Source: Sphingopyxis sp. (GTDB lineage: Bacteria > Pseudomonadota > Alphaproteobacteria > Sphingomonadales > Sphingomonadaceae). From it: 64,000 nt of DNA. The translations under genes and the position numbers were made by a program. This document shows, in pieces, positions 1 to 64,000 of this stretch. The notes under the pieces were generated by a model that searched no databases, was not told the DNA's origin, and saw only the letters and a list, made by a program, of their open reading frames with translations. The stretch lies in assembly GCA_040079655.1 (NCBI GenBank), contig JBEBJX010000001.1, positions 14,060 to 78,059 on the forward strand, in the 5' to 3' direction. Positions within the stretch are counted from its first letter, which is position 1. Each line of letters starts with the position of its first letter.

Positions 1-1908
1 GGCCATGCGATGCAATCGCTTAAGAACAGCATGGCGTGGGACGAGCGTGCCTATGGCCGCGAATATGACCTGTCCGTGTTCAACATCGTCGCGGTCAGTG
101 ATTTCAACATGGGGGCCATGGAAAATAAGGGGCTGAACATCTTTAACACCCGCTATATTCTGGCCGATGCAGACACCGCGTCGGACATAGATTTTGACGG
201 GGTCGAGGGGGTGGTCGCGCATGAATATTTCCACAATTGGTCGGGTAATCGCGTTACATGCCGTGACTGGTTCCAGCTCAGCCTCAAGGAAGGCTTCACC
301 GTCTATCGCGACCAGTGCTTTTCGGCTGACATGGGCTCGAACGCGGTCAAACGGATCGAGGATGTACGGGTGCTGCGCGCCGCGCAATTTCCCGAAGACT
401 TCAGCCCTTTGGCACACCCGATCCGCCCCGATAGCTATCAGGAAATCTCGAACTTCTATACCGCGACCATCTATAACAAGGGTGCCGAAGTCATCCGCAT
501 GATGGCGACGATGGTCGGCGCAGAACGATTTCGTAGCGGAACCGACCTCTATTTCGATCGCCATGATGGCGAGGCGGCGACATGTGAAGACTTTGTGCAT
601 GCGATTGAGGACGGCGCGCAAATCGACCTTGGCCAGTTCCGGCGCTGGTATCAGCAAGCGGGAACGCCGCATGTAACCGCAGAGCTAGAGCACGACCCCG
701 CCACCAGCACAGTCATGCTCCGCGTTTCGCAAACTCTGGCGCCGACATCGGATCAGCCCGAAAAACTACCGATGGCAATCCCGATCAAGTTCGCGCTATT
801 CGACAAGGATAGCGGCGCTTCATCGGGCGAAATGCTTGAAATATTGGCTGAACCCAGCGCCGAATATATGTTCCAAGGTTATGCCACCCGCCCGATGCTC
901 TCGTTCAACCGGAGGTTTTCCGCGCCGATCATCGCCGATGTCGTGCGCAGCGCGGGCGAGCTGGCGTGGCTCGCTGCGCACGATGACGACCCGTTCGCCC
1001 GTTATGAAGCGCTCCAGGCGTTGATGCTCGAAACATGTGTGGCGCGCGTCTCCGGTCAATCGCGTTCAACCGACGATGTTGTGGCCGCGATAGGCAATAT
1101 GCTCGGCGATTGGCGCAGCGACCCGGCTTTTGTTACCGAAGCCTGCACGCTTCCTGGCGAAAGTTTCATCGGCGATCAGATGCTGATTGTCGACCCCGAT
1201 GCCATCCGCTTTGAGCGCCGCCATTTGCAAAAATCGATCGGCGCGGCCCATGCCCAGCTATGGCGCGAAATCCATGACCAGACATTGACCGACGCCATCG
1301 ACCTGTCGCCCGCAGCCAAGGGCAATCGCAAACTGCGCGGACTGAGCCTGATGATGCTGTGGGCGGGTGGCGCCGAAGATGCGCCGGCAATGGCGCTATC
1401 GCAATTTAACAGCGCCAGTGGGATGACCGACCGTCAATCGGCGATGGCTGTGCTTGCACATAGCGATGCACCAGAACGCGCAATTGCTCTCGACCATTTT
1501 TATGCGCGTTACCGCGACAACCCGCTTGTCATAGACAAATGGTTCACAACACAGGCTTTTTCCATGCGAGACGACACGCCGGAAATGGTGGGCCGATTGG
1601 CAAATCATGCCGACTTTACCTTGGCCAACCCCAATCGCGTGCGATCGCTCTATGGTGCATTTGCCGGCAATCAGGGCAGCTTTCATGTTGCGGATGGGCG
1701 CGGCTATGATTTGCTCACCGAGCTCATTATCGCGCTTGACCCCAAAAACCCGCAAACGGCGGCGCGGATGATTGCCTCGCTTGGCCGCTGGAAACGGTTC
1801 GATGCCGCCCGCGCCGAAATGATGCGCATCTGCCTCGAGCGCATTCTTGCCCAGCCCAATTTATCCCGCGACACAGCAGAGCAAGCGAGCAAGAGCCTGT
1901 TGGGTTAG
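1..1908 (+). CDS. pepN: Aminopeptidase N (M1 family), 5'-truncated by the window edge
   Basis: GAMEN exopeptidase motif, HEYFH zinc motif followed by LKEG, C-terminal DPKNPQTAARM region typical of PepN; the frame is open back to position 1. Confidence 0.95.
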   Translation, partial: GHAMQSLKNSMAWDERAYGREYDLSVFNIVAVSDFNMGAMENKGLNIFNTRYILADADTASDIDFDGVEGVVAHEYFHNWSGNRVTCRDWFQLSLKEGFTVYRDQCFSADMGSNAVKRIEDVRVLRAAQFPEDFSPLAHPIRPDSYQEISNFYTATIYNKGAEVIRMMATMVGAERFRSGTDLYFDRHDGEAATCEDFVHAIEDGAQIDLGQFRRWYQQAGTPHVTAELEHDPATSTVMLRVSQTLAPTSDQPEKLPMAIPIKFALFDKDSGASSGEMLEILAEPSAEYMFQGYATRPMLSFNRRFSAPIIADVVRSAGELAWLAAHDDDPFARYEALQALMLETCVARVSGQSRSTDDVVAAIGNMLGDWRSDPAFVTEACTLPGESFIGDQMLIVDPDAIRFERRHLQKSIGAAHAQLWREIHDQTLTDAIDLSPAAKGNRKLRGLSLMMLWAGGAEDAPAMALSQFNSASGMTDRQSAMAVLAHSDAPERAIALDHFYARYRDNPLVIDKWFTTQAFSMRDDTPEMVGRLANHADFTLANPNRVRSLYGAFAGNQGSFHVADGRGYDLLTELIIALDPKNPQTAARMIASLGRWKRFDAARAEMMRICLERILAQPNLSRDTAEQASKSLLG

Positions 1909-2161
1909 GTCTGTGGTGCAAGTGGATGGGGCGTGCGCGAGCCGGATTTCGCCGTTGAACAGGCGGAAATCGCGGCGCGTAGCGCGACTTTCCGACGCCT
2001 TCAGGGACAAAATCCGCCGCGCCGCAAAGTGGTATGAGCGAAAATCGTCCATTTCCGCGTCGCGCTCGCTGGACAGGGGGCCACCTTGCCTGCGCTCGCA
2101 CTCCTTGTGAACCGACGATATTCGCTCATACCAGGCTCCACACCCACTCTTACCACAGGCC

Positions 2162-3703
2162 TTAGCCCTCTTCACGCACCCGCAACATCGCGAGGCCCGC
2201 CAGCGCCATCGTCACCGCTGCAAAAGCCATCGTGTAGATCGGCTCGCCGGGGAAAAACGCCTGCGCGATACTGCCCATCACGGTTGCCACCATCAACTGT
2301 GGCAGAACGATGAAGACATTGAATAAGCCCATGTAGATGCCGAGCTTGGCCTGCGGAAGCGTCGCGGCGAGGATCGAATAGGGCATGGCGAGAATCGACG
2401 CCCAGGCGAGGCCGAGCAACACCTCGCAGCCAATCAGCAGCATCGGATCGCGGATGAAGAAGAAGCCGAGAAAGCCCAGCGATCCCGCAAACAGGCATAG
2501 CATGTGCGCATGGGCCTTGCCGACGCGGCGCGCCAGCCACGGCAACACCAGCAGAGCGGCGATGGCGGCGACGCCATTTTGCACAGAAAACAGCACACCC
2601 ACCCAGTTGCCCGCGCGATTGAACAGTTCGGATGAGGTGTCGAGCGCGCCAAAGGCATATTGCGCGACCACCGGCGTGGTGTTGAACCACATGATGAACA
2701 GCGCCGACCAGGTGAAAAATTGCACCAGCGCCAGCCGTTTCATCACCGGTGGCATGCCCGAAAAATCGCCAACGACATGGCCAAGCAGCGTCGCGCCCCG
2801 CCCCGCCCTGGCTAGTCCGATCGCAATGGCGCTGGCCACCCCATAGGTGCCGAGCAAAGCGCCGAGCAGATAGACTTCGGGCTTGGCACCAAGCGGCTCG
2901 ACCAGCAGCGCGACGGTCACCCCCGCCGCGACCCACAACGCGCATCTGCCAAAACTGCGCGCAGCAAGCGCGCGGGTGGCGGTGCCCTCATCCGCTGCAT
3001 CGTCGCTTATCCCGCGTCCGGCAAAGCCGCGCATTTCAGCCGGGCTATATTCACGCGTCGACAACACCGTCGCCAGCACCGCGATCAGCAATGCCGCGCC
3101 GCCGAACCAAAAGCTGTAGCGCACGGTATCCGGCACAACATTTGCCGCCGCCTCATTGGCGACACCAAGACTGGTCAGCAGCGTCGGGAACAGCGATCCC
3201 GCCACCGCACCCGCACCGATAAAGGCGGTCTGCACCGCATAGCCCGCAGTATGCTGATCGGTGCGCAGCATGTCGCCGACAAAAGCGCGGAACGGCTCCA
3301 TCGCGACATTGATGCTGGCATCCATCACCCATAACGCCACGGCAGCGGACAAAAGGTAGGGCGCGAGCGGCAGATAGGCCATCGCCAGTGCTGCGAAGAT
3401 CGCGCCAGCCAGGAAATAAGGGCGGCGGCGGCCAAAACGGCCCCCAAAGCCGGCCCAGGTGCGGTCCGAATAATGGCCGATGATCGGCTGGACCAACAAC
3501 CCGGTGAGCGGCGCAGCGACCCACAGCGCAGGCAGGTCTTCGACATTGGCCCCCAGCGTCTGGAAAATCCGGCTCATATTGGCGTTTTGCAAGGCAAAGC
3601 CGATCTGAATACCAAAAAAGCCGAGGCTGATCATGGCGAGGCCTGCCCAGCTTTGACGCGGTTTTTCTATGCGAACACCGCCTCTACGACCCGTGTCGTC
3701 CAT
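2162..3703 (-). CDS. MFS sugar transporter of the maltose/sucrose (SLC45/GPH-like) type
   Basis: Multiple hydrophobic helices; GLLVQPIIGHYSDRTW and GRRRPY motifs; ATG at 3703 preceded by GGGAGAGAG RBS (ORF track start of 3784 is probably too long); sits in a maltose locus. Confidence 0.85.
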   Translation of the reverse strand: MDDTGRRGGVRIEKPRQSWAGLAMISLGFFGIQIGFALQNANMSRIFQTLGANVEDLPALWVAAPLTGLLVQPIIGHYSDRTWAGFGGRFGRRRPYFLAGAIFAALAMAYLPLAPYLLSAAVALWVMDASINVAMEPFRAFVGDMLRTDQHTAGYAVQTAFIGAGAVAGSLFPTLLTSLGVANEAAANVVPDTVRYSFWFGGAALLIAVLATVLSTREYSPAEMRGFAGRGISDDAADEGTATRALAARSFGRCALWVAAGVTVALLVEPLGAKPEVYLLGALLGTYGVASAIAIGLARAGRGATLLGHVVGDFSGMPPVMKRLALVQFFTWSALFIMWFNTTPVVAQYAFGALDTSSELFNRAGNWVGVLFSVQNGVAAIAALLVLPWLARRVGKAHAHMLCLFAGSLGFLGFFFIRDPMLLIGCEVLLGLAWASILAMPYSILAATLPQAKLGIYMGLFNVFIVLPQLMVATVMGSIAQAFFPGEPIYTMAFAAVTMALAGLAMLRVREEG

Positions 3704-3846
3704 AGTCTCTCTCCCTGACAGGCGCATTTGTGGCGCTCTGATTATTTGTTTTTGCCGCAATTTCCGAGTTGCGGGATGTGCCATCCCGCTTGAAATCGCT
3801 CTATACGGTGACGCTGACAGAGATAGGCGCGCGGGGCAACCGCGCT

Positions 3847-3858
3847 ACATACGAATAC
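3847..3858. promoter_or_regulatory. Candidate LacI-family operator upstream of the MFS transporter (ACATACGAATAC)
   Basis: 10/12 match to the reverse complement of the 4981-4992 site; about 145 bp upstream of the MFS start. Confidence 0.45.
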
Positions 3859-3909
3859 AATGCGCAAGAGTAGTTATGGTAGTGGCGCCCGGCCCCACTC
3901 ACCAAAACG

Positions 3910-4929
3910 CTACCCCGATGATGCGCGCACCACCAGCCTTGCCGGGATGACTTCGCTGGGCGCACTGCCGGCGTGGATCAATTCGTGCAGCTTGCTTACC
4001 AGTAAATCGCCAGCCAACTGAACATCTTGCGTCACCGTGGTCAGTGGTGGATTGGTAAAACTGGCGGCAAGGATATCATCAAACCCAGTCAGTGCGACAT
4101 CGCCAGGCACGCTTAGGCCCGCCTCGCGTAAAACGCGCAAGGCCCCGATGGCGATCATGTCGCTGGCACAGACGATGGCGTCAAACCCAACATTGCGGTC
4201 AATGAGGGTGCGCGCAGCCTCCCCGCCCGCCGCTTCTGCATTGGAGGCGTCTATTTGGAGTGCGGGGTCGCTCGCAAGGCCTGCGTCTTTTTTCGCGTCG
4301 CAATAGCCGACATATCGTTCAAGAAACTCAGGCGCTCCTGTATCGATTGCGCCGATGAACGCGATTTTCCTGCGCCCCTGATCTATCAAGTGCTGGGTGA
4401 CGCTGCGCCCGCCTTCGCGGTTATTACAGCCAACGACCACTTCGGGTTGCCCGGCGACCTCTGATCCCCAGCGGACAAAATGGGTGCCCTGCTCGGCGAG
4501 CCGTGCCAGTCGCTCCTGATAATCGCGATAGTCCCCATAACCGAGCAGGATCAGGCCATCAGCCTTGCGGCTATCCTCGTAATCGGTGTGCCAATCGCTC
4601 GATAACTGTTGAAACGACACCAGCAGGTCATAGCCGCGCCGCGCCGATGCGCGTGTAATCGACCCCAGCATTGCAAGGAAGAAGGGGTTTATCATGCTGT
4701 CGTCGGGGGTCGGATCTTCGAACAGCAATAACGCCAACGTGTTACTGTGGCGGCTACGCAGATTAGACGCATTCTTATCGACTTTGTAATTCAATTGCCG
4801 CGCAATTTCGTGGATGCGGTTGCGGGTCAGTTCGTTGACGGTCGGGCTGTTGCGCAGCGCACGCGACGCCGTCGGCTGTGACACCCCCGCCAGTTCGGCA
4901 ATATCAAAGGATGTTGGCTTGCCTGCCAA
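3910..4929 (-). CDS. LacI-family transcriptional regulator (MalI/MalR-like)
   Basis: N-terminal HTH PTSFDIAELAGVSQPTASRAL, hinge helix, periplasmic-binding-protein-like sensor with LTGFDD...PPLTTV; likely TTG start at 4929; divergent from the TonB receptor. Confidence 0.9.
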   Translation of the reverse strand: MAGKPTSFDIAELAGVSQPTASRALRNSPTVNELTRNRIHEIARQLNYKVDKNASNLRSRHSNTLALLLFEDPTPDDSMINPFFLAMLGSITRASARRGYDLLVSFQQLSSDWHTDYEDSRKADGLILLGYGDYRDYQERLARLAEQGTHFVRWGSEVAGQPEVVVGCNNREGGRSVTQHLIDQGRRKIAFIGAIDTGAPEFLERYVGYCDAKKDAGLASDPALQIDASNAEAAGGEAARTLIDRNVGFDAIVCASDMIAIGALRVLREAGLSVPGDVALTGFDDILAASFTNPPLTTVTQDVQLAGDLLVSKLHELIHAGSAPSEVIPARLVVRASSG

Positions 4930-4980
4930 GATAATATCCTGACCCTCGACTCCGTTCCCGCATTCCCCCGACAGCGGTTT

Positions 4981-4992
4981 GAATACGTATGT
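4981..4992. promoter_or_regulatory. Candidate LacI operator (gaATACGTATgt) in the regulator/TonB receptor divergent promoter region
   Basis: Perfect 8-bp palindrome ATACGTAT (4983-4990) with central CG, the usual LacI operator geometry; similar sites at 3847 and 17946. Confidence 0.55.
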
Positions 4993-5107
4993 GCCAAGCT
5001 TCCCTTTGAAGAGCAAGCGCCGCATTGAGATCGCGATACACGACCGCCTTTTGTAATCCGGGACCAAATGGTGTCCGGCGGGGGCGGGGGGTCAAGGGAG
5101 TTAGAGT

Positions 5108-7885
5108 ATGAATCGGTCTTACACCATAAGGCAATTGCGCCTTTCGCGCAGCGCCAGCGCGCTTTCGCTGGCCGCCGCACTGGCTTTCAGCACATCTGCC
5201 TTCGCGCAAACGGCCGACGCCGCCGCCGACGAAGAGAATGAAGATATTGTCGTCACCGGCTATGCCGCCGCGCTCGACAATGCGGTCGAGGTAAAGCGCG
5301 ACGCCGATCAAATCGTCGAGTCGGTCTCGGCTGAAAATATTGGCCGCTTGCCCGATGCGTCGATCGGTGAAGCCATTGCCCGCCTGCCCGGCATTGCATC
5401 ACAACGCAACAATGGCCGCGCCAGCGGCATCGCTGTTCGTGGCTTTGGCCCTGACTTCTCTCAAACCCTGTTAAATGGCCGTGAACAGACCACGACCAGC
5501 GACAACCGCTCAGTAGAATTTGACCAATACCCCTCGGATGTCGTTAGCCGCGTTGATGTGTTCAAATCACCGACGGCTGCCTTGGTTGGCCAAGGGCTTT
5601 TCGCAACGATCAACATTCGCACCGTCCGTCCGCTTGATGTTAATGAGCGTATCCTAGCGGTCGGTGGTCGCGTTAGCTATGCCGATCTCGGCGCGCTGAA
5701 CGCAGGATCCGAGGATATCGGCTATCGTGGCAACATGACCTATGTCGATAAGTTTGCTGATGATACGCTCGGCATTGCCCTGTCGGCATCTTATGTGAAC
5801 GAGCCCTACCAAAACCAAGAATTCAACGCCTGGGGATATAACCGTGTATCGGGCGCAGTCAGCAACGGCACGGCGACTGATGCCGGCCTAGTAGGCGGCT
5901 CAAAATCTTTTGTCACATCGACAGGCCTTGAACGGCTCGCCTTCAACGGCACAGTGCAGTGGGAACCAGCGCCAGAAGTGCGGGTGACTTTCGATGGTTT
6001 CTACAGCAATTTCCGCGATGAACAGTTTAAGCGCGGCATCGAGCTACCGCTCGGCTTCTTCGCCTTTGGCACAACCGGCGTCCCAGCCGATTTTTCGGTC
6101 ACCGGCAACCACATTACATCGGGCACATTCCGCAATGTTCGCGGCGTCATTCGCAACGACATTTTCGAACGTGAAGCCGACCTCTATAGCTTTGGCTTTA
6201 ACGCGGCCTATGAAGGCGACAGCGGTTGGAACGCGACATTCGACGTTGGATATTCGCGCACCGACCGCAACGAACTGAGCCTTGAATCCTATTCTGGCAC
6301 CGGCTTTAATGGTGACGACACGGGCAATGGTGCTGCGGCAACCATCCGCTTCACATCTGGTGCAAACGGCGGCACATTCACTCCGTCGATCGATTATTCG
6401 AACGCGGCTGCCATTTTTCTAACCGACCCGCTCGGCTGGGGCGGCGGCACCGTTCCGCAGGCGGGCTATTCTAACAACCGCATCATTGATGACGAATTGT
6501 GGCAGTTCCGCACCGAAGTGGAACGCGAGTTCGAGGGCAGTTTCCTTCGCTCGGTTCAGTTTGGCCTGAATTATACGACGCGCGAAAAGAGCCTGACACC
6601 GGACGAGGCCTTTGTGCGTCTGCCGGGCGCCGCGCTGCAAAGCGCTCTACCATCGCAATATCGCCTAAATCCAACAAACCTAGCCTATCTTGGTCTGGGT
6701 CCGGTGCAAAGCTACGACCCGCGTGCACTGATCCGTGACGGTGTGCTGGTGCTTGAGCCGCGTAATGCGACTGGACCGAATGCAGCGTTTGACGTGCTGG
6801 GCAAGGGCTATACGGTCGAAGAAGACCTGATGACTGCCTATCTACAGTTCAATATCGAACAAGAGATCGGCTTCGGGACGCTTACCGGCAATTTCGGCGT
6901 GCAGGCGATTAACACCGAACAGGAAAGCAGCGGTTTCATCCGCGCGCCGAACGGTCCTGAACTGCGGACCTTTGGTGACAATTTCTGGGATGTTCTGCCC
7001 AGCCTTAATCTGTCGCTGCGGTTGGAAAGCAACACCGTCATCCGTTTTGCAGCGGCCCGCGAGATTCAAAGGCCACGGCTCGACCAGATGCGCCTGTCGA
7101 TCGAATATGGCGTGAATAACAATTTTTCTGAAAACCCGAACGGTGTTGCCGCACCTTTCATCAGCGGGAGCGGTGGTAACCCATTCCTGCGCCCCTATCG
7201 TGCCAATTCGTTTAATTTCAACGTCGAGCAATATTTCGGCCGTGGCGGTCTCATTTCGGCTCAGTTATTCTATAAGGATATCAAATCCTTCATCGCGAAC
7301 GGTCGCTTTATCTTCGACTATTCGGGCTTCACTCTGCCAACTGGCCAGAGTGTTCCTTCGCCGATCGGCCGTATCGACGCACCGATCAATACCGGAGGCG
7401 GCCCCGTTTATGGTGCCGAATTGGCGGTCACACTACCACTCAACAACCTGACATCCGCGCTCGAAGGGTTCGGTGTTACAGGTGGCGTGGGCTGGACCAA
7501 AACCAAGGTCGAGAACGCAGCGGGTGCTCGCGAGGCGATTCCAGGCTATTCGAGGTGGGTGGCCAACGCCACGGCCTATTTCGAACGCTGGGGCTTCAAC
7601 GCACGCGCAAGCGCCCGTTATCGTTCGACCTTCATTGGCGATTTTACCGGATTTGGCGGCTCGCCAACACGCCGTCAGGCCCTGCCGGAAACGATCATCG
7701 ATGCCCAGATTGGCTATGATTTTCAGGAGGGCAGCGCGCTCGACGGATTGTCGCTCTATCTGCAAGGACAGAATCTTACCGACGAGCGATTCGCCTCAGT
7801 GAGCAGCAATGCCCGTCCACAAGAGGTGCTCGACTATCAAATCTATGGCCGCCGCTTCCTCGCCGGCTTTAGCTTCAAGTTCTGA
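5108..7885 (+). CDS. TonB-dependent receptor, probably maltose/maltodextrin (MalA-like)
   Basis: Signal peptide ending AFA, TonB box EDIVVTG, plug motif ENIGRLPDASIGEAIARLPG, 925 aa, C-terminal Phe; neighbours GH13/GH97 genes. Confidence 0.92.
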   Translation: MNRSYTIRQLRLSRSASALSLAAALAFSTSAFAQTADAAADEENEDIVVTGYAAALDNAVEVKRDADQIVESVSAENIGRLPDASIGEAIARLPGIASQRNNGRASGIAVRGFGPDFSQTLLNGREQTTTSDNRSVEFDQYPSDVVSRVDVFKSPTAALVGQGLFATINIRTVRPLDVNERILAVGGRVSYADLGALNAGSEDIGYRGNMTYVDKFADDTLGIALSASYVNEPYQNQEFNAWGYNRVSGAVSNGTATDAGLVGGSKSFVTSTGLERLAFNGTVQWEPAPEVRVTFDGFYSNFRDEQFKRGIELPLGFFAFGTTGVPADFSVTGNHITSGTFRNVRGVIRNDIFEREADLYSFGFNAAYEGDSGWNATFDVGYSRTDRNELSLESYSGTGFNGDDTGNGAAATIRFTSGANGGTFTPSIDYSNAAAIFLTDPLGWGGGTVPQAGYSNNRIIDDELWQFRTEVEREFEGSFLRSVQFGLNYTTREKSLTPDEAFVRLPGAALQSALPSQYRLNPTNLAYLGLGPVQSYDPRALIRDGVLVLEPRNATGPNAAFDVLGKGYTVEEDLMTAYLQFNIEQEIGFGTLTGNFGVQAINTEQESSGFIRAPNGPELRTFGDNFWDVLPSLNLSLRLESNTVIRFAAAREIQRPRLDQMRLSIEYGVNNNFSENPNGVAAPFISGSGGNPFLRPYRANSFNFNVEQYFGRGGLISAQLFYKDIKSFIANGRFIFDYSGFTLPTGQSVPSPIGRIDAPINTGGGPVYGAELAVTLPLNNLTSALEGFGVTGGVGWTKTKVENAAGAREAIPGYSRWVANATAYFERWGFNARASARYRSTFIGDFTGFGGSPTRRQALPETIIDAQIGYDFQEGSALDGLSLYLQGQNLTDERFASVSSNARPQEVLDYQIYGRRFLAGFSFKF

Positions 7886-7905
7886 AGCCACAAGGATTGA
7901 AGCTA

Positions 7906-7946
7906 TGCCCCTGCCAGCCATCATACTGGCGGGGGCAATAGTTTTT
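7906..7946 (+). terminator. GC-rich stem-loop followed by a T-run after the TonB receptor (terminator or mRNA stabiliser)
   Basis: tgcccctgccag / ctggcgggggca 12-bp stem with one G-U pair, followed by atagttttt. Confidence 0.6.
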
Positions 7947-7954
7947 GATACTGT

Positions 7955-9541
7955 GTGCCCATGAGCAAAATACCAACTAGAACACTCACCATTGTCGGCG
8001 GTGGCACCGCCGGATGGATGACGGCTGCGGCGGTCGCGCATTTTTTGCGGCGTGGCTGGGCCATCACGCTCGTCGAATCGGATGCCATCGGCACCATCGG
8101 GGTCGGTGAGGCGACTATACCGCAAATACGCCACTTCAATGCCGCGCTCGGGATAGACGAGGCGGAGATGCTGCGCGCTTGCCAAGGCAGTTTCAAACTG
8201 GGCATCGCGTTTGAGGGGTGGCGCGCACCGGGGCATCGCTACATGCACGGCTTTGGCGGCGTTGGCCGCGACCTTGGCCTGATGCCCTTCTGTCACTATT
8301 GGGTGGCCGCAAAGCGTAGCGAGGACAACCGCGCTGGCTTGCCCGTGGGAAAGGCCCGAGAGGACAGCCTTGATGCCCATAGTGTGGCGGCACAGGCGGC
8401 CTATGCCGGGCGCTTTGCACCGCCCGACCCCGCGCGGCCCGCCCCCGCTGGTGGCCACAATTACGCTTATCATATCGATGCAACGCTTTATGCGGCGTTT
8501 CTGCGGCAACGCGCCGAAGCTGGCGGTGTAACGCGGATCGAAAGCCGCATCACCCATGTGACACGCGATGGGGCAAGCGGCGATATATCCGCGCTGGTGC
8601 TGGAAAATGGAACGCACGTCGGCGGTGATCTTTTCATCGACTGTTCGGGCATGGCTGGTCTGTTGATCGAGCGCGAATGCGCCGCCGGGTTTGAAGACTG
8701 GGGCCATTGGTTGCCATGCGACACCGCGCTAGCGGTGCCCAGCCGCGCTGGATTTCCAGTGGGAAAGGCGGGAGAGGAAGGCCAGCATGGCGGGCCGATC
8801 ATGCCCTATACCCGTTCGATTGCGCGGCCCGCAGGCTGGCAGTGGCAAATCCCGCTGCAACACCGCGTTGGCAACGGTCACGTCTATGCGAGCCGCCATA
8901 TGTCCGATGACGAAGCGGCGACGATATTGCTGGCCAACCTGCCGGGTGAGGCGCTGGCCGAACCGCGCAAAATTGGCTTTACTGCGGGGCGCAGGCGCAA
9001 AATCTGGTCGCAAAATGTCATTGCTATCGGCCTGTCGAGCGGTTTCCTTGAGCCGCTTGAATCGACGAGTATCCACCTCATTCAAACGGGGATTGAGCGA
9101 TTGTTGCAACGCTTGCCGACAGCAAGCCCCAGCGAAGTGGAGCGCGCGGCCTATAATGACGATGCGAGGGTCGAGATGGAGCGCATCCGCGATTTCATCA
9201 TCCTCCATTATTGTGCCAATGGCCGCGACGAGCCATTCTGGCGCGGGCGACGCGATGCACCAATACCGGACAGCCTGTCGGAGCGCATCGCGCTGTTCCG
9301 CGACTGTGGGCGGATCGCGCGCCATGGCAATGAGCTGTTCACGCAGCTGGCGTGGCAACAGGTGCTGATTGGACAAGGCGTGGTTCCGAATGCGGCGCAC
9401 CCGCTGACCGAGCAGATTAGTGCAGACGACCTATCGGGTTTCATCGAAACGACACGCCGCGCGGTTAGCCACAGCGCCGCCGCCATGCCCACCCATGCCG
9501 ATTTCATTGCGCGCCATTGCGCCGCAGGAGTGCCCTTATGA
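7955..9541 (+). CDS. Tryptophan halogenase-family flavoprotein (copy 1)
   Basis: VGGGTAGW FAD motif, IGVGEAT, FKLGI (catalytic Lys position), WQWQIP (WxWxIP), FLEPLEST. Confidence 0.9.
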   Translation: MPMSKIPTRTLTIVGGGTAGWMTAAAVAHFLRRGWAITLVESDAIGTIGVGEATIPQIRHFNAALGIDEAEMLRACQGSFKLGIAFEGWRAPGHRYMHGFGGVGRDLGLMPFCHYWVAAKRSEDNRAGLPVGKAREDSLDAHSVAAQAAYAGRFAPPDPARPAPAGGHNYAYHIDATLYAAFLRQRAEAGGVTRIESRITHVTRDGASGDISALVLENGTHVGGDLFIDCSGMAGLLIERECAAGFEDWGHWLPCDTALAVPSRAGFPVGKAGEEGQHGGPIMPYTRSIARPAGWQWQIPLQHRVGNGHVYASRHMSDDEAATILLANLPGEALAEPRKIGFTAGRRRKIWSQNVIAIGLSSGFLEPLESTSIHLIQTGIERLLQRLPTASPSEVERAAYNDDARVEMERIRDFIILHYCANGRDEPFWRGRRDAPIPDSLSERIALFRDCGRIARHGNELFTQLAWQQVLIGQGVVPNAAHPLTEQISADDLSGFIETTRRAVSHSAAAMPTHADFIARHCAAGVPL

Positions 9542-11298
9542 TTGCTCGTTCGACACTCATCGCATTATTGGGCGCAGCAGCGGTGCTGAGCGGCTGCGCG
9601 ATGGCGCGTGCGCAGGTGCCAAGTGCCCCCGTGCCGCTATCGTCGGTGCGTGACCGTCTGCCAGAGGACGAGATCATCTATCTCGTCATGCCTGATCGAT
9701 TCGACAATGGCGATACGACCAATGATACGGGCGGTATCGCGGGCGGGCCATTGCAGACGGGGTTCGACCCGACGCACAAGGGTTTCTATCACGGCGGTGA
9801 CCTTGCTGGATTGACCCAACGGCTAGATTATATCCAGGGGCTGGGCGTCACCGCAATCTGGTTCACGCCAATCTTCGTCAACCGCCCGGTCCAAGGGGAT
9901 CCTGGTGCGCCTGAGGGGCAACTGAGTGCGGGTTATCACGGCTATTGGGCGACTGACTTTACCACCATCGACCCGCATTTGGGGACCGAAGCCGAGTTCC
10001 GCGCCTTTGTCGACGCCGCGCATGCGCGTGGGATGAAGGTCTATATGGACATCGTTACCAACCACACCGCCGATGTCATTCGCATGGCCGAATGCCCGAA
10101 TAGCGCCTGCCCCTATCGCAGCATCGCCGATTATCCTGACCATGCCTATACCCCCGTCGTCCCAGCGGGTGAAGCGGGGGTGAAGGTGCCCGCGTGGCTC
10201 AACGACCCCCAATATTACCATAATCGCGGCAACACGACCTTTCGCGGCGAAAGCTCGACCATGGGTGATTTTGTCGGCCTCGACGATCTGGCGACCGAAA
10301 ACCCGCGTGTCGTCAGTGGATTCATTGACATTTACGCCAGCTGGATCGATCGCTTTGGTATCGATGGCTTTCGCATCGACACCGCACAGCATGTGAATCC
10401 CGAATTCTGGCAGGCATTTGTCCCCGCAATCGAGGCGCGCGCGCGCGCGGCGGGAATCCCCAATTTCCATATCTTTGGCGAAGTATTCAACGAGGACCGA
10501 GACGTCGCACGACAGGCCTATTGGACACATGCCGCCGCGCTCCCGTCGCTGCTCGACTATGCCGTGGCGCGAACGATCGACGAGGTCGCAGGTGCCGCTG
10601 GGCCGACCGATGCGTTCGAGGTCACGTTCCGTGGTGACATCCTTTACGCTGGGGGCGTCGATCGCGCGCGTCAAATGCCCATTTTTCACGGCAACTATGA
10701 CGCTGGGCGCTTCGGCCACTTCATGGACGTTGCCAACCCGCGTGCCAGCGATGCCGAACGGTTGGCCCGCGCGGAACTCGCCAATGCGATGTTGATGACC
10801 ATGCGCGGCGTGCCAACGATCTACGCTGGCGATGAGCAAGGCTTCACCGGCGATGGCAATGACCAGAATGCGCGTCAGGACATGTTCGCCAGCCAAGTTG
10901 CCAGCTACAACGATGATCGGCTGATTGGGACGGAGGCGACGACCGCGACCGCCAATTTTGTGACGACACACCCGCTCTATCAGCAGATCGCGACACTCGC
11001 CGCCATCCGCCGCAGCCATCCGGCATTGACACGCGGGCGGCAAATTGTCCGTAATGCAGGGCCGACGCCCGGCCTGCTCGCCATATCGCGGATCGACCCG
11101 GTGACGGGGCGCGAGGTGGTGGCAGTGTTCAACACGTCATCGAGCGCACAATCGGGCAATATCATCGTTGACCGCGCCACGATGCGCTTTACGGCATTGG
11201 CTGGCCATTGCCCGGCAACGGTGCGTGTGGCTGGGAGTGCTGCCATAACGCTTCCTGCTTTTGGTTATATGATTTGTGCTGCGGAGCCGAACGCGTGA
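9538..11298 (+). CDS. GH13 alpha-amylase-family lipoprotein
   Basis: ATGA overlap with the upstream stop; lipobox LSGC; YHGY, DIVTNH, GFRIDT (nucleophile), GEVF (acid/base); region IV reads GNYD. Confidence 0.88.
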   Translation: MIARSTLIALLGAAAVLSGCAMARAQVPSAPVPLSSVRDRLPEDEIIYLVMPDRFDNGDTTNDTGGIAGGPLQTGFDPTHKGFYHGGDLAGLTQRLDYIQGLGVTAIWFTPIFVNRPVQGDPGAPEGQLSAGYHGYWATDFTTIDPHLGTEAEFRAFVDAAHARGMKVYMDIVTNHTADVIRMAECPNSACPYRSIADYPDHAYTPVVPAGEAGVKVPAWLNDPQYYHNRGNTTFRGESSTMGDFVGLDDLATENPRVVSGFIDIYASWIDRFGIDGFRIDTAQHVNPEFWQAFVPAIEARARAAGIPNFHIFGEVFNEDRDVARQAYWTHAAALPSLLDYAVARTIDEVAGAAGPTDAFEVTFRGDILYAGGVDRARQMPIFHGNYDAGRFGHFMDVANPRASDAERLARAELANAMLMTMRGVPTIYAGDEQGFTGDGNDQNARQDMFASQVASYNDDRLIGTEATTATANFVTTHPLYQQIATLAAIRRSHPALTRGRQIVRNAGPTPGLLAISRIDPVTGREVVAVFNTSSSAQSGNIIVDRATMRFTALAGHCPATVRVAGSAAITLPAFGYMICAAEPNA

Positions 11299-12920
11299 AC
11301 GAGCTTTCTCCCCAACTTCGGCCTGCAAAATCTGTGGCAACAGCCACACCATGGTGGCGCGGAGCGTCGATCTATCAGATTTATCCGCGCAGTTTTGCTG
11401 ATTCCAACGGCGACGGCATTGGCGATTTGCCGGGGATAACGGCGCGGCTTGACCATGTTGCAGACCTAGGGGTTGATGCGGTGTGGATTTCGCCCTTTTA
11501 CACCAGCCCGATGCGCGATTTTGGCTATGACATAGCCGATTATCGCGGGGTTGATCCCATTTTTGGTTCGATGGAGGACTTTAATGCGCTGGTGGCAAAG
11601 GCGCACGGCCTTGGTCTCAAAATACTGGTCGATCAGGTCTATTCGCATACGTCCGACCAGCATGAATGGTTCGTGACCAGCCGGTCAAACCGCACCAACA
11701 CCAAGGCGGACTGGTATGTATGGGCCGACGCCAAGCCCGATGGTTCGCCGCCAAGCAATTGGCAGTCGGTGTTTGGCGGGCCTGCGTGGCGATGGGACGC
11801 GCGGCGCGGGCAATATTATTTGCATAATTTCCTCAGCGAACAGCCGCAGCTCAATTGCCACAATCCGGCGGTGCAAGACGCGCTGCTCGACGTTGCGCGG
11901 TTCTGGCTTGATCGCGGGGTAGATGGTTTCCGCGTCGATGCGATCAATTTCGCGATGCACGATCCACAATTGCGCGATAATCCGCCTGCGCCCGATGATG
12001 GGTTCCCACGCACGCGGCCATTTAATTTTCAGAAGCATCTTTATAATCAAAGCCATCCGGATATCCCCTTGTTCATCCAGCGCCTGCGCGCGCTGACCGA
12101 TAAATATGGCAGCATATTCACGGTGGCCGAGGTCGGCGGGCCTGACCCTCAGGCGGAAATGCATGCCTTCACGCGGGGCGATGCGCATTTCAACAGCGCC
12201 TACAGTTTTGACTTTCTCTATGCCGAACGATTGACGCCGGCGCTGGTGCGCGATGCCTTAGAACAGTGGTCCGACGGTGGCGATGAAGGCTGGCCAAGCT
12301 GGGCCTTTGCCAATCATGATGCGCCGCGTTGGATCAGCCGCTGGGCGCCTGTTGATGCCCGCGCCGCTTATGCGCGGATGGTGATGCTGTTGTTCATTGC
12401 GCTTCGCGGTAATATCATATTGTGGCAGGGCGAGGAATTGGGGCTGACGCAGGTCGATATTCCGTATGAGAGGTTACAAGACCCCGAAGCCATCGCCAAC
12501 TGGCCGCTGACGTTGAGCCGCGACGGGTCGCGAACGCCGATGATATGGTGCGACGGTACACCGCATGGTGGTTTTTCGAGCGGCGAGCCATGGCTGCCGA
12601 TTGGCGAGGACCATTTGGCACTGGCGGCGTCGCGACAGACGGGAGACGAAAACTCTCTGCTTGAACTGACGCGCCAACTGCTCGCGCTACGGCGGGCTAC
12701 CCCGGCGCTGACGCTGGGCAGTTTGACGGTGGCGACGGCCGACGATAGCCTATTGATATTTCACCGAATGCATGCCGGCCAGCACTTGGTTTGCGCATAT
12801 AATATGGGTGCCAGCGCGCGCGATTGGGCGTGTGAGCCAGGCATCGTGCTGACTAGTGTGGGGGGCGCTTCTTGCAACAAGTTGCCGCCTTATTCCGCCA
12901 TCATCATCGCAATCACTTAG
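11295..12920 (+). CDS. GH13 alpha-glucosidase / oligo-1,6-glucosidase family
   Basis: GTGA overlap; WWRGASIYQIYPRSFADSNGDGIGDL, DQVYSHTS, QPQLN, GFRVDA, AEVG, FANHD motifs. Confidence 0.92.
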   Translation: MNELSPQLRPAKSVATATPWWRGASIYQIYPRSFADSNGDGIGDLPGITARLDHVADLGVDAVWISPFYTSPMRDFGYDIADYRGVDPIFGSMEDFNALVAKAHGLGLKILVDQVYSHTSDQHEWFVTSRSNRTNTKADWYVWADAKPDGSPPSNWQSVFGGPAWRWDARRGQYYLHNFLSEQPQLNCHNPAVQDALLDVARFWLDRGVDGFRVDAINFAMHDPQLRDNPPAPDDGFPRTRPFNFQKHLYNQSHPDIPLFIQRLRALTDKYGSIFTVAEVGGPDPQAEMHAFTRGDAHFNSAYSFDFLYAERLTPALVRDALEQWSDGGDEGWPSWAFANHDAPRWISRWAPVDARAAYARMVMLLFIALRGNIILWQGEELGLTQVDIPYERLQDPEAIANWPLTLSRDGSRTPMIWCDGTPHGGFSSGEPWLPIGEDHLALAASRQTGDENSLLELTRQLLALRRATPALTLGSLTVATADDSLLIFHRMHAGQHLVCAYNMGASARDWACEPGIVLTSVGGASCNKLPPYSAIIIAIT

Positions 12921-12933
12921 TTGGGGACACGCC

Positions 12934-15000
12934 ATGCGACTGCCGATATCCACATTGTTCCGCTTCATCGCACCACTCCTCGCCGCGCTGTTGATTGCCC
13001 CCGCATCGGCACAGCAAAGCGTGCAAGCAACATCACCCGACGGCAGCATCAGCGTGACGGTGGGCGTCAACAGCGAAGGGCGGCCATCCTATAGCATCAG
13101 CCGGGGTGGTGCCGTGATCATTGCCCCGTCGCGGCTAGGCTTCCTGTTCACCGACGCACTGGCATTTGACCGCGGACTTGCCATCGAAAGCCATAGCGAG
13201 ACGAGCGTCGATACGCGTTGGGAATTGCCATGGGGTGAGCGCCGCTTTGTCCGCGATCATCACAATGAATTGCTGGTGTTGTTGCGCGAAGGGGCCGATG
13301 CGCATCGGCGCATTGCGGTGCGATTTCGCCTGTTCGACGATGGCGTCGGTTTTCGCTATGAGTTTTTGCAAGATAGCGGCTGGAGCACGGTCCGCATTCA
13401 GGATGAGGTGACCGAGTTCAACATCGCGCCGCATGGCACCGCTTGGTGGATCACTGGCGGCGATTGGAACCGTTACGAGCAAGTCTATCAGCACACCGCG
13501 ATTGATGCGGTATCGACTGCGCACACGCCGATCACGATGCGGCTTGATGATGGCACGCATTTGGCGTTTCACGAGGCCGCGCTGGTCGACTATGCAGGCA
13601 TGTGGCTGCGCCGGGTCGATGGCCAGCGATTCAGGGCAACTTTGTCGCCGTCATCCTCCGGTGCACGGGTGACGAGGGTGGCACCATTTCCGACACCGTG
13701 GCGCAGCATCCGCATAACGGCAAACGCAGCGGGGCTGGTTGAAAGCGATCTAGAGCTTAACCTCAATGAACCCAACCGCCTTGGCGACGTTAGCTGGGTT
13801 CGCCCCTATAAATATATCGGTATCTGGTGGGACATGCATCTCGACAACTGGAGCTGGGCGTCGGGCGCGCGGCACGGAGCGACCACCCAAAACACCCGCC
13901 GCTATATCGACTTTGCCGCCGCACACGGATTTCGCGGTGTTTTGGTCGAAGGGTGGAATGTCGGCTGGGACGGCAATTGGTTTGGCCATGGCGACGAATA
14001 CAGCTTTACCCAGCCCTATCCCGATTTTGATATCGAGGGGCTGGCCGCTTATGGCCGCGCGCACGGGGTGCGCCTGATCGGGCATCATGAAACCGGCGGC
14101 AATATCGCCAATTATGAGGGACAGTTAGAGGATGCCATGGCGCTGTATCAGCGGCTGGGGATCGACAGCGTCAAAACGGGCTATGTCGCCGATGCCGGTG
14201 GGATCATCAGCCGCAATGCGGCGGGCGCACTGGCGATGGAATGGCACGATGGGCAGGTCATGAGCCGTCATCATTTGAACGTCGTCGAAACGGCGGCGCG
14301 GCACCATGTCATGGTCAACCCGCACGAGCCGATCAAGGACACAGGGCTACGACGCACTTACCCCAATTGGGTGGCGCGCGAAGGAGCGCGCGGCGCGGAA
14401 TACGACGCGTGGGGCGAACCTGGCAACAGCGTCGATCATATCCCAACACTTGTTTATACACGGATGCTGTCGGGCCCAATGGATTATACGCCCGGCGTGC
14501 TGAGTTTACAGGGGCGCGGCGGTCGGGCGATCAATTCGACGTTGGCGCGGCAACTGGCATTGTATCTCACCATCTATAGCCCGATCCAGATGGCAGCAGA
14601 CCGCATCGAAAACCTGGAGCGTTTTCCCCGCGAACTGGCGTTCATCAGCACGGTGCCGACCGATTGGGAGGATAGCCGCCTGATCGATGGCGCGGTCGGT
14701 GATTATGCGCTGTTCCGGCGCAAGGGTCGCAACAGTGCCGACTGGTATGTTGGTGGTGTCACCGACGGCGTTGCGCGCGATTTTGACGTCGCGCTCGATT
14801 TTCTGCCTGCGGGGCAGCGTTACCGCATGACGACCTATGCGGATGGCCCTGACGCCGATTATCGCACCGCCAATCGCGGGCAAATCGTCATTGAGGAACG
14901 TATCGTCACTTCGACCAGCCGCGTGGCGCTGCACATGGCGCCGGGCGGCGGGGTGGCGGTGCGGCTGACCCCCGCCATCCAGAGGCGCGCACGGCGGTGA
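12934..15000 (+). CDS. GH97 glycoside hydrolase (SusB-like alpha-glucosidase)
   Basis: Signal peptide; RLFDDGVGFRY, YIDFAA, GVLVEGWN, GHHETGG, NPHE, REGARGAEY, GPMDYTPG, QMAAD motifs; ATG 12934 with GGGGA RBS. Confidence 0.92.
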   Translation: MRLPISTLFRFIAPLLAALLIAPASAQQSVQATSPDGSISVTVGVNSEGRPSYSISRGGAVIIAPSRLGFLFTDALAFDRGLAIESHSETSVDTRWELPWGERRFVRDHHNELLVLLREGADAHRRIAVRFRLFDDGVGFRYEFLQDSGWSTVRIQDEVTEFNIAPHGTAWWITGGDWNRYEQVYQHTAIDAVSTAHTPITMRLDDGTHLAFHEAALVDYAGMWLRRVDGQRFRATLSPSSSGARVTRVAPFPTPWRSIRITANAAGLVESDLELNLNEPNRLGDVSWVRPYKYIGIWWDMHLDNWSWASGARHGATTQNTRRYIDFAAAHGFRGVLVEGWNVGWDGNWFGHGDEYSFTQPYPDFDIEGLAAYGRAHGVRLIGHHETGGNIANYEGQLEDAMALYQRLGIDSVKTGYVADAGGIISRNAAGALAMEWHDGQVMSRHHLNVVETAARHHVMVNPHEPIKDTGLRRTYPNWVAREGARGAEYDAWGEPGNSVDHIPTLVYTRMLSGPMDYTPGVLSLQGRGGRAINSTLARQLALYLTIYSPIQMAADRIENLERFPRELAFISTVPTDWEDSRLIDGAVGDYALFRRKGRNSADWYVGGVTDGVARDFDVALDFLPAGQRYRMTTYADGPDADYRTANRGQIVIEERIVTSTSRVALHMAPGGGVAVRLTPAIQRRARR

Positions 15001-15037
15001 TGGGAACGTTGTCTTACCGTGTTTTCCGAGCCGTTTG

Positions 15038-16606
15038 ATGGCTCATCAAACTCGAAAACACTATAGGCCGCCAGCCACCGCAGAAAAGCCGCTGCGCATC
15101 GTCATCGTTGGCGGCGGCACGGCTGGGTGGATGGCGGCGGCGCTGATGGCGCATCATTGGGGAGTGCGGGCGCAGGTGACCGTGCTGGAAAGCCCGGACA
15201 TCGGCATTATCGGGGTCGGCGAGGGGTCAACTCCCCAGTTCAAGGCTTTTTTTGACAAGCTAGGTATCGCCGAGGCCGATTGGATGCCGGGGTGCAACGC
15301 CACCTATAAAGCGGGAATTCGCTTTGTTGGCTGGTCAGAGCGGCCGGGCTATGAGAGTTATTTTCACCCGTTCGCCACCGCGCTCGACAGCCACACTGCC
15401 CCCGCATTTTTCTTTAACGCCCGCGCACGGCGCACGGGGCGCGATGTGTGGGCGCATGGCGACCGTTTTTTTGTACCCCAGCGGCTGGCAAGTGAACAGT
15501 TGTGCCCGATTCCCGTCGACAATTTCCCCTTCGCGATTGGCTATGGCTATCATTTCGACGCGACATTGGTGGGGCGGTTTTTGCGCGACCATGCCACTAC
15601 CAAACTCGGCGTTACCTATTTGGAACGGACAGTGACTTCGGTCAATCTAGCGGAAGATGGCAGCATCGCGTCGCTCACTTGTGACAATGATGAGGGGTTT
15701 TGCGCTGACCTGTTCGTTGATGCCAGCGGCTTTCGCGCTCTGCTCATACAACAGGCGCTTTGCGAACCGTTTATCCCTTTTGCCGATAATTTGTTCAATG
15801 ATCGCGCGGTCGCCATCCCCACACCGCGTAATGAGGCGAGTGGCCTCTCGTGCGAGACGCGTAGCACCGCACTGTCTGCGGGCTGGGCCTGGGCTATTCC
15901 GCTGACCAACCGCACCGGCAATGGCTATGTCTATAGTTCACGCTATCTGAGCGCAGAGCAAGCCGAAGCTGAATTACGCAGCCATTTGGGTGTTGGTGAT
16001 GAAAGCGAAGCGCGGCATTTGTCGATGAATGTCGGTCGAGTCGCCCGAAGCTGGGTCAAAAACTGTCTCGCCGCCGGGCTCAGCCAAGGGTTTATCGAGC
16101 CGCTGGAGGCCACCGCGCTGCATATCGTTCAGGCAACGGTCGAGGGGTTCATGGCCGCATATGACGCCACCCTTGAACAAGGAGGCGGCGAATCTGAACG
16201 CGACGCCTTCAACGAGCGGCTCAATGCACGCTATGATGGTATCCGCGACTATATCGTCGCGCATTACCGCATGAATGGGCGAACCGACACGCCTTATTGG
16301 CGTGACAATGCTGCCAACCAAAACCTGTCAAATAATTTGAAAGCAGTGATGACCGCGTGGTTCACCGGCGCGGATATGGAGGCGGAAATAGCGCAGTTGG
16401 GGATTGGGGGATATTATGGGGCCCTAAGCTGGCATTGCCTGTTCGCGGGCTATGGCCAGTTTCCCGATGATGCCAAGATGGTGCCACCCGAAGCAGGGTT
16501 GCCATTGACCGATATGGCGGTGATTGACGATTTTATTTCGCGGTGCATTCGTAATTTCATTGACCATGCGGATAGGATTACGGCATTGTCTCCGGCAAAT
16601 AAATAA
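15038..16606 (+). CDS. Tryptophan halogenase-family flavoprotein (copy 2)
   Basis: VGGGTAGW, IGVGEGST, YKAGI (Lys), WAWAIP, FIEPLEAT. Confidence 0.9.
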   Translation: MAHQTRKHYRPPATAEKPLRIVIVGGGTAGWMAAALMAHHWGVRAQVTVLESPDIGIIGVGEGSTPQFKAFFDKLGIAEADWMPGCNATYKAGIRFVGWSERPGYESYFHPFATALDSHTAPAFFFNARARRTGRDVWAHGDRFFVPQRLASEQLCPIPVDNFPFAIGYGYHFDATLVGRFLRDHATTKLGVTYLERTVTSVNLAEDGSIASLTCDNDEGFCADLFVDASGFRALLIQQALCEPFIPFADNLFNDRAVAIPTPRNEASGLSCETRSTALSAGWAWAIPLTNRTGNGYVYSSRYLSAEQAEAELRSHLGVGDESEARHLSMNVGRVARSWVKNCLAAGLSQGFIEPLEATALHIVQATVEGFMAAYDATLEQGGGESERDAFNERLNARYDGIRDYIVAHYRMNGRTDTPYWRDNAANQNLSNNLKAVMTAWFTGADMEAEIAQLGIGGYYGALSWHCLFAGYGQFPDDAKMVPPEAGLPLTDMAVIDDFISRCIRNFIDHADRITALSPANK

Positions 16607-16617
16607 GGGAGAGAAAA

Positions 16618-17928
16618 ATGGCCGCACCAATACCCAATGGCGCTGTAACTGGAAGCGCTTCCATCATTAAAGGCAACGCCCTGCCACTGCTGATATTGGT
16701 GGTGGCGGTGTTTTTCCTGCTTGGCGGGGTTACCAACATCAATGATGTGCTGATTCCCAAGTTGAAGGGGCTGTTCAGCCTCAGCAATTTTGAGGCGAAC
16801 CTCGTTCAATTTGCCTTCTTCACCAGCTATGCGTTGTTTTCGATACCAGCCGGCATGCTGGTCGCGCGGCTCGGCTATATGCGCAGCTTTACTGTCGGCT
16901 TCCTGATTGTTGCACTGGGCGCATTGATGTTCATTCCAGCCGCAAGCTCGGGTGTCTTCATCAGCTTTCTAGCGGCATTGTTCGTTGTTGGCGGCGGCAT
17001 CACGCTGTTGCAAGTCGGCATGAACCCCGTGGTGATTGCGCTCGGGAGCCCCGAAACCGCACATAGCCGCTTGACCTTTGCGCAGTTTTTCAACTCGCTT
17101 GGCGTGTTCCTGATGATTTATGGCGGCGCCGAATTGATGTTGGGCAAAGGCAGCGACGTTGACCCTGCGAACCTGAGCGGCGATGCGCTAACACAATATC
17201 GCGCCTCCGAAAGCGCCGTGATCGGCCAAGCTTATTTCTGGGTCGCGGCGTTTCTTGCCGCGATTGCGCTCATATTCTGGCTACGGCGCCGTGCGCTTGA
17301 CCACACCAAAGCAGAGCAAGTGCAACTGGCGGGAACATGGTCGCTTTTCACCAACAACCCGCGCGTCCGTTTCGGTGCGCTGTGCATCTTCATGTATGTC
17401 GGGGCCGAGGTTGCGATCGGCAGCAACCTCATCACCTATCTTTCCGGTGACGCACATGTTGCGGGCGACGGGGTGATGGGAATCGATGCGCTCGCCGCTG
17501 GCAAGATGCTCGCCTATTATTGGGGTGGGGCAATGGTCGGAAGGCTAGTTGGCGGGTTAGTCCTGCGCGCACTTCCCGCTGGTCGCGTGCTTTGGGCCTA
17601 TGCAACGCTCGCGATTATCATGATTGCCATTTCGGCCTTCACTTCGGGGGCGCTGTCGGGATGGACATTGGTGCTGGTTGGCTTCTTCAACTCGTTAATG
17701 TTCCCGACAATCTTTAGTTTGGCAACCGAAGGGTTGACCGACGAAGCACCAAAAGCATCGGGCATTTTGTGCACTGCGATTGTCGGCGGTGCGCTGGTGC
17801 CACCGCTATTCGGATTGGTCACTGACCATGCGTCGATCCAGCTCGCTCTGATCGTTCCCGCTATCTGCTATGCGATCATCGCTGCCTTTGGCCTGTGGGC
17901 GTTGAAGCAAAGTCGCACGCCTGCGTAA
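16618..17928 (+). CDS. gluP: Glucose/galactose MFS transporter (GluP/FucP family)
   Basis: NDVLIPKLK..F.L, QFAFF, LQVGMNP, YVGAEV, NSLMFPTIF, GALVPP motifs of the FucP/GluP family; GGGAGAG RBS. Confidence 0.85.
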   Translation: MAAPIPNGAVTGSASIIKGNALPLLILVVAVFFLLGGVTNINDVLIPKLKGLFSLSNFEANLVQFAFFTSYALFSIPAGMLVARLGYMRSFTVGFLIVALGALMFIPAASSGVFISFLAALFVVGGGITLLQVGMNPVVIALGSPETAHSRLTFAQFFNSLGVFLMIYGGAELMLGKGSDVDPANLSGDALTQYRASESAVIGQAYFWVAAFLAAIALIFWLRRRALDHTKAEQVQLAGTWSLFTNNPRVRFGALCIFMYVGAEVAIGSNLITYLSGDAHVAGDGVMGIDALAAGKMLAYYWGGAMVGRLVGGLVLRALPAGRVLWAYATLAIIMIAISAFTSGALSGWTLVLVGFFNSLMFPTIFSLATEGLTDEAPKASGILCTAIVGGALVPPLFGLVTDHASIQLALIVPAICYAIIAAFGLWALKQSRTPA

Positions 17929-17945
17929 TCGGTCGAGCCATCCGC

Positions 17946-17953
17946 ATACGTAT
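17946..17953. promoter_or_regulatory. Candidate LacI operator (ATACGTAT) upstream of zwf
   Basis: Same 8-bp palindrome as at 4983-4990, 95 bp upstream of the zwf ATG. Confidence 0.45.
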
Positions 17954-17987
17954 AACGCCCCGCGTGCACAGGCATTGCGGGGCGTTA
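17953..17987. terminator. Stem-loop between gluP and zwf
   Basis: taacgccccgc / gcggggcgtta perfect 11-bp inverted repeat; no clear U-tract. Confidence 0.5.
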
Positions 17988-18048
17988 GCATGTTGCAAGG
18001 GCGCGCTTTTCGGCTAACAGCAATAGCGGCATATGGAGACTGAAAAGC

Positions 18049-19494
18049 ATGGCATTTGTTTCCGATCGACTGATATTGTTCGGCGCGACGGGCGATCTCG
18101 CCAAACGGATGCTTTTGCCCTCGCTCGCTGCGCTCTCTGCTGACAAATTGATAGCGGATGACTTGCGGATCATCGGCACCGCGCGCTCGGCGCATGATGA
18201 CGCCAGCTTTCGCGCCTTTGCCCGCGCAGCACTCGATGAATTCCTACCCAAAGGACAGCTTGACGAAGCCGATATTGTGCGTTTTCTTGAGCGATTGAGC
18301 TACCAGCCGCTCGATGCTTCGCAAGCGGACGGGTTTGCGGCGTTGGCGGCCAAAGTGGGCGAGGTTAAACGCGGGCTTTCGATTTTCCTCTCCACCGCGC
18401 CATCATTGTTCGAGCCAACAATAGCGGGGCTGGCAGGTGCGGGGCTGGCGGGGGACAATGTCCGTATCGGCCTAGAAAAGCCGCTGGGCATTGATTTGAC
18501 CTCGAGCAAGGTCATCAACGATGCGGTGGGCAGCGTTTTCACCGAAGACCGTATTTTCCGTATCGATCATTATCTGGGCAAGGAAACGGTGCAGAATCTG
18601 CTCGCGCTGCGCTTTGCCAATATCTTGTTCGAGCCACTATGGAATGCGCAATCTATCGACCATATGCAAATCACAGTCGCTGAGACGGTCGGGCTTGAAG
18701 GGCGCGTCGGATTTTATGACGGCGCGGGGGCGTTGCGCGATATGGTGCAGAACCATATGCTGCAATTATTAGCGCTGGTGGCGATGGAACCACCCGCACG
18801 GTTTGACGCAACCGCGATCCGCGATGAAAAGGTCAAGGTGCTGCGATCCTTGCGCCCCCTGGCGGTTGGGGACAGCGTTACTGGCCAATATCGTGCAGGG
18901 TCAATCGATGGTGCTGCCGTGCCCGGTTATGATGATGAGCTTGGCAAGGATAGCGACACCGAGACGTTCGTGGCGATCAAGGCGCATATTGACAATTGGC
19001 GCTGGAAAGGCGTGCCGTTTTTCCTGCGCACCGGAAAGCGCCTGCCCGAACGCAAGACCGAAATTGTTATCCAGTTCAAGGCGGTGCCGCACAGTATCTT
19101 TGCTGAAATGGGCGCCGCAACACAGCCCAATCGACTGATTATAGGGATACAGCCGCGTGAAAATATTCGCCTGTCTGTGATGGCCAAAGTGCCCGGCCTC
19201 GACCGGGGCGGTGTGCGTCTGCGCGAAATGCCGCTCGATATTTCGATGCCCGATGCCTTTGCCGGGCCAAAGCGTCGGATCGCCTATGAACGGTTGTTGC
19301 TCGACCTGATTGAGGGCGAACAGACATTGTTCGTAAGGCGTGACGAGGTGGAGGCTCAATGGCATTGGGTTGATGCTATTCGTGCCGAATGGGCGAATGC
19401 TGCGGTAAAACCTCTCGAATATGCGGCAGGAAGCTGGGGGCCGGACGCCGCTACCCGGCTTATCGAACGCGATGGAGCAAGCTGGCATGAGTAA
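18049..19494 (+). CDS. zwf: Glucose-6-phosphate 1-dehydrogenase
   Basis: FGATGDLA, EKPLG, RIDHYLGKETVQN, RDMVQNH, WKGVPFFLRTGK. Confidence 0.97.
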   Translation: MAFVSDRLILFGATGDLAKRMLLPSLAALSADKLIADDLRIIGTARSAHDDASFRAFARAALDEFLPKGQLDEADIVRFLERLSYQPLDASQADGFAALAAKVGEVKRGLSIFLSTAPSLFEPTIAGLAGAGLAGDNVRIGLEKPLGIDLTSSKVINDAVGSVFTEDRIFRIDHYLGKETVQNLLALRFANILFEPLWNAQSIDHMQITVAETVGLEGRVGFYDGAGALRDMVQNHMLQLLALVAMEPPARFDATAIRDEKVKVLRSLRPLAVGDSVTGQYRAGSIDGAAVPGYDDELGKDSDTETFVAIKAHIDNWRWKGVPFFLRTGKRLPERKTEIVIQFKAVPHSIFAEMGAATQPNRLIIGIQPRENIRLSVMAKVPGLDRGGVRLREMPLDISMPDAFAGPKRRIAYERLLLDLIEGEQTLFVRRDEVEAQWHWVDAIRAEWANAAVKPLEYAAGSWGPDAATRLIERDGASWHE

Positions 19495-19500
19495 GCGGAA

Positions 19501-20487
19501 ATGAGCGAGACGATTGTTGCAGTTGATATTGGCGGCACCCATGCGCGATTTGCCCTGGCCGAAGTTGGGCAAGGCCGCGTTGTCTCGCTGGGGCAAAGCA
19601 TAACGCTGAAAACCGCCGAACATGCGAGTTTGCAAACCGCTTGGGAAGATTTTGGACGACAGATTGTGCAGCCATTACCGCGTGCCGCCGCCATCGCCAT
19701 CGCCGGGCCGATACGTGGAGAAGTGCTCAAACTTACGAACAATCCATGGATTATCCGACCCGCGCTGATTGAGGAGAAGCTGAACGTCGATCGATTTGCG
19801 CTGGTCAATGATTTCGAAGCGGTTGGCCATGCGGTGGCACAGTGCGATGCGGAGCATTTCCTGCATCTGACCGGCCCGGATATGCCGCTCCCTGCCGATG
19901 GCACCATCAGCATCATCGGCCCGGGCACCGGCCTGGGCGTTGCCCATGTGTGGCGACAGGCCAACAGCTATCATGTGCAAGCCACCGAGGGCGGGCATGT
20001 CGATTTTGCGCCGCTGGATGTGATCGACGATGCCTTGCTCAAGGCTTTGCGCGAACGCTATCGCCGCGTTTCTGTAGAGCGCGTGGTGGCTGGCCCCGCA
20101 CTCAACGATATATATGCCACGCTTGCCGCCATAGAAGGGCGCGCGGTTATGGCGATGGATAATAAGGCGCTATGGGCGCTGGCGATGGATGGATCGGACA
20201 GCGTCGCCGCAGCAGCAGCCGACCGTTTCTGCATGGCGCTGGGCAGTGTCGCGGGCGATATCGCCCTGGCCCAAGGCGGAAGCGGCGTGGTGATTGCCGG
20301 CGGGCTTGGCCTGCGCATCAAGGATATATTGGTGCGATCAGGCTTTGCGACGCGCTTTCGCGCCAAGGGGCGGTTCGAGGAGCTGATGGCGTCGCTGCCG
20401 GTCAAGCTCATCACGCATCCGGAGCCTGGCCTGTTCGGGGCGGCCGCCGCCTTTGCCCGCAGCCACAGCAATGGGAGCCACACATGA
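19501..20487 (+). CDS. glk: Glucokinase
   Basis: DIGGTHARFAL, NDFEA, GPGTGLG, EGGH, ERVV, GGL motifs of bacterial Glk. Confidence 0.95.
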   Translation: MSETIVAVDIGGTHARFALAEVGQGRVVSLGQSITLKTAEHASLQTAWEDFGRQIVQPLPRAAAIAIAGPIRGEVLKLTNNPWIIRPALIEEKLNVDRFALVNDFEAVGHAVAQCDAEHFLHLTGPDMPLPADGTISIIGPGTGLGVAHVWRQANSYHVQATEGGHVDFAPLDVIDDALLKALRERYRRVSVERVVAGPALNDIYATLAAIEGRAVMAMDNKALWALAMDGSDSVAAAAADRFCMALGSVAGDIALAQGGSGVVIAGGLGLRIKDILVRSGFATRFRAKGRFEELMASLPVKLITHPEPGLFGAAAAFARSHSNGSHT

Positions 20488-21101
20488 GCCATTCGATCCG
20501 CCAGATCATGCAGACATCGCCCGTCATTCCGGTGCTGGTCATCGATGATGTGGCGCACGCCGAGCCTATCGCCCGCGCGCTGGTTACGGGGGGGCTGAGG
20601 GTGCTGGAGGTGACGCTGCGCACTGCTGCCGCGCTCGACGCCATCGCCGCGATGAAGCGCGTTCCGGGCGCGATTGTTGGCGCGGGAACGGTGCTGAACC
20701 CCCAAGACCTCGCGGCATCGATTGGCGCAGGGGCTGAGTTTATCGTATCGCCGGGCCTGACCGATAGCCTTGGCAAGGCAGCGGTGGGATGTGGCATTCC
20801 GTTTTTGCCGGGCATCGCCAATGCGGGCGACATCATGCGCGGACTTGAGCTTGGCCTCGACCATTTCAAATTTTTCCCCGCAGAAACTAGCGGCGGTCGC
20901 CCCGCGCTCAAAGCCTTGTCAGGGCCATTTGGCGGGGTCAGCTTTTGTCCCACAGGTGGTATCACAGCGGCGAGTGCACCCGAATGGTTGGCGCTCGACC
21001 CTGTATTATGCGTGGGCGGCAGCTGGTTGGTCGAGCGCGGCGCGCCCGATGTGGCTGCGATTACGGCTGCCGCGGCGGCGGCTTTTCAGCTCGCGCCATG
21101 A
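20484..21101 (+). CDS. eda: KDPG/KHG aldolase
   Basis: ATGA overlap with glk; PVIPVL, LEVTLRT, VGAGTV, FIVSPG, FKFFPA, CPTGGI; true start 20484 rather than 20172. Confidence 0.95.
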   Translation: MSHSIRQIMQTSPVIPVLVIDDVAHAEPIARALVTGGLRVLEVTLRTAAALDAIAAMKRVPGAIVGAGTVLNPQDLAASIGAGAEFIVSPGLTDSLGKAAVGCGIPFLPGIANAGDIMRGLELGLDHFKFFPAETSGGRPALKALSGPFGGVSFCPTGGITAASAPEWLALDPVLCVGGSWLVERGAPDVAAITAAAAAAFQLAP

Positions 21102-23875
21102 CAATGGATCTGCGCGCAGAGCTTGGCGAATTGCACAAGCAGACGCAGGCAACGCCGCTGTTCAACCCCGTTTTTCAGCTTGGCCTCAACTTGTCGCGGC
21201 GGCTGGAACGCGGTGATATTTCGCTGAAAGACATCGCAGCAACAATCGAGGATTATGGCTGTGAGGCGTTGCAAAGCCGCGCGCACCGCCTTCATGATCT
21301 GTTAGCCCCGATGGGTAGAGATGACAATATCGTGCGGTTCCGCAATTTGGTGGAGCGAAGTGCGGCGAGCAGCGATTTCGCGGCCTTTGCTGCGCGTTGG
21401 TCGCGGCCATTACAACATATCGTATTCACCGGTCACCCAACCTTCCTCTTGAGCGAGACAGAGGCAGAGGCTGTCGCCAGCGCGGCGAGCCAATCGCAAG
21501 TCGGCCCCGCCATGTGTGTTATCAACACTCAACGCGAACCTGTGACATTGGAAGGCGAGCATGCGCAGGTTCTGGCCGCAATGGCGAGGGCGCAGAGTGC
21601 CCGCGATACGATGGTCGATACGGTCCTGTCCGCGGCCAGGGATCGCTGGCCCGATCAATGGCGCAGCTTATCACCTATGCCATTCCGCCTGGCCACTTGG
21701 GTCGGCTATGATATGGATGGCCGCACCGATATTGGGTGGCACACCAGCATCTCATATCGCCTGACAGAAAAAGCGACGCGGCTCAATAGCTATGCCGATG
21801 CGTTGAGTGCGCTGGCATGCACCGCCGAAATTGTCGAAGCATTGCACCGCGCCAGCAATCACGCTTCGGCCATGGCCGCGCTTTTTTCGGGGCCGCTGGA
21901 CGACCCGCAAACGCTGTCTGACGCCGCGAATCAGCTGACCGCTGATGGGCCCGATAAAATGGTGTCGCTGGAGCCGATCATAGCGCGATTACAGGCCATG
22001 GCCATCAATGCGGCCCCCGATGATGCGCAGCAACTATTGCGGATCATCGCCGCGATGCGCGCGGACGGGCTAGGCATGGGTTGGGTCCATTTTCGTGTTA
22101 ACGCCGCGCAATTACTCAACGCAATACGCCGCCGCATTGACCCCGACAATCAGCTCGACCTGGCGAGCGGCACCGCCCTCAATCGGTTGCGCGCGTTGCT
22201 GGCACATGTGAAGCCTTTGCGTAGCAATTTTGCCGCATTGGCTATGGAGAGCACGACAGCGGTACGGCAATTTCTGGCGATGGCGCAGATCATCCATCAT
22301 GTCGATGCTGATGCGCCGGTGCGGATGTTGATTGCCGAATGCGAAGAGCCGCAAACAGTCCTCGCCGCACTGTATTTTGCGCGGTTGTTTGGCATAGAGG
22401 ATCGGGTTGATATTTCACCATTGTTCGAGACCGAAAGCGCAATGGAGCATGGCGGGCGGTTTTTGGATGCACTGCTGCGTGAACCCGCCTATCGCGACTA
22501 TGCCAGGCTGCGCGGGCGCGTGGCCATCCAGACCGGTTTTTCCGATGCGGGGCGTTTTGTGGGGCAGATCCCGGCTGCTCTGGCTATCGAGCGGTTGCAC
22601 GGCCGCTTGGCCCAGGCCATGGTGCAGGGTGGCCTGTCGGATGTCGCGGCGCTGATATTTAATACGCACGGCGAATCGATGGGGCGCGGCGCGCATCCGT
22701 CGAGCATGAGCGACCGGCTCACTTACCCTATGAGCCACTGGGCAAGAGCGCGCTTTGCCCATGCAGGCATAACGCTTGAACCAGAGGTGAGCTTTCAAGG
22801 CGGCGATGGCTTTTTACCCTTCTTCAACGAGAGTTTGGCACTGGCTTGCCTCGTTCGCATAGCCGAGGTTGAGGGGCAGATTGAGCCTAGTGCAGAGCCT
22901 GATCCATTTTATTCGCGAACCGACCTTTCGCTCGATTACTATCGCGGAATCAGGCGGATGCAGCGCGATTTTCTAGCCTCGCGCAGCTATGCACGCGCCA
23001 TCACTGCCTTTGGCCTTGGCCTGCTCAATGAAACAGGATCGCGCAAATCGCGGCGGCAATCGGATCTGTCTGCTGATCGGGAAATGAGCCTGCGGCAAAT
23101 CCGCGCCATCCCGCATAACGCTGTGCTGCAACAGCTGGGCTATCCGGTCAATGTGATTGCCGGCGCTGGCACCGCAGCGGCCGATGAGCCGGAAGCTGTG
23201 ACAGAGCTGATCGCCCAAAGCCCGCGCGCACAGCAATTGATGCGGCTGGTGCGCGCCTCAAACGCGCTGGCCAGCATCAAGTCGGTCGCCGCCTTTGGCG
23301 AGTTGTTCAACAGCGCCTATTGGGCCAGCCGCCCCTATCGCGGAACAGAGCCGCACCTGGAGGATGCTTGCTTAGCACTGGCTGAGCAATTGGTCGCTGA
23401 CGATCGGGTTGGCGCGTTTCGCCGCCTAGCAAGCCGTTTGCGGATTGATGCCATAAAGCTGCATCGCATGCTGGCGATGTTGCCCGATGAAGGCCCCGAG
23501 CCTATGCGCGAGGAGCGGCGGCGATCCATTGGCGCGCTGCAAGCGATCCGCCTGGCGCTCATGCAGCATATTTTTCTGCTGGCGGTCCAGATCCCGGCAT
23601 TTTCCCGATCAAATGACATTAGCCGCGACGATGTATTGGCTATGGTATTTTCGCTTCGCATTGACGACGCGTTGGCGCAATTACGCCGCGCCTACCCCGT
23701 GTCCGAACCGTCGATGGGCGATTTCACTGTCAAAGAACCATGCGACTATCCCGATGGCGATGCCCAGCCCTATGCTGGCATACGCGCACGCTATATCGAC
23801 CCCATCGAGCATGCTTATGCGCTGTGCCTGCGCGTTGGCACCGCTATCGCTAATCATTTCGGCGCTCACGGCTAA
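21098..23875 (+). CDS. ppc: Phosphoenolpyruvate carboxylase, divergent type
   Basis: ATGA overlap with eda; VFTGHPT, PLFET, GFSDAGR, GRG, IRAIP are counterparts of PEPC motifs, several with substitutions. Confidence 0.75.
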   Translation: MTMDLRAELGELHKQTQATPLFNPVFQLGLNLSRRLERGDISLKDIAATIEDYGCEALQSRAHRLHDLLAPMGRDDNIVRFRNLVERSAASSDFAAFAARWSRPLQHIVFTGHPTFLLSETEAEAVASAASQSQVGPAMCVINTQREPVTLEGEHAQVLAAMARAQSARDTMVDTVLSAARDRWPDQWRSLSPMPFRLATWVGYDMDGRTDIGWHTSISYRLTEKATRLNSYADALSALACTAEIVEALHRASNHASAMAALFSGPLDDPQTLSDAANQLTADGPDKMVSLEPIIARLQAMAINAAPDDAQQLLRIIAAMRADGLGMGWVHFRVNAAQLLNAIRRRIDPDNQLDLASGTALNRLRALLAHVKPLRSNFAALAMESTTAVRQFLAMAQIIHHVDADAPVRMLIAECEEPQTVLAALYFARLFGIEDRVDISPLFETESAMEHGGRFLDALLREPAYRDYARLRGRVAIQTGFSDAGRFVGQIPAALAIERLHGRLAQAMVQGGLSDVAALIFNTHGESMGRGAHPSSMSDRLTYPMSHWARARFAHAGITLEPEVSFQGGDGFLPFFNESLALACLVRIAEVEGQIEPSAEPDPFYSRTDLSLDYYRGIRRMQRDFLASRSYARAITAFGLGLLNETGSRKSRRQSDLSADREMSLRQIRAIPHNAVLQQLGYPVNVIAGAGTAAADEPEAVTELIAQSPRAQQLMRLVRASNALASIKSVAAFGELFNSAYWASRPYRGTEPHLEDACLALAEQLVADDRVGAFRRLASRLRIDAIKLHRMLAMLPDEGPEPMREERRRSIGALQAIRLALMQHIFLLAVQIPAFSRSNDISRDDVLAMVFSLRIDDALAQLRRAYPVSEPSMGDFTVKEPCDYPDGDAQPYAGIRARYIDPIEHAYALCLRVGTAIANHFGAHG

Positions 23876-23909
23876 AGCCGCAGCTTATCATTTCGGCGCT
23901 CACGGCTAA
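23853..23909 (+). repeat. Perfect 23-bp direct repeat duplicating the ppc 3' end
   Basis: atcatttcggcgctcacggctaa at 23853-23875 and 23887-23909, 11-bp spacer. Confidence 0.95.
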
Positions 23910-23993
23910 TTCTATTTCATCACAGTTTCCGTTTGCGTAAGCGGTAGGCATTGCACACAATGGCATGTCAGACACAGCAACAGGAATCGCCCG

Positions 23994-25157
23994 ATGGACG
24001 CAGATATATTTGAGGCATTCCTCGTGTCGCTCAAACGCTATGTCCGCGAACGGCTCATCCCCGCAGAGGCGGACGTCATCGCCAATGACCGTATCCCAGA
24101 CCATATATTGGATGAAATGCGCGACATGGGGCTGTTTGGCATAACAATCCCGGTTGAATATGGCGGCGCGGGGATGACGATCAGCCAATATATCGAGACG
24201 GTCAAGCACCTGTCCTATGCGGCCCCGGCCTATCGTTCCACAATGTCGATCAATGTCGGGATGACCGGCACCGCGATCCGCAAATTCGGCACAGCGGAGC
24301 AGCGCGAGCGCTGGTTGCCGCGCATCGCCGCAGGGGAAATCGCCTGCTTCGGGCTGACCGAGCCAAATAGCGGATCAGACAGCGCAGCCATGCTGACCAG
24401 CGCAGTCAGGAGCGGCAACGGCTATGTGTTGAACGGCACAAAGCGTTATATCACCAACGCGCCGCATGCGAAAATCGCCCTCATCATGGCGCGGACCAAC
24501 AAAGAGGCTTTGCCTAAAAATGCCCATGTTTCTGCGTTCATTGTGCCGATGGACGCGGCCGGAATCACCGTTGGCAGCCCCGATGAAAAAATGGGGCAAT
24601 CGGGCGCGCATATTGCCGACATCATATTGGATAATGTGCAATTGCCGGGCGACGCATTGCTGGGCGGTGAGGAAGGCAAAGGCTTTGTCGCCGCGATGCA
24701 GAGCCTCGACAATGGTCGATTGTCGGTTGCGGCGATGAGTGTCGGGATGGGCCGCCGCATTCTGGACACGGCTGTGCGTTACGCAACGACGCGCAAAGCC
24801 TTTGGCGAGCCTATCGCCAATTTTCAGCTGATCCAGGCGATGCTGGCCGACAGCGAAGCAGAGCTATACGCCGCCGAGTGCATGATTGCCGATGCGTGCG
24901 CACGCGCGGACGCGGGCGAAAATATTGTGCGCAAGGCCGCTGCGGCCAAGATGTTTGCATCCGAGACATGTGGCCGCGTGGCCGATAGATGTGTGCAAAT
25001 CCATGGCGGCGCGGGCTATCTTGCGGAATATGAGGCTGAACGCTTTTTCCGTGATGCGCGTATCTTGCGGATATACGAGGGAACGACGCAAATTATGCAG
25101 TTGCAGATTGCCAAACATATGCTGCGCGATTTTGCCCGCGATGGCGCGCTGTGGTGA
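23994..25157 (+). CDS. Acyl-CoA dehydrogenase
   Basis: FGLTEPNSGSD, LNGTKRYITN, RKAFG..I..FQ, VQIHGGAGY, RIYEGTTQI. Confidence 0.92.
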   Translation: MDADIFEAFLVSLKRYVRERLIPAEADVIANDRIPDHILDEMRDMGLFGITIPVEYGGAGMTISQYIETVKHLSYAAPAYRSTMSINVGMTGTAIRKFGTAEQRERWLPRIAAGEIACFGLTEPNSGSDSAAMLTSAVRSGNGYVLNGTKRYITNAPHAKIALIMARTNKEALPKNAHVSAFIVPMDAAGITVGSPDEKMGQSGAHIADIILDNVQLPGDALLGGEEGKGFVAAMQSLDNGRLSVAAMSVGMGRRILDTAVRYATTRKAFGEPIANFQLIQAMLADSEAELYAAECMIADACARADAGENIVRKAAAAKMFASETCGRVADRCVQIHGGAGYLAEYEAERFFRDARILRIYEGTTQIMQLQIAKHMLRDFARDGALW

Positions 25158-25184
25158 TGGCATCGACAAGTGCGGTAGGATGAC

Positions 25185-26381
25185 ATGTATCCGCTGCTGC
25201 CCGATCTCACCATCATAGAGGCGTCATCCTTTGTCGCGTCTCCAAGCGCGGGGCTCTATATGGCGCAAATGGGGGCACAGGTGATCCGGGTGGATCAGAT
25301 TGGCGGCGGCCCAGATTATCGACGATGGCCGCTCGGCCCAAATGGGGACAGCCTGTATTGGGAAAACCTCAACCGTGCCAAAACCTCGCTGGCGCTTGAC
25401 CTGAAATCGGCGGAAGGGCGCGAATTGCTGGTTGAGCTAGTGCGCGCGACTGGCCAGTTCATCACCAATTACCCAGTGGATGGATTTTTGTCATACGCAG
25501 CACTCGCCCAGGCGCGCACAGACTTGGTGACGGTGCGCATCATGGGTCAGGCGGACGGCGGGTCGGCGCTTGATTATACGGTCAATTGCGCGGTCGGCAT
25601 TCCCGATATGACGGGCACAGGCACAAACCCAATCAACCATGTCCTGCCTGCCTGGGATTTGCTCACCGGTGCTTATGCAGCCTTTGCGATGCTGGCGGCG
25701 CTCCGCCACCGCGATGCCACTGGTGCCGGGCAAGAAGTGCGCATTCCCTTGCAGGATGTTGCAACGGCGAGCGTCGCCAATTTGGGGATGATTGCCGAAG
25801 TTTTGGTGGGCGGGCACAATCGCGAGCGGCTGGGCAACGCCGTTTATGGCGCATTTGGGCGCGATTTTGTGACCCGCGATGGCCGCCGCCTGATGATCAT
25901 GGCGATAACATCCAAACAATGGGCGGGGCTGGTTGCCGCGCTCGATATGGCGGGGGAGGTTGCGCAGATTGAAACGCAGCTAGTCCTGTCCTTTGCCGAT
26001 GACGAGGGGCTGCGCTTTGCCCATCGCGACAGGCTGTTCCCTTTGGTCGAGGGGCGCGTTGCCCAGTGGGACTATCCCGCATTAGCAATCGCATTGGATG
26101 CGCACGTCTGCTGTTACGGCCCATACCAAACTATGCTTGAGGCGGCGCAAGACCCGAAACTTGTCACGCACAACCCAATATTTTCACGGACCTCAAACCC
26201 AAGTGGAATGGCATATCCGGCGGCTGGCGCATTTGCCACTATCCCCCAAATGCCGCGCGAAGCGGCACGCGCTGCTCCGGCAATCGGTGCGCATAGCGAG
26301 CAAATTCTGGCTACGCATCTTGGGCTTTCCAGCGCGCAAATTGGCGCGCTCATAGACAAGGGCATAGTGTCGCAATCATGA
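25185..26381 (+). CDS. Family III CoA-transferase resembling mesaconyl-CoA C1-C4 CoA transferase (2-methylfumaryl-CoA isomerase, Mct-like)
   Basis: EASSFVASP, IGGGPDYRRWP, SLYWENLNRAK, DYTVN, NHVLPAWD, YGAFGRDF match my recollection of Mct sequences; CaiB/BaiF family assignment is firm, subfamily is by recognition. Confidence 0.75.
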   Translation: MYPLLPDLTIIEASSFVASPSAGLYMAQMGAQVIRVDQIGGGPDYRRWPLGPNGDSLYWENLNRAKTSLALDLKSAEGRELLVELVRATGQFITNYPVDGFLSYAALAQARTDLVTVRIMGQADGGSALDYTVNCAVGIPDMTGTGTNPINHVLPAWDLLTGAYAAFAMLAALRHRDATGAGQEVRIPLQDVATASVANLGMIAEVLVGGHNRERLGNAVYGAFGRDFVTRDGRRLMIMAITSKQWAGLVAALDMAGEVAQIETQLVLSFADDEGLRFAHRDRLFPLVEGRVAQWDYPALAIALDAHVCCYGPYQTMLEAAQDPKLVTHNPIFSRTSNPSGMAYPAAGAFATIPQMPREAARAAPAIGAHSEQILATHLGLSSAQIGALIDKGIVSQS

Positions 26382-27529
26382 CCAATAACCACATCGAAAT
26401 CCGCGAAGCCGTTGGCAAATTATGCGCTGGGTTCCCCGGAGACTATTGGCGCGCCAAAGATAAAAATCGTGAATATCCAGCGGAGTTTGTGGACGCGCTA
26501 GGAGACGCCGGCTTTCTCGCGGCGCTCATTCCCCAGGAATATGGCGGGTCCGGCCTTCCGATGTCCGCCGCAGCCGCAATTTTAGAAGAGGTGCAAGCGC
26601 ACGGGTGCAATGGCGCCGCCTGCCATGCGCAAATCTATGTGATGGGAACATTGCTTCGCCACGGGTCAGCGGCGCAGAAGGCGGCCTATCTGCCGCGCAT
26701 TGCCTCTGGCGAGCTCAGGCTACAGGCCTTTGCTGTGACCGAGCCGTCTAGCGGAACCGACACCCTAAGCCTGACCACCAGCGCGACCAGAGACGGCGAT
26801 CATTATGTCATCCGTGGCCAGAAAATATGGACCAGCCGCGCCGAGCATAGCGACCTGATGATTCTGCTAGCGCGGACAACACCAAAAGAATCCGTCGTAA
26901 AGCGAACCGACGGGTTGAGTGTATTCATTGTCGATATGCGCGAAGCATTGGGTAACGGCATGACCATCAGGCCAATTGAGACGATGATGAACCATGCGAC
27001 GACCGAAATCTTTTTTGATGATCTGCGCATATCCGCAGCGAATTTAATCGGCGAGGAGGGGCAAGGTTTTCGCTATATCCTGTCCGGAATGAACGCCGAG
27101 CGGCTGTTGATAGCGGCGGAGTGTATCGGCGATGCCAAATGGTTCATCGAAAAAGCGAGCGCCTATGCCAAGGAGCGCGTGCTGTTTGGCCGCCCAATCG
27201 GCCAGAATCAGGGTGTGCAATTCCCCATTGCCCGCGCCTATGCGCAAATGCGCGCTGCGGAGTTGATGGTGCATCAGGGACTGGCCCAATATGAAGCTGG
27301 CGCGGATTGCGGGGAGGAAGCGAACATCGCCAAAATGCTGGCCGCCGAAGCGAGCTTTGCCGCAGGCGAGGCTTGTATCCAGACGCATGGTGGCTTTGGT
27401 TTTGCCTGTGCCTATGACATTGAGCGCAAATGGCGCGAAACGCGGCTTTACCAAGTCGCGCCGATCAGCACCAACATGATCCTGTCCTATATTGGCGAGC
27501 ATGTGTTGGGCCTGCCGAGGAGCTATTGA
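26378..27529 (+). CDS. Acyl-CoA dehydrogenase (type found in itaconate/methylsuccinate clusters)
   Basis: ATGA overlap; LRLQAFAVTEPSSGTD, GQKIWTSRAEHSD, MNAERLLIAAE, THGGFGF, APISTNMIL. Confidence 0.88.
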   Translation: MTNNHIEIREAVGKLCAGFPGDYWRAKDKNREYPAEFVDALGDAGFLAALIPQEYGGSGLPMSAAAAILEEVQAHGCNGAACHAQIYVMGTLLRHGSAAQKAAYLPRIASGELRLQAFAVTEPSSGTDTLSLTTSATRDGDHYVIRGQKIWTSRAEHSDLMILLARTTPKESVVKRTDGLSVFIVDMREALGNGMTIRPIETMMNHATTEIFFDDLRISAANLIGEEGQGFRYILSGMNAERLLIAAECIGDAKWFIEKASAYAKERVLFGRPIGQNQGVQFPIARAYAQMRAAELMVHQGLAQYEAGADCGEEANIAKMLAAEASFAAGEACIQTHGGFGFACAYDIERKWRETRLYQVAPISTNMILSYIGEHVLGLPRSY

Positions 27530-27532
27530 TTG

Positions 27533-28399
27533 ATGACCGACTGGTCGCATTGGATTGACCGGACAGAGACGCGCCACGATGTGGTGACGCCCGGGCTGGT
27601 CGCGCGGTTGCGTGCGACGATCAACAGCGCGGGAACAGGCCATGGCGGGGCTGGAGACATCGCCCCCCTTGGCGTGCATTGGTGCCTATGCCTGCCAGAT
27701 GCGATGACAGCTGACCTCGGCGAAGATGGCCACCCCAATCGGTCCCTTCCCAATGCGTTCCTTCCGCCCATTCCCCTTCCCCGCCGCATGTGGGCATCGA
27801 GCAAGGTCGATTTCTTGACCCCGATCATGGTCGGATCGGATGTTGAGCGCATTTCAACCATTACCGCCATCACCGAGAAAGACGGCAGCAGCGGCCGGCT
27901 GGTTTTCGTAACCATTAGGCATGAAATGCGCGCCAACAGCGAACTGGCTGTGCGGGAAGACCAGATGCTGGTTTATCGCGGGGCAATGGCTTCGGCTCCG
28001 CAAGCGGGCATAGCGCCCTCTCCCGCAACTCCGCATGATCTATCCATGTGGCCGCACCGCCGATCAATAACGCCAAACGAGCCGATGCTGCTGCGCTACT
28101 CGGCCTTGACGTTCAACGCGCATCGCATTCATTATGATTTGCCCTACGCTCAACAGGTCGAAGGCTATGCTGGGCTCGTCGTCCACGGGCCATTGAGCGC
28201 GACGTTATTGCTTGATTTTGCTGCGCAGTTATTTGGCCCTGATCGCGTGAAACAGTTTGCGTTTCGCGGGCGCGCTCCTGCCATATGCGGGGAAGCCATA
28301 ACGCTCGTGGCGCGGCCAATCGGGAATGATGTAAAGTTGGCGGTCATCGGGTCGGGTGGCACAGCGGTGATGGAGGCAAGCGCGAGCCTGATTTGCTGA
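27533..28399 (+). CDS. Double hot-dog hydratase, mesaconyl-C4-CoA / itaconyl-CoA hydratase-like (HTD2/MaoC family)
   Basis: LGEDGHP, PRRMWA, KDGSSGRLVFV, YSALTFNAHRIHYD, GLVVHGPL. Confidence 0.8.
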   Translation: MTDWSHWIDRTETRHDVVTPGLVARLRATINSAGTGHGGAGDIAPLGVHWCLCLPDAMTADLGEDGHPNRSLPNAFLPPIPLPRRMWASSKVDFLTPIMVGSDVERISTITAITEKDGSSGRLVFVTIRHEMRANSELAVREDQMLVYRGAMASAPQAGIAPSPATPHDLSMWPHRRSITPNEPMLLRYSALTFNAHRIHYDLPYAQQVEGYAGLVVHGPLSATLLLDFAAQLFGPDRVKQFAFRGRAPAICGEAITLVARPIGNDVKLAVIGSGGTAVMEASASLIC

Positions 28400-28455
28400 T
28401 TGGCCGAAACAGGGAGCCATTGCGCCCTGCTCCCCTTCCCTCCTATGGCAGGGCC

Positions 28456-29362
28456 ATGAAAACGCCCCGATCACTTATTCTATCCGCCTTTCTAGCCGCA
28501 TGCGGCGGCGTCGCCTTTTTCTCGCTGATGGATGCGGCGATGAAGGGGTTAGCGCTTGGCATGGGCGCATATAATGCGCTGTTATGGCGCAATGTTGCTG
28601 GCACAGTGATAAGCGGCGGCGCCTATGCGGCCGCGCGCACAGGCTGGCCCACGCGGGCGGTGATGCGCCTGCATATCTGGCGTGGAATCATTGTCGCTGC
28701 GATGGCGTTGCTATTTTTCTGGGCGCTGACAATTTTGCCGATGGCCGAAGCCGTTGCCTTGTCGTTTATCGCACCACTTATCGCGCTTTTCCTGGCGGCG
28801 ATGTTGCTGGGCGAAAAGATAAGGTGGCCGGCCATCCTCGCCTCTTTGCTCGGCCTGGCTGGGGTTTGCGTGATAATAGCAGCGCGATTGAGCGATGAGG
28901 GCGGGCATGATCCGGCTGCGCTCTGGGGTGTGGCGGCGGTGCTCGGCTCTGCGGTATTATTTGCCTATAACCTCATTTTGGCGCGGCAGCAGGCGCAATT
29001 GGCCAAACCCGCCGAGATCGCTTTTTTTTCAGACGTTGACGATATTGGTGACGCTCGGTTTTGCTGCACCTTGGGTGGCGACATTGCCAGCGCTCAGGGA
29101 TTGGCCGCTGATCACGGGGGCGGCGTTGCTCGCTGTCGTCTCGTTACATCTCTTGTCATGGGCCTATGCCAGAGCAGAGGCGCAAATCCTCATTCCGGTC
29201 GAATATACGGCATTCATCTGGGCCGCGATATGCGGCTGGGTGTTTTTTGATGAAGCGCTCAGCTGGCCAATTGTCGGCGGCACCGTGTTGATAATCTGCG
29301 GTTGTTTGATTGCGGCCCGCGCCAACCCCCAGCCGCAACAGGTCGAGGAAGCGATTGCCTAG
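28456..29362 (+). pseudogene. DMT/EamA-family transporter split by a +1 frameshift in a T8 tract
   Basis: Frame 1 (28456 onward) reads ...AEIAFF; frame 2 continues FFQTLTILV...AEAQILIPVEYTAFIWA to 29362; T8 at 29022-29029 where T7 would restore one ORF; could be a sequencing error. Confidence 0.75.
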
Positions 29363-30591
29363 GCACTATGCGTGCTAATCCAATCTTCGACAATCGGCGC
29401 AATATTGGTCCGCCATTTGCTGCCATTGAAAATGCCATAATGACCGACATCAGGGGCCAGGTGATATTTTTTAGCGCGCTTATCGAGCCCCGTCGCAATC
29501 GTCAGCGCCGCCTTGGTTTGCCCCAACCCTGAAATATCGTCGCGCTCGCCCTCTATCGCCAATAATGCCGTTTTGGAAATGGCCGCAGGGTCAATGCGCT
29601 GTCCGCGATGCATCATCTCGCCCTTGGGCAGCGAATGGCGCTGAAAAACCGTTTCAACGGTTTGCAAATAAAACTCCGCCGTCATGTCGCACACCGCGCG
29701 ATATTCGTCGTAAAACGCCTTCGTTGCGTCGGCGCTTTCGTCATCACCATCGATCAAATGTCGAAACATGTCCCAGTGGCTCATTAAATGACTGCCAAGG
29801 TTCATAGACATGAAGCCGCTGAGCTGGAGAAAGCCGGGGTAAACTTTGCGCCCGCCGCCGGCATAATAATTGGGCACGCGGGCAATCACATTGTGCGCAA
29901 ACCATTCGTGCGGTCGCTGAGTCGCCATGCTATTCACCTGGGTAGGCGCCTCGCGCGTGTCGATCGGCCCACCCATCATAGTGAGCGTAAGTGGCGCTGC
30001 ACGGTGCTTTGCAGCGTTCATCAACGCCACCGCAGCATAAGCAGGAACCGATGGCTGGCACACCGCGAGCATATGGGCAGCGGGGCCGATATGGTCGAGA
30101 AAATCGATCAGATAATCGACATAGTCGTCGAGGTCGAACCGCCCCGCCCGCACCGGCACCAACTTAGCATCGGCCCAATCGGTGATATAAATGTCATGTT
30201 TACCTGACATTCGTTCGACCGTATCGCGCAATAATGTGGCATAATGACCCGACATTGGTGCGACAATGAGCAATTTTGGCAAAAATTCCGACCCGCCATC
30301 GGTGCCCACGCGCCGGAAATGCAGTAAATTGCCAAAGGGTTTTTCAAGCACCACCTCTTCGGCCAGCGCGATTTCGCGGCCATCGATCTTTATGCTCGGC
30401 AGATTGAACGAGGGCTTTCCGCGCGGTGCCGCTGCATGTGAAAATACATCAAGCGCAGACGCCAATATTGGCCCGCCACCAAAATAGGCGAGCGGCGCCA
30501 CACCGTTGCTCCAAAATCGGGCGCCGGCACCGGCCAAGGCGCTTGCCCCCGCAAGCATAGCGCGCTGCATATCATAAGCGTGGTATAACAT
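29359..30591 (-). CDS. phaZ: Intracellular polyhydroxyalkanoate depolymerase
   Basis: MLYHAY start, KPFGNLLHF, VAPMSGHYATLLR, AVCQP catalytic Cys motif, GGPID, EGERDDISG, VGHYGIFNG. Confidence 0.92.
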   Translation of the reverse strand: MLYHAYDMQRAMLAGASALAGAGARFWSNGVAPLAYFGGGPILASALDVFSHAAAPRGKPSFNLPSIKIDGREIALAEEVVLEKPFGNLLHFRRVGTDGGSEFLPKLLIVAPMSGHYATLLRDTVERMSGKHDIYITDWADAKLVPVRAGRFDLDDYVDYLIDFLDHIGPAAHMLAVCQPSVPAYAAVALMNAAKHRAAPLTLTMMGGPIDTREAPTQVNSMATQRPHEWFAHNVIARVPNYYAGGGRKVYPGFLQLSGFMSMNLGSHLMSHWDMFRHLIDGDDESADATKAFYDEYRAVCDMTAEFYLQTVETVFQRHSLPKGEMMHRGQRIDPAAISKTALLAIEGERDDISGLGQTKAALTIATGLDKRAKKYHLAPDVGHYGIFNGSKWRTNIAPIVEDWISTHSA

Positions 30592-30673
30592 CGGCAAAGC
30601 GGGGCTTTCTATAAAAGGGCAGTGGGCGCGGCGACTGTTGCCGAAAAATGGAGTGTCGCATTGGCCACGCTGC

Positions 30674-30692
30674 CATGTTGCAATGCAACATG
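30674..30692. promoter_or_regulatory. Perfect palindrome catgttgca-a-tgcaacatg upstream of phaZ (possible PhaR site)
   Basis: 9-bp arms with 1-nt spacer in the phaZ/ABC divergent intergenic region; TGC-N3-GCA core. Confidence 0.45.
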
Positions 30693-30751
30693 CAAGGCCC
30701 ATCTCAACAAAGCGCTAGTGGGGTGCAAACTTGGGTGCTAAGGCGTTGGTT

Positions 30752-32578
30752 ATGAGCGAAACACCTGCTGCGCCCGCGCCCACGCCACTCCCGTCCTCCC
30801 CCACTCCCGCCGCCACCCCAGCAGAAGCCCAGCGTCGGCTTGCCAGCCTGTCGATGGTGTGGGACCATGCACGGCAATATCCGTGGCAGATTGCGGCCGC
30901 CATCACCGGCCTTATTGGCTCGTCGAGCGCGACTTTGGCGATACCCGCTGGTTTCAAACTGGTCATCGATCGCGGTTTCGCAACGGGCAACACCGACAAT
31001 ATCAACCGCTATTTCCTGTATTTGCTCGGCATCGTGCTGGTGCTGGCCGTGGCAACGACAGTGCGGTTCTTTTTCGTCTCCTGGCTGGGCGAGCGCACAG
31101 TGGCAGACATCCGCCGCGCAGTGCAGCGCAATTTATTGCGTCAACCGCCCGCCTTTTTCGAGGAAAATCGCCCGTCAGAAATTTCCAGCCGAATGACATC
31201 GGACACCGCCGTCATCGAAATGGTGGTGGGCACAACCATTTCGGTCGCGCTGCGCAACTGCTTCACCGGACTGGGCGGGCTCGCCTATCTCTTCTATCTG
31301 TCGCCGACGATGGCGGGGTTCATCATCGTTGGAATTCCGCTGGTGATCATGCCGATTGTCGTCGTCGGCCGCCGTTTGCAAAAATTGTCGCGCGCCAGCC
31401 AGGACAGCGTCGCCAGCGTCGGGTCAATGACCACCGAAGTGCTGGGCGCGATGAAAATCGTTCAGGGATTTGGCCAGGAACGCCGCGAAGAACAGCGCTT
31501 TGCCGACGCGGTTGAACACACATTTGCAACCGCACGGCGCCGCATCACGATCCGCTCAATCATGACCGCATCGGTGATTGGTTTGATTTTTGGCGGCATC
31601 GTCTGTTTGCTCTGGTATGGCGCCTGGCAGGTTGTCGAGGGGCAAATCAGCGTCGGGACATTGGCTGCATTCGTGCTGACGGGTGGGTTCGTTGCCGGCG
31701 CATTTGGCGCGCTGACCGAGGTGTATGGCGATCTGGTGCGCGGTGCCGGCGCGGCAAGCAGGCTGGCCGAACTGCTGCATGCCGAACCTGCCATCAAAGC
31801 ACCTGCAAAGCCACGGACGCTGCCCGCAGTATCTACGGGCTCATTAGCGTTTACCGCTGTGGAATTTCGCTATCCAACCCGGCCAGATACGGCCGCGCTC
31901 CATGATTTCACGCTTGAGGTGGAAGCGAATGAAACCGTCGCCGTTGTGGGACCATCGGGCGCCGGCAAATCGACTCTGTTCCAACTGGCGCAGCGTTTTT
32001 ACGACCCGCAAGCGGGGCGGATCACCATGGATGGCATCGGCATCCGCGATGTCGACCCCGCCGATGTTCGCGCTCGCATGGCCGTTGTGCCGCAGGAAAC
32101 CGTTGTCTTCGCCGCCAGCGCGCGCGATAATCTGCGCTACGGCAATTGGGAGGCGAGCGACGCCGAGATTTGGGAAGCCGCCGATGCCGCCAACGCCAGC
32201 GAGTTTTTGAAAAAGCTCCCCGATGGCCTCGACACCTTTATGGGCGAAGCGGGAACACGGCTTTCGGGCGGGCAGCGGCAACGGATCGCCATTGCCCGCG
32301 CGTTGCTGCGCCGCGCACCGATATTGCTGCTCGACGAGGCTACATCCGCACTCGATGCCGAAAGCGAGCGCCTGGTCCAGGACGCGCTCGACCGCCTGAT
32401 GCATCAACGCACCACCATCGTCATTGCGCACCGCCTGGCCACCGTTCGCGCCGCAGATCGCATCATCGTGATGGATGATGGGCGCATCGTCGAGCAAGGC
32501 AATCACGACAGCCTGGTCGAACAGGGCGGGCTCTATGCGCGGCTTGCGCGGTTGCAATTTGACACGAGCGCCAATTAG
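30752..32578 (+). CDS. ABC exporter, fused permease/ATPase (MsbA/ABCB-like)
   Basis: Six-TM N-terminal domain, Walker A GPSGAGKST, LSGGQRQR signature, LLLDEATSALD, IAHRL. Confidence 0.92.
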   Translation: MSETPAAPAPTPLPSSPTPAATPAEAQRRLASLSMVWDHARQYPWQIAAAITGLIGSSSATLAIPAGFKLVIDRGFATGNTDNINRYFLYLLGIVLVLAVATTVRFFFVSWLGERTVADIRRAVQRNLLRQPPAFFEENRPSEISSRMTSDTAVIEMVVGTTISVALRNCFTGLGGLAYLFYLSPTMAGFIIVGIPLVIMPIVVVGRRLQKLSRASQDSVASVGSMTTEVLGAMKIVQGFGQERREEQRFADAVEHTFATARRRITIRSIMTASVIGLIFGGIVCLLWYGAWQVVEGQISVGTLAAFVLTGGFVAGAFGALTEVYGDLVRGAGAASRLAELLHAEPAIKAPAKPRTLPAVSTGSLAFTAVEFRYPTRPDTAALHDFTLEVEANETVAVVGPSGAGKSTLFQLAQRFYDPQAGRITMDGIGIRDVDPADVRARMAVVPQETVVFAASARDNLRYGNWEASDAEIWEAADAANASEFLKKLPDGLDTFMGEAGTRLSGGQRQRIAIARALLRRAPILLLDEATSALDAESERLVQDALDRLMHQRTTIVIAHRLATVRAADRIIVMDDGRIVEQGNHDSLVEQGGLYARLARLQFDTSAN

Positions 32579-32602
32579 GTAAGCGCCCTGAGGTCAGAGC
32601 CC

Positions 32603-32629
32603 TAAAACGCGCGTTGCAATATCCGTCTT
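32603..32629 (+). promoter_or_regulatory. Possible sigma-28-like promoter of fliD
   Basis: TAAA-N15-TCCGTCTT, a weak match to TAAA-N15-GCCGATAA, about 30 bp upstream of the fliD ATG. Confidence 0.25.
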
Positions 32630-32657
32630 TCCCTGTGAGCACACAAGGAATGGCGAT

Positions 32658-34271
32658 ATGGAATCAATTACATCCGCACTTGGCGCCGGATCGGGTATCG
32701 ACATTGCGACGCTGGTCGATCGATTGGCAAGCGCCGCGCGCAAGCCCAAAGACGATCAATTCACCCGCCGCACCACCGCCAATCAGGCGCGGTTACAGGC
32801 GCTGGCAGACATCAGCAGCAGCCTGAGCGGATTTTCCGACGCGCTAAACACCCTGGTTTCAGGCGGAGCATTGGCGATGCAACCGACCAGTTCGGACAGC
32901 GCGGCCCTCAGCGTAAATCTGGTTCGCGGTGCCCATATTGCTCAGCTAGCGTCAGAAATTGAGGTAATCTCGCTGGCGAAAAGCCAGACACTGCAATCGC
33001 TTTCAATGGCAGATAGCGTATCGCCCATTGGCCAAGGCACGCTCAGCCTGCAAACCGCTGGTGGTACTGTGGACATCGTCATCGGCGCGCAAAATGATAC
33101 GCTGTCAGGCCTGGCGAGCTCGATCAACGCCGCACAGGCCGAGGTCAAGGCGAGCATCATCACCGACAGCAGCGGCGCACGCCTGGTTTTACGCGGTGAA
33201 AGCGGCGCGGCAAAGGCTTTCACCCTCAGCGTTGCCAGCGGCACAGCCACGGGGCTAGAACGCTTCGCCTTTGCGCCGGGCGCTGCGGGCGGCATGCTAT
33301 TGGCGCAGGGTGCTGCCGATGCGGCGCTGAAAATCGATGGCATCGCGATGACAAGCGCAACAAATAGCGTCAGCAATGCCATAAGCGGTGTCACCATCGA
33401 TTTGAAACGCGCCGCGCCCGGCACAATCATCGCGATCGGATCAAGCCGCAACGCGGGCGCGCTTGAGCAGGGGCTGAGAGATTTTGTCGATGCCTATAAT
33501 CAGATCAGCACCCAAATTGACGAAGCAGGCCGAAACAGCGTTGGCAGCGAGGCGGGGCCGCTGCGCGGTGATACCGGGCTTAACGATTTGCGGCGGCGAC
33601 TGGCCAGCCTGATCGATACACCGTTGCTGACCAGCGGTAACGGCCCGCGCAGCCTTTCGGAAATTGGCATAAAAACGAACCGCGACGGGACACTTAGCGT
33701 CGATACGCCGCGGCTGACCAGCCAACTTGCCAGCAACGCCGATGGGATCGAGGCGCTGTTCAGCCCCGCACAGCGCAGCAGCACAGCCCTGGTCTCCATC
33801 CAAAGCGCCGCAGCAAGGGTGGCCCCCGGCACCTATGCGATAACCGATATCGTGCCGGCTTCGGGGTCAACCCCAGCATCGGCGATGATTGATGGCATTG
33901 CCATGACCGCAATCGATGACAGGCTCATCGCACCATCAAGCTCGCCCGCCGTGGGCTTGATCGTCCAGATTTTCCCCGGCGCGAGCGCGGCGGCGACCAT
34001 CGTCATTGACGGAGGCTTGAGCGGCACCCTGGCCGCGATCAAAAATACACTTGTCTCGCCGCGCGGCGCATTTAGCGCGACCCGCGACCGGATGAACAGA
34101 GAAGCCACAGCTATTGGCGCTGAACGAGCGTTACACGAAGCGCGATCAACCCGGTATAAAGACCGATTGTTGACAACATATGCGGCCATGGATCGTCGTG
34201 TTGCAGCCTTTAAGGCAACGCAATCCTATTTGGAACAACAGGTTGCGCTGTGGACGCGCAATAATGGTTAG
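32658..34271 (+). CDS. fliD: Flagellar filament cap protein
   Basis: ITSALGAGSGID..TLV N-terminus, V.SLAKSQTL, AADA..KIDGI..TSATN....AISGVTIDL, FVDAYN, LSEIGIKTNRDGTLSVD, C-terminal coiled coil. Confidence 0.9.
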   Translation: MESITSALGAGSGIDIATLVDRLASAARKPKDDQFTRRTTANQARLQALADISSSLSGFSDALNTLVSGGALAMQPTSSDSAALSVNLVRGAHIAQLASEIEVISLAKSQTLQSLSMADSVSPIGQGTLSLQTAGGTVDIVIGAQNDTLSGLASSINAAQAEVKASIITDSSGARLVLRGESGAAKAFTLSVASGTATGLERFAFAPGAAGGMLLAQGAADAALKIDGIAMTSATNSVSNAISGVTIDLKRAAPGTIIAIGSSRNAGALEQGLRDFVDAYNQISTQIDEAGRNSVGSEAGPLRGDTGLNDLRRRLASLIDTPLLTSGNGPRSLSEIGIKTNRDGTLSVDTPRLTSQLASNADGIEALFSPAQRSSTALVSIQSAAARVAPGTYAITDIVPASGSTPASAMIDGIAMTAIDDRLIAPSSSPAVGLIVQIFPGASAAATIVIDGGLSGTLAAIKNTLVSPRGAFSATRDRMNREATAIGAERALHEARSTRYKDRLLTTYAAMDRRVAAFKATQSYLEQQVALWTRNNG

Positions 34272-34677
34272 CGAATTTGCCGCCAATCATCCGGCCATCG
34301 CCACATATGAAAATATGCAATTTTCGGCGCGGGTAAACGGCGCCACTGCGGGCGGCCTTGTTTCCATCTTATACGAAGAATTGGAAAAATCCCTCATCGC
34401 AATTGAATATGCCTTAAAAAATAACCTGACAGGGCAATTGCGCCTTTCGCAAGTGCGGTTTCTGTCCATCATCATGGGGTTGGAAGGCGGGCTGAATTAT
34501 GAGCAAGGGGGGGCGGTCGCCAAAGCGCTGGGCTCCACCTATCACTATATCCGCCTGCGGACGCTGCGCGCCATAGCGCAGCACGACGCCAGCCAAATCG
34601 CTTCAGCCCTTCGCGATGTTTCGGGTTTAGCCGATGCCTGGGCACATATTCAGCGGCGCAATCCTGTGCCAGCATAG
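34264..34677 (+). CDS. fliS: Flagellin export chaperone FliS-like
   Basis: Overlaps the fliD stop; Y..M......ATAGGLVSILYE, II.GL..GLNYEQGG.VA..L...Y.Y, L.DAW pattern of FliS. Confidence 0.75.
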   Translation: MVSEFAANHPAIATYENMQFSARVNGATAGGLVSILYEELEKSLIAIEYALKNNLTGQLRLSQVRFLSIIMGLEGGLNYEQGGAVAKALGSTYHYIRLRTLRAIAQHDASQIASALRDVSGLADAWAHIQRRNPVPA

Positions 34678-34680
34678 CGA

Positions 34681-34702
34681 AACGCCCTAGGGTCAGGGCG
34701 TT
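34681..34702. terminator. Hairpin between the convergent fliS and activator genes
   Basis: aacgccct-agggtc-agggcgtt, perfect 8-bp stem. Confidence 0.5.
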
Positions 34703-35765
34703 AAGCGGCGGCGCTCAACATCGCATATTTTTGCATTTTCCCGATCAATGTCGTGCGCTGAAGCGTGAGCATCCGCGCCGCTTCGGAGACATTACCATTG
34801 CCGCGTTCAAGCGCCCGCGCGATGCAACGGCGCTCAAAATCCGCCACCATATCCGCCAGATCCAATGGCCCGTTTTCAGTTGGCAATTCAAAGGGCAGCA
34901 CAACCTCGCCCGGGGGTTCGCTCATCAGCGCACGCTCTGGCACGGGCGCGGCCGATAGTGACGGGGCCGATAGTGTTGGGCAGGCCGCCCGCCGCCCCAA
35001 TATCAGCGCATCGACATCCGCCGCCGTGACGATTTTCCCGGCATGAAAAATGGCCGCCCGCTGCACAATATTGCGCAATTCGCGGATATTGCCCGGCCAA
35101 TCATATTGCTGAAATTGCGCCATGGCCTCGGCGGAAAAGACCGTGCCCTTCGCCAGGTTCAACCTGTTTTCAAAATGCCGGATGAGTAACGATATATCCG
35201 ACGTGCGATGCGCGAGCGGCGGCACCAAAATCGATAATATAGCTATTCTATAAAAAAGATCCTCGCGGAACTGGCCTTGAGAAATAGCCGCATCAATGTC
35301 GCGATGTGTCGCAGCGACAATCCGGACATTGACCGCAATTTGCCCTTTTCCGCCCACGCGCTGAATGGCCCCATCTTCAAGCACCCTGAGCAATTTAACC
35401 TGCATCGCCGGCGGCATTTCGCCAATTTCATCGAGAAATAAAGTCCCCCCATCAGCCTCCTCAAAACGCCCGCACCGCTGTGCTATGGCCCCGGTAAACG
35501 AGCCCTTTTCATGGCCAAACAGTTCGGATTCCAATAGTTCGGTTGGAATGGCGCCGCAATTTATGGCGACAAAGGGCTGGTTTTTGCGGTCGCTGAAATC
35601 ATGCAATGCCCGCGCGACAAGCTCTTTGCCGCTGCCCGATGGCCCGCATATCAGCACCGACATGCTATTATCGGCCGAACGCAAAATGTCGGAGCGGAGC
35701 AGCTGTATCGCGTGCGAGCAACCAACCAATCGCGCCGACAGTTTGCGCATATTCTCATCAATCAT
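34701..35765 (-). CDS. Sigma-54-dependent enhancer-binding activator (FleQ/FlrA-like) without an N-terminal regulatory domain
   Basis: GPSGSGKE Walker A, ESELFGHEKGSFTGA, LFLDEIGEM, DWPGNIREL, C-terminal Fis-type HTH; ATG 35765 with GGAG RBS. Confidence 0.85.
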   Translation of the reverse strand: MIDENMRKLSARLVGCSHAIQLLRSDILRSADNSMSVLICGPSGSGKELVARALHDFSDRKNQPFVAINCGAIPTELLESELFGHEKGSFTGAIAQRCGRFEEADGGTLFLDEIGEMPPAMQVKLLRVLEDGAIQRVGGKGQIAVNVRIVAATHRDIDAAISQGQFREDLFYRIAILSILVPPLAHRTSDISLLIRHFENRLNLAKGTVFSAEAMAQFQQYDWPGNIRELRNIVQRAAIFHAGKIVTAADVDALILGRRAACPTLSAPSLSAAPVPERALMSEPPGEVVLPFELPTENGPLDLADMVADFERRCIARALERGNGNVSEAARMLTLQRTTLIGKMQKYAMLSAAA

Positions 35766-35908
35766 CACCTTGGCTCCGTCATCGTGGCCAGGTTTTGATG
35801 CGGTAAACATGGTGTGCAATGTGCAAATATTTCCACCACATTGGTGCGGCAACGGGGCGTGGGCGATAATAGTATCCGTTTTGGCCTAAAACACTATTTG
35901 ATCGAGGC

Positions 35909-36880
35909 CTATTGCTGGCTCCATCCGCGCCACGCAAACCACGCCGCGACACACAGCGCGATTGCGGCGCAAAAGGCGGTTACACCCCAAAACGCCCATG
36001 GATCGTGCGCATAGGGGATGCCATCAACATTCATGCCCAGCAACCCAGTGACAAAGGTTAGAGGCAGGAAGATCAGCGCCGCGATGGCGATTTGCAGCGA
36101 GCGCGCGTCCATCCGCTCTGCGCGCAGATCGGTGATTTCATCGTGCAATACGGCCGCGCGCTCGCGGACCGATTCCAATTCTTCGCCCATCCTGGCAAAA
36201 CGATCGCTTGCTTCGCGCAAAGCCGCACGCTCACCATCATCTATCCAGCGTATCGGGAAGGTCGTCAGCCTATCAATCGCCTGACTATGGGGCACAATGA
36301 AGCGCCGAAGGATAATCGCCTTGCTGCGCAATTGCGTGCTGCGTCGCCGCTCGGCAAAGGATGCGCCCTGATCGAGGCTGGATTCAAGATCATCAAGCTC
36401 ATCGCCAATATTGGCAACGATCACATCCAGCTCGTGGGCCGCAGTGGCCAGCAAGGCGATAATGAGGTCGCCCGGGTCATGGATCAACCCATCATTAAAC
36501 TGTCCGGCCACTTTTGGAACGACGTTCGAGTGGCGAAAGCTTACTGAAAGCAGCAGCCCCTCTTTCGCCCATAGCCTCAAAGAGACCAGCGGGTCGCCCT
36601 CGCCCGCCTTGACCTCGTCGTCATGGGGGGCGCGCAGATTGACCAGCAACCCGCCCTCGATCAAGTCACAGCGCGGCCGCGTTTCGGCGGCAAGCAGGGC
36701 GCGGGTAACGGCCTGCGGCAATTCAAACGGCAGCCCCGCAAGCTTATGCGCGCCACGGGTCTCGGCCATATAATGCACCCAGATAAAGCCGCCTTTCTCA
36801 TGGCGCAGAAATGCCTCGGCTATATCTGCTTCTTTGAGGGCGACTGGCTTACCATCTTGCCAGCAAAGAGCGGTGATCAT
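35909..36880 (-). CDS. zntB: CorA/ZntB-family divalent metal transporter
   Basis: ETRPRC, LVSLRLW, LRRFIVP, FLPLTFVTGLLGMNV (GMN signature), two C-terminal TM helices; ATGA overlap with the upstream gene. Confidence 0.85.
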   Translation of the reverse strand: MITALCWQDGKPVALKEADIAEAFLRHEKGGFIWVHYMAETRGAHKLAGLPFELPQAVTRALLAAETRPRCDLIEGGLLVNLRAPHDDEVKAGEGDPLVSLRLWAKEGLLLSVSFRHSNVVPKVAGQFNDGLIHDPGDLIIALLATAAHELDVIVANIGDELDDLESSLDQGASFAERRRSTQLRSKAIILRRFIVPHSQAIDRLTTFPIRWIDDGERAALREASDRFARMGEELESVRERAAVLHDEITDLRAERMDARSLQIAIAALIFLPLTFVTGLLGMNVDGIPYAHDPWAFWGVTAFCAAIALCVAAWFAWRGWSQQ

Positions 36881-37650
36881 CGCGTAAATTCCAGCCAAAT
36901 ATGGAGGCCATCAGCCGGAATGGCTGGAGCCACAGATGCTATGGTACGGGTCGCATCGGCCCGGGCACGGTTGAGTATGGACTCGGGCACATCGCCCTTG
37001 TGCCACAAGGCATCGGCACTGCCCAGTAGCCGCACATCGCGCAGCGTGAGCATCTCGGGGTCATCGCTGGTCAGGGCGATATGGGCAAGCCGCCCATCAT
37101 TGTCCGCCGCCCCGGGGGCTGCCAGCCAGCGATCCACCGCGTCTGTCGCCTGATCCTGCATCGGGTCGAGTGGCCCGCCTATAGCGAGCGCACGGTCAAT
37201 GGCGCGGCGGAAATCGGCACTATCTGGCCAGCGAGCGCGCATGGCTGGACGCGCCCTGCCCAGCGCGGCCGCCAGCGCCCCCACGCCATTTGGCACTATC
37301 TGTTCGAGCCGTTGCCGCATCGTTTTGGCCAGCCCTGCGGATGCCCCGCCTGTCCCCACGGCTATCAGCAGCGGGTCACGATCAAGGATGGCCGGCATGG
37401 TGAAATCGCACAAATCCGGGCGATCAACGACATTGACCAACAGCCCGCGCGCCTTTAATCGTTCCGCCACATCGGCCGCTTCGCCACCGAATAGCGAGAC
37501 AAAGGCCAGCTTTGCCACCGCGCCTTCATCGTTGCTGACCACAGCCCCGGCGCGTTCGAGCAATCGCCGCTTGGCTGCCGCCATCTCACCCTCTCCGATC
37601 AGGATCACTGTCTGGCCCGACAGGCGCACAAAGATGGGCAGGCTATGCAA
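36877..37650 (-). CDS. Precorrin-2 dehydrogenase/sirohydrochlorin ferrochelatase (CysG N-terminal module) with a degenerate methyltransferase remnant
   Basis: LPIFV.L.G..V..IG.G..A..K, VNVVDRPDLCDF..PA, IAVGTGGAS; C-terminal DPEMLTLR..RLL..AD remnant. Confidence 0.8.
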   Translation of the reverse strand: MHSLPIFVRLSGQTVILIGEGEMAAAKRRLLERAGAVVSNDEGAVAKLAFVSLFGGEAADVAERLKARGLLVNVVDRPDLCDFTMPAILDRDPLLIAVGTGGASAGLAKTMRQRLEQIVPNGVGALAAALGRARPAMRARWPDSADFRRAIDRALAIGGPLDPMQDQATDAVDRWLAAPGAADNDGRLAHIALTSDDPEMLTLRDVRLLGSADALWHKGDVPESILNRARADATRTIASVAPAIPADGLHIWLEFTR

Positions 37651-37653
37651 TGC

Positions 37654-38913
37654 TCACCTCAAAAAATCTGGCACATGTTCGGCGGCCATGATGTCTTCGG
37701 CAGGGATGCGCTTTGCAACAATGGCCCATTGCGAACCATCGACCATAACCTCGGGAACCATGGCGCGGCTATTATAGGTGCTGGCCATTGATGCACCATA
37801 AGCGCCCGTTGATCGGAACATGATCAAATCACCCGCGCGCACCGCGTCAATATCTCGGCCGGTTGCAAATGTATCGCTGCTTTCGCAAATCGGGCCAACG
37901 ATGGTCGCGCTCATCCTCTCACCCACGGGTTTGACAGCCATGATTTCGTGCCAGGCGTCATAAAGCGCAGGCCGCGCCAAATCATTCATCGCCGCATCGA
38001 CAACAACGAAAGGATGGCTAGCACCTGGCTTGACCCGAATGACTGTGCTCAGCATCACCCCGGCATTGGCGGCGATGACCCGCCCTGGCTCAAACATCAG
38101 CGTCACACCCCAGTCAGCCGTCACCCGGGCAACCATAGCACCATATTCTGACGCTGTTGGCGGAGCGTCATCGGGGCGGTATCGAACACCAAGGCCGCCA
38201 CCCAAATCGACATGCGTGATGCCATGGCCGCGCGCACGCAGCTCGCGCAATAATTCGCCAGCGTGCTTGAATGCCGATTCCAGCGGTTCGAGCGATAACA
38301 GCTGGCTACCGATATGGAGCGCAATGCCACGCAGATTCAACCCAGCGCGCCGTGAAAGGCGGTCAAAAATATCGGCGGCGTCATGGATAGGCACGCCAAA
38401 TTTATTATCCGCCTTGCCCGTGGAGATTTTGGCGTGGGTCAAAGCGTCAACATCGGGGTTGATGCGGAGCGCCGCCACCGCAACCTTGCCCATTTGCGCG
38501 GCAATATCGCCCAGCTCTTCGCCCTCAATTTCAGATTCGATATTGAACTGCCCAACGCCGGCAACAAGCGCACTGGCCATTTCGCCGTGCGTTTTCCCAA
38601 CGCCGGAAAAGACGATCATCCCCGGGCTAACACCGCCAGCAATAGCGCGCCTCATTTCGCCAAGTGATACGACATCGGCACCAAAACCCTTTCCCGCCAC
38701 CACCGCGATGACCGCGAGGTTGGGATTGGCTTTGATGGCATAGGCACAGTGAACATCGCCAGCCTGTCTCACTCCGCTATCGAAGCTTTCTACTGCCTGT
38801 TCGAGCATGGCGCGCGAATAGACATAAACAGGCGTGCCAACGGCGGCGGCGATGTCGCTTAGCGCCACATTTTCGCAAAAAAATGCGCCGTCTTTGTTGG
38901 TAAATTGTTGCAT
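37654..38913 (-). CDS. lysA: Diaminopimelate decarboxylase
   Basis: YAIKAN PLP lysine, DVVSLGE, KFGV, HIGSQ, DLGGGLG, EPGR, GPICES.D, GAYG.SM.S.YN. Confidence 0.95.
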   Translation of the reverse strand: MQQFTNKDGAFFCENVALSDIAAAVGTPVYVYSRAMLEQAVESFDSGVRQAGDVHCAYAIKANPNLAVIAVVAGKGFGADVVSLGEMRRAIAGGVSPGMIVFSGVGKTHGEMASALVAGVGQFNIESEIEGEELGDIAAQMGKVAVAALRINPDVDALTHAKISTGKADNKFGVPIHDAADIFDRLSRRAGLNLRGIALHIGSQLLSLEPLESAFKHAGELLRELRARGHGITHVDLGGGLGVRYRPDDAPPTASEYGAMVARVTADWGVTLMFEPGRVIAANAGVMLSTVIRVKPGASHPFVVVDAAMNDLARPALYDAWHEIMAVKPVGERMSATIVGPICESSDTFATGRDIDAVRAGDLIMFRSTGAYGASMASTYNSRAMVPEVMVDGSQWAIVAKRIPAEDIMAAEHVPDFLR

Positions 38914-38936
38914 GCGGATTGAGGCCTGTCTGTGGA

Positions 38937-39176
38937 TTAGCTCGGCGGCAAATCATATTCATCGGATTGGCGCTCTTCTGACCGCCGCAACACTTCATCG
39001 CTGCGTTGCGGCCGTGCCTGGGCAGATGGCGCGTTTTGCTGTTCCGCAGTTGGCGCCACCGTGTCGCCCGTTGGAATAGCGGGGCCGGGATCAGCCGGCT
39101 TGCGCACAAGCTCTCCGCGTTGCCCGCAACTGGCAAGCGCCAAGCTTATCACACCAATGAATATTGCCTGTTTCAT
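38937..39176 (-). CDS. Small lipoprotein, LptM/YifL-like
   Basis: Lipobox LASC followed by GQRGEL (CGQKG.L-type); position between argH and lysA is typical. Confidence 0.65.
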   Translation of the reverse strand: MKQAIFIGVISLALASCGQRGELVRKPADPGPAIPTGDTVAPTAEQQNAPSAQARPQRSDEVLRRSEERQSDEYDLPPS

Positions 39177-39192
39177 AACGCATTCTCGCTCA

Positions 39193-40626
39193 TCATGGAT
39201 GGCTAATCATCGTGGCGCGTATCGCCGCAATCTGTTCGCGCACGCGCTGTGGCGCCGTTCCCCCATAGCTGGTCCGGCTGGCGACCGAAGCGTCTATGGT
39301 CAATGCGCCAAGCGTCGCCGCATCCAGCCTTGCATCAATAGCCTGTGCGGCACCAAGCGGCAATGCAGGTAAATCGCACCCTGCGGCCTCGGCTGATTTG
39401 ACGGCGGCACCAACAATATGGTGCGCCTCTCTGAATGGCACATCGGCTGTCCGGACCAGCCAATCGGCGAGGTCGGTCGCGGTGGAATATCCGCTGGCCG
39501 CCGCAGCGCGCATCCTATCTGTCTGAAAGTGGCTGCTCGACACCATGCCCGTCATCGCGGCGATGGAAAGCGCCAACAGGTCATGCGCTTCAAACAGCGG
39601 CGGTTTATCGTCCTGCATATCCTTTGAATAGGCCAGTGGCAGGCCCTTCATCGTCATCATCAGGCTGATGAGACAGCCCGATATGCGCCCGCTATGCCCG
39701 CGGACCAGCTCCGCCGCATCAGGATTGCGCTTTTGCGGCATGATCGAGCTGCCCGTCGAAAAACTGTCGGATAAAGCGACGAACCCGAACATCTGGCTCG
39801 ACCAGATGACAAATTCTTCGGCCAGGCGCGACAGGTGCAGCGAGCAAAGGCTGGCTGCGGATAAATATTCAAGCGCGAAATCGCGATCGGATACCGAATC
39901 GAGGCTGTTACGCGTGGGCGCATCAAAGCCAAGCGCACGCGCCGTTGCTTCGCGGTCAATCGGAAAGCTGGTCCCCGCCAATGCCGCCGATCCTAAAGGG
40001 CATTGATTGAGCCGCGCCCGCGCGTCTGCAAATCGGCTGCGGTCGCGCCTTATCATCTCGACATAGGCCATCAGGTGATGGCCGAGGGTGATCGGCTGCG
40101 CGACCTGTAAATGCGTAAAGCCGGGCATGATAGTGTCGGCATGACGCTCTGCCACATCCAGCAGGGCATGGATCAGCGCAATGAGCGCCTGATCGGTCTG
40201 GTCGATGGCGTCGCGGACCCACAGGCGAAAATCGGTCGCCACCTGATCGTTGCGGCTGCGCGCAGTGTGCAACCGCCCGGCGACGGGGCCAATCAGCTCG
40301 GCCAGGCGGCTTTCCACCGTCATATGAATATCTTCTAACGCGAGATCCACCGGCACACCATGTTCGGCATATTCGGCCGCAATCTGCGCAAGGCCGGCAT
40401 CGATTTTGGCGCTATCATCCCGCGATAATATCCCCGTAGCGCTAAGCATGGCAACATGGGCGCGTGACCCCGCGATATCTTGCTGCCAAAGCCGCTTGTC
40501 AAAAGGAATGGAGGCATTAATCTCGCGCATGATTGCGGCTGGCCCTTCGGCGAAACGGCCGCCCCACATAGTACTGACCGCCGGAGCTGCATCCTTGCTT
40601 GATTTTAGAGACCCCGTATCCGTCAC
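39193..40626 (-). CDS. argH: Argininosuccinate lyase
   Basis: [46 protein letters not shown]; the start may be ATG 40569. Confidence 0.97.
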
Positions 40627-40672
40627 GCGATTAACCCATTCTCAAAAGTGGCATATTCAAAAGCGGCGACCA

Positions 40673-41242
40673 TTGGCTTTGGCCCTGCTGGTGCTGGTTG
40701 GCGGCATGGCCATGAGTGGCTGCGATAGGGAAAATGGCGTTCCCCCGCAACCCGCCGCAAACAATGAAAGCCAGGCAGGCGCCCCGAAACGCTATTCTAT
40801 TGACAGATCGCACGCCGGAGCCACCTTGCCGACAAATGCGGTGCGCAACGAACAGGGGCAAGCCGCCCACCTCGCTGACCTGAGCGGAAAGCCGATCATT
40901 CTCAACCTTTGGGCTACCTGGTGCGGGCCCTGTGTCGAGGAATTGCCGACCCTGAACCGCCTGGCAGCCGCAACATCGACCCGAGCGCATATTATTGGGC
41001 TGTCGCAAGATATTGGCGACGATGGCCACGGCCCGCGAGAGTTTCTGGCTGCGCGCGGCTGGGGCAATATCCGGTCATGGCACGACCCGGATAACGCGAT
41101 TGGCCTTGTCTATGGGGGTGGCCTTCCGACGACTATCCTGTTTGATGCAACAGGGCATGAGGTCGCGCGGGTCATTGGCCCGCTCGATTGGACGGGCGCT
41201 GAGGCTGCCGCCCTATTGGCCCAAGCGGGCGCCGCTATATAA
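40673..41242 (+). CDS. TlpA-family thiol:disulfide oxidoreductase (lipoprotein)
   Basis: Lipobox MSGC, LNLWATWCGPCVEELP.L, GLPTT; start codon uncertain. Confidence 0.85.
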   Translation: MALALLVLVGGMAMSGCDRENGVPPQPAANNESQAGAPKRYSIDRSHAGATLPTNAVRNEQGQAAHLADLSGKPIILNLWATWCGPCVEELPTLNRLAAATSTRAHIIGLSQDIGDDGHGPREFLAARGWGNIRSWHDPDNAIGLVYGGGLPTTILFDATGHEVARVIGPLDWTGAEAAALLAQAGAAI

Positions 41243-41328
41243 ACACGCAAAGCGGGTGGCCATATGGCGGCGACTGCGCCATAGAGGGTCAATGCGAACA
41301 TCCATTTTCGTCTGAACGGCACCGGGGC

Positions 41329-42243
41329 ATGGATCTCTATCTTCCCGTCGCCAACATGTCGGTCAACATCTTCATGATTGTTGCCCTGGGCGGCATGGTT
41401 GGCCTGTTGTCCGGCATGTTCGGTGTTGGCGGGGGGTTCCTCACCACGCCATTGCTGATATTTTACGGCATTCCCCCGACGGTGGCGGCTGCAAGCGCGG
41501 CTACTCAGGTGACGGGGGCGAGTGTTTCTGGCATATTTGCGCACTGGCAACGCGGCGGTGTTGATACTCGCATGGGCTTGGTGCTTATCGCGGGCGGTGT
41601 TGTCGGGTCATTGCTGGGCGCTATGCTGTTCGAATGGCTACAGACCAGGGGCCAAATCGATACGGTGATCAATCTGATGTATCTGGTGCTGCTCGGCTCT
41701 ATCGGTTGGTTGATGCTGCGTGAATCCTTGAATAGCCTGCGCGCACTCAAAAGCGGTATAGCCGTTCAGGCGCGCAAACGCAGGCACCATCCATTGGTCA
41801 CGCTCCTGCCTATGCGCTGGCGATTTTATAAATCCGGATTGTATATGTCACCGCTCGCGCCCTTCATCCTGGGTGTGGCGACGGGCATTATGACGATGCT
41901 GCTGGGCGTTGGTGGCGGTTTCATCATGGTGCCGGCGATGCTTTATATTTTGGGCATGGACGCCCAGATGGTTGTCGGGACATCGCTGTTCCAAATCCTG
42001 TTCACAACGATTGCTTCGACCATGGTCCACAGCCTGACCACGCGCGCGGTAGACATTGTGCTGGCCCTCTTGTTGCTGGTCGGCGGAGTCGTTGGTGCAC
42101 AGGTGGGCGCGCGATTTGCGATGAAGGTAAACCCAACGAAAATGCGGCTGGGCCTCGCTGTCATTGTGTTGCTGGTTGCGTTTCGCACCGCCATCGGGCT
42201 GGCTTGGCAACCCGACGAAATTTTTTCAATCCAATGGCTATAA
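41329..42243 (+). CDS. TauE/SafE-family (sulfite exporter-like) membrane protein
   Basis: MDLYLP, GMFGVGGGFLTTP, LGVGGGFIMVP internal duplication. Confidence 0.88.
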   Translation: MDLYLPVANMSVNIFMIVALGGMVGLLSGMFGVGGGFLTTPLLIFYGIPPTVAAASAATQVTGASVSGIFAHWQRGGVDTRMGLVLIAGGVVGSLLGAMLFEWLQTRGQIDTVINLMYLVLLGSIGWLMLRESLNSLRALKSGIAVQARKRRHHPLVTLLPMRWRFYKSGLYMSPLAPFILGVATGIMTMLLGVGGGFIMVPAMLYILGMDAQMVVGTSLFQILFTTIASTMVHSLTTRAVDIVLALLLLVGGVVGAQVGARFAMKVNPTKMRLGLAVIVLLVAFRTAIGLAWQPDEIFSIQWL

Positions 42244-42244
42244 C

Positions 42245-43033
42245 ATGAGCCTGGCGCGCTTCCTCTGGCCAGTGATCTGCGGCTTGATTGTGGCGATAGC
42301 CATGACCACACACGCGCCCGCAGCGCCGGGTGACCCGGTTTTGGTGCCCGATGTATCAAGCCGCAGCATCGACATAAAATATAGCTTTACTGGTGAAGAA
42401 TTGCTTTTGTTTGGAGCAATAATATACCCAGACGGCCGTGCGCCGGACGCGCGGGCTGATATTGTTGTCGTCATCAGAGGGCCGACCCAGTCTATCAGGC
42501 TGCGCGAAAAACAGCGCGTGGCCGGCATATGGGTCAATGCCGATAGCGTGCGATTTGGCAGCGCGCCCGGCTATTACGCCGTGGCTGCATCGCGCCCTAT
42601 TCCAGACATGATTGATGAGCGCACAGCCGCTATATACGAAATCGGCCTTCAAAATCTGTCACTTTCGCCGGCTGAATTTTCGGACAGCGCCCAACTTAGG
42701 CATTTCGAAGGCGGCCTGGTCGACTTGAAACAGCGCCAATTGCTCTATGTTGAGCGCACAAACGCCGTAGAGATTTCTCATGGTGCGCTTTACCGTGCGC
42801 GATTAATGATTCCGGCACAGGTGCCCGTCGGGCGCTATACGGCCGAAACATTCCTTATCAGTCACGGCGATGTCATCGCTGTTGCCTCGCGCGACATCGA
42901 TATTCGTAAAACCGGATTCGACCGGTTTGTCGCCTATGCCGCCGAAAACTTCGGCTTATTCTACGGCCTTTTGGCCATCGCGATGTCGGTTGGCCTGGGC
43001 TGGTTTGCTGGCTGGATATTCCGCAAAGTCTGA
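42245..43033 (+). CDS. TIGR02186-family conserved membrane protein
   Basis: I..SFTGEELLLFGAI, REKQRVAGIWVN, P.YYAVA, V.PVG.Y, K.GF..F pattern; usually downstream of TauE in alphaproteobacteria. Confidence 0.8.
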   Translation: MSLARFLWPVICGLIVAIAMTTHAPAAPGDPVLVPDVSSRSIDIKYSFTGEELLLFGAIIYPDGRAPDARADIVVVIRGPTQSIRLREKQRVAGIWVNADSVRFGSAPGYYAVAASRPIPDMIDERTAAIYEIGLQNLSLSPAEFSDSAQLRHFEGGLVDLKQRQLLYVERTNAVEISHGALYRARLMIPAQVPVGRYTAETFLISHGDVIAVASRDIDIRKTGFDRFVAYAAENFGLFYGLLAIAMSVGLGWFAGWIFRKV

Positions 43034-43151
43034 TTGTCCTGCAATCGTCACACTATCCTATTAACCATGTTGCAGGAATTTCTTAACACCCCTTTGCTAG
43101 TCACTGTTCAATCTCGTCCTATTTCGCGACATTGAACGGTAAATAGTCACA

Positions 43152-44843
43152 ATGGATAATTTCTCCAACTTTCCGCAAGCCAACCCCCAGGCCAATTCCG
43201 ACGCCTCTATCGTTGATATGGTCGACGCGCGAACCGCCAGCACGGAAAGCCTGCGCATTGGCGACGTGATGGACATTGCAGGGTCCTCCTCTGCTGTTAT
43301 TTTACACGCCGATGCCCTCAACATATTGGCCAGCAATGCTGACTCGGTTGTGTCGATTGCGGGACAGGTCGGCAGTCAGATCAAAATCCGTGTCGGCGAT
43401 GTCTGGCTTGTTGCGGGTATCCGCAATCAACGTATGCACCAGCGCGACCCCAGCCTGATTATCGCCACGGTCGATTTTCTGGGCGAAGGCGACGAGGAAA
43501 TCTTGACGGGAAAGATCAACAATTTCCGCCGCGGTGTAACGCGCTACCCCATCCCCGGCAGCCCCGTCTATGCTGCGACCGCTGCTGATCTTCGCCAAAT
43601 CTATGCCGCCGACACCCGGCCACATATCGATATTGGCACGGTCTATCCTACCAAAGACACGCGTGCCGCGCTGTATATCGACCCCATGCTGGGCAAGCAT
43701 TTTGCGCTGCTCGGCTCAACGGGTACAGGTAAATCAACCAGCGCGGCGCTCATCCTCCATCGCATCATCGCCATGGCGCCCGAAGGGCATGTGGTGATGA
43801 TTGATCCGCACGGCGAATATAGCGCCGCGTTCAAAGGGCAAGGCGCGCTGTTCGATGTCGACAATCTTGCAATGCCCTATTGGCTGCTTAACTTTCACGA
43901 ACATTGCGAAGTTTTCGTGACGTCCGAGGGCAAGGAACGGCAGATCGACTGCGATATTCTTTCACGATGCCTGCTTGCCGCGCGCGCCAAAAACAAAGCG
44001 TCGGAGGGTGTTTCCAAGCTGACGGTGGATAGCCCCGTTCCCTATTTACTGTCTGACCTGTTGAACATTATCCAGCTCGAAATGGGCAAGCTCGAAAAAT
44101 CGACATCAACCGCGCCGTTCATGCGGCTAAAGGGGAAAATCGAGGAATTACGCGCCGACCCGCGCTATAATTTCATGTTTTCCGGCATGCTTGTCGGCGA
44201 CACGATGGCCAGTTTCCTGTCCAAAATATTCCGCCTGCCGGGCGATGGCCGCCCGATTTCGATCGTCGACGTATCCGGCGTGCCGTCCGATGTCGTCAGC
44301 GTCGTGGTCGGCGTATTGGCGCGGATGGTGTTCGATTTTGCCATCTGGTCACGCGATGAGCCCCAGCGGCCCATCCTGCTGGTGTGCGAAGAGGCGCACC
44401 GCTATGTTCCCAATGAACGCAATGCCGACGGCTCATCAGTGGGCCGCATCTTGTCACGCATCGCCAAGGAAGGCCGTAAATATGGCGTGTCTCTAGGCCT
44501 CATTACCCAGCGCCCGTCCGACCTGGCCGAAGGGGTGTTGTCGCAATGCGGCACGATCATCGCCATGAGGCTCAACAATGAGCGCGATCAGAATTTTGTC
44601 AAAGCCGCGATGCCCGAAGGGTCAAAGGGCTTTATCGATTCGATAGCGGCGCTTCGCAACCGCGAATGCATTATCTGCGGCGAAGGTGTCGCCATTCCCA
44701 TCCGCGTCATGCTCGATACGCTGGAGGAAGAAAAACGCCCAGCATCGACCGATCCGCTGTTTTCTGAATTGTGGCGCAACACCGGCGGAGAGGCCGAGAT
44801 CGTCGGGCGCATCGTGCGGCGTTGGAGAAGCCAGGGCCGATAG
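43152..44843 (+). CDS. HerA/FtsK-superfamily ATPase (DUF87/DUF853-like)
   Basis: N-terminal HAS-barrel-like region, KHFALLGSTGTGKS, IDPHGEY, LVCEEAHRY, IAKEGRKYGV.L.LITQRPS. Confidence 0.85.
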   Translation: MDNFSNFPQANPQANSDASIVDMVDARTASTESLRIGDVMDIAGSSSAVILHADALNILASNADSVVSIAGQVGSQIKIRVGDVWLVAGIRNQRMHQRDPSLIIATVDFLGEGDEEILTGKINNFRRGVTRYPIPGSPVYAATAADLRQIYAADTRPHIDIGTVYPTKDTRAALYIDPMLGKHFALLGSTGTGKSTSAALILHRIIAMAPEGHVVMIDPHGEYSAAFKGQGALFDVDNLAMPYWLLNFHEHCEVFVTSEGKERQIDCDILSRCLLAARAKNKASEGVSKLTVDSPVPYLLSDLLNIIQLEMGKLEKSTSTAPFMRLKGKIEELRADPRYNFMFSGMLVGDTMASFLSKIFRLPGDGRPISIVDVSGVPSDVVSVVVGVLARMVFDFAIWSRDEPQRPILLVCEEAHRYVPNERNADGSSVGRILSRIAKEGRKYGVSLGLITQRPSDLAEGVLSQCGTIIAMRLNNERDQNFVKAAMPEGSKGFIDSIAALRNRECIICGEGVAIPIRVMLDTLEEEKRPASTDPLFSELWRNTGGEAEIVGRIVRRWRSQGR

Positions 44844-44872
44844 ATCGGCCTGAGGGGGAAGTCGCAGGGCCG

Positions 44873-45256
44873 CTAACCCTTCGGCTGTTCCCACAGTTCG
44901 ATCGCATTGCCCTCCGGGTCATGGACGCGGGCAAAGCGCCCGAGCGACGGATCATCCCATTCGGGTTTGGTGATAACCTCGGCACCCGCCGCACGGAATG
45001 GTGCGAGCACCACGTCAAGATCGTCGACCCTGACGTTGATCATGAACGATTTGTCCGCCGCAAAATAATCGCTGTCGGCCTTGAACGGCGCAAAAACCAT
45101 CGGCCCGCCCTGCGTGGCCCATACCCATTCATTGGCCTCTGCCAACGGGTCCGACACACAGCCCGCGCCGATGCCCAGCCATTCCTTGTACCAAAGGGAG
45201 AGCGCATCGGGGTCTTGCGCCCTAAAGAACAGCCCACCCATGCCAAGCACGCTCAT
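44873..45256 (-). CDS. VOC (glyoxalase/bleomycin resistance) family protein
   Basis: V.GMGGLFFRAQDP..L..WY, FMIN.RVDDLD, GRFARVHDPEGNAIELW; AGGAGG RBS. Confidence 0.88.
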   Translation of the reverse strand: MSVLGMGGLFFRAQDPDALSLWYKEWLGIGAGCVSDPLAEANEWVWATQGGPMVFAPFKADSDYFAADKSFMINVRVDDLDVVLAPFRAAGAEVITKPEWDDPSLGRFARVHDPEGNAIELWEQPKG

Positions 45257-45273
45257 GCCGCTATCCTCCTTGC

Positions 45274-46491
45274 CTACCGCGCGACCGGCGCGCCGCTGTT
45301 GCGATATTCCTCTCTTATAGAGCCGGAACCAGAAAGCCTAGGGTCGGTATAGTGGGGTTCTGGGCGCGCAGACACTGGCGCAAGCGGCGTGAAGCCGGGC
45401 TGTGCTGTGACCACAGGAGCGACGGTTCCCACGGGCGATGAGCGCGCAATAGCCGCCATGGTCGCCGCATCCGCCGCGCCCGGGATGCTCGCCACCACGG
45501 GGACAAGCGGTGACAGCGCGGGTGATGACCGCCCTGCCCTTGCCGCGAGCTGTGCAGCAATCGGAAGGTAGGGCCCGGGGACGGGCTCGTGCCCCGAATA
45601 GGGCCGACTGAACGCGGCTGGCATGCCCCAGCGCCCGCGCCATCGATGAAAAATATGCGCACCGACAATATTGGTCATCGCTAGGCTGCGCCCCCATGAC
45701 GGCCAGATCGCTTGGGTATGATAGTGCGTCGCCAGGCCAACGGCGGGGAAGGTCCGGCCCGACAGCGCCTCGGCTGCGATCCGGCTGGCGCGCGACCAAT
45801 TGGGGCGGCTGGGCGCACGCGCCATCGCGCCATCACAGGAAAAGGTGAATTGACACACGATCGCGCGCTGCGACCCCTGGAACACGACGCCGCACACACT
45901 GCCGGGGAAGCTGGGGTGGCGAACCCGGTTGAGCACAACCTGCGCGACGCCGCGCATGCCGTCGTCGCTCTCGCTCGCGGCCTCATAATAAAGCGCCGCT
46001 GTCAGGCAATAATGCGCACGCGCCGTGTCTGTCGATGTGGCACCGCGGAAAACGGTGCGTTGCGCCGCAGGGCCAACATAGGCTTCCTGCCTGAGTGACG
46101 CTGCATTGATAGTCGGCGCGGTCACGCTTGCCTCTCCCAAAGCCTGGACGGACAAGGGATCAGGCAGTTCGGCGTCGATAGCCTGCGCCGCAGCAAAATC
46201 GTCGGCATTGACCAGCGACCATAATTGCGGATCATGCGGATGAAGCGTGACAGGCACCGAAACACGATATGGCGTGGCAAAAGCTGTGCGGCCAAGCACT
46301 TCGCGCGACCCGAACAGGATGATCGGGATGAGCAGAATAGCAGCCAGCCAATTGCGCAGCACATGGCCCCGTTTTGTGGGCGCAGAGCGCCAACCCGCCT
46401 CGGGCGCAGAGCGCCAACCCGCCTCGGGCACAGAGCGCCATTGCCCAGAGGCGGGCAATGCTGTCGCAGGATTGGTGCTATTTTTCGTCAA
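45274..46491 (-). CDS. Cell wall hydrolase (SleB/Hydrolase_2 family)
   Basis: CLTAALYYEAASE...G..GVAQVVLNRVRHPSFPGSVCGVVFQG, CQFTF, ATHYH, W, GAHIF. Confidence 0.88.
   Translation of the reverse strand: MTKNSTNPATALPASGQWRSVPEAGWRSAPEAGWRSAPTKRGHVLRNWLAAILLIPIILFGSREVLGRTAFATPYRVSVPVTLHPHDPQLWSLVNADDFAAAQAIDAELPDPLSVQALGEASVTAPTINAASLRQEAYVGPAAQRTVFRGATSTDTARAHYCLTAALYYEAASESDDGMRGVAQVVLNRVRHPSFPGSVCGVVFQGSQRAIVCQFTFSCDGAMARAPSRPNWSRASRIAAEALSGRTFPAVGLATHYHTQAIWPSWGRSLAMTNIVGAHIFHRWRGRWGMPAAFSRPYSGHEPVPGPYLPIAAQLAARAGRSSPALSPLVPVVASIPGAADAATMAAIARSSPVGTVAPVVTAQPGFTPLAPVSARPEPHYTDPRLSGSGSIREEYRNSGAPVAR
46378..46440. repeat. 24-bp tandem repeat (about 2.6 copies) in the N-terminus of the cell wall hydrolase
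   Basis: gggcgcagagcgccaacccgcctc x2 plus gggcacagagcgcca; encodes WRS(V/A)PEAG repeats. Confidence 0.9.
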
Positions 46492-46621
46492 GCGAACGAG
46501 CTCCCTAGTTGTCGCGCGCTTCGAATCACGCTGTGAAGCCCCTTTGCCAGATAATTATGGCCAAATCCTCACCGCTAACCAATTTGCGCTATTTCGGGAC
46601 AATATGCGTGAGCTGCGCAGG

Positions 46622-47554
46622 CTATAACGCCCCTGGCACGCCGAGCATCCGCGCCTGCGCGCGCAGCCGCGCCTCTTGCCCAGGGTTGGCTGCCACCGCG
46701 CGGCGCAGCGCCTCGCCCGCCTGTGCGCTCTGCCCCAACGTCATCCGGCTGCGCATCAGCATGATCCAGCGGTCGGGCTGCGCGGGGTTGGCATCGAGCT
46801 TGGCCTGAAGGCTGTCGACCATCCCCTGCACCATCATATCCTGTTGCCCCTTGGGCAGCGCCGCCGCTTGCTGCATCTGGCCGCGTGTTGGGCCGGGGAT
46901 AGCGCGGGCGGCGACAGGTAGCTGCTCGGCGGTCAATTGCGGCTGGCGCACGGCGGCGAGGCGGCTTGCCACGTCGATATTGTTCCGTTCCCCAACTTGC
47001 TGAATGGTGCGGCGCAAGTCCGCCTCCCACGGCGCGCCTTGCGGGGTGTCGGCCAGCAAAGCCAGCCAGGCGGTGATTGCGCCCGCATGGTCGCCATCAA
47101 CATCGCGTTTGGCGGCAATGAAATAGCGCGCACGCGGATCATCCGCATCAAGCCCGACTGCCCGTTCAAAGGCCGCCATCGCATCAGCCGGTATTGGCGG
47201 GCCGACGCGCGGCGCGGCCATCACCAATGCCTCGCCAAGTCCCGACCACAGGCCAGCGACAGCGGGGGAAAGCGACGTCGCCTTGCGATAGGCGGCAACC
47301 GCACCGGCATAATCTTCGCTATCAAACCGCGCCTGCGCCAGATTGGCCCATGCTTCGCCGTTTTCAGGTTCGGCGACGGTGCGCGCCTCCAGCGCGGCAA
47401 TGCCTGCGCCAACAGGTGCTGCTGGTGCAGCAGCGGCGGTGTCATCACTCTGACCCGCCGAACGGCTCAACGCAAAGCCCAGCGCGCCGATCAAAGCGAC
47501 GCAGCCTAGCCCCAGCAGCAACCAACGGCCATTGCCTGCGGTTTCCTCCGTCAT
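46622..47554 (-). CDS. Membrane-anchored TPR protein resembling the periplasmic part of CcmI/CycH
   Basis: N-terminal TM helix, TPR helices (GEAWANLAQA, AYRKA, GLGEAL, RARYF), M.QGMVDSL..KL..NP....RWIML.RS C-terminal pattern. Confidence 0.65.
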   Translation of the reverse strand: MTEETAGNGRWLLLGLGCVALIGALGFALSRSAGQSDDTAAAAPAAPVGAGIAALEARTVAEPENGEAWANLAQARFDSEDYAGAVAAYRKATSLSPAVAGLWSGLGEALVMAAPRVGPPIPADAMAAFERAVGLDADDPRARYFIAAKRDVDGDHAGAITAWLALLADTPQGAPWEADLRRTIQQVGERNNIDVASRLAAVRQPQLTAEQLPVAARAIPGPTRGQMQQAAALPKGQQDMMVQGMVDSLQAKLDANPAQPDRWIMLMRSRMTLGQSAQAGEALRRAVAANPGQEARLRAQARMLGVPGAL

Positions 47555-47797
47555 GCCCACACCATCATCATCCGAATGCTCGATCTTGCTCACCACAATC
47601 CCTTTTCAAAAAGGCGCCAATAGTTTTGCCGCCATAATCTGACAATGCCACACATCACAGCGCCCTGAAAGAATAGACGCTATTCACGAGATGGGGGGTT
47701 GGAACAGCCGGATAAATCCCCTAAGCCCGTGACTCAGAGATGCCGTCAGAGCATCCATAGGGGTCGCGTAACCGTCTGTTTGGGGAGGGAGCGACAT

Positions 47798-49153
47798 ATG
47801 GCAGTCACCGATCATGTAGATCTTGCCACATTTATGGAAGGGGTGGCGCGCCGCAACCCCGGCCAAACCGAATTTATTCAGGCTGTTCAGGAAGTCGCCG
47901 AGGATATTTACGACTTTATCGAGGATAAAGAGCCATATCACCGCGAACAGATTTTGCGGCGGATTGCCGAGCCTGACCGCGTCCTCTCGTTTCGCGTCTG
48001 CTGGGAAGATGACAATGGCCATGTCCGGGTTCAGCGCGGCTGGCGGGTGCAAAACAACAACGCTATCGGCCCGTATAAGGGCGGCATCCGTTTTCACCCC
48101 AGCGTCACCGAATCGATCCTCAAATTCCTCGCGTTCGAACAGACGTTCAAAAATGCGCTGACCGGACTGCCGATGGGCGGCGGCAAGGGCGGATCTAACT
48201 TTAACCCCAAGGGCAAGAGCGAGCGCGAAATCATGCGTTTTTGCCAAAGCTTTATGAACGAGCTGTATCGCCATATTGGGCCGGACACCGATGTCCCGGC
48301 GGGTGACATTGGCGTTGGCGGGCGCGAGATCGGCTTTATGTTCGGCCAGTATAAACGGCTGACCAATCATTGGAACGGCGTGTTGACCGGCAAGGGGTTG
48401 GAATATGGCGGCTCGCTCATCCGCCCCGAAGCGACAGGATATGGCGCCGTATATTTCCTTGCCGCGATGTTGCGCACCAAGGGGCTTGACCTCAAGGGCA
48501 AGACTGCGGTGATTTCCGGCTCGGGCAATGTCGCCACCCACGCCGCCGAAAAAATCACCCAACTGGGCGGCAAGGTGCTGACCCTGTCCGATTCGGGCGG
48601 GTTTATTCACGACCCCGACGGCATCAATCAGGACAAGATCAATTGGGTGAAAGCGCACAAGACGCATCGGCGCGGGCGGATAGAGGATTATGTCACCGAA
48701 TATCCTGGCGCGACGTTCACCGCCGGAAAAACGCCGTGGGGCGTGCCATGCGATGTCGCGTTGCCCTGTGCGACGCAAAATGAGCTGCTCGGCGATGATG
48801 CGCGCGCGCTGGTCGCCAATGGCTGTATCGCGGTCAGCGAAGGTGCCAATATGCCGACCAACCTAGAAGGCGTGCATGTGTTCAAGGATGCGCGCATCCT
48901 GTTTGCACCCGGCAAGGCCGCCAATGCCGGCGGGGTTGCGGTGTCGGGGCTGGAGATGAGCCAGAATAGCGAGCGGCGTTCATGGAAAGAGGCCGAGCTG
49001 CAACAGATGCTGCTCGACATTATGGAGGGTATCCACGAACGTTGTCTCACCTATGGCCGGATTACGCCCGATTATGTTGATTATGTGAAGGGCGCGAATA
49101 TCGCCGGGTTCAAAAAAGTCGCCGATGCTATGCTGGCATTTGGTGTAGTATAG
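47798..49153 (+). CDS. gdhA: NADP-specific glutamate dehydrogenase
   Basis: GPYKGGIRFHP, KNALTGLPMGGGKGG, DVPAGDIGVG, RPEATGYG, KAANAGGVAVS; GGGGAGG RBS before ATG 47798. Confidence 0.97.
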   Translation: MAVTDHVDLATFMEGVARRNPGQTEFIQAVQEVAEDIYDFIEDKEPYHREQILRRIAEPDRVLSFRVCWEDDNGHVRVQRGWRVQNNNAIGPYKGGIRFHPSVTESILKFLAFEQTFKNALTGLPMGGGKGGSNFNPKGKSEREIMRFCQSFMNELYRHIGPDTDVPAGDIGVGGREIGFMFGQYKRLTNHWNGVLTGKGLEYGGSLIRPEATGYGAVYFLAAMLRTKGLDLKGKTAVISGSGNVATHAAEKITQLGGKVLTLSDSGGFIHDPDGINQDKINWVKAHKTHRRGRIEDYVTEYPGATFTAGKTPWGVPCDVALPCATQNELLGDDARALVANGCIAVSEGANMPTNLEGVHVFKDARILFAPGKAANAGGVAVSGLEMSQNSERRSWKEAELQQMLLDIMEGIHERCLTYGRITPDYVDYVKGANIAGFKKVADAMLAFGVV

Positions 49154-49224
49154 GCAGGCCATAGAAAGTTAGGCGGACACGGCGGGGGTCGGAAACTATG
49201 ACGGATGCATGGCAAAGGGCGCGG

Positions 49225-50592
49225 ATGCGCATTAGCCTGTTTGGGGCGGCGGCGGCAATACTGCTGGCGGCGCTGGTCCTCGTCGCACCCGAAGCGCGCT
49301 CCAATGCTGCACAGGACGGCGCGCATCTTGGCGTTGCATCCTGTGCTGGATCAACCTGCCATGGCCGAATGCTGGGCGATGGGCCTGTGGTGCGACAGGA
49401 CGAGATCGCGCGATGGCAGGAGCCATCGACCCAAAGCGGTGCCCATTCGCGGGCCTATTCTGTGCTTTCCAATGCGCGTAGCCGCACCATCGCCCGCAAT
49501 CTGGGCATTGCCGACGCCGCCAGCTCCTCGACCTGCCTTGGTTGTCATTCGAGCGCCGCAGCAACCAGCGGCGGGGCATTTCGCTATCAATTGTCGGACG
49601 GCGTCAATTGCGAAAGCTGCCACGGCGCGTCATCTGGCTGGATTGCATCGCACTATGCCGGAACGTTGACTGGCGCGGCGCAGCATGATGATAATGTAAG
49701 GCGCGGGCTGCGGCGATTGGAAGACCCGGTGGTGCGCGCGGGGGTGTGCCTTGATTGCCATTTTGGCTCGGCAACGGACGGGCAATTTGTCACCCACCGC
49801 ATCATGGCGGCGGGGCACCCGCGCATCGCCTTTGAGCTCGATCTGTTTTCAACATTACAGATGCACCATGTTGAGGACGCCGACTATGCCCAGCGCAAAG
49901 GCAGTGTTGACCATGTGCGGATGTGGGCGGTGGGTCAGGCGATGGCGATCGAACGCTCTCTGTCGCTGTTTCAAAACGCCAATCGCGGCACCGATGGCGT
50001 GTTCCCCGAGTTTACTTTCTATGACTGCCATAGCTGTCATCGCCGGATATTCGACCAGGCACAGCCTAGCATAACCGCAGTCGGCAACCCAGCGCGGCCC
50101 ATTCCCCAAGGGATGCCGCCCTATAATGATGAAAATATGATCATGCTGTCGGCAGCGGCACGCGTGGCCGCACCCAGTTTGGCGACGCGTTTTGACGAAA
50201 AGGCGCGCGCTTTTCACGCGGCGATGACCCGCGACCGCGGGGCTGCGGTGGCGGCAGCACGCGAACTGATGGCAGCGGTGGGCGACGTGCGTAGCGCATT
50301 GGCGGGCACGAACTTTGGTGCCGGATCAGCACGCCAAATGGCCCAGGCGATTGCGGGAGAGGCGATCCGCGCCCGCTTCACCGATTATGAAGGGTCGGTG
50401 CAGGCGGTGATGGGGATTGATACATTATTGAATGCAATGATCAGCAACGGACAAGCGACAGTGGGATCGGCGGCGGGTATTCGTGGTGACATCAACCGCG
50501 CCTATGCGGCGGTGCGCGACCCCAATGCCTATCGCCCGCGTGATTTCCAATCCGCACTCGCCAGTGCCGTTCGCAGCATCGGTGCGCTGTGA
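49225..50592 (+). CDS. Periplasmic multiheme c-type cytochrome (cytochrome c554-like N-domain, 5 heme motifs)
   Basis: Signal peptide; CAGSTCH, CLGCH, CESCH, CLDCH, CHSCH; helical C-terminal domain; start 49198 or 49225. Confidence 0.85.
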   Translation: MRISLFGAAAAILLAALVLVAPEARSNAAQDGAHLGVASCAGSTCHGRMLGDGPVVRQDEIARWQEPSTQSGAHSRAYSVLSNARSRTIARNLGIADAASSSTCLGCHSSAAATSGGAFRYQLSDGVNCESCHGASSGWIASHYAGTLTGAAQHDDNVRRGLRRLEDPVVRAGVCLDCHFGSATDGQFVTHRIMAAGHPRIAFELDLFSTLQMHHVEDADYAQRKGSVDHVRMWAVGQAMAIERSLSLFQNANRGTDGVFPEFTFYDCHSCHRRIFDQAQPSITAVGNPARPIPQGMPPYNDENMIMLSAAARVAAPSLATRFDEKARAFHAAMTRDRGAAVAAARELMAAVGDVRSALAGTNFGAGSARQMAQAIAGEAIRARFTDYEGSVQAVMGIDTLLNAMISNGQATVGSAAGIRGDINRAYAAVRDPNAYRPRDFQSALASAVRSIGAL

Positions 50593-50682
50593 TGAAGCGA
50601 TGCCGCACAACCCAAAAGCGATTTGAAGTCAGATGGCACCGCCTGACGGCTCGCAAATCGCGGCAAGGCAAAGGAGTAGAGC

Positions 50683-52680
50683 ATGGTCTTTGATACAATC
50701 AAAGGACGTCATGCTCTAGGCTGGACAGCCTGTTTGGCAATGAGCCTGGCCGGATGCGGCAGCGGCGGCACTGGCGGCCCAGGCGGCGGATCGCCCTCGC
50801 CAACACCAACCCCAACACCGACCGGCATGGCCTTTGTGCTGCCCGCAGCCGAGGCGCTTAGCGTCTCCGATGTTGAGCGCATCATCGGCCAGGCGGTTAC
50901 CGAAGCCCAGGCGCGCGGGCAAAATGCGGTGATTGCGGTGGTTGATCGCCCCGGCAATGTGCTTGGCGTTTTCCGCATGACGGGCGCACCGCCAACCTCT
51001 GTGGTCGGCGCAGCGCCCAATGGCCAAAACCGCGATGCACAGGGCCAAACCATCCCATCCACCGCAGCAGCCATCGCCAAGGCGGTCACCGGCGCCTATC
51101 TGTCAAGCGGCGGCAATGCCTTTTCCACCCGCACCGCCAGCATGATTGTGCAACAGCATTTTCCGCCTGCGCCGGTCGCGGTGGGGCTTGAGAGCGGCCC
51201 GCTTTATGGTGTGCAATTCAGCTCGCTGCCCTGTTCTGACCTGTCGGCGCGCTATCGCGACGGCAACCTTGGGACGGGGCCGCTGATCGGGCCAAAGCGT
51301 TCGCCGCTTGGCCTGTCGGCGGATGCGGGCGGGCTGCCGCTCTATAAAAATGGCGTGCTGGTTGGCGGCATTGGCGTGATGTCCGATGGCGTCTATGGTT
51401 TTGACCCCGATGTCACCAATATCGACAATGACCCAGAGGAGTATAGCGCGCTGGCGGGAACACGCGGGTTCGAAGCACCCGTGGAAATCCGCGCCGACCG
51501 CATCCCCGTTGATGGCACGACATTGCGCTATTCGGATGCGCGCTATGACCAATTGACCACCAGCACCGCCCCCGCATTTGCAACGATTAACGGCACATTG
51601 GGGCAATTGATCGCAGTGCGCGGCTATTTTGGCGCTCCCGTCCCCGTTATCCAGGCGGGCGCGATTTACGGCACAGAAGCGTCGGGGCTGCGGCTCGCCA
51701 CGGCAGCAGAGTTTAGCCGCAGCGACGCGATGATCCTGAGCAATGGCGCGGGAACGGGGCGCTACCCGATACGCGGCGGCACCGATGCCGGCACCGTCGC
51801 CACACCGATGAGCGCCGCTGAAACGCGCGCGATATTGGAAGAGGCCTTTACCGTCATGGCGCGGGCGCGCGCGCAAATCCGCCGCCCATTGAACGCCCAG
51901 GCGCAGGTGACGATCAGTGTCGTTGACAGTTTCGGCGCGGTGTTGGGCATGGTGCGTTCGCCCGATGCGCCACTGTTTGGCATTGACGTCAGCCTGCAAA
52001 AGGCGCGCTCGGCAATGTTCCTGTCAAACAGCGTCGCCGCCGCCAATTTGCTGGCCGATCCTGACCCTGCGGTTCGTACCTATGTCGGCGCGGCGCGAAC
52101 CTTCCTCAATGACCCAGCCGCCCTCACCGGCACCGTCGCTTATTCCAATCGCGCGATCGGCCTGTTGCATCGCCCCTATTTTCCCGACGGCGAAGTCGGG
52201 CGCGCCAACGGCCCATTTTCCCGCGATATTGGCGGGTTTAACCCGCTATCGACCGGGCTGCAAAGCGCGATGACATTTCCCGACATCCTCAATCACCTGT
52301 TGTTTGTCCTCAATATCAACTCGGCTGATGTGAAACAGCGCTGCACCAACATTCCCGACAGCGCGCCCGGGCTTAATCGCTTGGCCAATGGCATGCAGAT
52401 TTTCCCCGGTGCGGTGCCCATTTATCGCGGAAATCAGCTGGTCGGCGGTATCGGCATATCGGGCGACGGCATCGACCAGGATGATATGGTGGCCTTCCTC
52501 GGCGTCGCCAATGCGTCCGCGCGGCTGGGCGGCAGCGTAACGCAAGCGCCGTTTGATCGCCGCGCTGATCGCTTGGTCGTTACGCTTCCCGATGCGCGGC
52601 AAGTGCGGCTGCGCTATGTCAATTGCCCGTTCACGCCGTTCCTCGATACCGACGCGCAAAATGTCTGTCAGGGCCTGTAA
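50683..52680 (+). CDS. Lipoprotein with tandem GlcG/HbpS (DUF336) heme-binding domains
   Basis: Lipobox LAGC plus PT linker; two copies of the pattern AVVD..G..L / KA..A / GG(L/V)P.Y..G.LVGGIG. Confidence 0.75.
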   Translation: MVFDTIKGRHALGWTACLAMSLAGCGSGGTGGPGGGSPSPTPTPTPTGMAFVLPAAEALSVSDVERIIGQAVTEAQARGQNAVIAVVDRPGNVLGVFRMTGAPPTSVVGAAPNGQNRDAQGQTIPSTAAAIAKAVTGAYLSSGGNAFSTRTASMIVQQHFPPAPVAVGLESGPLYGVQFSSLPCSDLSARYRDGNLGTGPLIGPKRSPLGLSADAGGLPLYKNGVLVGGIGVMSDGVYGFDPDVTNIDNDPEEYSALAGTRGFEAPVEIRADRIPVDGTTLRYSDARYDQLTTSTAPAFATINGTLGQLIAVRGYFGAPVPVIQAGAIYGTEASGLRLATAAEFSRSDAMILSNGAGTGRYPIRGGTDAGTVATPMSAAETRAILEEAFTVMARARAQIRRPLNAQAQVTISVVDSFGAVLGMVRSPDAPLFGIDVSLQKARSAMFLSNSVAAANLLADPDPAVRTYVGAARTFLNDPAALTGTVAYSNRAIGLLHRPYFPDGEVGRANGPFSRDIGGFNPLSTGLQSAMTFPDILNHLLFVLNINSADVKQRCTNIPDSAPGLNRLANGMQIFPGAVPIYRGNQLVGGIGISGDGIDQDDMVAFLGVANASARLGGSVTQAPFDRRADRLVVTLPDARQVRLRYVNCPFTPFLDTDAQNVCQGL

Positions 52681-52683
52681 CGG

Positions 52684-54633
52684 ATGAGCGTCACTTTCGC
52701 CTTTGCCCTGCCTTTGGTGGCTTCGGTGGTGCCCGCCACGACGACTGTCGAAACGGTGACGAACCCCGAAGAGAGCGAGAGCACGCCTGAGGCCGCGCCT
52801 GAAAACGCCGAGCAAGCCGAACCGTCGCCCCCGCCGCCGCCACCCGACTGGCAACGACGTATCGAGCCAACATTGTTGCAGGAAATCCTAGAAGGCCGCC
52901 GCCGCCCGGGCTATCAACCCGGCCTGCCAGAGGCGGTGACGCAGGAAAATGTCGGGGCAATCCGCGCCCTGCCGCCATCGGCATTTCCACAGGAGACATT
53001 GCCGATACCCGATCGCTGGCGGCTGATCACAGCGCTTTGCCCGGTGCAGAGCATCTTCACCGCGCTACAAAATGTCTGCCATTCCGCGCGCGACCCCTAT
53101 CATCAAAATCTGCTCAAGGGTGACAGACCCATCCCGCCCGAGGATTTCCCCAGCTTTTTGGGAATAGAGGGGCATGACTGGTTTTTAACCTTGTCGGCAA
53201 TTTCAGACACGGTGGTCGAGCCGCGCAGTTTCCCCATCCCGGTCGGCGTCCAAACGACAGAGCGGCCCGACAGCAACAATGTGTTCGGTCGCCCGACCAG
53301 CCTGGTCTTGTCACAAACATTCATTATGGGCGCGGCGCTGACCAAGGGGATGACCGCGTTCAAGCCACCCGATGTTGAATATCGCGTCGCGATTGCGTTC
53401 AACATGAATTATGTCGATGTGCCAGAGCGCCGCGTGCTGTTTGTCGAACCATCGCGTCCATCCCATCGGTTTGATTATTTTCTGGGCGTCCAGGAAGCCT
53501 TTATCGACAAGCATCTGGGCAATGATTCAGACCGCTATGATTTTCATTCGATCCGCGTCGGCATTCAGCCCTTTCAGACCGATTTTCGCGGCTTTCTGTT
53601 CAATGATAATCAGCTCGGTATCCGCCTGTTTGGCAACCGCGACAATAATCGCTTTCAATATAATCTGGCGGCATTTTGGCGGCTGGAAAAGGACACCAAT
53701 TCGGGCCTGAACGATGTCACCCAAACCCCGCGCAATGATTTTGTGCTCGCGGCCAATCTGTATCGTCAGGATTTGCCTATCCCCGGCCTGACCAGCCAAG
53801 TGACGCTTGTCTATAACCGCAACCGCGAAGGCGGCGACATCCATATCGACGACAATGGCTTTCCCATTCGCCCCGCGCTGTTCGGCACATTGCGCGGGCG
53901 CGATTATGATGTGTTTTACGCTGGTTACAACGCCGATGGTCATGTCGGCCGCATCAACCTGACAACCTCACTCTACGCGGCATTTGGCAAGGACCACAAC
54001 AACCCCATCACCGATCGGCCGGCGCGGATTGCCGGCTATTTCGCCGCCGCCGAAGCGAGTTATGACCATAATTGGATGCGCTTTCGCCTCTCGGCGCTCT
54101 ATGCCAGCGGCGACGGCAACCCCTATGACGATGTTGAGAGCGGGTTCGATGCCATTTCTGAAAACCCCCAGTTTGCGGGGGCCGATACCAGCTACTGGAT
54201 CCGCCAGGCTATCCCCTTTGCCGGCGGCGCGCGCGCGGTAACGGTCAATGGGCGTGGCGGGGTGTTAAACTCGCTGCGCTCATCCAAGGACGAAGGGCAA
54301 TCGAACTTCACCAACCCGGGAACGATATTGCTGGGGGTTGGCGGCGATTTCGACATCAGACCCGACACGCGCGTAACCGCCAACATCAACCATTTATGGT
54401 TCGAAAATACGCGGGTGATAGAGGTGCTGCGCAACCAAGGCGGCATTTCGCGCAACATTGGCTGGGACGTCTCGGTGTCGAGCATCTATCGCCCCAACAC
54501 CAACCAGAATATCGTGCTCAGACTGTCTGCCGCCGCGCTTATCCCCGGGCGCGGGTTCGACCAACTCTTTGCCAATAGCCCGCGTAGGGGGGCCTATTAT
54601 TCCATCCTCGCCAACGCAATATTGAGTTTTTGA
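52684..54633 (+). CDS. Predicted outer-membrane beta-barrel protein of unknown function
   Basis: Signal-like N-terminus, Pro/Glu-rich linker, many amphipathic aromatic-ended strands, C-terminal YYSILANAILSF ending in Phe. Confidence 0.6.
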   Translation: MSVTFAFALPLVASVVPATTTVETVTNPEESESTPEAAPENAEQAEPSPPPPPPDWQRRIEPTLLQEILEGRRRPGYQPGLPEAVTQENVGAIRALPPSAFPQETLPIPDRWRLITALCPVQSIFTALQNVCHSARDPYHQNLLKGDRPIPPEDFPSFLGIEGHDWFLTLSAISDTVVEPRSFPIPVGVQTTERPDSNNVFGRPTSLVLSQTFIMGAALTKGMTAFKPPDVEYRVAIAFNMNYVDVPERRVLFVEPSRPSHRFDYFLGVQEAFIDKHLGNDSDRYDFHSIRVGIQPFQTDFRGFLFNDNQLGIRLFGNRDNNRFQYNLAAFWRLEKDTNSGLNDVTQTPRNDFVLAANLYRQDLPIPGLTSQVTLVYNRNREGGDIHIDDNGFPIRPALFGTLRGRDYDVFYAGYNADGHVGRINLTTSLYAAFGKDHNNPITDRPARIAGYFAAAEASYDHNWMRFRLSALYASGDGNPYDDVESGFDAISENPQFAGADTSYWIRQAIPFAGGARAVTVNGRGGVLNSLRSSKDEGQSNFTNPGTILLGVGGDFDIRPDTRVTANINHLWFENTRVIEVLRNQGGISRNIGWDVSVSSIYRPNTNQNIVLRLSAAALIPGRGFDQLFANSPRRGAYYSILANAILSF

Positions 54634-57600
54634 TGGTGATGCAACGCCCCGCCTTTCTCCGTTTCGCTACGTTCATGCTGGCTCTGCTCACCATGCTCAG
54701 CGCGCTCGCCTTTCTCACGCCATCGGCCATCGCCAATGAGGGCGAGGTGCCCGTTGAGCGGCATTATGTCACCGCCCCAAATGCCCCCGCAAACCAGATA
54801 GGCGCAACATTCGAGGAACAGCGTAGCGCAGTGATGGCCAAATCCGAAGGGTGTTTCAGCTGCCATGTCCGCACCGACGAGCCATCGATGCACGCCAGCC
54901 CAGCGGTGCAGCTGGGCTGTGTCGATTGCCACGGCGGCGACGCAAGCGTTCGCGGTGACCCGGCGCTTGGCTATGCCCACCCCGACAATATGGCCGCACT
55001 AACCCGTGCCCATGTGCTGCCGCGTTACCCGCGCAGCTGGAACTGGCCTTCATCGGCCAACCCGCAGCGCAGCTACGCCCTGCTTAACCGCGAAGCACCT
55101 GAGTTCCTCCGCTTCGTCAACCCCGCTGATTATCGCGTTGCCCGCGAAGCATGCGGCGCGTGCCACCTCGCTATCATCGAAAATGCCGAGCGCTCGATCA
55201 TGTCAACCGGCGCGATGCTGTGGGGCGGGGCGGCCTATAACAATGGCATCGTCCCGTTCAAATCCTATTTGATGGGCGAAAGCTATACCCGCGAGGGCGA
55301 GCCAGCCTGCATCACCAGCCCATCGACCATATTGCCGCGCGAACAATGGGCCCGCGCCTGTGCCGACATCACCATGCCGGCGAGCGAAATATTGACGCCC
55401 GAAGAGCAAGCGCGCGGTGCACTGTCGCGCATGTACCCGCTGCCCAGCTGGACCGTGATCCCCCCGGGCGATGTGTTCCGCGTATTTGAACGCGGCGGAC
55501 GCAGCATCAACCCGGTGTTCCCAGAGATTGGCCTGCCCAATTCAACCGGGCAGATCCAGCGGCTTGACGAGCCTGGCCGCCCCGATCTGCGCCAGTCCAA
55601 TCGCGGGCCCGGCACTGGGCTTCGTGTTGCCATTCCGGTGCTCAACATCCACAAAACGCGGCTCAACGACCCGTTCATGTGGTTTATGGGCACTAATGAC
55701 CAACAAGGTGATTATCGTTCATCGGGATGTTCGGGTTGCCATGTTGTTTATGCCAATGACCGCGAGCCGCGCCACAGCAGCGTCTATGCCCAATATGGCC
55801 GCGACGGCCAGACAGCGACAGTTGACCCGACCATTTCCGGCCTGATGCAGCGCGCGCCTGTTCACGGGGAGAGTGGGCATGGCGAAGCGGGGCATGGTGA
55901 GAGCAGTAGCGGAGATGACGCACATGCCGAGGACGCACATGCCGAGAGCGGCCATGGCGGCCTGATTCCGGCTGGGTCACCGACACGCCGCGAGAGTGGC
56001 CACCCGATCCGCCACGCCTTCACCCGCGCCATCCCGACCGCGCAGTGCATGAACTGTCACATGCACCAGCCCAATGTATTCGTGAACACTTACCTTGGCT
56101 ATACGATGTGGGATTATGAAGCCGATGCGCCGCACATGTGGCCTGGCCCTGAAAATGAAGCGCCGCGCCCAGCCGGCATGAGCGACGAAGATTATAACCG
56201 CATCTATCGCAGCCAGCATTACCCGACCGCTACCGAGGTTCGCGCGATCAATGACCGCAATCCAGAGGGCGCGGCAACGCACGGCCTATGGGGCGATGTC
56301 GAGTTTCTGCGCGATGTGTACAGCCTCAACCCTGATCTCTCGGACACGCAATTTGCCGACTATCACGGCCATGGCTGGAATTTTCGCGCGGTGCTGCGCC
56401 GCGACCGCGAGGGCAATCTGCTTGATGCCGAGGGGCAAATCGTGCCGCCCGATGACCCCGAGCGCTGGCGCCGCAACGGCGAGGGCGAGTTTGCGCCGAT
56501 CGGCGTCAACCCTGGGCGCACCGTCCATTTGATGGACATCCACGCCGAAAAGGGAATGCAATGCGCCGATTGCCACTTCAGCCAAGACAGCCATGGCAAC
56601 GGGTTTATCTATGGCGAAGTTGCCAACGCGATCGAGATTGGTTGCAAGGATTGCCACGGCACTGCTGATGCCTACCCAACCCTGCTCACCTCCGGCCCTG
56701 CGGCACCGCCCGAAGGGACCAACCTCGCGCTGCTCCGCAATCCCGATGGCCAGCGGCGCTTTGAATGGGTCGATAACCCCGACGGCAGCCGCAAGCTTTT
56801 GCAGCGGTCGATCACCGACCCCGCTGTAACCTGGGAAGTCAGCCTAGTCCGCGACACGGTGACGCTCGGCAACCCGCGGTTCAACGCGCGCGCCGCGCGT
56901 GCCAAGCTTATGGGCCGTGTCAGCGAAGACGGGCAAACAAGCTGGGGCACCGGCGTCGCCTCCGATAATCGCGCCCATGGCGACGACCGCATGGCCTGTT
57001 TCACCTGCCATTTGTCATGGACCACCAGCTGCGGCGGCTGCCACTTGCCGATAGAAGCCAATTGGCTGACTAATGAGCATCATTTTGAAGGCGAAACGTC
57101 CCGTAATTTTGCGACCTATAACCCACAGGTCGCGCGCGACGAGATGTTCCAGCTGGGCATCCACCAAACCACCAAGGGCAATATCATCGCACCGGTACGC
57201 TCTTCATCGGCGCTGGTATTGTCTTCGACCAATATCAACCGCGAGCGTATCTATGTTCAGCAACCGCCGATCAGCGCGATCGGCTATTCGTCACAGGCCT
57301 TTGCGCCGCATTTCCCGCACACTGTGCGCACCACCGAAACCAAGACATGTAGCGACTGTCATTTGTCCGAAGACGAAGACAATAATGCCATCATGTCGCA
57401 GCTGCTGTTGCTCGGCACCAACTATGTCAATTTTGTCGGGCTCAACAATTTTGCGGGGCTGGAGGGCGGGTTCCAGGCGACGCGCGTCACCGAATGGGAT
57501 GAGCCACAGGCAGTCATCGGTAGTTATCTCCATCGCTATGCCTACCCCGATTTCTATCGCCTGCATGTCGACCAAAATGGCCGCGAGCTGCGCAATTGGG

Positions 57601-58832
57601 TGCGCGGTGCAATCCTTAACGATCATTTGTCGGGCGAGGGCGGCACCGAAGAGTTCCAAAATGTCGTGCAGGGCACCCGCGATCCGGTTTCCTGCCTGCA
57701 AATGCGCGGCGAATATATGTTCGTCGCCGAAGGACGCGGCGGCTTTGCGGTTTATGATATTGCGTCGGTCGCCAACAAGGGCTTTTCAGACCGCATCATT
57801 ACCGCGCCATTTTCTCCGCTCGGTCACGATCAACGCGTCGAAAGTCGCAACGCAACCTGCATGGCGCTCCCCACCAATCAGGCAATAGCGCCAACGCGCA
57901 GCACCGAAACATTGCGCACCATCAACCAGGAACAGCCGTTCCACCCTATCTATAATTATGCGGTGGTGACCGACGCCGAAGAGGGGTTGATCCTTGTCGA
58001 CGTCAATACATTTGCCGATGGCGAGCTGCGCAACAACAACTTGCGCCGCGCGCTCACCTGGAACCCCGATGGCGTGTTGAACGGCGCGCAGCACATCACG
58101 CTGGCGGGGTCGGTTGCCTATATTACCACTGCGCATGGGCTGGCGGTGGTTGATCTGGCCGATCCCATGAGCCCGCGCCTTACCGCCGACATTGCGATGG
58201 ATGGTGCCAAGGCGAGCACGATCCAGTTCCGCTATCTGTGGGTCAGCGACGCGAGCGGTATCAGGTTGTTCGACACCACCGATATGCGCGTTCCGGTGGC
58301 GGTGCCAAGCGGCGACATTGCGCTGCCGAGCGCGCAGCGCATGTATATCGCGCGCACCTACCTCTATGTTGCGGCGGGGGATCAGGGGCTGGTTATCATG
58401 AATGTGACGCGGCCACGCGCACCCGCTGAGCTGATGCGTTACACGGCGGGCGGCACGCTCAATGATGCGCGCGACGTGGTGGTCGCATCGACCAATGCCA
58501 GCCTGTTTGCCTATGTCGCCGATGGCCGCAACGGGGTGAAGATATTGCAACTGACCAGCCCCGCCAGTCAGCCCAATTTCTATGGCTTCAGCCCGCGCCC
58601 GGTGCCCGAACTCATTGCCTGGGCGCGCACGCCGACCCCGGCGGTTGCGATGTCCAAGGGGCTGGACCGTGACCGCGCGGTTGATGAAACCGGCGGGCAG
58701 ATTGCTGTGTTCGGGCGGCTTGGCTCGCGGCCATTTACACGGCCGGAGATGGAACGGCTGTTCCGCACGCCGGGTGGACTCTTATACAAGGTCAGCGACC
58801 GAACCGATATGGCGCGGTGGGCGGGGAACTAG
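54633..58832 (+). CDS. Large secreted decaheme c-type cytochrome with C-terminal LVIVD-repeat beta-propeller
   Basis: Signal peptide; ten CxxCH motifs (CFSCH, CVDCH, CGACH, CSGCH, CMNCH, CADCH, CKDCH, CFTCH, CGGCH, CSDCH); repeats such as GLILVDV, GLAVVDL, GIRLFD, GLVIMNV; TGATG coupling to the barrel gene. Confidence 0.85.
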   Translation: MVMQRPAFLRFATFMLALLTMLSALAFLTPSAIANEGEVPVERHYVTAPNAPANQIGATFEEQRSAVMAKSEGCFSCHVRTDEPSMHASPAVQLGCVDCHGGDASVRGDPALGYAHPDNMAALTRAHVLPRYPRSWNWPSSANPQRSYALLNREAPEFLRFVNPADYRVAREACGACHLAIIENAERSIMSTGAMLWGGAAYNNGIVPFKSYLMGESYTREGEPACITSPSTILPREQWARACADITMPASEILTPEEQARGALSRMYPLPSWTVIPPGDVFRVFERGGRSINPVFPEIGLPNSTGQIQRLDEPGRPDLRQSNRGPGTGLRVAIPVLNIHKTRLNDPFMWFMGTNDQQGDYRSSGCSGCHVVYANDREPRHSSVYAQYGRDGQTATVDPTISGLMQRAPVHGESGHGEAGHGESSSGDDAHAEDAHAESGHGGLIPAGSPTRRESGHPIRHAFTRAIPTAQCMNCHMHQPNVFVNTYLGYTMWDYEADAPHMWPGPENEAPRPAGMSDEDYNRIYRSQHYPTATEVRAINDRNPEGAATHGLWGDVEFLRDVYSLNPDLSDTQFADYHGHGWNFRAVLRRDREGNLLDAEGQIVPPDDPERWRRNGEGEFAPIGVNPGRTVHLMDIHAEKGMQCADCHFSQDSHGNGFIYGEVANAIEIGCKDCHGTADAYPTLLTSGPAAPPEGTNLALLRNPDGQRRFEWVDNPDGSRKLLQRSITDPAVTWEVSLVRDTVTLGNPRFNARAARAKLMGRVSEDGQTSWGTGVASDNRAHGDDRMACFTCHLSWTTSCGGCHLPIEANWLTNEHHFEGETSRNFATYNPQVARDEMFQLGIHQTTKGNIIAPVRSSSALVLSSTNINRERIYVQQPPISAIGYSSQAFAPHFPHTVRTTETKTCSDCHLSEDEDNNAIMSQLLLLGTNYVNFVGLNNFAGLEGGFQATRVTEWDEPQAVIGSYLHRYAYPDFYRLHVDQNGRELRNWVRGAILNDHLSGEGGTEEFQNVVQGTRDPVSCLQMRGEYMFVAEGRGGFAVYDIASVANKGFSDRIITAPFSPLGHDQRVESRNATCMALPTNQAIAPTRSTETLRTINQEQPFHPIYNYAVVTDAEEGLILVDVNTFADGELRNNNLRRALTWNPDGVLNGAQHITLAGSVAYITTAHGLAVVDLADPMSPRLTADIAMDGAKASTIQFRYLWVSDASGIRLFDTTDMRVPVAVPSGDIALPSAQRMYIARTYLYVAAGDQGLVIMNVTRPRAPAELMRYTAGGTLNDARDVVVASTNASLFAYVADGRNGVKILQLTSPASQPNFYGFSPRPVPELIAWARTPTPAVAMSKGLDRDRAVDETGGQIAVFGRLGSRPFTRPEMERLFRTPGGLLYKVSDRTDMARWAGN

Positions 58833-58848
58833 AGTCCCATCACACCAC

Positions 58849-58946
58849 CGTCATTGCGAGGAGGCATTTGCCGACGAAGCAATCCAGCGCGGTGCACGCC
58901 TGACTCTGGATTGCTTCCCCCAGCCTTCACTGGGGTCGCAATGACG
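58849..58946. repeat. 98-bp nested palindromic REP-like element between convergent genes
   Basis: Outer cgtcattgcga/tcgcaatgacg, inner gaagcaatccag/ctggattgcttc, extra ccccag/ctgggg hairpin; resembles the gtcattgcga...gcaatgac elements common in alphaproteobacteria. Confidence 0.85.
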
Positions 58947-58955
58947 CCTCCCGCG

Positions 58956-59417
58956 CTATGGCTCCACCGACTCTACGCTCACTGGAAAATTGACCGAGCG
59001 CGCGATGAAGCAAAGTCGATGCGCCTCATCATGCAGCGCGTCCGCCTCTGCGCGGCGCGCCTCGTCGCTGATCGTCACGGCAGGGTGCAGCGTCACGGAC
59101 ACAAATTGCCCGCCGCCATCCGCACCCTCGGTCATCACGCCGACAGGGTCGTCGGTGTATGCGGTGACGTTGATCCCCGCCACCGCCGCCAGGTGCAGAT
59201 ACCACAGCTGGTGACAGGCGCTGATTGACGCGACCAGCAATTCCTCGGGGTTCCACGCGCCTGCGTCTCCGCGAAAGGCGGGGTCGGATGACCCGGCGAT
59301 GGCGGGCTTGCCGCTCGCGGACAGAATATGCTCGCGGCCATAGGCGCGGTAGTCGGTGGTGCCGCCCCCATGATTGCCGGTCCATTCAAGGTGGAGTGTA
59401 TAATGATGGTCGCGCAT
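58956..59417 (-). CDS. OsmC/Ohr-family protein
   Basis: GSSDPAFRGD...WNPEELL.A..SACHQLWYL and C-terminal AH..CFIA.SVNFPV. Confidence 0.85.
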   Translation of the reverse strand: MRDHHYTLHLEWTGNHGGGTTDYRAYGREHILSASGKPAIAGSSDPAFRGDAGAWNPEELLVASISACHQLWYLHLAAVAGINVTAYTDDPVGVMTEGADGGGQFVSVTLHPAVTISDEARRAEADALHDEAHRLCFIARSVNFPVSVESVEP

Positions 59418-59448
59418 CGCGGCACTGTACACCGTGCCGCGCCGCTTA

Positions 59449-60309
59449 TCAAGCGCTGGAAACCCCCGGCCGCTCGCCAATCAGATGCTCGACCAGGTCG
59501 ATCATAGCGTGGTTATATTGCGCTAAAACAAGTCCTTGTGATGCGCTGTCAAAATGGCTGACCATTTGCGCGCCATTCCAGTGGTGGAGCGCATAGCCTG
59601 GGTCGTCGGCAATGATCATCGCGCGGTCGTCGGTCGCCCTCGTGTCAATCGGGCGCAGGTCGAGCGCGACCTGTGGCGAGGTCGATGAGCAAACGATTGC
59701 AGTCAATCCATGCCATTGCACGCTCATTGACCGATGCAAATGGCCGCAAATTAGCCCGCAAAGTTGCGGCGCATCGGCGATCGCCTCTGTGAAGCGCTGC
59801 ACCCATGGCTCGCTGGGGTCGGTGGTCATCCAGTCAATCCCGCTATCGAACGGCGGATGGTGCATGACAATATAGGTTGGAAGGTGAGGATGCTCGGCCA
59901 GCCGCGATTTCAGCCACGCGGCGCGCACTTCGCAAAAAGCGCCGCCGTGCCGCCCCTCTTCCAATGTGTCGATAACGATCAGGCGGAAATCTGCGAACAG
60001 CCGATCATATTGGATGAAGCCGCTGCGATCAGCGAAATCGGGGAAAACCTCGGTAAAGGCGGTGCGGACATCGTGATTGCCGACGCACGGAAACACGGGC
60101 CACGGATAAGCCGCAAAGGCATTGCGCAACCGCACATAGCTCGCCGTATCCCCCTGATCGGTCAAATCGCCCGTCGCCAACATCAGATCAGGCGCATTTG
60201 GGCCGACTGCCAGCCTTTCCAGCACCATGTCCAGCCGCTGCTGATTATATTCATCGGGATTCCCAGAATCAAAACCGATGTGAATATCGGTGATCTGGGC
60301 GATCAACAT
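59449..60309 (-). CDS. Metallophosphoesterase, CpdA/Icc-like cyclic-nucleotide phosphodiesterase
   Basis: QITDIH, TGDLTD, GNHD, MHHPP, GHLH calcineurin-like metal motifs; GAGAGG RBS. Confidence 0.85.
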   Translation of the reverse strand: MLIAQITDIHIGFDSGNPDEYNQQRLDMVLERLAVGPNAPDLMLATGDLTDQGDTASYVRLRNAFAAYPWPVFPCVGNHDVRTAFTEVFPDFADRSGFIQYDRLFADFRLIVIDTLEEGRHGGAFCEVRAAWLKSRLAEHPHLPTYIVMHHPPFDSGIDWMTTDPSEPWVQRFTEAIADAPQLCGLICGHLHRSMSVQWHGLTAIVCSSTSPQVALDLRPIDTRATDDRAMIIADDPGYALHHWNGAQMVSHFDSASQGLVLAQYNHAMIDLVEHLIGERPGVSSA

Positions 60310-60348
60310 AGGCTGCTCTTTCCTCTCAATGGGCTATTATCCACCCTA

Positions 60349-62205
60349 CTACCGTTGCCTATCAGAGTCTGTGATGGAAATCACTCGGCCCGATTGCTCT
60401 CGGCCTGCGGGCCCTCGGCCTCCGCGCTGTCGACGGTCTGACGATTGCGGCGGTTGCCACGGGGCATCGGCCCGCTCACCTGCATGATATTCATGGCACG
60501 AAGCGCAAGGGCTTTCGACATCCGCGCCGGAATTTTCACCGCCATGACAATCGCGGCACACCTTGATTTCAGGAATCAGCAATTGATTGGCGGAGGATGA
60601 TCGCGCGGCCAGATGGCAGGTGCTGCATGGCTCATCATTATGCGGGCGATGATCGAACCAGCCATGCTCCAGATAGCGCGCGGTCTGGGTCACGGGCAGA
60701 ACGCGCCAATTGCTGTTTCCGGCGGCGGGCGCAAATATGGTGTGGCAATCATAACAAGCCCCACCGCGTGAAAATACGGCGCGCACCGCATCATTGGCGC
60801 GTGTCGGACGCACCGTGGTTTCGCGGAAATAGATGTTATAGATTTGCCCCTGGGCAAATTCACCCGGCCTGCGCCGCGCCATCCCGCCAAGGCTGATCGG
60901 CCGTGTTGGCGGGGTAGACCGATAATAGGCATAAAGGTCAGCCACCACCTGGGCCGGCTCACCATGGCGCAATGTCCGCGTCACCCCGCCCACGCTTTCG
61001 AACGACAGGCTGTGGCATCCCTGGCAATCGCGCTCCATATCAACGGGTTCAAAACGCACGCCATCCGCCGTTGGTCTATGGCAATTGGCACAATCCAGCC
61101 CCGACTGTTGGCCAGCGTTGAGGCGCAAATGTCGCGCCATGCGCGCCACCCCGCCCGCTTGTTGCAGATGCATATTATGCGGGAACTTCAGGCCGTTGAT
61201 GTCGGTTGTCTGTGGTGTGAGGGTGGTACGGACAAAACGTGGGGCCGCGCCCGGTGCCACTTGAACCCGTGGGCGAAACTGCGGGTGCGAAGTGCCAAAA
61301 TCACCCGCATCGCCGATCCGCGTATCGGTTAACCGGCTCGACATGCCGTTGTGACAATCGGCGCAAAATGCCTGAGCGGTGGCGGGCATCGGGCCTGCAC
61401 CCTCATGCTCATTATGACAATCAACGCATCGGCCCTGTGTCCGGTTGAACGCCGCACCAATGCGATTTAATACGCCGCGGAACATCCCCGGCTCGCCGCG
61501 CGCAGCCAATTGCCGATTGATCGGCGCATGGTCATGCGCATCATCATGGCAGCTTTTACATGCCTGATCGGTCACCGCGACAAAGGCATCTGTGTGGCAC
61601 GACTGGCAATCGCGAGCCAGCGCGGCGTGCACGCTGCTCAACGGCCCCGATGACCAGCTTTGGTCAGCATGAAAGGTTGCTGGGCGCTCCTCAATTCCGC
61701 GCCACTGCATATAGGCGAATATCGGCGCAATCAGGAAAGCGCCTATGACGAGCAGCGCAAAGGCCCAGGCCGAAAGCCGCCGCCCGGGCAATTTTCCTCG
61801 CAATGAAAATGCGCGCCCCTCATCACGATCAAGCGCCGAATGGCTGAGCTCATCTGTCCGTGTTACGGTCAATGTCACGCGGGAATCAGCGGTTTCGCTA
61901 TCCAGACCAACGGTGATACGATGCCCGCCAAAGCGCAGTTCAGCGCCATCACCAGCATCAATCGAGGCGCGGGTGACCGTGCGACCATCCCATTCAAATC
62001 CAAGGCCGGTTGTCGCCTGAACCTCGATATGGCGGCCGTCATTGGAGGTGATCGTGGCGTGATGAGGGATCACCGCCAGATCGGCGAGGTGGATGTCGCT
62101 CGACGCATCACGGCCGACCGCAATTTCACGCTGCACGAGCGGCGTCGAACGGATGATTTCGCGGCCAGCGCTGGTCACCGAAACCCGGCGGAGAAGGAAG
62201 CTCAT
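60349..62205 (-). CDS. FHA-like domain + TM helix + periplasmic decaheme cytochrome c
   Basis: N-terminal VGRDASSDIHL...HHA FHA-like pattern, one TM helix, ten CxxCH (CQSCH, CKSCH, CVDCH, CADCH, CANCH, CQGCH, CYDCH, CSTCH, CRDCH, CASCH); ATG 62205. Confidence 0.85.
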   Translation of the reverse strand: MSFLLRRVSVTSAGREIIRSTPLVQREIAVGRDASSDIHLADLAVIPHHATITSNDGRHIEVQATTGLGFEWDGRTVTRASIDAGDGAELRFGGHRITVGLDSETADSRVTLTVTRTDELSHSALDRDEGRAFSLRGKLPGRRLSAWAFALLVIGAFLIAPIFAYMQWRGIEERPATFHADQSWSSGPLSSVHAALARDCQSCHTDAFVAVTDQACKSCHDDAHDHAPINRQLAARGEPGMFRGVLNRIGAAFNRTQGRCVDCHNEHEGAGPMPATAQAFCADCHNGMSSRLTDTRIGDAGDFGTSHPQFRPRVQVAPGAAPRFVRTTLTPQTTDINGLKFPHNMHLQQAGGVARMARHLRLNAGQQSGLDCANCHRPTADGVRFEPVDMERDCQGCHSLSFESVGGVTRTLRHGEPAQVVADLYAYYRSTPPTRPISLGGMARRRPGEFAQGQIYNIYFRETTVRPTRANDAVRAVFSRGGACYDCHTIFAPAAGNSNWRVLPVTQTARYLEHGWFDHRPHNDEPCSTCHLAARSSSANQLLIPEIKVCRDCHGGENSGADVESPCASCHEYHAGERADAPWQPPQSSDRRQRGGRGPAGREQSGRVISITDSDRQR

Positions 62206-62216
62206 TTTACCCGCCC

Positions 62217-63101
62217 CTACCAGTAGAAAAAAACGCTGATGATGTGTGCCGTCAGCGCCGCGATCAACGCAAATGTCATCGGCACATGGGCGTAAAGCCA
62301 TATTTCGAGCAGCGACTTAAGCTTGAGATGTCGGCGCAACCGCCCCAATGCCGCAAGCTTGCGGGTCAATAAAATATCCACTTTTTCCATTGGGTCGTGG
62401 CCACTATCGTGCTGTGGCCCAGTCTGTGCGCGCACCAGCTCTAGCGCCCTCGCCGTGTCACACCGCCGCATCCGGCCCGTGAGGCGCGACCATAGCGAGC
62501 CGGCAAAAGGGTCCTGATCGAGCGACAGGCGGACAATCTGGGCATCGGCAGGGTCGAGCGGTTGCGCGGCCGCATGAAGTTGTCGATCAAGGCCGCGAAT
62601 ATCCTCGAGCATCTGTGCCTGGGTCCGCTCATCGCGATTGTTCGAGAGCAAGGCTGGCAAGCTGCTGTAAACGGTGATGCCCCAAATCCCCGACGCAATG
62701 ACCAGCATCATCAGGCTCCAGGCCAGCGTATGGACATTCCAGCCCAGTTGAAACCCCGTGTGCAATGTGCCGATGACGACAAGCGACAGCCCCAGATAGA
62801 CATGGGCCGATGTCCATGACTTTAACGACCATGCGCCGCGCGTCATCGCCCGTTTGCGCACACCGAGCAGCGTCAGCCACAGGATCAACAGCGCGCCGAT
62901 CGTTCCAAGCGTATAGCCATACCAACTGCCACCATTATGCCGCGGGGCAACATCGACCAGCCAGTAACTGACGAAGCAGATGAGGATGATGGCGACCGCA
63001 ATTTTGAGCCACAAGAAACCAGCATGCGAGAGAAAGCCCGTGTGCAGGCTCGATCGCTGGCGTTCGCCCTGTGCGGCGCGGCGTTTGAAACGACTAGCCA
63101 T
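62217..63101 (-). CDS. Inner-membrane protein, predicted di-heme cytochrome b (ferric-reductase-like)
   Basis: About 5 TM helices; His pairs H100/H114 and H272/H286, each 14 residues apart within a TM helix; TAATG coupling. Confidence 0.6.
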   Translation of the reverse strand: MASRFKRRAAQGERQRSSLHTGFLSHAGFLWLKIAVAIILICFVSYWLVDVAPRHNGGSWYGYTLGTIGALLILWLTLLGVRKRAMTRGAWSLKSWTSAHVYLGLSLVVIGTLHTGFQLGWNVHTLAWSLMMLVIASGIWGITVYSSLPALLSNNRDERTQAQMLEDIRGLDRQLHAAAQPLDPADAQIVRLSLDQDPFAGSLWSRLTGRMRRCDTARALELVRAQTGPQHDSGHDPMEKVDILLTRKLAALGRLRRHLKLKSLLEIWLYAHVPMTFALIAALTAHIISVFFYW

Positions 63102-64000
63102 TAATCGTCATCCTGCGTCAGGCGCGCGACGGACAAAAATGCCTCTGGCGAAACGCGGATGGCCGCCCCCGTCGGGCAGGCACGCACGCACGCTGGCCCG
63201 CCCGATATTCCAGAGCACATGTCGCATTTGATCGCCTTTTTCGGCGTTTCAACCCCCTTTGGCCCATGTGCTTTTGACCATTTTTTACTCGGCTCGCCAG
63301 GTCCAGGCCCAAGCCCGAGGAACAGCCAGGACAATAGGCCTGGTTTCTTTGGCGGCGCCGCGTCCATGCGAATGACGCCATAGGGGCAGTATCGCTGGCA
63401 ATTGCCACAGCCGATGCAGGTGTCGTCTATGAACACTTCGCCATCTGGGCCGCGGTGGATGGCATTGGGCGGACAGTCAGACATGCAATGCGGATGCTCA
63501 CAATGTCGACAAGAGGTTGGCACATGAATATGCGCGAAAGTTGCGCCGGCCTCACGATCGAGGCGCGATAATCCTTCATGGCTGTCGGCACAGGCTTTTT
63601 CGCAATTATCGCACGCCACGCACAATGTCTCGTCGATGAGCAACACATCGGTCGCTTCGCCAATCCCTTTGTCCACCAGGAATTTGGCGGTTTCAGAATA
63701 GAGCTCAACCGCACTGGAAAAGCTCGCTTTGCGCCCTTCGATAAAATTATTCAGGTCTTGGCGGGCGGCCATATCACCGCGCAAACGCGCCGCCAAATCG
63801 GGCTTGGTTGCCAATATTTTACGGAATGCGGCGCCCGACACCTTGACCACTTCGGATTTGACAGCAGCCTTGACCGTAGCCGTGCGCGCACCGCCGGCAA
63901 TAACCGCCATTTCCCCGACATAGGATCCCGCTGGCAGATAAGATAAAAACACCGGCTTGCCGCCAATCTGTTTTTCAACAACCATTGACCCCTGGCGAAC
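63101..64000 (-). CDS. Cyclic-nucleotide-binding domain fused to a DmsB/NrfC-type 4x[4Fe-4S] domain; 5' part lies beyond the window
   Basis: G.YVGEMA...GARTATVKA cNMP motif; CVACDNCEKAC, CRHCEHPHCMSDCP, CIGCGNCQRYCP, CDMC...PACVRACP; frame open to the window end. Confidence 0.85.
   Translation of the reverse strand, partial: VRQGSMVVEKQIGGKPVFLSYLPAGSYVGEMAVIAGGARTATVKAAVKSEVVKVSGAAFRKILATKPDLAARLRGDMAARQDLNNFIEGRKASFSSAVELYSETAKFLVDKGIGEATDVLLIDETLCVACDNCEKACADSHEGLSRLDREAGATFAHIHVPTSCRHCEHPHCMSDCPPNAIHRGPDGEVFIDDTCIGCGNCQRYCPYGVIRMDAAPPKKPGLLSWLFLGLGPGPGEPSKKWSKAHGPKGVETPKKAIKCDMCSGISGGPACVRACPTGAAIRVSPEAFLSVARLTQDDD

Follow-up and report, generated by a model that had tools for sequence, protein, structure and literature searches.

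A fused flavin, cyclic-nucleotide-binding and iron–sulfur protein of Sphingopyxis as a candidate switched electron-input subunit of a PtdE-type multiheme conduit

The window analysed here is a stretch of 64,000 nucleotides from Sphingopyxis sp., and its end (63101..64000, minus strand) encodes residues 518-816 and the stop codon of a protein that joins a flavin domain, two cyclic-nucleotide-binding (CNB) domains and an iron–sulfur module, as assigned from the ORF listing, Pfam and an identical database protein (P0002, 814 aa). The minus strand carries the longest frame over these positions, which hold the last 299 residues of an 816-aa ORF and leave its 5' end open at the window edge. The plus-strand ORFs over the same positions (74-122 aa) were taken as shadow frames of a GC-rich gene, because the minus-strand frame is conserved across phyla. 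Recovery of the full gene, which an earlier note on the window had named as a check, gave an intact ORF on the same contig past the window end (G000:C1:77160-79610, equivalent to window 63101-65551), and together with the identical 814-aa record this rules out a gene broken or truncated at the edge. The protein has 816 aa with a TTG start and 814 aa with the GTG start of P0002. Its part outside the window (G000:C1:78060-79610) encodes a YpdA-fold FAD/NAD(P)H domain (residues 8-307), CNB-A (about 356-470) and the start of CNB-B. Pfam searches of the full protein gave the order Pyr_redox_3/Pyr_redox_2 (residues 8-307), two cNMP_binding domains and Fer4_11/Fer4_7 (residues 638-800), and no NCBIfam model reached its own cut-off. 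The AlphaFold2 model had a mean pLDDT of 82.4 and a pTM of 0.69, and a fold search with it matched single domains only (best query TM-score 0.36).

The C-terminal two thirds of CNB-B (residues 518-600) lie at 63752..64000 on the minus strand, where Pfam cNMP_binding (499-582) is cut by the window edge and still gave an E value of 1.7e-8. On the full protein, PF00027 matched two stretches with 110.7 bits against a gathering score of 27.5 (total E 3.4e-32). The earlier note had described an intact GE...RTA phosphate-binding cassette; we located it as GEMAVIAGGARTAT at 63875..63916 (minus strand, from the translation), with the Gly, Glu, Arg and Thr present, and found a second canonical cassette upstream, so that the pattern Gly-Glu...Arg-x-Ala-Thr/Ser occurs in both CNB domains (GEVGLVSGRRRGAT and GEMAVIAGGARTAT). 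The tandem aligned as one unit to residues 157-364 of the PKA regulatory subunit RI-beta (E 2.7e-23), cassette on cassette and CNB-B on CNB-B, with GEMAVIAGGARTAT on FGEIALLLNRPRAAT. In 135 relatives with 46-89% identity to the query, both cassettes were canonical in 134; G544, E545 and R554 of CNB-B were invariant and A556 and T557 nearly so, whereas the CNB domains as a whole were only 40-47% identical. In the 814-aa numbering the cassette arginines are R429 (CNB-A) and R554 (CNB-B). By every readable residue, CNB-B is predicted to be ligand-competent. The RTAT motif of CNB-B and the RGAT motif of CNB-A are found in both cAMP and cGMP receptors.

Among 41 more divergent family representatives (at most 50% mutual identity, 28-64% identity to the query), both cassettes were canonical in 11 and neither in 16. 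These 16 have lost the Arg/Thr contacts and retain the CNB fold, all Fe–S cysteines and both Rossmann motifs, which indicates that the CNB pair also has a ligand-independent, structural role in the family; gating by a cyclic nucleotide may be neither its ancestral nor its general function. The PKA regulatory subunit (RI-beta, 4din_B) likewise has two consecutive CNB domains with both cassettes intact, but it has a kinase-inhibitor output and a dimerisation/docking domain, and the Sphingopyxis protein has neither, its tandem being set between two redox domains. A CRP/FNR-like transcription factor was rejected, since no HTH family was among the Pfam matches and the CRP model covered the CNB parts only.

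The earlier note had also placed the cNMP domain in a direct fusion with a respiratory-type 4x[4Fe-4S] module. The fusion within one protein holds, but it is not immediate, as a helical linker of about 34 residues (63650..63751, minus strand; AlphaFold2 helices 582-604 and 610-625 in P0002 numbering, and translation) stands between CNB-B and the Fe–S module. The module itself, a four-cluster ferredoxin of the HycB/DmsB/NrfC type, lies at 63152..63649 (minus strand), with Fer4_11, Fer4_7 and Fer4_9 above cut-off. Its cysteine groups, read from the translation of the minus strand, are CVACDNCEKAC (group I, 63590..63622), CRHCEHPHCMSDC(P) (group II, 63473..63511), CIGCGNCQRYC(P) (group III, 63386..63418) and CDMCSGISGGPACVRAC(P) (group IV, 63176..63226). 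These 16 cysteines follow the order CX2CX2CX3C / CX2CX4CX3CP / CX2CX2CX3CP / CX2CXnCX3CP of four-cluster ferredoxins, and all of them were invariant in 41 of the 41 representatives. Formate hydrogenlyase subunit 2 (7z0s_B) was the best solved relative (E 8.8e-20, residues 637-800). The same four groups, order and fold family are met in HycB (7z0s_B), HydN, DmsB, NrfC (2vpw_B) and ArrB (6cz7_B), which are free or Tat-exported subunits, whereas the module studied here forms one part of a larger cytoplasmic protein. Unlike HycB/DmsB-type subunits, the module has about 44 additional residues inserted between groups III and IV (63236..63367, minus strand). This insertion contains the conserved hydrophobic helix KPGLLSWLFLGLGPGPGE (predicted helix 737-743), shows little or no variation at L737, W740, G744, G746, P749 and G750 (alignment A2), and may be a docking or membrane-contact element. 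The four groups follow the DmsB/HycB order, and the term respiratory-type is a statement of fold only. The equivalog scores (42-55 bits) stayed below the cut-offs for DmsB (214), NrfC (378), HydN (260) and ArrB (450), and Pfam searches of the neighbouring genes found no catalytic molybdopterin, hydrogenase or NrfA subunit in the cluster, so a true DmsB/NrfC/HydN respiratory reductase subunit was rejected.

A suggestion of the earlier note was that the N-terminus beyond the window may hold an NAD(P)H/flavin input, and the full protein agrees with it. The N-terminal domain matched Pyr_redox_3 (E 2.1e-28) and Pyr_redox_2 (E 2.7e-26), both GxGxxG Rossmann motifs are present and invariant (G11/G13/G16 and G161/G163/D164), and a fold search of the AlphaFold2 model placed it near YpdA/Bdr (TM-score 0.88) and thioredoxin-reductase (TrxR)-type ferredoxin-NADP+ reductases (FNRs). 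The full protein sequence contains no CxxC outside the Fe–S module, where the sole other cysteines are at 243, 262 and 303. The position of the proposed catalytic cysteine of YpdA is occupied by alanine (GSGPAG here, GGGPCG in 7a7b and 7a76). We therefore rejected both a bacillithiol disulfide reductase of the YpdA/Bdr kind (130.4 bits with TIGR04018, cut-off 339.9; YpdA Cys replaced by Ala) and a thioredoxin reductase (no redox-active CxxC; TIGR01292, 47.5 bits against 343). The domain shares the two-Rossmann FAD/NAD(P)H fold with YpdA/Bdr (7a7b), which has Cys14 where the query has Ala, and with the TrxR-type FNRs (3ab1, 3lzw, 5ygq), which likewise have no CxxC disulfide. Whereas the electron partner of YpdA and the FNRs is a thiol or a free ferredoxin, the predicted Fe–S partner of this flavin domain is the fused module and not a separate protein.

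The next gene (62217..63101, minus strand) encodes a 294-aa inner-membrane protein with two histidine pairs (H100-x13-H114 and H272-x13-H286), a weak Ni_hydr_CYTB match and no match in NCBIfam, and its ATG overlaps the TAA of the flavo-CNB-FeS gene (TAATG). At almost every locus examined, the flavo-CNB-FeS gene is followed by this one, and in one database protein (P0129) both form one natural ORF. It is followed on the minus strand by an FHA-domain decaheme cytochrome c with a single transmembrane segment (60349..62301; Pfam FHA, Cytochrome_C7, Cytochrom_c3_2 and Paired_CXXCH_1, and synteny), a class III (Metallophos) cyclic-nucleotide phosphodiesterase-like gene (59449..60309; Pfam Metallophos, 6.1e-16) and, as the last gene of the operon, an OsmC-like protein (58956..59480; Pfam OsmC, 1.7e-15). 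The phosphodiesterase-like gene scored below threshold with the NCBIfam models of both SpdA (123.7 bits, cut-off 400) and CpdA (79.4 bits, cut-off 225), and among the loci compared it occupied the corresponding position only in Sphingomonadaceae-type copies and Rhizomicrobium. We counted its presence in the operon as support for signalling, and its sub-cut-off scores and limited distribution as points against. A convergent partner operon (49198..58832, plus strand, Pfam) encodes a pentaheme cytochrome, a double HbpS-like lipoprotein, a beta-barrel and a 1400-aa decaheme/LVIVD-propeller protein. In most other lineages the partner-operon genes lie directly downstream of the FHA-decaheme gene in a single operon. 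The order flavo-CNB-FeS, membrane protein, FHA-decaheme, usually followed by HbpS-like lipoprotein, barrel and decaheme-propeller, recurred in 12 of 14 contig loci and in 15 of 17 carriers sampled evenly from the Alphaproteobacteria, and the lineages sharing it belong to the Alphaproteobacteria, Gammaproteobacteria and Acidobacteriota; on the two exceptional contigs of the 14, no membrane-protein homolog was detected or the contig ended too early. A second cluster in the same genome has a permuted YpdA-fold flavoprotein with 2x[4Fe-4S] and a membrane-protein homolog, and has no CNB domains.

Judged from these domains and neighbours, the protein is a fused variant of PtdE, a protein of the ptdABCDEFG cluster (bioRxiv 10.1101/2023.11.21.568154) and the Fe–S gene of 'PCC4 subgroup II' (He et al. 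2017, PMC5566968). PtdE likewise has cNMP-binding domains N-terminal to a multi-[4Fe-4S] module and likewise lies directly upstream of a five-helix membrane protein with two HX13H motifs (PtdF) and a decaheme cytochrome (PtdG), to which the membrane protein and FHA-decaheme of the window correspond. The PtdE of genome G182 (L085, 573 aa) showed 30% identity to the query over residues 417-800 (E 6.4e-38), and its cluster is canonical, with genes of 5, 4 and 10 CxxCH motifs in ptd order. The preprint gives 'two 4Fe-4S clusters' for PtdE (bioRxiv 10.1101/2023.11.21.568154); by motif count there are four in both the query and canonical PtdE. Canonical PtdE has three Pfam cNMP matches and no flavin domain, and in one such protein the first CNB domain alone has a canonical cassette, whereas the query has two CNB domains and the YpdA-fold N-terminus. 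Canonical ptd clusters also have PtdC and the tetraheme PtdD, but no separate FNR-type + 2Fe-2S PtdC and no tetraheme PtdD were found among the cluster genes of the window, which in turn differ from ptd in the double HbpS-like lipoprotein, the 1400-aa decaheme-propeller, the FHA domain on the decaheme and the lineage-specific phosphodiesterase. Because PtdC and PtdD are missing and the flavin module is fused and of another fold, we regard the protein as a variant and not as canonical PtdE. In G182 the separate NAD(P)H module PtdC (FAD_binding_6, NAD_binding_1 and 2Fe-2S) is unrelated to the query flavin domain, so that different flavoproteins have been recruited to one Fe–S/membrane-protein/decaheme core. 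A literature search returned only three descriptions at the genome or transcriptome level and no experimental paper on any family member.

From the observed domain content, cofactor-ligand motifs, conservation and gene neighbourhood, we infer the direction of electron flow, the complex with the membrane protein and, the most inferential of all, the gating and the identity of the nucleotide. The reading that we favour, with a probability of roughly 0.55, is that the gene product is the cytoplasmic electron-input subunit of an inner-membrane-crossing conduit that carries electrons from NAD(P)H to the envelope under a cyclic-nucleotide switch. NAD(P)H would reduce the FAD of the N-terminal YpdA/TrxR-fold domain, which would act like a TrxR-type ferredoxin:NAD(P) reductase because it has no redox-active cysteine. 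The electrons would then pass to the four [4Fe-4S] clusters of the C-terminal HycB/DmsB-like module, from there to the two b hemes predicted for the five-helix membrane protein, whose gene is translationally coupled, and on through the membrane-anchored periplasmic decaheme cytochrome to the barrel and decaheme-propeller proteins of the outer envelope. The PtdC of G182, as a separate NAD(P)H module at the same core, lends independent support to the NAD(P)H input. A cyclic nucleotide on the PKA-R-like tandem would reposition the flavin and Fe–S domains and so turn the transfer on or off, and the phosphodiesterase of the operon itself would end the signal. The narrower proposal that the nucleotide binds the CNB tandem and directly opens or closes FAD-to-Fe–S transfer is more tentative, and we place it somewhat short of even odds.

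The NOX/FRE flavocytochromes offer a working analogy, in which a cytoplasmic NAD(P)H-flavin unit feeds a two-HX13H heme-b membrane domain and electrons move outward. They differ in flavin fold and in acceptor, which is O2 or Fe(III) in NOX/FRE and a multiheme cytochrome here; moreover, the flavin of the query resides on a polypeptide separate from the membrane protein, with four Fe–S clusters and two CNB domains interposed, and the likeness is one of motifs. A motif likeness of the membrane protein to the FRD domain has been reported (PMC5566968).

The CNB tandem could instead be mainly a structural spacer or docking scaffold, which holds the flavin and Fe–S domains or binds the FHA domain or the membrane protein, and electrons would then flow without cyclic-nucleotide control; the canonical cassettes of the query clade might bind a nucleotide constitutively as a structural ligand, or none. 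This is consistent with the 16 of 41 divergent representatives in which neither cassette retains the Arg/Thr contacts but the fold, Fe–S cysteines and Rossmann motifs persist, with the single canonical cassette of a canonical PtdE and with the lack of a phosphodiesterase in the clusters of most lineages. Against it, the 135 relatives show little or no variation at the G, E, R and (A)T positions of either cassette, although their CNB domains are otherwise only 40-47% identical; such a pattern would scarcely be expected unless ligand contact were under selection. In addition, a phosphodiesterase-like gene is co-operonic in the query lineage. We consider a mainly structural tandem unlikely. With two canonical cassettes in 134 of the 135 relatives but degenerate ones in about 40% of the farthest representatives, it is plausible, for the query clade, that a cyclic nucleotide gates electron flow.

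The direction of flow and the nature of the ligand might also differ from our favoured reading. Electrons could move inward: a donor in the periplasm or outside the cell, for example Fe(II) or Mn(II), would feed them through the flavo-FeS protein to NAD(P)+ or another cytoplasmic acceptor, and the CNB domains would tune uptake. This we consider very improbable. On general bioenergetic grounds, reducing the NAD(P) couple with electrons from c-type cytochromes would be strongly endergonic, and electrons moving inward would do so against the membrane potential. The absence of an energy-coupling subunit from the cluster and the mostly aerobic heterotroph lineages of the carriers also speak against it. 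Related PCC4 clusters were first met in genomes of Fe(II) oxidisers and modelled as inward conduits (PMC5566968), with flow from outside to quinone proposed for related clusters (PMC5566968; 10.64898/2026.01.22.701106), and a homologous cluster of Ferrigenium is expressed during Fe(II) oxidation, yet its expression under all conditions (10.64898/2026.01.22.701106) is not specific to Fe(II). As for the ligand, the operon phosphodiesterase lies closer to SpdA, a 2',3'-cNMP phosphodiesterase, than to CpdA (123.7 against 79.4 bits), and an OsmC-like stress protein closes the operon. 2',3'-cyclic nucleotides are products of RNA turnover, and a conduit that senses these or another nucleotide in place of 3',5'-cAMP/cGMP would answer to stress or RNA decay. 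We give this little chance, because both scores are far under the curated cut-offs, the cassettes agree at each residue with those of 3',5'-cNMP receptors, and every sampled carrier genome has a class III cyclase.

Class III cyclase matches are present in the query genome, and in a 301-genome sample of the class a cyclase was found in 18 of 18 carriers against 196 of 301 genomes overall, a co-occurrence that carries little weight, since the carriers are related to one another and their genomes are larger. A family profile search found more than 4,700 database proteins at E <= 1e-50, and about 6% of the sampled Alphaproteobacteria genomes have a full-length copy. The carriers found belong mostly to aerobic heterotroph lineages, such as Sphingomonadaceae, Nisaea, Zavarzinia, Lysobacter and Steroidobacteraceae. 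The family heads a predicted envelope-spanning multiheme system in ordinary oxygen-respiring bacteria of soil and water. The protein offers a tractable entry to the function of the whole ptd/PCC4-like system: it is soluble, its cofactors can be predicted, and the regulatory hypothesis calls only for binding and reductase assays. Characterised cyclic-nucleotide receptors control transcription, phosphorylation, ion flux, acetylation or a defence effector, and we know of none shown to control an electron-transfer chain directly. A fast switch would make physiological sense, because an outward NAD(P)H-driven wire costs reductant and membrane potential. If the narrower proposal of direct gating is true, a second messenger would switch an electrogenic outlet from NAD(P)H to the envelope at the protein level and within seconds in common aerobic bacteria, and this would be the first second-messenger-gated electron-transport wire.

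In window positions 63101-64000, the ORF listing showed that the longest frame lies on the minus strand and is open past the window end. The window corresponds to G000:C1:14060-78059, a contig of the organism's own genome, and on the same contig the frame extends to an intact ORF (C1:77160-79610), so that the full gene, which the earlier note had proposed to obtain, could be read. It encodes 816 aa from a TTG codon or 814 aa from an in-frame GTG, the latter being the start used by the identical database protein P0002. Translation of the exact minus-strand coordinates placed the phosphate-binding cassette GEMAVIAGGARTAT at 63875-63916 and, at 63650-63751, a linker some 34 residues long. The same strand encodes four Cys groups: group I (CX2CX2CX3C) at 63590-63622, group II (CX2CX4CX3CP) at 63473-63511, group III (CX2CX2CX3CP) at 63386-63418 and group IV (CX2CX8CX3CP) at 63176-63226, in the order of four-cluster ferredoxins. 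The pattern is not due to chance, because the Pfam scores exceed the cut-off and all 16 Fe-S cysteines are invariant in 41 representatives that are just 28-64% identical to the query. These results confirm the first observation, of a cNMP-binding cassette followed by four Cys groups in that order, by translation, Pfam and conservation; the two parts are not joined immediately, as had been claimed, but through the linker.

Pfam analysis of the full protein found Pyr_redox_3 / Pyr_redox_2 at residues 8-307, two cNMP_binding domains (CNB domains), and Fer4_11 / Fer4_7 at residues 638-800. Both Rossmann motifs (GSGPAG and GGGDAG) are present in the flavin domain, so the suggestion that the missing N-terminus holds an NAD(P)H/flavin input is upheld at the level of sequence. 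Among solved structures, YpdA/Bdr comes closest to this domain by both sequence and fold (TM-score 0.88), and TrxR-type ferredoxin-NADP+ reductases rank next. No CxxC was found in the flavin domain, and cysteines outside the Fe-S module occur in the full protein only at 243, 262 and 303; the cysteine of the YpdA GGGPCG motif is replaced by alanine, and the YpdA model scored 130 bits against a cut-off of 340. On these features the domain is a YpdA-fold flavoprotein lacking thiol chemistry, which fits simple electron transfer from NAD(P)H to Fe-S. The top solved relative of the Fe-S module was HycB (formate hydrogenlyase subunit 2, E 8.8e-20). An AlphaFold2 model built from a 135-sequence alignment had a mean pLDDT of 82.4 and a pTM of 0.69, and the fold search returned no solved chain resembling more than one domain at once (top query TM-score 0.36). 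A CRP-type regulator was ruled out, because no HTH domain was among the Pfam matches.

The flavo-CNB-FeS gene ends in a TAATG overlap between its stop codon and the ATG of the next gene, which encodes a 294-aa membrane protein with the His pairs H100/H114 and H272/H286 in hydrophobic segments. Further downstream are genes for an FHA/single-TM/decaheme cytochrome, a Metallophos phosphodiesterase-like protein and an OsmC-like protein. The convergent operon on the plus strand comprises genes for a pentaheme cytochrome, a double HbpS-like lipoprotein, a barrel and a 1400-aa decaheme-propeller. On its upstream side, the flavo-CNB-FeS gene is preceded by an unrelated gene for an arginyl/leucyl-tRNA protein transferase. 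The order flavo-CNB-FeS, membrane protein, FHA-decaheme, then usually HbpS-like lipoprotein, barrel and decaheme-propeller recurred in 12 of 14 loci from genome contigs and in 15 of the 17 Alphaproteobacteria in the even genome sample that carry a full-length homolog. It was found in Stellaceae, Rubrimonas, Rhizomicrobium, Lysobacter, Chromatiales, Steroidobacteraceae, Wenzhouxiangella, Ca. Sulfotelmatobacter and Thermoanaerobaculia. In Nisaea acidiphila (L088 1-9834), the cluster is directly preceded by a type II secretion set (PilN, T2SSM, XpsN, GspD secretin and prepilin peptidase), a point of interest because type II secretion exports some surface multiheme cytochromes.

This arrangement resembles the 'PCC4' clusters described by He et al. 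2017 (PMC5566968), in whose subgroup II an Fe-S (pfam13247) gene lies upstream of a conserved five-helix inner-membrane protein with two HX13H motifs. The gene set was named ptdABCDEFG in a 2024 preprint, which calls its function 'completely unknown' (10.1101/2023.11.21.568154), and a homologous trio with an FHA-nonaheme cytochrome was expressed in all conditions tested in Ferrigenium (2026 preprint, 10.64898/2026.01.22.701106). We found a canonical ptd cluster in another genome (G182), with 5-, 4- and 10-heme genes in ptd order. Its PtdE (L085 9325-11043; 573 aa) shares 30% identity with the window protein over residues 417-800 of the latter and keeps the canonical cassette only in the first CNB domain; by motif count it has four Cys groups with 16 Cys, whereas the ptd preprint gives 'two 4Fe-4S clusters' (10.1101/2023.11.21.568154). 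In G182 the separate PtdC, of FNR type, combines FAD_binding_6 and NAD_binding_1 with a 2Fe-2S domain; the window protein instead has an unrelated NAD(P)H flavoprotein fused to it. Judged from this homology, the window protein is a fused variant of PtdE, itself described by bioinformatics. Two different flavoproteins thus seem to serve the same Fe-S/membrane-protein/decaheme core, which is good comparative evidence for NAD(P)(H) as the probable cytoplasmic redox partner.

A single-sequence search gave more than 6,500 matches, the best 120 of which have 739-837 aa (nearly all 800-837), are mostly from Sphingomonadaceae and, where named, bear domain-level or automatic names such as 'cyclic nucleotide-binding domain-containing protein'. 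At E ≤ 1e-50 the profile search retrieved 4,712 proteins, which come from Rhodospirillales-type Alphaproteobacteria, Rhodobacteraceae, Xanthomonadales and others. When the 50%-identity representatives were searched exhaustively, dozens of full-length clusters emerged together with shorter CNB-FeS forms. A full-length homolog with at least 50% identity was present in 17 of 300 genomes evenly sampled from the same class. In P0129, a metagenomic representative of 1110 aa, the flavo-CNB-FeS and membrane proteins form one ORF, either a natural fusion or a merged gene call; this supports a putative physical complex of the two and a cytoplasmic N-terminus of the membrane protein. He et al. 2017 pointed out a similar single annotation in Oceanospirillum beijerinckii (PMC5566968). 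P0272 (1458 aa), in which a flavin and two-CNB unit lacking the Fe-S module precedes a complete flavo-CNB-FeS copy, is an apparent partial tandem duplication. Locus L086 (G155:C3:462294-462982) is a gene remnant: its middle part is deleted, residues 1-78 and 686-806 persist in two short neighbouring frames, and no ORF among those screened nearby reached three CxxCH motifs.

Outside the window, the own genome carries a second, PCC3-like cluster (C28:17528-24000). One of its products, of 444 aa, combines a TM helix and 2x[4Fe-4S] with a circularly permuted YpdA-fold flavoprotein. The cluster further includes a gene homologous to that of the window's membrane protein, a 24-heme cytochrome gene (646-aa ORF, 24 CxxCH motifs) and another ORF with at least 11 such motifs; no CNB domain was found in it. 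Proteins (440-490 aa) that contain this permuted flavoprotein also adjoin membrane-protein homologs at eight other loci (L018, L020, L021, L022, L028, L029, L030 and L048), from Hyphomicrobium, Gemmatimonadota, Acidobacteria, Neomarinimicrobiota, Eisenbacteria, Nitrospirae and Holophagae. The flavoprotein and the two-His-pair membrane protein thus form a recurrent module, and their pairing in the absence of CNB domains indicates that the CNB pair is an add-on restricted to ptd-like systems.

The two CNB domains align as a single unit to PKA RI-beta residues 157-364, cassette against cassette (FGEVGLVSGRRRGAT with FGELALIYGTPRAAT; VGEMAVIAGGARTAT with FGEIALLLNRPRAAT). Among 135 relatives (46-89% identity), G419, E420, R429, G544, E545 and R554 (814-aa numbering) do not vary, and A431, T432, A556 and T557 hardly do; two canonical cassettes occur in 134 of the 135, and over this set the CNB domains as a whole are just 40-47% identical to the query. 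Across 41 representatives sharing at most 50% mutual identity, both cassettes are canonical in only 11 and neither in 16, and an alignment-free motif scan agreed on the loss for at least 13 of these 16. These 16 proteins retain the CNB fold, the Rossmann motifs and every Fe-S cysteine, which argues that the CNB pair must have a connecting, structural role as well. Cyclic-nucleotide sensing is therefore best claimed as a predicted role of the large clade including the window protein, not as a general one.

The gene content also speaks for nucleotide binding by these domains. Class III cyclase matches are present in the own genome; the only ones (C177:22-456 and C181:645-1079) lie on contigs of about 1.1-1.2 kb, too short for their context and full domain make-up to be read. 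A cyclase was present in 18/18 carriers of the class sample versus 196/301 genomes overall, which is weak evidence because the carriers are kin and have larger genomes. In the window lineage the operon itself contains the class III phosphodiesterase-like gene (59449-60309), which scored higher with the SpdA (2',3'-cNMP) model (123.7 bits) than with CpdA (79.4 bits), both far below their cut-offs. Its position after the decaheme gene is confined, among the loci compared, to the window, one same-family genome, Sphingomonas sp. C3-2 and Rhizomicrobium; in Nisaea, for example, the cluster lacks it.

We propose that electrons would pass from NAD(P)H to FAD and the four [4Fe-4S] clusters, next to the pair of b hemes in the membrane protein and finally through the periplasmic decaheme to the outer proteins; the PKA-R-like tandem, placed between flavin and Fe-S domains, would be a hinge operated by its ligand. 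Flow is probably outward, since this direction is downhill in redox potential and along the membrane potential. Transfer inward to NAD(P)+ is disfavoured, being uphill on both counts in a cluster with no coupling subunit. New findings are that cassette conservation depends on the clade, that a fused YpdA-fold domain has displaced PtdC, that the own genome has a paralogous module lacking CNB domains, and that the phosphodiesterase is narrowly distributed. The initial interpretation, of a flavin input and of electron flow gated by a cyclic nucleotide, is partly supported: the sequence itself shows the flavin input, and gating is so far a plausible proposal. An outward wire would use up reductant and depolarise the membrane, which would give the cell a reason for a fast switch.
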